From contig WELA01001312.1 in NCBI GenBank assembly GCA_009602735.1, forward strand, positions 1 through 40,313: a stretch of 40,313 nucleotides of DNA, read 5' to 3'. The notes under the pieces are model-generated. The model searched no databases and had not been told where the DNA came from. It saw only the letters and a program-made list of their open reading frames with translations. Below are positions 1 to 40,313 of this stretch, one piece after another. A program made the position numbers and the translations under genes. Position 1 is the first letter of the stretch. Each line of letters begins with the position of its first letter. Origin of the DNA: Mesotaenium endlicherianum. Taxonomy: Eukaryota.

Positions 1-76
1 TGTGTTCAAAGATCCTTGTCTTGAATAGATAAACTATTCTGTTTTACTAAGTACTTTATCTATCTGTTTTACTACA
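1..76 (-). mobile_element. Probable start of another LTR inserted into the extra ORF of element A (runs off the window)
   Basis: On the minus strand, homology of A to B's ORF3 stops after GAAGGGGAGA (pos 77) and AT-rich sequence begins with TGTAGT, a typical LTR start. Confidence 0.4.
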
Positions 77-479
77 TCTCCCCTTCCCTCCGCAGGATGT
101 CCTTCTGTGACTCACTGCGACTTCTCTGGGCATAATTGGAGGCCTCTTCCAATAGATCAAAGCCCTTGCCCAGCACTGCGTAGCGGTAGCTGCTGATTCT
201 CCTATGTTCTTCTTCAGGGTGCTACTTCCGCCTCTCCTCAGCTTGCCTCTCCTCCTCTGCCTTCTTGGCCTCCTCTGCAGCTTTTTTGTCCAGTTCTTTT
301 TGCCTCAGCCTGGCCTGTTCCTCCTCGTTCTTTTTCTTCTGTGCCTCCCGCTGTTGTTGGAGTCGTTGTGATTCCCGAGCAAAGATGGAGGATGATTCGA
401 TGTTGTTACAACATTGCTAGTATTTTGCATGTGTCTCTTCCGCCCTTCTCTTCCTCTTAAGTTCCGACTTCTGAGTCAT
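77..479 (-). pseudogene. 5' part of the extra ORF (ORF3) of element A, with two in-frame TAG stops
   Basis: Reads MTQKSELKRKRRAEE...YRYAVLGKGFDLLEEA and aligns codon for codon with 15205 onward. Confidence 0.9.
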
Positions 480-826
480 CCTACTCAATCATAAACACAA
501 TGCAGTTGGTGTAGTCATGATACTTTGCCGTTACTGAGTACCCTTGGTGGAGTAGAACGTGGTAGGGAGAGTGTAATACCTTGTGTGAGTGAGTATAAGA
601 GGAGGCTTGAGTCAGAGAGAAAAATGGAGTGTGAGCGCAAGTTGAGTGTGTCGAATGGTTGTATAAAAAGGTGCGTGGTTGATCCGGAGACGAAACACAC
701 TCCTCCAACTTTACTTTAAGGTGGACTGCCTGTCGCAACTGTCAATACTGTCACTAACTAGCACGTGCCCCTCCAACTTACATAGAGACACCTCTTTTCA
801 CCTTCCCATGTCTACTGAAATGATGG

Positions 827-3800
827 TTAGGAAAGTTTGCCAGCCGCCCGAAGGTGGAACCGCGTCAACGCCCTTTTGGCATTGGTTAGCTGGTCTTTAC
901 ATTCCCAAGTGTTTCGAGGGGCATCGTAACCCTTCCATCTGACCAGGTACTTCATGACATATTTCGATGATCGACGGACAGAGCGAGCGTCTAAAATTTC
1001 CTCAACCTCATATTTCTTAGGGTCACCATCCTTGACAGTGGAGACCAATCCCGGTTGGGCAAGTAACCGCCCTGTGAACATTGTGTCACCTTTGATGTAC
1101 GGTTCCAAGAAGGAGACATTAATGACTGGGTGACCCTTGTAGTCCGCTGACATGTACAGTTTCTAAGCATTCTCACCCACACTGCGCACCACCGAATATG
1201 GACCGGCCCAGATTAGACCAAGCTTTTTCTTGACCACAACAGGCGGGTACAGGTGTTGAGAATGCAGTTTGACCAAATCGCCCTTAGAAGATGTCAGCTC
1301 TCCCCGGTGCTGATTAGCGTATTTTTGTTGATTTTCTTGGACTGTGTGCAGGTTTGTCAGGACTTATGATAGTGTGTGAGCAACCTCCAGAGTTAGCTGG
1401 AGAGACACCGAATTGTCAATCCCGTCAGGGTGAGTTAAAGACTCCCCTAGCACATTTGAAGGAGACTTAGGGACTCTACCCAGACTGAGTTCAAACAGGG
1501 TCTTTCCCGTTGACGCGTGCACCGCACTGTTGACCGCAAAGTGAATTTGAGGCAACACGTCATTCCAATTGTCTTGTTTTATTTTAATATATGCTCTCAG
1601 CACCTCTTGCGGAACTCGGTTAGTTCTTTCAGTCTGCCCATCACTTTGAGGGTGGTTGGCTGTGCTGAGCAGCTGTTTGACTCCCATTAACCCCATGAAA
1701 GCTCTCCAGAACTTAGAGGTAAATTTTGAGTCTGTGTTTGAGATGATATTGGAGGGGAGCCCATGTTGGCATACTGCATGGTTATAGAACTGTCTCGCAG
1801 TTTTGAGTGCAGTCACTTTGGCAGTGGTGGCGATGAAAATGACCATTTTTGTCAGTTTATCCACTACTACCAGTATCAAATCATGCCCATTGGCAAATCT
1901 TGGTGATGTTCCCACCCAATCCATAGATATTGTTTCCCAGCGTCCACCTGGGATGGGCAGTGGTTGTAGGAGACCTCCGAGTGGTGTGTGCCTAGACATA
2001 TTTCTCTGACATTGATCACATGACTCAACATATTTCAAGACCTCCCGAGGCAACCCATCCCTATGATAATGTTTTGCCAGTTTGCCAACAGTTTGGGCCT
2101 GCCCCAAATGCCCACCCAGTAAACTGTCATGTGCTTGACTCAGTAAGAGAGACCTTATTACCAAGTTATTAGGAATGACCAGCTTCAACGTGCCTGAAGT
2201 GGTTTCTGTCACCCAGACGCCTTCCTTAAGTCTTTAGCCAAGTGCAGTAGTAGGACACACACAATCCGTGGGGCTTGGCTCAAATGTTGGGTCAGAAAGG
2301 TAGTTTTTCTTAAGTTGTTCAAGGAAGGACGTTTTGACCTTTAGTGAAGTGAGTGCGCAAAGGACCTAATCTATAGCATGCTGACTGAAGCTCCTTTCTT
2401 GCAAGTCAAGTCTTCTAGAGAGTGCATCAACAGGATTCAACTTCCCTGGTTTATAGTCAATCTGGACTTGGAACTATTCCAGCATCTGGCTCCAGCAGTT
2501 CTCCCTCCTTGACAACTCAGACTTTCTCTGAAAGTGAGTCAGAGCTAGATGATCTGTGATCGCCTTGAAAGCTTTACCATGTAAGTATGCTCTCCACTGG
2601 TTAAGCACATGAATGATAGCAAGCAGCTCTTTATTGTGCACAGAATAGTTAATGTCAGCTTGGTTAAATTTCATAGAATCATATCGCACAGGGTGCCACT
2701 CGTGCCGGACCTTACCATCCTTGGTGGTTTTGTCAGCAGTCTGCAACAAAATAGCACCCAAGGCAAAGTCAGAAGCATCAGTAACCACCTGCACCGGTTT
2801 GCTGGGGTCATACACGGCCAAGACTAGAGCATAACAAAGAGCATCTTTAAGGGTCTGGAAGGCAGCGTGCTGCACTTCCCCCCACACATACTCTATTGTC
2901 ATTCTTAGTAAGGTCAGTCAGTTTACTGGCCTTGGTAGAATAATTCTAAATAAACTTCCTATAGTAGTTAGCCAACCCAAGGAAGGATCTAACTTCAGAG
3001 CCAGACTTTGGTACTAGCCAGTCCCTTATGGTCTACACTTTCTTAAGATCTACACTGATGCCTTCTTTACTGACAACTTGGCCTAAGAATTCAATACGTT
3101 CCTTAAAGAAATCACACTTGCTCATTTTAGCATATAACTGATTTCTTCTCAAAGTGTCCATGATTGTCTTTAAGTGTTTAGCATGCAGAGCTTCACCTAT
3201 AGAGAAGATTAAAATATCATTTAAAAAGACTTATCCAAAGTCAGGTCTCAAAATGTCATTCATAGCACCTATGAAGGTTGCGGGAGCATTAGTGCGTCCA
3301 AATGGCATCACATTAAACTTATAGTGTCCATAACGAGTGCGGAAGGCGGTCTTGTGTGCATCTATCTCATTAACTCTGATTTGACGATGACCACTCTTGA
3401 GATCTATCTCACTAAACACTTCAGCACCACACAGGGTATCAAGCATGTCCTTGATGATGGATAAAGCGTACTTATTCTTTACTGTAATTCTGTTAAGAGC
3501 TGTGTAATCAACGCACACCAACATACTTCCATCCTTTTTCTTAACAAATAGGATGAGTGCGCCATAAGGTGATATATTGGGAAATATAACCATTTTCTTG
3601 AAGCTTTGCAATCCGTATTTTCAACTCTTCGCTCTCCACATAAAACAAGCTATAAGTGTGTTGCCAGGGTGGCTGACTCCCAAGTAATCTATCGTATGAT
3701 GCACTTCCCTCTTAGAAGGTGTGCCTGGAGGCATATTCAACACATCAGTACACTGAGCAATAATTTTTGAGCAGTATGGTGCTCCGAAGGCCTAACCTTT

Positions 3801-4547
3801 TTCTCCACCACTTCTTCAGGTTGAGGAGGTACCTCTCTTAGCAGCAGACAGAACACTCTGTCTTCCTTCTGGTTCCAGCTTTCGATGAACTCAATTGCAT
3901 TCAGCAATTTGCATCCCCCTAGAAGGTTCTTCTTTTCCTTCATTCGCCATTCATACAGGACAAGAGGAAGAGCACTGGTGGGTGCCAAGTGAGTATGCCC
4001 ATCATTGGCTCCTCTCACTTAAAATGTACCTCTGCTCCAACACACTTCAGCTTGATGTCTGTTAAGCCAGGACCTGCCTAGCACGAGATCATAACAGCCA
4101 GTATTGAGTTCCTCAAAAGTAAGCGTTTCAGTTAGAACTGCAATGCCATAACCTAACTGGACCTCAATAGACATGGTAATACTTCCTCCCGAGATACTCG
4201 AGGCATCTCCAAGGAATAATTTTCTATTCCCTTGGGCTACAGTAGGCAGCCTTAGCCGCTTATCTAAATTCTTATGGATAAAAGTATGTGACGCCCCTCC
4301 GTCAACAACTGCCCTCACCTTCCTACCTGCAATCATGCAATGCATAGGATGGGGGAGACTGTCTTTTCCTGACTTTTGCATTTTTCTCCTGATTTAGCAA
4401 AGAAATGTTGGACATCTGGTGGAACAAAATCACCCAAAGTGTGCACCCTCTGAGAATCTATATTGCTGATGGTCTCCTTTATCTAGTCGTTAGGCATGCA
4501 TAATAAATCCAGTTCAGCAGGACCCGTAATACCTGCTACGAGGGCAG
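827..4547 (-). pseudogene. pol: pol of element A (PR-RT-RNaseH-INT-chromodomain), fragmented
   Basis: ORF pieces carry [10 protein letters not shown] (PR), CVDY..LN and MPFG (RT), TDASDFALGA (RH), GGHLG..CDQC and DGQTER (INT), YEVEEIL..YLVRWKGY..NTWE (chromodomain). Confidence 0.95.
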
Positions 4548-5870
4548 CTAGTGACCACCTTGAGAGTGACCACCTCTTCCTCTAGACTGTATAGCATTAT
4601 ACTCATACCCATATTCATCACCCTGATTATCCCCAGCCTGGTCTCCTTCAATTGCATTGTAGGAATCGTTGGGCTTTTTGACTATCTTAGACACCAAAGC
4701 ATTACTCTGGCGCTTGTGATTTGAACTGCTGCTGATCCCAGGCATCAGCGTCCTGAATCAATTCTGCCCGTTTCTCATACTTCTTCTCAGCAAAATAACC
4801 AGAGACCTCGGATTTCAAGCCATACCTGATGTATGCTATCCTATACCACTTTGACAAGTCTGGCTGCTTCATCATGTTCTCTTGGAACTTCTCAGGAAAC
4901 TCAGCAACTGAAGTGGTGAGCTTCAGTGTCAGGGAGATCATCGCATAGATAGCTTTCTCCTATTGGTTGATGACGTCAAACTTCTCATGCAACATCTCAA
5001 CAAACTCTACCCAAGTAGGGTCACCAAGTTGCAGAGCCTTACGCTCTCCTTTCCAATACAGCCACCAGTCTGCTACACTGCCTTTCAGTCGAGCACCAGT
5101 GTGCCTGATCATCTCGTGATCCTGCAGCTCTGGGTAGTTCTCCAGCCACTGCTCAACATCAGCGAGAAACTTAATCAGGTAATAATTTTTGTTTTCCTCA
5201 GGGTCATAGTTCTGGGGAGGTTTTGGTTTAGGCTTACTAGGCCCTCTGCCACCACCATCAGTGGTTTGAGAACCAGTTGGTTTCTGTCCCGCAGCAGAGA
5301 AATTATGATTCTTTTCTCCTCCTGTTGGGACTGATACATGCCCGCCATTTGCGATTGCATTTGCACAAACAATGCTCCCAAATCTACACCCTGAGGTGGG
5401 AGTCTAGCAAATGCAGCAGCAGCAGTGGCGTCCACTTGCTGAGGAGCGTCCCCCGCAGACCCTCTCCCTCCTGCAGCAGCAATTCCTGCCGCATTCAGCT
5501 GGCCACAAATTCGACCTAGAGGTACATTGACTTGTACAGCAGCAGGTGGGTTTAGAACATTGGCCCTTGTTGCCATAAGTTCCTCAACAGTGCGCTCGTG
5601 CGCTGGCTGTCCTTCCCTCCTTTTTGTATCGTCAGCAGCTTTTGGTAATCGTTCAGCTTCTGATCTGACTCTCTCCTCTTGAGCCTGTTGTGCTGCAACC
5701 GCAGCAACAGCAGTTGCCTCTTGTGCAGCTTCTCTAGCTGCAGTATCTGCCCCTGCTTCAGAGTAGGTACGGGTTCCCGCTACATGGCTTTCAGCCTGGT
5801 TTTTGACATTCTTGTTATCCTGGTTCTCAATGTCTTGGGAGTTGCTAGTTTGAGACTTTGTCCTTACCAT
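4548..5870 (-). pseudogene. gag: gag of element A (frameshifted; zinc knuckle deleted)
   Basis: ATG about 20 nt after the PBS (MVRTKSQ...); homologous to B gag; lacks the CCHC segment present at B ~10598-10800. Confidence 0.85.
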
Positions 5871-5891
5871 ACAAAGAAGACTGTGATAACT

Positions 5892-5903
5892 GCTTCGATA
5901 CCA
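5892..5903 (-). promoter_or_regulatory. Primer binding site, initiator tRNA-Met type
   Basis: TGGTATCGAAGC one base after the LTR end ...CATTTCA; the plant iMet PBS consensus is TGGTATCAGAGC. Confidence 0.8.
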
Positions 5904-5904
5904 C

Positions 5905-6611
5905 TGAAATGAATCGCCTTACCAAAGAGGCGATAGATAATTAATGAAGATCTTTATATCAGCAAGTAATCTTCATGGTATTTTCTGATATTTGATTAAA
6001 CAGCAAAAGACAACACACTAGCAGTGAACAATGCTCGTAAGTCAAATGCAAGTAAACTAGCATGAATAATGCAATCAGTAAACTCATACATAGGCAAGGC
6101 TAGAAGGCAGTGCCTATCAATGGCTTCTCGCCTTGGATTCAAGTCTCTCTCAGTAAGCTGTACCGGAGAGTTGGCCTCGTTTCCGAATGCCTAACTCGAG
6201 AGCAATCGCTAGGATATGTATGGGGAATGCGTTAACTGTTCAACGGCAAGTGCGATGGCACCGGCTACCCGAGAGTTAACCACGCTGGCAGGACCTCGAT
6301 TAACCAAATACACCGCCATTTCCCATCATCTCGAATCGCCATCTATCTTAGGGATGTCATCTGGCCATTCATCTAGCATACCACACTTAGATGCATATCT
6401 AGGCAGTTTGCTGCTACCGAGTACGGAAGTCAAAGAATGTGTCAACAAGCTGACTTGAGTTGACTTAAGCCTGCTGCTTCCGCCTGAGTCATTAAACTAA
6501 TAATTATATCAATTCAGCAAACTGAATGTTGATTAAAGTTCAGCACGCTGAACTTAATTAACTTTTATATTTAAATGAATACTATATCTACCAACATACT
6601 GATTAATTACA
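5905..6611 (-). repeat. 5' LTR of element A (~707 bp)
   Basis: Minus strand runs TGTAATTAATCAG...ATTCATTTCA; homologous to LTRs at 9163, 16937 and 17393. Confidence 0.9.
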
Positions 6612-9001
6612 GATAACGACTTTCACATAATCGCTGACTGAGATAACTCAGTCCTTTGGTCGGAGAGTTAACGTTGACCTTCCGTACCTGGGCGACCGTA
6701 ACTTGCGCTGCACGTGCGGCACTATCGAGTGGATAGCAGTCGCGATATTAATCGTATGCAATATGTTATGTTATTTCAAGTAGTTTAGCAAATAAATATG
6801 GGATATGCTACGTGCTGTGTATGTATTTAACTATCTAAAAAATATTGTTGCTATGCTGATGTAACCTGTAGAATGCTTTAGCTATAATTACAACAGTATC
6901 CATGGCAACTCCAGACCACCTATAGAACGTTCTGCGCGCGTGCCGGTGAGGGAAGCAGTAATCTATCCCTAAATTTCTGACTATTCGTGATTGCGACTCT
7001 GGTAGGTGGTAGTGCTAGCATCTATTATGGATTGATGGCTATAGCTATGCTTACTTGTGCTGTATGTGGGTTTGCTAGAAGCAATATTTGCTATGCCGCT
7101 TGCTGTCGTGCCTAACAGCGTCGGACCCCTAGCACGTGCGTTGCTTCTCTGCACGTGTGCCTTCAACCTGGTCGACGTGTCGGCGGTCCCTTTCATGTGC
7201 AAGAATCCCCTGGTTGTTTGGTCGGTGCGTTGCTGCACGTGGGAAACCGACTGGATTGATGGACCCGTGCACATGTGTCAGTAGCGGACTGGCTTGGTGT
7301 TGACCCATTCTTGGTCTTTTTGCACTTGCATCATGCGGTGAAGCATCCCACTCTCAGTGCTTCCCATGCTCAACCAGTTCCTCCTGCCACACTACCAACA
7401 CTTAGTAGAAATTTTCAAAAAGTTATCTTATACTCAGCTTCCCTTGCACCCCTCCCTTTCAGCTGAGGCATCCGTGCCTTTCAGCTGCAAACTTCTATCT
7501 CTTGGCTCTATGGCTGGGGTTTTTAGGAAGGCAGTCAGGACATTCCCATCGTCCTGCCATAATCTCTTCTTCACCAATGCGGAAGGTGGGCCAACGGGCA
7601 CTACATTTATCCCAAGTTACAATTGCTCTTTGATCATCCAGTACTTTGCAGCTGACATAAGGCATGGCTAGCACCATTTCCTCAGGCATAGACTTAACCG
7701 TAGAGATATTAGCACAGCGAGCAGCTATGCACGTGATCACTCATGGTCTTACCATCAGAACCTTCCAGTTCCAACACAAAATTGTCGAACGCATGTTTCA
7801 CTAGTAAGATCACTGCAACTGAACTAGAGTCGATGGTGGTCTTGGTGTGGCGCTTGCGGTGCACAAAGTCTCCTTCCTGGATCTGCGTCATTTGCAGGCG
7901 GTAGCTCCCATCTCGCGTCTTGGCGTAACGCTGCGTGTCTCTTTTCTGTGCAATTTTTAGATTGTCCAGGGCAGCAGGCATCATGCGCTCAAATAACGCC
8001 GTACGGCGTACCATGACCTTTAGCAGTCATCAGGGTTGTCCAGGTCTTTCACCTGCTCAATCTCCTGCTTGATTAAGCTGGGCACAACTGGACTTTTGCC
8101 AAACACGATTTGAGAAGGCGAGTAATTTGCCAAAGCAGCTTGCTTACTAAATCTGTAACCCATAACCAGCCGTGGCAGGGCCAGATCCCAATTACGCTTA
8201 TCGTACTCAAGGCAAAATTTGCGCAATGCAGACTGAATGGTTTGCACCATCCGTTCTACTAGACCATCTTCTTATGGGTGGTCTCTAGATGTAGTGCGCT
8301 GGTCAATGAAGCATCTGTCCAAGAGTTTCTGAAAAGATTCTTGGAACTTAGACCCTTGGTCTGTCAGCACTTCTGCTGGAGCTCCATGACGTACAATAAC
8401 ACCGTTGAGGAGCGCTTCCGCGGTCCCCAAGCTCTTCTTAGCAATTAGAGATGCAACCTCTATCCACTTAGAGGAATGCTCAATCATGACCACAATGTAC
8501 TTGTTACCTCGCTTGGACCGCGGTAGCTCACGTGCGAGATTGCAGCTCCATCGGTAGCCTAAGCCCATGGCAGAGGTTGCAGGTGTGGGTTTTGCTGTGT
8601 AAAACCAGTCTTGACGCGACCACAGCTTTGGCAGGCTTTGATCACATCCTCACACTGCTGCTTCATGCCCCTCCACAAGTAAGACAGCTCCAGAAGACTG
8701 TATGTCTTCTTGACACCATAGTGTCCAGTATTCTCGTGCATTTCCAGCATCAGAGCTCGCCTTTCGGTGGGTTATGGCACCAACTTCTCATGACCAGTTT
8801 CTTCAATCTTGAATAGGTTATTGCGTTTCCAGCAAAACCTTTTTGCTCGATGGCTAACCTGGTCCTTCTCTTTCACAAATAATCCCTCCATGTGGGCTCC
8901 CGTCTTCAGCCAGTGCATACTGGCTTGATCTTTGCTATAGTCTCTCACAAATTTACGATGGTATCCGCTTAACCCTAACAGAGCTTTTAGCTTAGACACA
9001 T
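6612..9001 (-). mobile_element. 3' part of older non-chromovirus Ty3/Gypsy element D (RT tail, integrase, PHD-like tail, 3' LTR remnant)
   Basis: LKALLGLSGYHRKFV (RT thumb), H..TGHYG..CQSC (INT zinc finger), VLTDQGSKF (core); 6612-6740 aligns with 20037-20173. Confidence 0.85.
7495..8999 (-). pseudogene. pol: Fragmented pol of element D; RNase H apparently deleted near 8930
   Basis: ORFs 8772-8999, 8559-8750, 8272-8568, 8020-8250, 7709-8014 and 7495-7740 follow in integrase order; the RT thumb joins directly to the pre-integrase linker. Confidence 0.8.
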
Positions 9002-9162
9002 TGTGATGAATCAGTTCATTATTTATTGAAGTAATCGCATGTATAAATACTACACTGCCTAAGTATCATGTCCATATACTCACATACGCAAGTTCATTTA
9101 AATGAATGTATGTCGATGTAATGCGAGTTTACTTTGTCAAAAAGGTCAGCAGGATGACTTTT
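9002..9162 (+). repeat. 5' fragment of a related LTR (family C), interrupted by element B
   Basis: TGTGATGAATCAGTTCATT...GGATGACTTTT aligns with 37161-37358. Confidence 0.8.
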
Positions 9163-9785
9163 TGTAATGAATCTGTATATTAGTAGATACAATATTCATT
9201 TGAATATAATAGTTGTTAAGTTCAGCCTACTGAACTTTATGTAGTATTGAGTCTGCTGGACTTCATATAATTATCAGCTTAAGGACTCAGCCGGAAGCAG
9301 CAGGCTGAAGCCAACTTAAATCATTCTTGACACATTCTTTGACAGCCAGCTGACTTCCGTACTCGGTAGCAGCGAACTGCCTCGATATGCATCTAAGTGC
9401 GGTATGCTAGATGAATGGCCCTATGATGGTGCCATCGCACTGCCCGTTGAACAGTAAACTCATTCCATGTACATATGCTAGGCATTGCTCTCGAGTTCGG
9501 CATTCGGAAACAAGGCCAACTCTCTGGTACAGCTTACTGAGAGAGATCTGAATCCAAGGCGAGAAGCCATTGATACGCACTGTCTTTCAACCTTGCTTAT
9601 GTATGAGTCTACTGGTTGCATTATTGATGCTAGTTTACTTGCATTTGACTTACGACTATCATTCACTGCTAGGGTGTTGTCCTTTGCTGTTAAATCAATT
9701 AACGAACAATACCATAAAGATTACTTGCTGATATAAAGATCTTTATTAATTGTTAATCGCCTATTTGGCAAGTCGATTCATTTCA
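9163..9785 (+). repeat. 5' LTR of element B (~623 bp)
   Basis: TGTAATGAATC...CGATTCATTTCA; shares an internal deletion (GAATGGCC-CTATGATG-GTGCCATC) with the 3' LTR. Confidence 0.9.
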
Positions 9786-9786
9786 G

Positions 9787-9798
9787 TAATATCGGAGC
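9787..9798 (+). promoter_or_regulatory. Degenerate PBS (tRNA-iMet type)
   Basis: TAATATCGGAGC at the same position as A's TGGTATCGAAGC; TGG has mutated to TAA. Confidence 0.65.
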
Positions 9799-9819
9799 AG
9801 TTATCACAGTCTTCTTTGT

Positions 9820-10742
9820 ATGGTAAGGACAAGGTCGTAAACTAGCACCTCCCAAGAGATGGAGAACCAGGATAACGAGAATGTCAAAAATCAGGCGGAA
9901 AGCCATGTAGCGGAAACCCGTATCTATTCTGAAGCAGTGGCAGATACTGCAGCTAGAGAAGCTGCAGATGAGGCAGCTCCTATTGCCGCAGTCGCAGCAC
10001 AGCAAGCTGAGGAGGAGAGAGCCAGATTAGAAGCTGAACAATTAGCAAAAGCCGTAGAAGATACAGAAAGGAGGGAAGAACAGCCAACTGACGAGCGCAC
10101 TGTCGAAGAACTTATGGCATCAAGGGCCAATGTTCTGAACCCACCTCCTGCTGTACAACTCAATGTATCCCTAGGTCAAATTTGTGACCGGCTGAATGCG
10201 GCAAGAATTGCTGCTGCAGGAGCGAGAGGGACTGTTGAGGACACTACTCAGCGAGTAGATGCCACTGCTGCTGCTGCATTTGCTAGACTATCAGACTTGC
10301 TAGAACGGTATAGGATAGCATACTTCAGGTATGGCTTGAAATCCGAAGACTCTGGTCATTTTGCTGAGAAGAAGTATGAGAAATTGCTGACTTGATCCAG
10401 GATGCTGATGCCTGGGATCAGCAGCAGTTCAATGACAAGCGCCAGAGTAATGCTTTGGTGTCTAAGGTCGTCAAGAAGCCCCACGGTTCCTACAATGCAA
10501 TTGAAGGAGACCAGGCTGAGGATGATGAGGGTGATGAGTACGAGTATGAGTATAATGCTATACAGTTCAGAGGAAGAGGTGGTCACTCTCGAGGTGGCTA
10601 TGGAAGAGGTGGTGGTAGGACTAAGCCGGGACACGCCTCAGCAATGTCTGTTTGCTTCCATTGCCAGCAATTGGGCCACTTCAGAGAGCAGTGTCCAATC
10701 AAGCACCTTCCAAAGGTCAAGAGAAAGGACCAGCCTTTATAA
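9820..10742 (+). pseudogene. gag: gag of element B (early stop, ~540-bp internal deletion, frameshift; CCHC zinc knuckle retained)
   Basis: ATG at 9820 then TAA at 9838 (Gln in A); CFHCQQLGHFREQC knuckle; RGG-rich stretch. Confidence 0.88.
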
Positions 10743-10809
10743 GACAGCAACAATAAGTAATCCAGTCTACTGACTGTGAGGATGCTAGAGATAGTGAGTC
10801 GTCACTAGC

Positions 10810-11493
10810 TGCCCTCGTAGCAGGTATTATGGGTCCTGCTGAACTGGATTTATTATGTATGCGCGACAACCAGATAAAGGAGACCATCACCAATATAGAT
10901 CCTCAATGAGTGCACACTCTGGGTGATCTTGTTCCACCAGATGTCCAACATTTCTTTGCTAAATCAGGAGAACAATGCGAAAGTCAGGAAAAGACAGTTC
11001 CCCCTATCAGACTGCATTGCATGATTGCAGGTAGGATGGTGAGGGCATTTGTTGACGGAGGGACGTCACATACTTTTATCTACAAGGACTTAGGTAAGCG
11101 GCTAAGGCTGCCTACTGTCACCCAAGGGAATAGAAAAATATTCCTTGGAGATGCCCTCGTGGTTGGTATTATGAGTCCTGCTAAACTGGATTCACTATGC
11201 ATGCCTGACAACCAGGTAAAGGCGACCATCAGCAATATAGATCTCCAAAGAGTGCACACTTTGGATGATCTTGTTCCACCTAATGTCCAACATTTCTTTG
11301 CTAAGTCAAAAGAACAATGCAAAAGTCAGGAAAAGACAGTCCCCCCTATCCTACTGCATTGCATGATTGCAGGTACGAAGGTGAGGGCATTTGTTGACGG
11401 AGGGGCGTCACATACTTTTATCTACAAGGACTTAGGTAAGCGGCTAAGGCTGCCTACTGTCACCCAAGGGAATAGAAAAATATTCCTTGGAGA
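10810..11493 (+). repeat. In-frame 342-bp tandem duplication of the protease N-terminal region
   Basis: Units start at 10810 and 11152 with TGCC microhomology at the junctions; single copy in A. Confidence 0.92.
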
Positions 11494-14400
11494 TGCCTCA
11501 AGTATCACGGGAGGAGTTATAACCAAGCCTATTGAGGTCCAACTAGGTTTTGGCATTGCAGTTCTAACCGAAACGCTTACATTTGAGGTACTCAACACTG
11601 GCTTTTATGATTTCGTGCTAGGCAGGTCCTGGCTTAACAGACATCAAGCTGAAGTGTGTTGGAGCAGAGGTACAGTTAAAGGTAGAGGAGCCAGTGATGG
11701 GCAGACTGACTTGGCACCCACCAGTGCTCTTCCTCTTGTCCTGTGTGGATGGCAAATGAAGGAAAAGAAGAGGCTTCCAAAAGGATGCAAGTTGCTGAAT
11801 GCAATGGAGTTCGTCAAAAGCTGGAACCAGAAGGAAGACAGAATGTTCTGTCTGCTGCTAAGAGAGGTACCTCCTCAACCTGAAGAAGTGGTTGAGAAAA
11901 AGGTAAGCCCTCCGGAGCACCCTACTGCTGCAAAAATTGTTGCTCAGTACACTGATGTATTTAATATGCCTCCAGGACTACCCCCTAAGAGGGAAGTAGA
12001 TCATAGGATTGATCTATTACCTGGGAGTCAGCCACCTTGGCAACGCACGTATGGCTTGTCTTATGTGGAGAGCGAGGAGTTGAAAACACAGATTGCAGAG
12101 CTTGAGAAAAATGGACATATTTCTCCCAGTAAATCACCGTACGGCGCACCCATTTTATTTGTTAAGATAAAGGATGACAGTATGCGGATGTGTGTGGATT
12201 ACAGAGCCCTGAACAGAATCACAGTAAAGAACAAGTATGCTTTACCCAGAATCGAGGACTTGCTTGATACCCTGTCTGGTGCTAAGGTGTTCAGTAAGAT
12301 AGATCTCAAGAGTGGGTATCATCAAATCAGAATTGCTGAGGGGGATGAACACAAGACTGCCTTCCGCACACGTTATGGACACTATGAGTTCAACGTGATG
12401 CCATTTGGACTGACTAATGCTCCTGCTACCTTTATGGGTGCTATGAATGACATTTTCAGACCTTATTTGGATAAGTTTGTGCAAGTTTTCCTGGATGATA
12501 TTTTAATTTTCTCTAAAGATGAAGCTCAGCACACTGAACACTTAAAGACAGTCCTGGACACTCTGCGGAAAAATCACTTGTATGCTAAAATGAGCAAGTG
12601 TGATTTCTTTAAGGAAAGTATTGAATTCCTAGGCCACGTTGTCAGTAAAGAGGGCATCAGTGTGGATCCTAAGAAAGTCCAGACCATAAGGGACTGGCCA
12701 GTACCACAGTCTGTCTCTGAAGTTAGATCCTTCCTCGGGTTGGCTAACTACTATAGGAGATTTATTGAGAATTATTCTTCAAAGGCCAGTAAACTGACTG
12801 ACCTTACTAAGAAAGACATCGGGTATGTGTGGGGGGAAGAGCAGCAGGCTGCCTTCCAGACCCTTAAAGATGCCCTTTGTTCTGCCCCAGTGCTAGCCGT
12901 GTATGACCCCAGCAAACCGGTGCAGGTGGTTACTGATGCCTCTGTCTTTGCCATGGGTGCTATTTTGTTGCAGCCTGCTGACAAGACCACAAAGGATGGT
13001 AAGGTACGGCAGGAGTGGCACCCTGTGTTGTATGAGTCTATGAAATTTAATCCAGCGGAGATTAATTACTCAGTGCATGATAAAGAGCTGCTAGCTATTA
13101 TTCATATATTCAAACAGTGGAGAGCATACTTAAATGGTAAAGCTTTTAAGGTGATTACAGATCATCTAGCTCTGACTCACTTTCAGAAGAAGTCCAAGCT
13201 GTCGAGGAGGGAGAACCGCTGGAGCCAGATGCTGGAGCAGTTCCAAGTCCAGATCGACTACAAACCAGGGAAGTTGAATCCGACTGATGCACTCTCTAGA
13301 AGACCTCACTTGCAAGAAAGGAACTTTAGTCAGCATGCTGTAGATAAAGTCCTGTGTGCACTCACTTCACTAAAGGTGAAAAAGTCCTTCCTTGAACAAC
13401 TTAGGAAAGCCTACCTTTCTGACCCAACATTTGAGCCCAGCCCCACTACTGGTATGTGTCGTGCTACCGCACTCGGGTATAAGCTTAAGGGAGGGGTCTG
13501 GGTGACTGAAACCACTTTAGGCAGGCTGAAGCTGGTCATTCCTAATAACTTGGAAATAAGGTCTATCTTACTGAGTCAAGCGCATGACAGCCTCCTGGGT
13601 GGACATTTGGGGCAGGCCAAAACTGTTGGCAAACTGGCAAAACATTATCATTGGGAGGGGTTACCCCGGGAGGTCTTGAAATATGTCAAGTCCTGTGACC
13701 AGTGTCAGAGAAATAAGTCTCGGCACACACCACCCGGAGGTCTCTTGCAACCGCTACCCATCCCAGCGGGACGCTGGGAAACTATATCCATGGACTGGGT
13801 GGTCTCACTACCAAGAACTGCCAACGGGCATGATTCAATACTGGTAGTCGTGGATAAACTGACAAAAATGGTCATTTTTATCCCCACAACTGTCAAAGTG
13901 ACTGCACTCGAAACAGCGAGACAGTTTTACAACCATGTAGTATGCCAACATGGGCTCCCTTCTAATATCATCTCAGACAGAGACTCGAAATTCACCTCTA
14001 AGTTCTGGAGAGCTTTAATGGGGTTAATGGGAGTTAAACAAATGCTCAGCACAGCAAACCACCCTCAGACTGATGGGCGGACTGAAAGAACTAACCGAGT
14101 TCTGCAGGAGGTGCTGAGAGCATATATTAACCAAAAACAAGATAATTGGGATGACCTGTTGCCTCAAATTCAGTTTGCGGTCAACAGTGCGGTGCACGCG
14201 TCAACGGGCAAAACTCCTTTTGAACTCAGCCTGGGTAGAGTCCCTAAGTCTCCTCTAGATGTGCTAGGGGAATCTTTAACTCACCCTGAAGGGATTGACA
14301 ACCCGGTCTCCCTCCAGTTAACTCAGGAGTTTGCTGACACCCTGTCAGAAGTCCAACGANAACCTACACAAAGCCCAAGAAAACCAACAAAAATACGCTA

Positions 14401-14887
14401 ATCAACACCGTCGGGAGCTGACATTTTCTAAGGGCGATTTAGTCAAACTGCATTCTCAGCACCTGTACCTCCCTGGTGTGGTCAAGAAAAAGCTTGGCCC
14501 TGTCTGGGTCGGTCCATATTCGGTGGTCCGTCGTGTCGGTCAGAATGCTTACAAACTGAACATGTCAGCTGAATACAAGGGGCACCCGGTCTTTAATGTC
14601 TCCTTCCTGGAACCATACATCAAAGGTGATACACTGTTCACAGGTCGGTTACCTGTCCAACCGGGACCGGTCCCCGCTGTCCAGGACGGCGACCCTGAGG
14701 AATATGAGGTCGGTGAGATTTTAGACGCTCGCTCGGTCCGTCGATCGTCTAAATATGTCTGAAGCACCTCATCCGATGGAAGGGTTACGATGCCTCTGGG
14801 GACACTTGGGAATTTAAAGACCAGCTGACCAATGCCAAAGGGGCGTTGAAACGGTTCCACCTTCGGGCGGCTGGGGCACCGCCCTAA
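10910..14887 (+). CDS. pol: pol polyprotein of B: duplicated protease N-part, RT, RNase H, integrase, GPY/F, chromodomain (frame breaks at N14360 and ~14760)
   Basis: 1163-aa ORF with [39 protein letters not shown] and D-D-E; then WVGPY and YEVGEIL..IRWKGY..TWE ending at TAA 14885-14887. Confidence 0.95.
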
Positions 14888-15204
14888 CTGTCCCTTCAGT
14901 AGACATGGGAAGATGCCCGGAGGTCCTGTCTCCATATAAGTTGGAGGGGGATGTGACAGTTAGTGACAGTTGTGACAGGCAGCCCACCTTTAAATTTAAG
15001 TTGGAGGGAGTGGTAGTCTCTGATCACCATATTACACACTCAACCTGCGCTCACACTCTCTAACTCAATTTTTCCCTTATATTCACTCACACCAACTATT
15101 CCACTCTAGGAACTCTCCCGATCGCGTCCCTCTTCATCAAGGGCACTCAGTAGCGGCAAAATATCATGACTTCACTAACTGCATTGTGTTTATGATTGAG
15201 CAGG

Positions 15205-16851
15205 ATGACTCAAAAGTCAGAACTCAAGAGGAAGAGAAGAGCGGAAGAGGCACATGTAGAATACTTGCAATTCCGTGGAGACATCGAATCATCTTCCATC
15301 ACCGCTCGGGAATCACAACGACTCCAACAACAACGGGAGGCACAGAAGAAGAAGGAGGAGGAGGAACAGGCCAGACTGAGGCAGGAAGAAATGGACAGAA
15401 AAGCTGCAGAGGAGGCCAAGAAAGTAGAGGAGGAGAGGCAAGCTGAGGAGAAGCGGAAGCAGCAGGCTGAAGAAGAAGAACAGAGGAGAATCAGCAGCTA
15501 CCGCTACACGGTGCTGGGCAAGGGCTTTGATCTACTGGAGGAGGCCTTCAAGTATGCCCAGAGAAGTTGCAGTGAGTCGCAGAAGGAAGGGGAGACATCC
15601 GAAAACTTTGACAAGTATATAGAGGTCGGCACAGGGCTCCTCCTCTACCACGATTACGCCAGGATGGTAGGATATACCATCGGAGAGGCCAAGGCAATGG
15701 CCCAGGTGAATGAAGCAGGAGCTGTCTTGATTCCTGGTATCTGGGGGGCCATTAGGGTCATCAGGATGATCCCCATGGACGCGGACAGCTTCAAGGACTC
15801 AACACCCCATAACAGGTTCAAGGCCATGTACAACGAGGTGGAGAGGAGGAGCTGGGAATTTGTGGCCAGGGAAACCAGTCAGCTGGACTTTGGAGGGCAC
15901 TGGTACCCTTGTACTCTTAAAAGGACAGACCCTGCCTTCTTTCAAAAGCCCACCGATTGGCGGTGGATGACCATCAACATGAGGGACCAGCAGAATGACA
16001 GGGCGACGGATGAGGATTTACTGACAGACCTAAAGGGGAACATAGTATTGCCCCCTCACATTGCGGCTTGGGACCCAAGATTGGATGGAATCAGAGACTG
16101 CATGAGTCAGGAGATGCAGGGGGACAGAAGCAGGGCCCGAGAGTCATTCTCCAAAGGGAGGCACGCTTATGCCAAATGGGCAAGTAAGCAAGGGGAAAAG
16201 GACTTCTATGCGGTCCGGGCTCAGCAGCCCCCACCAGCACCCAAAAGGGGAAGGTCAGTAGGATATTCTTTTTCTCGGGAAGAGCTGGAGCAGTTGACAG
16301 AAGAGACTCCAGACGTCTCAGAGGAACCCGGGGACGGAGAGGAGGAGGATTTGGAGGAAGACGAGGAGGAAGGCGAGGAGGAGGACACTAGCCCCGCCGT
16401 GATCCTGACGCCTGCCACATCCCCTATAAGGGAGAAGACGGGGTTGGCCATGCAACAACTCGCTGAAGAGGAGGATATCACTTGGCTGGGGACTGCCAGA
16501 GGACAGACCCTATCTCCGGGCAAGGAGACCCAGTCAGACAGAGCAAACAGGAGGGCTGCTCGGGAGATAGCCAGAGGCCTGCCAGCATCTCCCTCGCAGA
16601 AAGGGCATGTACCCTTGGCTCATGTCATGCAACATCCTTCTGGGATGCCGGTATACGTACCTGTCAGTTTGAGGGCTGCCCAGGAGAAGGCTGCCTCCCT
16701 CCAGACTGTGCAGGAGGAAACAGCCCAGTTACTGCGTTCTCCGCGGGGTCCTTACACGGAACCTCCCTCTCTGACAGGCTTCAGAAGACCCCAAGACAGG
16801 AGGAGGTCTGGCTCCCCTGAGTATAGGGCCTCAGGGACATCTCCCTCCTAA
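15205..16851 (+). CDS. Extra retrotransposon ORF (ORF3), 548 aa, unknown function: coiled-coil N-terminus, globular core, acidic tract, basic Ser/Arg tail
   Basis: Uninterrupted ORF between pol and the PPT; homolog in A with synonymous differences; no obvious transmembrane segment. Confidence 0.88.
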   Translation: MTQKSELKRKRRAEEAHVEYLQFRGDIESSSITARESQRLQQQREAQKKKEEEEQARLRQEEMDRKAAEEAKKVEEERQAEEKRKQQAEEEEQRRISSYRYTVLGKGFDLLEEAFKYAQRSCSESQKEGETSENFDKYIEVGTGLLLYHDYARMVGYTIGEAKAMAQVNEAGAVLIPGIWGAIRVIRMIPMDADSFKDSTPHNRFKAMYNEVERRSWEFVARETSQLDFGGHWYPCTLKRTDPAFFQKPTDWRWMTINMRDQQNDRATDEDLLTDLKGNIVLPPHIAAWDPRLDGIRDCMSQEMQGDRSRARESFSKGRHAYAKWASKQGEKDFYAVRAQQPPPAPKRGRSVGYSFSREELEQLTEETPDVSEEPGDGEEEDLEEDEEEGEEEDTSPAVILTPATSPIREKTGLAMQQLAEEEDITWLGTARGQTLSPGKETQSDRANRRAAREIARGLPASPSQKGHVPLAHVMQHPSGMPVYVPVSLRAAQEKAASLQTVQEETAQLLRSPRGPYTEPPSLTGFRRPQDRRRSGSPEYRASGTSPS

Positions 16852-16922
16852 TGGCAGCAGGCTGGGGACGGAAGGGACAGCACGCTGTTATTAGTGTTAG
16901 TGTTGTCGAGGCGACAACATGA

Positions 16923-16936
16923 TAAGTTGGAGGGAT
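16923..16936 (+). promoter_or_regulatory. Polypurine tract of element B
   Basis: TAAGTTGGAGGGAT immediately before the TGTA LTR start. Confidence 0.85.
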
Positions 16937-17392
16937 TGTAATTAATCAGTATATTGGTTGACATAATATTCATTTAAATAATATAGTTAAATAAGTTCAG
17001 CCTGCTGAACTTTAGTTAATGATCAGTCTGCTGGACTTTATATTTTATATCAGTTTCATGACCCATCCCGAAGTAGCAGGCTGAGGTCACCTTAAGTCAG
17101 CTTGCTGACACATTCTTTGACAGCCAGCTGACTTCCGTACTCATTAGCAGCGAACTGCATCTGAGTGCGGTATGCTAGATGAATGGCCCTATGATGGTGC
17201 CATCGCACTGGCTGTTGAACAGTAAACTCATTCCATGTACATATGCTAGGCATTGCTCTCGAGTTCGGTATTCGGAAACGAGGTCAACTCTCTGGTACAG
17301 CTTACTGAGAGAGATCTGAATCCAAGGCGAGAAGCCATTGATACGCACCGTCTTTCAACCTTGCTTATGTATGAGTTTACTGATTGCATTAT
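16937..17392 (+). repeat. 3' LTR of element B, truncated
   Basis: Starts TGTAATTAATCAG; matches the 5' LTR up to ...TGCATTAT, then abuts an inverted LTR. Confidence 0.9.
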
Positions 17393-18083
17393 TGAAATGA
17401 ATCGACATACCAAAATAAGCGATTGACAATTAATAAAGATCTTTATATCAGCAAGTAATCTTTATGGTATTTTTCGTTAACTGGTTTAACGGCAAAGGAC
17501 TACACACTAGCAGTGAACAATACTCGTCAGTCAAATGCGAGTAAACTAGCGTCAATAATGCAAATCAGTAAACTCATACATAAGCAAGGTTAGAAGACAG
17601 TGCGTATCAATGGCTTCTCGCCTTGGATTCAGATCTCTCTCAGTGAGCTGTACAAGAGAGTTGGCCTCGTTTCCGAATACCGAACTCGAGAGCAATGCCT
17701 AGCATATGTACATGGAATGAGTTTACTGTTCAACGGTCAGTGCGATGGCACCGCCTACCCGGGACTTAACGACGTTGGTAGGACCTCGGTTAACCAAATC
17801 CACCGCCATCTCCCATCATCCCGAATTGCCATCCATCATAGGGATGTCATCTGGCCATTCATCTAGCATACCACATTCATCGAGGCAGTTCGCTGCTACC
17901 GAGTACGGAAGTCAGTTGGCTGTCAAAGAATGTGTCAGCAAGCTGACTTCAGTTGGCTTCAGCCTGTTGCTTCCGGCTGAGTCCTTAAACTGATGATCAT
18001 ATAAAGTTCAGCAGACTCAATACTACATAAAGTTCAGTAGGCTGAACTTAATTAAGTATTATTATCAAGTGCATGTCATTACA
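17393..18083 (-). repeat. Full-length inverted LTR of the A/B family (solo-like, no TSD)
   Basis: Minus strand TGTAATGAC...GTCGATTCATTTCA; flanks ATTAT and GGTGT differ; no PPT or PBS adjacent. Confidence 0.88.
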
Positions 18084-19207
18084 GGTGTGGCCTGACTTCA
18101 CGATCTGTTTCCTTGCCCAAGCAGAACAGAAACTTGTCAGCCACTATTCTGGGCTCGTATATTTTTGCCTTTTTGGCGAGGTCTATCGATAACCTCAATG
18201 ACTGTCTCGTTCTTTTGACGGACAAAATGCACATAACGGTGCTCCTTAAGACTGCGATCCTCTGGGAATTGTGCTTCAAGCAACTAAAAGGAACGACGCA
18301 GGCAACGCTCGAAGTCTAGCTGGTCATTCCCCGCCTCCATATCCTTACGACGGCTAGCCAAGGCTTGCGCATGGCTTGTCTCTGTCGTGGCGCTATCGCC
18401 TCGCTGATCGTTAAGAGGTGCAGCTCTGCCCGTTACTTGTTCCTGAGCATTAGCAATCTTTTCAGACGATTATGCACACACCTTTCGCAACTCTGCGACA
18501 AAGCCGGCATCATCAATCTGAGTAGCAGCCCTTTGCTGGCCCTCAGTGAGTTGCCTCATGGCCTCTGTTAATTCTTGTGTTAGTGCATCTAAGTCTATGC
18601 TCTCAATAGGTGCAGTTCTCACTGCTCTTCCTGAAGATGAAGCAAGCATTTGGACTTTCGCAGCCTCTTTCTGGATTTTCAAATCCCTTGCTCTTTTTTG
18701 CTCTCCAAATGCCCATTCCTGGGTGAGATCCTCATCCTTCCGGAATTGGCGATATATCAACAAGGCATCCTTATCCAAGTATCGAACCAAGCCTATAAAT
18801 GCGACAGATTGCGTACAAGAAGAATCTTCCGAATCTTCTCAAAGAATTCTGCCCCATAGATCTCCTCAAACTCTTCGAAATTGAGACCGTTTCTGCTGGT
18901 TCGTCCGCTAAATTACTTTGCACTTAGGATTTTCATCCCGATCATCACCGGCCATTTCCAATGATGACCAGGACTCACCGACTTTACCCCACATGTCTTG
19001 CTCTCTGCCCGAATCAAGTGCAAAGGCTCGTGTGTTATTCGGGTTCTCACCGCTTGCGGAGATATGACGAGACTCGTCTCTCGACGGTTGCTCACTCCAC
19101 CGATTGTCAGTATGCTCAGACATCTCACTTCCTGGTGGACTCTGGCTAGAGTCAGAACCTTCTGCTGTCTCCACAGAGTGGTAGAGTCTTCCACTCCTCA
19201 ATTGCAT
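18084..19207 (-). pseudogene. gag: Decayed gag-like ORF of element D
   Basis: Starts MQLRSGRLY; later LVRYLDKDALLIY and helical segments; cut by the LTR at 18083. Confidence 0.6.
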
Positions 19208-20404
19208 ATACAGTTGAATTTCACCGGGTCCCCTTCCATGTTGAACACCGGCAGCCTTCACAGGCCTCATTTCCCAACTGGCCTGGGAATTCTTATTCAC
19301 CTGAAGCAATCAACCAAGTTCTCAGAAGTAGGACAGATGCGTTTATTCTGCAGTTCTCTACTTTCTACCAGCGAGATCCCTTCTTGGGAATTGCTGAGGT
19401 CTAACCTTTTTATAATACACTGAGAAGAAATTTTCCACCGTCGGCAGAAGCGTGGCGTCTCGGCTCTTCTGTGGCCTTAGAAATTCCTTCTTCTTCGCGC
19501 TCCTTCTTCTCCTTTCCTTCTGTACCCGTGCTCCTTCAGCTTCTTTGACAACGATGCGAGCAAGAATGAGGCGGCTTCAGGCAGTCCTCGTGCCTTTTGC
19601 AGGCACCACACATTATCCTCTCTCGAGAATGCAAGTGCTTACTCGCAGCGCTTAGCTTGCATGCCGCCCTTACCTAGGAGCCCTCAAACAGCTTAGAAGT
19701 TGTCATTCAGCATGCAAGCATGCCTTGGAATTGTTGCGCGTGACTGCTTAGCCTTTCTGCTGACAATTACGCCTATGTGGCTGGTTGGCAACGTTTGAGA
19801 TGAACGCTTTCGCCGTGATTAGTCACTCGAGGGTCTTGGCCGAGGTGGCGCACAACGCCTCTGCAACATCCCTGCTGTACTTGGCTTAGATAGCCGATTG
19901 ATCAGTACCTTACTTGGCACTTGTTGGGCTGGCTCATTGCTGGTTCCAGGCCCCTAGCCTTTTGGCTGACTACTCCGTCCAAATCCCCATCCATCCCTAG
20001 GTGTGGGGTTTGACGTGTCGTGACCACTTTGACAGTGATAACGACTTTGACATAACCGCTGACGGAGATAACTTGGTCCTTTGGTCGGTGAGACGCTGAC
20101 TTCCCGTACCTGGGCGGCCGTGACTTGCGCTGCGCGTGCGGCACCATCAAGTTCAGGTCAAGTTGATAGCAGCACAATGTAGAAAGCAGCGTTGATGTTA
20201 CGTTCATGTACGAAGCTGCAGCAGCTGATGCGCTGGATGCAAGCGAGTTCGCAGTAGCTGCAGCTACGTTGCGTGGATTTGAGCGATACATGTATGCTTA
20301 TTTTGTATATTGTTTTATATACAAAATATTATAACGACGTCGCGTGCGACCACGGGATCCAACGCGCACGCGCGAGCGAGGCCCTTACTGATTTCCCCCT
20401 CACA
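18084..20404 (-). mobile_element. 5' part of element D or a relative: LTR, leader, decayed gag
   Basis: Candidate LTR start TGTGAGGGG at 20404; 20037-20173 is similar to 6612-6740; gag-like frames downstream. Confidence 0.65.
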
Positions 20405-20682
20405 GAGGTTACGTGAGGGGCGCCTTATTGACGACCACAAATAAGTGCCCTTACACGGTTGATACTCGCATATTGGCTCTAGTCAGGGCTTCACTCGACT
20501 CGGATAGCGTCCCCTGCAGCTTGGTACTTATGTAGTCTATGGCTGATAGTCGTTGTGGTGAAAACTCCCGATTGTCTTGTCCGAGCTCTTCCAATTCAGC
20601 TCACAAGTTGCGGCATCGAGCTGTTTTTTGTTCCTATTGTCCATTTTGACGTCTATTGAAATAAGGAAAAACGGAGTTTCCA

Positions 20683-21465
20683 AGGGAAAATCGCAAGCAC
20701 GGGAGGGTGGGTGGAAGGAGGGATGGAGGTGACGGGAAGCGCCCGAAATTGCTGCAAAGGGGTTATGGTATTGCGCACCTTGAGAAGCTTAGAGTAGAGG
20801 AGCTTATTTTTGGGCAGAGTCTAAATTCGACAATGCAGGATGCCATGATGGGCAGTACGCCTTCCAACTCCTGTCAGGCTCTGTATCACACTGGTCCGGC
20901 TTTAGCCTGTAGACCTCATGGATCATCCACCCCCTCTGGGAACGTCACATCTGGCAGCGCTTTGATGCATCATAGTTTGACGAGTGGGGCAGCCCAGCTG
21001 AGTGAGACTCCCTTGTTTGAGAGGCTGACGAGTGGCACCGCATCAGCAGTTTCAAGTGTTGGCTTAATTCCCAATATGCATCTTGGAAAGTCCATGCATG
21101 CTGCATCTGTACATTTGTCACTAGTAGCTACGTCTAGGAGCTCTGATGGTGATACTCCAATAGTTTCCAATAAAAAGGGAGACTTTGACAGTGAAGCATA
21201 CTTATCGAATTCTGAAAGTATGGAGGGCGATAGAGGACCAAAGAGCAGTGGCAACGATACTGATAGGGTGAGTGGAAGTATCAGTGATGAAAGGCCGTCA
21301 GGGAGAGGAGGTTTGTCTTCTCTTCCTAACTTACTCAGTGATAGTAATTTTCACACTGAGACAGCTGCTATGCCAAGGGTTGCTGCAAAGAGTGAACCTG
21401 GAGGTACAGATTGTCCACAGGTAGAGAATCTCGCTCCTGATTCTGCAGTGGACCTCTGCTCCGAC
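20683..21465 (+). CDS. Exon 1 (repeat unit 1) of a putative SPOROCYTELESS/SPEAR-motif gene; start uncertain
   Basis: ENRKHG...KRPKLLQRGYGIAHLEKLRVEE; ends VDLCSD at a phase-0 GTAAGT donor (21466). Confidence 0.7.
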
Positions 21466-21870
21466 GTAAGTTTCATGGCCTTTTGTGACCAGCCACTTTA
21501 AGAGCCTGTATTCTTCAGGATGAAAGCTGTGTGGTTTGGTGTGCTGTAGGTGTTCTGTTATCCAGGCTGTTCAACTGGTCACCAGCTAATGAAATGGAGG
21601 GTTTTGGTAGATTGGCTCACAGCTACCTGAAACAGGTACCTGGAATGATCCCTTTTGGCTCACATGGTTTGTGACCTTCTGTTGACTTTCCATAGATCCT
21701 TGTATCATGTGGAGTACTTTGGTGGTCTTTGAGGGGTATCAAGCAGCAAAAGACGGGGTCAGTAGGACATTTGCAGGAGAAGGAATAGTGATTTTGTCGC
21801 CCAAAGTAACTCAGCAGATTGGTCTTTAAGACGTTGTGCTTGATCCTTCCTTGGTCGTTCTGGTTGGCAG

Positions 21871-22725
21871 CAGGTGCAGGTTCCACATAATAGAGAAAGA
21901 GAAGTCGTCATCACTCCCTCCTCCCATATTAAATACTCTATGGAAAACCGCAAGCATGGAAAGTTTTCAGCGCCAGCGCCAGGGGGGGATGCTGGCACTG
22001 GAGGAAAGGCCTTGAAGACAACGAGAGGCCACGGAATTGCACATCTGGAGATGCTCAGGATGCTGGAGCTCGTCTCGGAACGGGGTCTGGGAGCCACCCC
22101 TCCAAACGAAGCCGAGATTGTTGGCATCTCGACCATGGAGAGTCATCTCTTGGCTCAATCCGACGTCCCAGCTTCAGCAGCTGCAATTTATGATGAAGCA
22201 GACTTGGCCCTTTCAAGCAAGACTCCTAGCGGGGCTGTGTTGGACCACAACCACACAATGACTGCCACAGGGCAGCAGCTGCAGGCTGTCATGCTGGCGC
22301 AGATACAGCCACCTATTGCCAAGCCCGCAGCATCATCCGAGGGGGAAGTTGGCGTGGGTGGGCCCTTGAGGAAGAGCATCTCTGCACTTTTCACCGGGAC
22401 TCTGGTAGCAGCCTCGGCGCTTCAAGAAGAGCAGAAGGGGAGGGTTTTGCACGAGGAGGATTCAGCGGGCGGGGACGGGCGTCAATTGGTTGTGTATAAG
22501 GAGAGCCCACTAGGCAAGGCCAGGAGAGCAAGGGAAGCCCATGCCAGCAGGGAGAGAGTGCGAGGAGGCGTGTACGCTCCGCCCATGAGGCACAGCGGGG
22601 GCGCCCTGGAGACCGATTTGGCGCAAGAGTGGGCATGTAGCCCCAAGCCTGAACCACATTGTGCGGGGAGGCTCAAGTTCCCCCCCGCCCCGCTGCCAGA
22701 GCTTGCGCTAGACCTGTGCCCTGAG
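21871..22725 (+). CDS. Exon 2 (repeat unit 2); has its own ATG at 21940
   Basis: Phase-0 CAG/CAG acceptors; MENRKHG...KTTRGHGIAHLEMLRMLE; ends LDLCPE at a phase-0 GTAGGG donor (22726). Confidence 0.7.
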
Positions 22726-23412
22726 GTAGGGCAATTTTTTACTTCTCCCCTTGCACACGTTGGAAGCTTTCCTGTGTGCATGTGAGTGGCGCTGTGAATA
22801 GTATGTATCTATCTGCTGGTGCATTTGGGGGGGGTATCCTGTAGGGAGGACTGCTTCCCGCTTTGATATTGCGAGGAAGTTGTGATTTAATATCAATGGT
22901 GTGTGTGTAGTATTTGCGCATATATGTACGTATGTGTGTATTTACGTACGTATGCGTGCGCGTGACTTTTTAGTCCATGCATGTGGAGGTACCTTGTCTA
23001 TGTAGTGGTGCTATTTGTGCATCATGGAGTACTTGCGTTGCATGGTCAAGTGGATGCCAAGTGGTGCTTGGGGATCAGGTGTCACGTGGCATTAATTGTC
23101 CTACATGCTATTGACAGGTTGTGGCCGCCTGTGAGATGCGTGACTGAGTGTGTTTTCTGGGGGCTCAGAGCGTGCCAAAGCTGAATCGTGCGCGCGTGTG
23201 TGTGCTCAAGATTAGGTGCTCACACACGTGCAAGCACAGGAACGCACTCGAGCGTCGTTCCTACACATGTGGCGAAGTGCATAGGATGCATGGAAAAATG
23301 GGGCCACCTTGACATTCCGAGGTGCCTGCTGGGTATGTCAGTATTATTGCAGGCGCTTTTAGCAACAATTTGGGATTTATGATGTCCCACTGACACCTGA
23401 CATGCTCTCTAG

Positions 23413-34365: not shown

Positions 34366-37036
34366 AAGTGCTGACGGAGTTATTGGAGAAGGGATTCATC
34401 CTAGAGCGAGTGTCCATTTACAGCGCCAGTCTTATTTGTGAAGAAAAAGGATGGGACTATGAGGATGTGTGTCGACTACCGAGCACTCAATAAGATCACC
34501 GTCAAGAACAGGTACCCACTTCCACGAGTGGACGAGTTGATTGACAGGCTTGTCGGGGCCAAGTATTTCTCGAAGATCAATTTGAGGAGTGGCTATCATC
34601 AGGTACAGATTGCGAAACGAGATGTTTAGAAGACTGCTTTCAGGACTCGCTATGGGTTGTTCAAGTTCATAGTCATGCCTTTGGATTGACTAATGCCCTG
34701 CTACATTCGTGGGACTCATGAATAGTATCTTCAGACCCTACTTGGACCAGTTTGTGGTGGTGTTTTTGGACGACATCTTGACCTACTCGAAGACCTTGGA
34801 AGAGCATGTGGAGCATCTGAGGAAGGTTGTGGAGGTCTTGAGAGATCACAAGGTTTATGGGAAGATGAGCAAGTGCGACTTCAGTCTCAAGGAGGTCAAG
34901 TTTTTTAGGCACATAGGAGTTGAAGGAGTCAAGATTGACAGAAGAAGGTGCAAGCAGTCAGAGATTAGCCGGTACCCGCTGATATTCATCAACTCAGGAG
35001 TTTCCTCGACATGGCGAATTATTATCGACGCTCCATCGAAGGGTTTGCCAAGGTGTGTGCACCGCTCACGGAAATGTTGAAGAAGCAGGAGAAGTGGCTA
35101 TGGGGTGACAAGGAGCAACAAGTCTTTGAGAAGATCAAGGAATTGTTGACACAGGCATCTGTGTTGGCAATCGCCAGTCCAGAGCTTCCTTTTAGCATCA
35201 TCTCGGACGCATCAAATTTTGCAGTGGGAGCCATTCTTCTCCAGGGCAAAGGGTTCCAATCTGTGGCATACGAGAGCAGGAAAATGAGTCCTGCCGAGCA
35301 AAACTATGCAGCACACGAGCAGGCTTTCAAGATTTGGCGATATTATGTGGACGGCAGGAAGGTGTTCATCAAGACCGACCACAAAAGCTTGGAGAAGTTT
35401 ATGACGCAGCCAACATTGACACCAAGACAAGCAAGGTGGTCGGAGTTTCTGCAACAGTTTGACCACGAGATTGGGTATTTACCTGGGACGATCAATCCTG
35501 CAGATGCTTTATCCAGGGTGTGCCACCTTGCAGCTGTCTCAATCATCAAGGACAATCTGGTCTTCAAGGAGAAGCTTCAAAAAGGCTATGAGAAGGACCC
35601 AAAGTTTGCTGATGGTGGAGCAGCTGAGTTCAACTCGAGTATGCAAACGAAGGACGGCATATGGTATTATGGTGATTCCAAGAGAGTGGTAGTACCTGAC
35701 ATCAAGGAGCTACGAGACTTACTACTTGCGAAGGATCACGACTGCTTATATGGTGGACACCATAAAGGCATGAACACGGCAAGCGTGCTGAAGCAAGAGT
35801 ACTCTTGGAGAAATATGGACAAGGACATCGAAGAGTGGATCAGGAGTTGCGATGCGTGCCAGCGGAACAAGACACTGAATCAAAAGAAGGGAGGTACCTT
35901 GCAACCCCTGCCTATTCCAAAGGATCCTTGGGAGCAGATTGCTATAGACTTCATCACATCTTTACCAGTGAGTGGTGAAGGGCACGATGCATTATGGGTT
36001 GCGTCTAATAGACTCATCAAGATGGCACACTTCATTCCCACGAAGGAGACTAGTACGGCAGCAGATGTGGCACGGCTATTCTTTGATCATATTTTCAGGC
36101 TACATGGGTTGCCAAAGGTGATTGTTTTAGACCGGAATCCAAGGTTTACTAGCAACTTTTGGCGGTCATTGTTTACTTTGATGGGGACCAAGCTGAGTAT
36201 GAGCAGTTCCTATCATCCACAGACAGACGGACAGAGTGAGAGGCTCAACAGAACTTTGCAAAAGGTGCTCAAGAGTTTCACTATGGAGGACCCTTCAGAG
36301 TGGGACAAGAAGCTGCCAGGGTTGGAGTATGCCTACAACAACAGCATGCACGGATCGACCAAGCAGTCTCCATTCGCTGTGGTTTGTGGAAGAGAAGTAT
36401 ATCATCCAGGGAACACCCTGTTTGGAGAAGGCCTAAGAGACTCGGGTTAATATTACACAAGCGTATATGGAGCAAATGGCCAAGACTTGGGACATGGCGA
36501 AGACATGTATTCGGAAAGCACAAGAAGAGCAGGTCAAGCATGCTAATAAGCATCGGAGGAAAGTGATATTCCTTGTGGGTGACAAAGTACTCTTGTCAAG
36601 AGAGAACCTACCTTCCACAGGCTAGAGGAAATTGCGGGCACGGTTCACAGGTCCTTTACTGGTGCTCAAGCAAGTTAACTATAAAATCGAACTTCCTTCA
36701 GGCTGACGTATCCATGATGTGTTCCATGTCAGTTGTTTGCAGCCATACGTTGACCCAAATGAAGGACACCCATGACAACTAACAACACTGCCACCACCCG
36801 TTGATATCGATGATATATTGGAGTATGAAGTGGAGGCGATTGTCGGCGATCGAAGAGTCAAGCGAGGTCAACGACTTGTTCAAGAGTATCTGGTCAAGTG
36901 GAAAGGCTACCATGCGGACGACAATACTTGGGAGCGGGGGGCCAACTTGACTCATTGTAAGAGTAAGTTAAGACGTTATCTGCAGAATGCGTCGAGGACG
37001 TCGCATCTTGAGGAGGGGAATAATGTAAGGTCATAG
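34366..37036 (+). pseudogene. pol: pol of element E (RT-RH-INT-chromodomain), frameshifted
   Basis: [48 protein letters not shown]; RNase H lacks the ELLA segment (reads HEQ-AFK). Confidence 0.93.
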
Positions 37037-37160
37037 GTTTATAAAGTGCATTTTTGAGTTTCATGAAAGTATGTCTTGATTGTAAAGAAGTGTAGAGTGC
37101 ATGTTTGTGATTATTTTGATATAAAGTTCGTCAAATTTGGTCAAGTATTGAGAGAGTTAT
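34366..37160 (+). mobile_element. Ty3/Gypsy chromovirus E (different family), 5'-truncated, with PPT and start of 3' LTR
   Basis: RT begins at ..LTELLEKGFI; no gag or PR upstream; PPT GAGGAGGGGAATAA at 37010-37023; LTR start TGTAAGG at 37024. Confidence 0.92.
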
Positions 37161-38397
37161 TGTAATGAATCAGTTCATTATTTATTTAATTAGTTGCATA
37201 CATAAACATAACACTAAATAAGTATCATGTCAATATACTCACATGTGCGAGTTCATCTAAATGAATGTATGTCGATGTAATGCGAGTTTACTTACTTTGT
37301 CGAAAAAGTCACAATGTACTGTGCTGACTTTGTTGAAAAGGTCAGCAGGATGACTTTTGTATCATAGATAGTTTGCTGAGATTTATATATCAGTTATATA
37401 CAGGATATAATATCAGTAGGTTGACATATAATAAACTCGCTTGATATTAGTAAGTATACTTAGCTTCAGTACGCTGTAGATAGATATATTCATTTAGGTT
37501 ATTATTTGTAGATTGGCGCATGTGACCGTAGTATACTGAAAGTCGGGAGGTCGACTGAGATTCGGTAAGCCGATGTCCTACCAGTGTGGTTAACTCCTGG
37601 GTAGGCGCAACCGTTGTCGGTCAACTGAACAGTTAGGACTTCAGTTAACCGACCAATTGATATGGTCGTTATACCTAGATCCGTGGGTCCCAACTTAAAC
37701 GGGTTTCCCACAAAACGGCGCACCTTGCGCCGTGGTCAAACAGGTAGTCACTAGGTACATAGCAGGCTGGGATCTCGTGTTTCCTCATTCTGGACAGTAG
37801 GCTTTACAGTCGGATTTCTACTTGCAAGTCATGTGTGCACTTTTGGGTTCGTTCTAATGACCAGCCTTCACAGAAATTGACATGGCTGCTTCGTCTGCGC
37901 TCCAAATGGGGCGAACTAGGACTTTTCGGAAAGGTCTCGTCAAGATGCATCCGTTACCGTTAAGGTTGCTCAATTTGGAGTAGTAGCAATGTTATGCCCC
38001 ATGACATTTCGGGGTCACACAGCGGACAGATTCCAGTGTTTTGCACCTAAGTCAGTGGGATGTGTTCTAGCTACATGATGGTCATCTGAATGAGAGCGCC
38101 TTTGCTATTTTAGTCCCCTGATGTCGTGCATGTGCTATACATGCTTGCATGCCTGGTAGGCAAGAGGCCATGAGTTTCTAAAGGAGAAGCTCAAGTCCTC
38201 AAGCTCGCCTCTTACTTGTGTCTCATGTTAGTGTGCAACAATGGCACACTACGGTAAGTGAGTCAAGGGTTATAGATGAGTAAACGGAATTCTTGTAAGG
38301 GCGAAGGTCGCTCCCTGATTTCACACGCTTCCACCTATCTCTGATCTTATATATTTAAATGAAATATATTAATCTTCAATAAGCATGATCCATTTCA
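37161..38397 (+). mobile_element. Solo LTR (family C) inserted in E's 3' LTR, with 5-bp TSD
   Basis: TGTAATGAATC...CATTTCA flanked by GTTAT at 37156-37160 and 38398-38402; may contain an inner insertion. Confidence 0.82.
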
Positions 38398-38711
38398 GTT
38401 ATGGATTTCCGAAATTAAATTTGTTTTGAGGTCGGTTGACGACTGTCCTTAATTCACGGTGAGCGCATCCGATGGATTGACCGACAGCGTCAAGCGATCT
38501 GGCCCCACAGAGTGAACTCGAACCTTCACGTAAGTTCGGTTGACGCGGAGTGCCGACTAGGTCGATTTACCTAGAGTTTAGCCTAGCTCGCCTAAGATAG
38601 AATATTCTAGTAATGTCGATGCATGCATGTGGACCTCAAATCGACCCGACACGTCAGATGAGACTGATTGAGCTGATCGAGTTTGAGAACCATTCAAATC
38701 ATCCAATGTTG

Positions 38712-38786
38712 TTAGTGTCTAGTCTAATTTTGCTAGTAGCCATGATTGGCGCAACAGTGCTTACTATGCATAAAATGACCCAAGTC
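38712..38786 (+). pseudogene. nad6: Mitochondrial nad6 C-terminal fragment (NUMT)
   Basis: LVSSLILLVAMIGATVLTMHKMTQV vs recalled plant Nad6 LVSSLILLVAMIGAIVLTMH(R/K)TT(K/Q)V. Confidence 0.8.
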
Positions 38787-38999
38787 AACTCGGGCGCCCA
38801 CAATTTTGTTTTCACAGGTCGGAGGGTCTCACACGGTGAATATTCTGGAAGGGACAATTTGACAAACACTTAGGAAAATCCGTTGCTAAGCAGCTCTCCT
38901 GTCTATGGAGGAGTTAGGTCAGAAAAGTATAAATAGGCATGTCGTGCGGTAGGAGGTCGGGTGCGTATCAATGACACAAGCAATGCATAATATGCAAGC

Positions 39000-40161
39000 A
39001 GGCTTTGCTGCAATGAAGTCTATAATACATGTGGCTTTATAGCCAAACGATAGTCACGCGTCAAATGTTTTAATTAAGGAGTGAGTACTCTCTAGAGTGA
39101 GCACCTCAAGACTGTAATCTGGTAGGAAAACAACTAAAGAAGTCTGGCCCAAAAGATCACTGGAAGCACATCATGATCTTCAAGAGTAGTCCTATGGCAG
39201 GGGGTATAAGCTGTGACTTTGCTCACCACTTGTGAAGTTTGTTCTAGTGATTGGAAGCCAGCAAGGCTTGCTCTTCACAAGAGAGAGACTAAGTGGTCCT
39301 GAAACCACAAGAGATAAAAGTGTAAGCTTTACTGATAATTTCTGTGACTTACAAGTGGCATAATGGGACTTCTAAAAAGATGTTTTTTTAGGGACATCTC
39401 TAGCACTTATAATCCCGAAAACCCGGCGTCGTATGCGGCGGATCCAATGCATGTAGTCACTCTAGGAGGCTCTCTTTTGTCCACTAATGTGTACAAGGCA
39501 TGTACTAGCACTCCTATAGGCTAAGCATAACTCAAACCAATCAAAGCAAAGCACGTAGAATATGCTAAGTGTCTCTCATTGGTGGAGCTTACCTTGGGTA
39601 GTTCTACCTAGATAGCGCCTCAAAAGTGAATCCGAAACTTGAGGAAGCTTCCTCTAGGAGTAGGTGATGCACTCACCAAGTTATAGTCTCAATGATGCAC
39701 TTATACTATGGGCATGCAAGGCTTATGTAGTCTAAAAGGCTCGCGGATTTGTGCGCACAAAGTTAGGGGTCCTTCGGGTCACGAATAGTCAACATTGTCA
39801 CCTTTGGGTGCATTAAGTCACACGTTGGCCATTTAGTGTGATTCCGCTAGGTGCCGAAAGAAGTGCGGACTAGATCGCGTCTATCTCGCTCGATAATTAA
39901 CCAAATGACGCGAAACCTGTGCCATTCGGAAGATGCTTCGACGCGCTACACTTTGGTGACTCGGAAATCTAGAGAAGGTCCACATATAGATACGTAAAGT
40001 CAATGCAAAGTTGGTCTTCCTAGGTTGATGGTTCACACACGTAGAGCTTGGTTTTGTACGTCAACCTCGACTTAATAAATCATGACAGGCATAACTACTT
40101 CATTTCTTATCAGTTATCACTTCTATAAATTTCTACGGGTTTGTAATGACAAGGCCTTACA
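39000..40161. mobile_element. LTR-like non-coding DNA ending CCTTACA (left boundary approximate)
   Basis: CCTTACA (40155-40161) is the inverse of E's LTR start TGTAAGG, so this is either the end of E's LTR or the start of a minus-strand LTR. Confidence 0.3.
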
Positions 40162-40269
40162 TCCTACATCATTTGTGAGCAGTTTCTTGCTACTCACAAT
40201 GTTTAGGATGATTGCAACTAGTTCCTTTCCTCGTGAGTCACTACACTTCCACTAGGGCACTCTGCCCCT

Positions 40270-40271
<2 letters not shown>

Positions 40272-40313
<42 letters not shown>
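40272..40313 (+). repeat. (GA)n microsatellite running off the window
   Basis: Directly visible. Confidence 0.98.

Follow-up and report, generated by a model that had tools for sequence, protein, structure and literature searches.

The REXdb study describes extra open reading frames (eORFs) from 3,372 gypsy elements and places them in 314 unrelated groups; just 21.4% of them match the CDD and most have no known domain (PMC6317226). Such ORFs have been reviewed, and Tat/Rev-like or import roles have been proposed for them (PMC7264820). The described class closest to the gene reported here is the eORF-3′F / aORF-3S, which is best known from the SIRE, Athila/Tat and Tekay elements of seed plants and is often termed env-like for its transmembrane (TM) helices. 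Within the chromoviruses, REXdb credits 18% of its 782 Tekay elements with a sense 3′ extra ORF; Chlamyvir (44 elements), Tcn1, Reina, Galadriel and CRM each have a dash, which perhaps means rare rather than zero. The claim of an earlier sequence-only reading of this locus, that extra ORFs are uncommon in chromoviruses, is only partly right. Tekay elements of sunflower and grasses also have an accessory ORF (aORF) located 5′ of gag, which PMC11728184 describes as ~400 aa long, of no assigned function and present in conserved form in 500 of 523 copies; its features include helices, long disordered stretches and a predicted nuclear localization signal (NLS), and predicted NLSs and long disorder are reported there for both Tekay and Athila aORFs. 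In Grande (gene23) and Retand (TRP28), which are not chromoviruses, an antisense accessory gene that encodes TRP28 (PF04195) lies between pol and the 3′ LTR (PMC7264820, PMC11963269). In Grande, GENE23 localizes to the nucleus and is expressed from a promoter of its own (PMC7264820).

The window analyzed here, by which we mean the whole stretch of 40,313 nucleotides of Mesotaenium endlicherianum contig WELA01001312.1, contains several LTR retrotransposons. One of them, element B, is a Ty3/gypsy element on the plus strand that runs from the 5′ LTR through the primer binding site (PBS), gag, pol and the extra ORF to the 3′ LTR. The 5′ LTR (9163..9785) begins with TG and ends with CA and is followed by a PBS at 9787..9798 with two mismatches, which we take to be tRNA-Met-like from its motif. 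The gag gene (9859..10742) has a ~540-bp capsid-region deletion relative to its sister element A but retains the CCHC knuckle, and pol (10910..14887) has frameshifts at ~14360 and ~14759 before its stop at 14887. Pfam identified the knuckle, protease, reverse transcriptase (RT), RNase H, integrase, an SH3-like domain and a chromodomain, the last of these on the piece that follows the frameshift and at 25.7 bits against a cut-off of 25.1 (E 1e-5); the chromodomain is unbroken in A. Because of these domains, including the chromodomain, we assign B to the chromoviruses, and the order protease, RT, RNase H, integrase between LTRs, together with a PBS and a polypurine tract (PPT), is that of a Ty3/gypsy chromovirus. 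The terminal PPT occupies 16924..16935, and the 3′ LTR begins right after it at 16937 and continues to 17392, with 407 of 452 aligned bases identical to the 5′ LTR.

Several other observations were made on B and its surroundings. Its 3′ LTR is interrupted by a solo-like LTR (17393-18083) that belongs to the same family and lies in inverted orientation, and since the remainder of the 3′ LTR was not found past this insertion, the junction amounts to a 190-nt inverted repeat. The two LTRs of B (9163-9624 against 16937-17392) are 80% alike over the first ~170 nt and 96% alike over the remainder, an unevenness that suggests recombination or conversion between subfamilies and makes LTR dating of B unsafe. 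Where pol begins (10807-11497), part of the protease is present twice owing to a tandem duplication of 342 nt. The stretch at 9000-9162, in which B seems to have landed, is matched by the DNA at 37159-37358, and between A and B, at ~7800-8900 on the minus strand, lie fragments of a different gypsy-type integrase that is ~27% identical to that of B. Further downstream, at 20665-27258, there are several sense ORFs, 200-420 codons long, that are GC-rich and of low complexity, have no Pfam matches and share recurring similar phrases; they are possibly exons or another repeat family.

Chlamyvir elements are described as algal chromoviruses with a group I chromodomain and tRNA priming, while Tcn1 is self-priming (PMC6317226, PMC3350952). 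For the placement of B, a quick RT tree of 78 rows was built from B and its matches aligned over at least 215 residues, with named angiosperm matches below 300 bits dropped. The RT of B falls outside the angiosperm group (support 99) and the Chara group (99); its own position, close to Closterium and Nannochloris rows in a set of unnamed sequences, is weakly supported, in a tree that has no labelled Chlamyvir reference; its best identities, ~69-70%, are to unnamed proteins. The Y...W..Y residues of the B chromodomain are those of the aromatic cage of the group I type. With this chromodomain, a tRNA-type primer site rather than the self-priming of Tcn1, and an RT outside the angiosperm clade, B resembles the algal Chlamyvir elements. 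It differs from them in carrying an extra ORF, REXdb listing none for its 44 Chlamyvir elements (PMC6317226).

The extra ORF of B (15205..16851, plus strand) consists of an ATG, 548 codons in all and a stop, and it is preceded by a spacer of 317 nt that separates it from the pol stop; it ends ahead of the terminal PPT, so that the placement of a sense ORF between chromodomain and PPT by the sequence-only reading was borne out. It is a sense frame of at least 250 codons between pol and the 3′ LTR and separate from pol, as in the eORF-3′F / aORF-3S class. The remaining five frames across it contain 14-23 stops each, and the chance of so long an open run is ~5e-11 by composition. The same reading made much of the ORF being unbroken despite lesions elsewhere in B. 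The lesions, namely the gag deletion, the PBS mismatches and the pol frameshifts, are real, yet the intactness of the ORF is weak evidence, because the pol of B is likewise without stops over 1,150 codons and because a neutral ORF of this size would stay free of stops with a probability of 0.10-0.24 at 2.2-3.5% private divergence, indels not counted.

Sister element A lies on the minus strand and is ~86% identical to B. Its version of this region comprises the spacer and, at 99..479 (minus strand), codons 1-127 of the extra ORF, after which unrelated DNA follows. It had been said that A has the ORF too; the first 127 codons are indeed present, but they are not intact, with in-frame stops at codons 21 and 86. 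The reported four silent and zero replacement changes between A and B in codons 1-13 were counted correctly, but this is the best-looking window: codons 14-127 give 12.3 silent against 24.7 replacement changes (P 0.29, not significant). Over the 124 comparable codons among codons 1-127 there are 16.3 silent and 24.7 replacement changes, corresponding to an omega of 0.33, or 0.53 when corrected for transitions (P 0.06). The control values for the same pair, plain and corrected, are 0.25 and 0.37 for RT-RNase H, 0.21 and 0.30 for integrase, and 0.55 and 0.73 for the N-terminus of gag; the protease value (1.88) was left out of this comparison because it spans the duplicated region of B with its frame unverified.

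The evidence for selection comes from other copies of the family. Parts of the ORF are present in 20 of the 24 public runs listed, from 7 studies and under five organism labels. Four runs were compared with B over 15480-16260, the core of the ORF, with 40 of the 58 differences listed and each site classed singly. All 40 listed differences together comprise 22 silent changes against 11.5 expected (P 5e-4) and no stops, while two shifted frames show no silent excess and one of them would gain 5 stops. The variants were also split at 90% frequency in run X1, a limit that was picked after inspection of the data. Of the 23 under it, 16 are silent against 7.2 expected from the type of change and the CpG context (P ~1e-4, omega ~0.2); the 17 at or above it, which are private to B, include 6 against 4.3 expected (P 0.25) and look neutral. 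This pattern fits a gene that would be under constraint in those lineages that multiply and would drift in the inserted copy B. A single contig of run X7 that crosses the core, for which all 26 differences are listed, has 12 silent changes against 7.3 expected (P 0.03), and the sole core indel listed at 15% or more is 15 nt long and in frame. In the worst case, in which all 18 unlisted variants were replacements, P would become 0.08 overall and 0.18 for the segregating variants, and significance would be lost.

In many copies, then, the protein is conserved over the core on the 40 of 58 variants listed, which is a further trait of the eORF-3′F / aORF-3S class; the tested stretch ends ahead of residues ~353-548. 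As to the dN/dS across copies that the sequence-only reading had called for, the variants of the public runs (40 of 58 listed) give an omega of ~0.2 for the segregating core variants in X1 rather than a value near 1. Its claim of a selected accessory gene is thereby supported by the family-wide excess of silent variants and not by the arguments that had been offered for it. We consider it very likely from these counts that purifying selection held the protein in the family during its multiplication, and we regard the extra ORF as a real and very probably selected accessory gene, an orphan, in a chromovirus family of algal type.

The spacer offers a suggestion about how the gene was acquired. 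An identical 11-nt purine motif occurs at 14938, 14998 and 16924, each time with TG within a few bases. The first PPT-like copy (14938..14950, plus strand, then TG) stands 50 nt past the pol stop, where a plain chromovirus would have its PPT, and the second (14998..15011, plus strand) is likewise followed by TG; both are recognizable in A at ~720-780 on the minus strand. The proximity of the first copy to the usual PPT position suggests that a cassette was gained behind an ancestral PPT, and the difference in GC3 between the extra ORF (0.62) and pol (0.49) also points to capture. From these features we find capture of the cassette behind the ancestral PPT somewhat likelier than the contrary, and the upstream copies could be relics of it or central plus-strand primers. 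A relic of an LTR in the spacer was considered and rejected, as the spacer is unlike every LTR in the window. In runs X1 and X6 the summed contig depth, which is not copy number, drops ~threefold or more at the end of pol (14833-15139), a weak hint that many relatives of pol are without the extra-ORF region or have it replaced. The window also contains a third, more distant chromovirus at ~34400-37700, with an unbroken-looking chromodomain and an RT 51-67% identical to that of B; its purine tract comes directly after the chromodomain, and by comparison with this arrangement the first copy in B is close to the usual PPT position.

The protein begins with a basic motif (residues 8-13), followed by a charged helix (~33-98), an orphan core (~100-340), a second basic motif (347-350), an acidic tract (~361-396, pI 4.05) and a tail rich in SP and R that is predicted to be disordered. 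K-K/R-x-K/R motifs start at residues 8 and 347, and there are ten S/T-P sites; the tail (401-548) is basic (pI 10.3), rich in S/T-P and carries the RRRSGSP motif. The NLS-like KRKRR (9-13), the acidic tract and the RRRSGSP tail had all been noticed before and are all present. The codons for the NLS-like motif differ between A and B by silent changes alone. The E/K/R/Q coiled coil that had been proposed was rejected: the segment at residues 33-98 has 56% E/K/R, 8% LIVMF and no hydrophobic heptad, and it contains 37 E-K/R pairs at i+3/i+4 against 19.9 in shuffles (0 of 2000 as high). Such a charge pattern with no heptad is the signature of a charged single alpha-helix, which the segment resembles, and single-sequence AlphaFold models one helix with pLDDT 85-93 over residues 41-90. 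The core has an ordinary globular composition; its description as a ~240-aa Trp-rich core holds to the extent of 7 Trp in 241 residues, which is a modest enrichment. The usual hydropathy cut-off for a TM segment is 1.6, and the best 19-residue Kyte-Doolittle window of the protein reaches 1.54 at 171-191, where positions 175 and 183 have more polar residues in most other copies. The N-terminus is charged and not signal peptide-like, and the 548 residues contain no N-x-S/T sequon. The opinions that the protein has no clear TM helix and is not env-like have therefore stood, since it shows no clear TM helix by Kyte-Doolittle hydropathy, no signal peptide-like N-terminus and no glycosylation sequon.

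We were unable to find a relative of this protein. A phmmer search of the core against 1.84 billion protein representatives returned 0 matches at E 0.001 and was the search that covered proteins longer than 959 aa; a word-index search of the whole protein against lengths of 301-959 gave no relative, and the core against proteins of 30-300 aa gave 204 candidates, none at E 1. Pfam produced at most weak low-complexity matches to the extra ORF, with no RNA-binding domain, knuckle or capsid family and no env or movement family, and the Athila ORF1, TRP28 and plant mobile domain families (PF03078, PF04195, PF10536) gave no match at E up to 1. There were 0 matches among PDB sequences at E 10, no usable match in the ESM Atlas for the core or the whole protein, and none confirmed among the 126 and 7 pattern matches in JGI metagenome and IMG/VR contigs. 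A match to a described retroelement ORF family, which would have spoken against the sequence-only reading, was thus absent from Pfam, PDB, the ESM Atlas and the 1.84 billion representatives. The fold comparison proposed for the core was uninformative: single-sequence AlphaFold reached a pLDDT of 45 for the whole protein and 35 for the core, whose models are unusable, and Foldseek gave nothing at E 0.001 with a core model for which, at pLDDT 35, the search is not meaningful. A search for related elements by integrase found no viral sequence and a single contig, 1.1 kb long and 35% identical. The third frame of REM1 was also rejected as a counterpart, being a reversed integrase/chromodomain remnant (PMC2774666). 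No report of an extra ORF in an algal chromovirus was found in the open-access literature.

The extra ORF is like the eORF-3′F / aORF-3S of PMC6317226 and PMC7264820 in position, strand, length above 250 codons, presence in many copies and lack of a known domain, and it differs in being without TM helices and in belonging to an algal-type chromovirus. With the Tekay 5′ aORF it shares, when compared by description, the setting of an accessory ORF in a chromovirus, an NLS-like motif, a helix and disorder; the Tekay ORF lies 5′ of gag and belongs to a seed-plant clade. It is like the Grande and Retand ORFs in lying between pol and the 3′ LTR and unlike them in being sense and in having no PF04195 match. 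In this sense the kind of ORF, a sense 3′ extra ORF, is known, and the protein and its clade context are new.

How the gene would be expressed can be proposed from predicted splice signals. A candidate donor in the leader (9820..9828, GT at 9823, plus strand) is identical in A, and a predicted branch point (CTAAC) and 3′ splice acceptor (YAG) at 15175..15203 on the plus strand end one base before the ATG; the YAG is retained in A, where the branch motif is altered. Use of this acceptor would remove the upstream ATGs at 15166 and 15192, and the 64 nt preceding the ATG are more similar to A (58/64 identical) than the sequence just upstream (52/71). Against this, such a combination of branch and acceptor occurs by chance at 0.58 per kb in the window, and a message spliced from the 9823 donor to this acceptor would have an ATG in the wrong frame 4 nt ahead of its start codon. 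We give an even chance to an env-style subgenomic message made through the predicted acceptor, and an internal promoter for the extra ORF is possible. For the subgenomic transcript that had been suggested as a check, coverage was very thin: in two 2026 poly(A) runs, of which ~6% and ~12% were read, depth was 0-1.5 per ORF bin and no RNA joint was listed at this low depth. The 256 and 340 reads on B in these runs included 0 and 1 that were 99% alike to it; depth reached 11 at the end of the integrase, and gag was bare too. The family looks largely silent in these two samples, and none of the ORF-bearing runs listed in the run index is RNA. Over the integrase end and the spacer (13605-15200), poly(A) reads from other copies stack on one strand and fade near the ORF start, with low counts and an uncalibrated strand; if the library were of the usual stranded type, they would be antisense RNA starting near the 5′ end of the ORF.

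Our leading explanation, held tentatively and at a little under even chances, is that the ORF encodes a nuclear regulator, itself translated from a predicted spliced subgenomic RNA, that would aid the expression of its own element. It is favored by the K-K/R-x-K/R motifs, the ten S/T-P sites, the lack of sequons and the silent-only changes in the NLS codons of A, and by the precedents of the nuclear Grande GENE23 and the NLS-bearing Tekay and Athila aORFs. The predicted spliced RNA, with its acceptor just before the ATG, would yield the protein, and the N-terminal basic motif would bring about its nuclear import; that this motif takes the protein into the nucleus we think fairly likely from its sequence, the earlier label "nuclear" resting on the two basic motifs, of which the first is kept through silent changes in A. 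The stiff charged helix may space the NLS from the folded core, the core may bind nucleic acid or chromatin, the acidic tract and the SP/R-rich tail may recruit host factors, and the protein might then raise LTR transcription or counter silencing. For the anti-silencing or chromatin-binding factor put forward in the sequence-only reading, the searches gave no direct support, neither a homolog nor a usable fold. VANC proteins are element-specific anti-silencing factors of VANDAL DNA transposons, with activity shown. They provide the model for element-encoded anti-silencing, although they belong to DNA transposons and no similarity to the ORF of B was found; they are mentioned in PMC11728184. 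The third chromovirus of the window counts against a nuclear regulator in that its chromodomain leads through a purine tract into the LTR with no extra ORF. A fuller proposal, in which a gene with its own fold, captured by an algal chromovirus lineage behind the ancestral PPT, makes a nuclear anti-silencing or transactivating protein by retrovirus-style splicing while the upstream PPTs act as central plus-strand primers, seems to us unlikely.

The alternatives, all of which we rank behind the nuclear regulator, are taken here in order of decreasing probability. A nuclear RNA-handling factor of the Rev/Rex or SR type, acting in splicing or export of the genomic RNA and not on transcription or chromatin, would account for the Arg-rich basic motifs, the basic RRRSGSP / SP-rich tail (pI 10.3) and the predicted donor and acceptor in retrovirus-like positions, and such a role has been raised for extra ORFs (PMC7264820). 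It is an unlikely explanation, given that Pfam detected no RNA-binding domain, that the protein has one RS dipeptide run only and that no spliced read was listed in the partly read poly(A) runs (~6% and ~12%). Rather unlikely also is a passenger, that is, a captured gene of host or foreign origin on which constraint was temporary or weak, which is of little use to the element and is open in B by chance. The neutral look of the changes private to B, the stop-free probability of 0.10-0.24, the dead copy in A, the codon usage unlike pol, the near absence of RNA and the non-significant worst-case count all agree with it; the variants that split the copies of the family, however, are mostly silent (16/23) and arose after capture, the ORF is present in the 20 listed runs of 7 studies and five organism labels, and the protein searches, which did not include the host genome, gave no source gene.

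The same basic motif and helix might instead serve the particle or the pre-integration complex, as an import signal or as a tether of integrase to chromatin alongside the chromodomain. The NLS-like motif is strong, N-terminal and kept in A, a rigid charged helix suits a tether, and retroviral accessory proteins serve import of the pre-integration complex (PMC7264820); yet the chromovirus at ~34400-37700 does without such an ORF and nothing ties the protein to integrase, and we hold this role to be improbable. An env-like or cell-to-cell movement protein would explain the env position, the sense strand, the predicted acceptor upstream and the one mildly hydrophobic stretch at 171-191, but with no segment at 1.6, no signal peptide-like N-terminus, no sequon, more polar residues at 175 and 183 in most copies and no Pfam env or movement family it is very improbable. 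Equally so is an origin as the gag of a nested second element or a duplicate of gag, with the upstream PPT and TG as an old LTR junction. The PPT-like motif is followed by TG twice in the spacer and gag too starts with a charged helix; when the protein is aligned to the gag of A and of B, however, 84-285 of 300 shuffles score just as well, Pfam matched it to neither a knuckle nor a capsid family, and the spacer is unlike the LTRs of the window.

At present the gene is one further orphan extra ORF without known function. Extra ORFs are present in thousands of plant retrotransposons, and PMC6317226 asks whether they have any function. The case described here contributes purifying-selection evidence for an orphan, non-env, sense 3′ ORF in a type of chromovirus for which REXdb lists none, and the copy in B, being natural and unbroken, is ready for expression and localization without alteration. 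If the fuller proposal above is true, group I chromoviruses would have in this protein their first functional accessory regulator, and the element would count as a "complex" retrotransposon, as HIV is complex through Tat/Rev. Should the protein counter silencing, VANC would have in it a counterpart among retrotransposons, one with an unrecognized domain.
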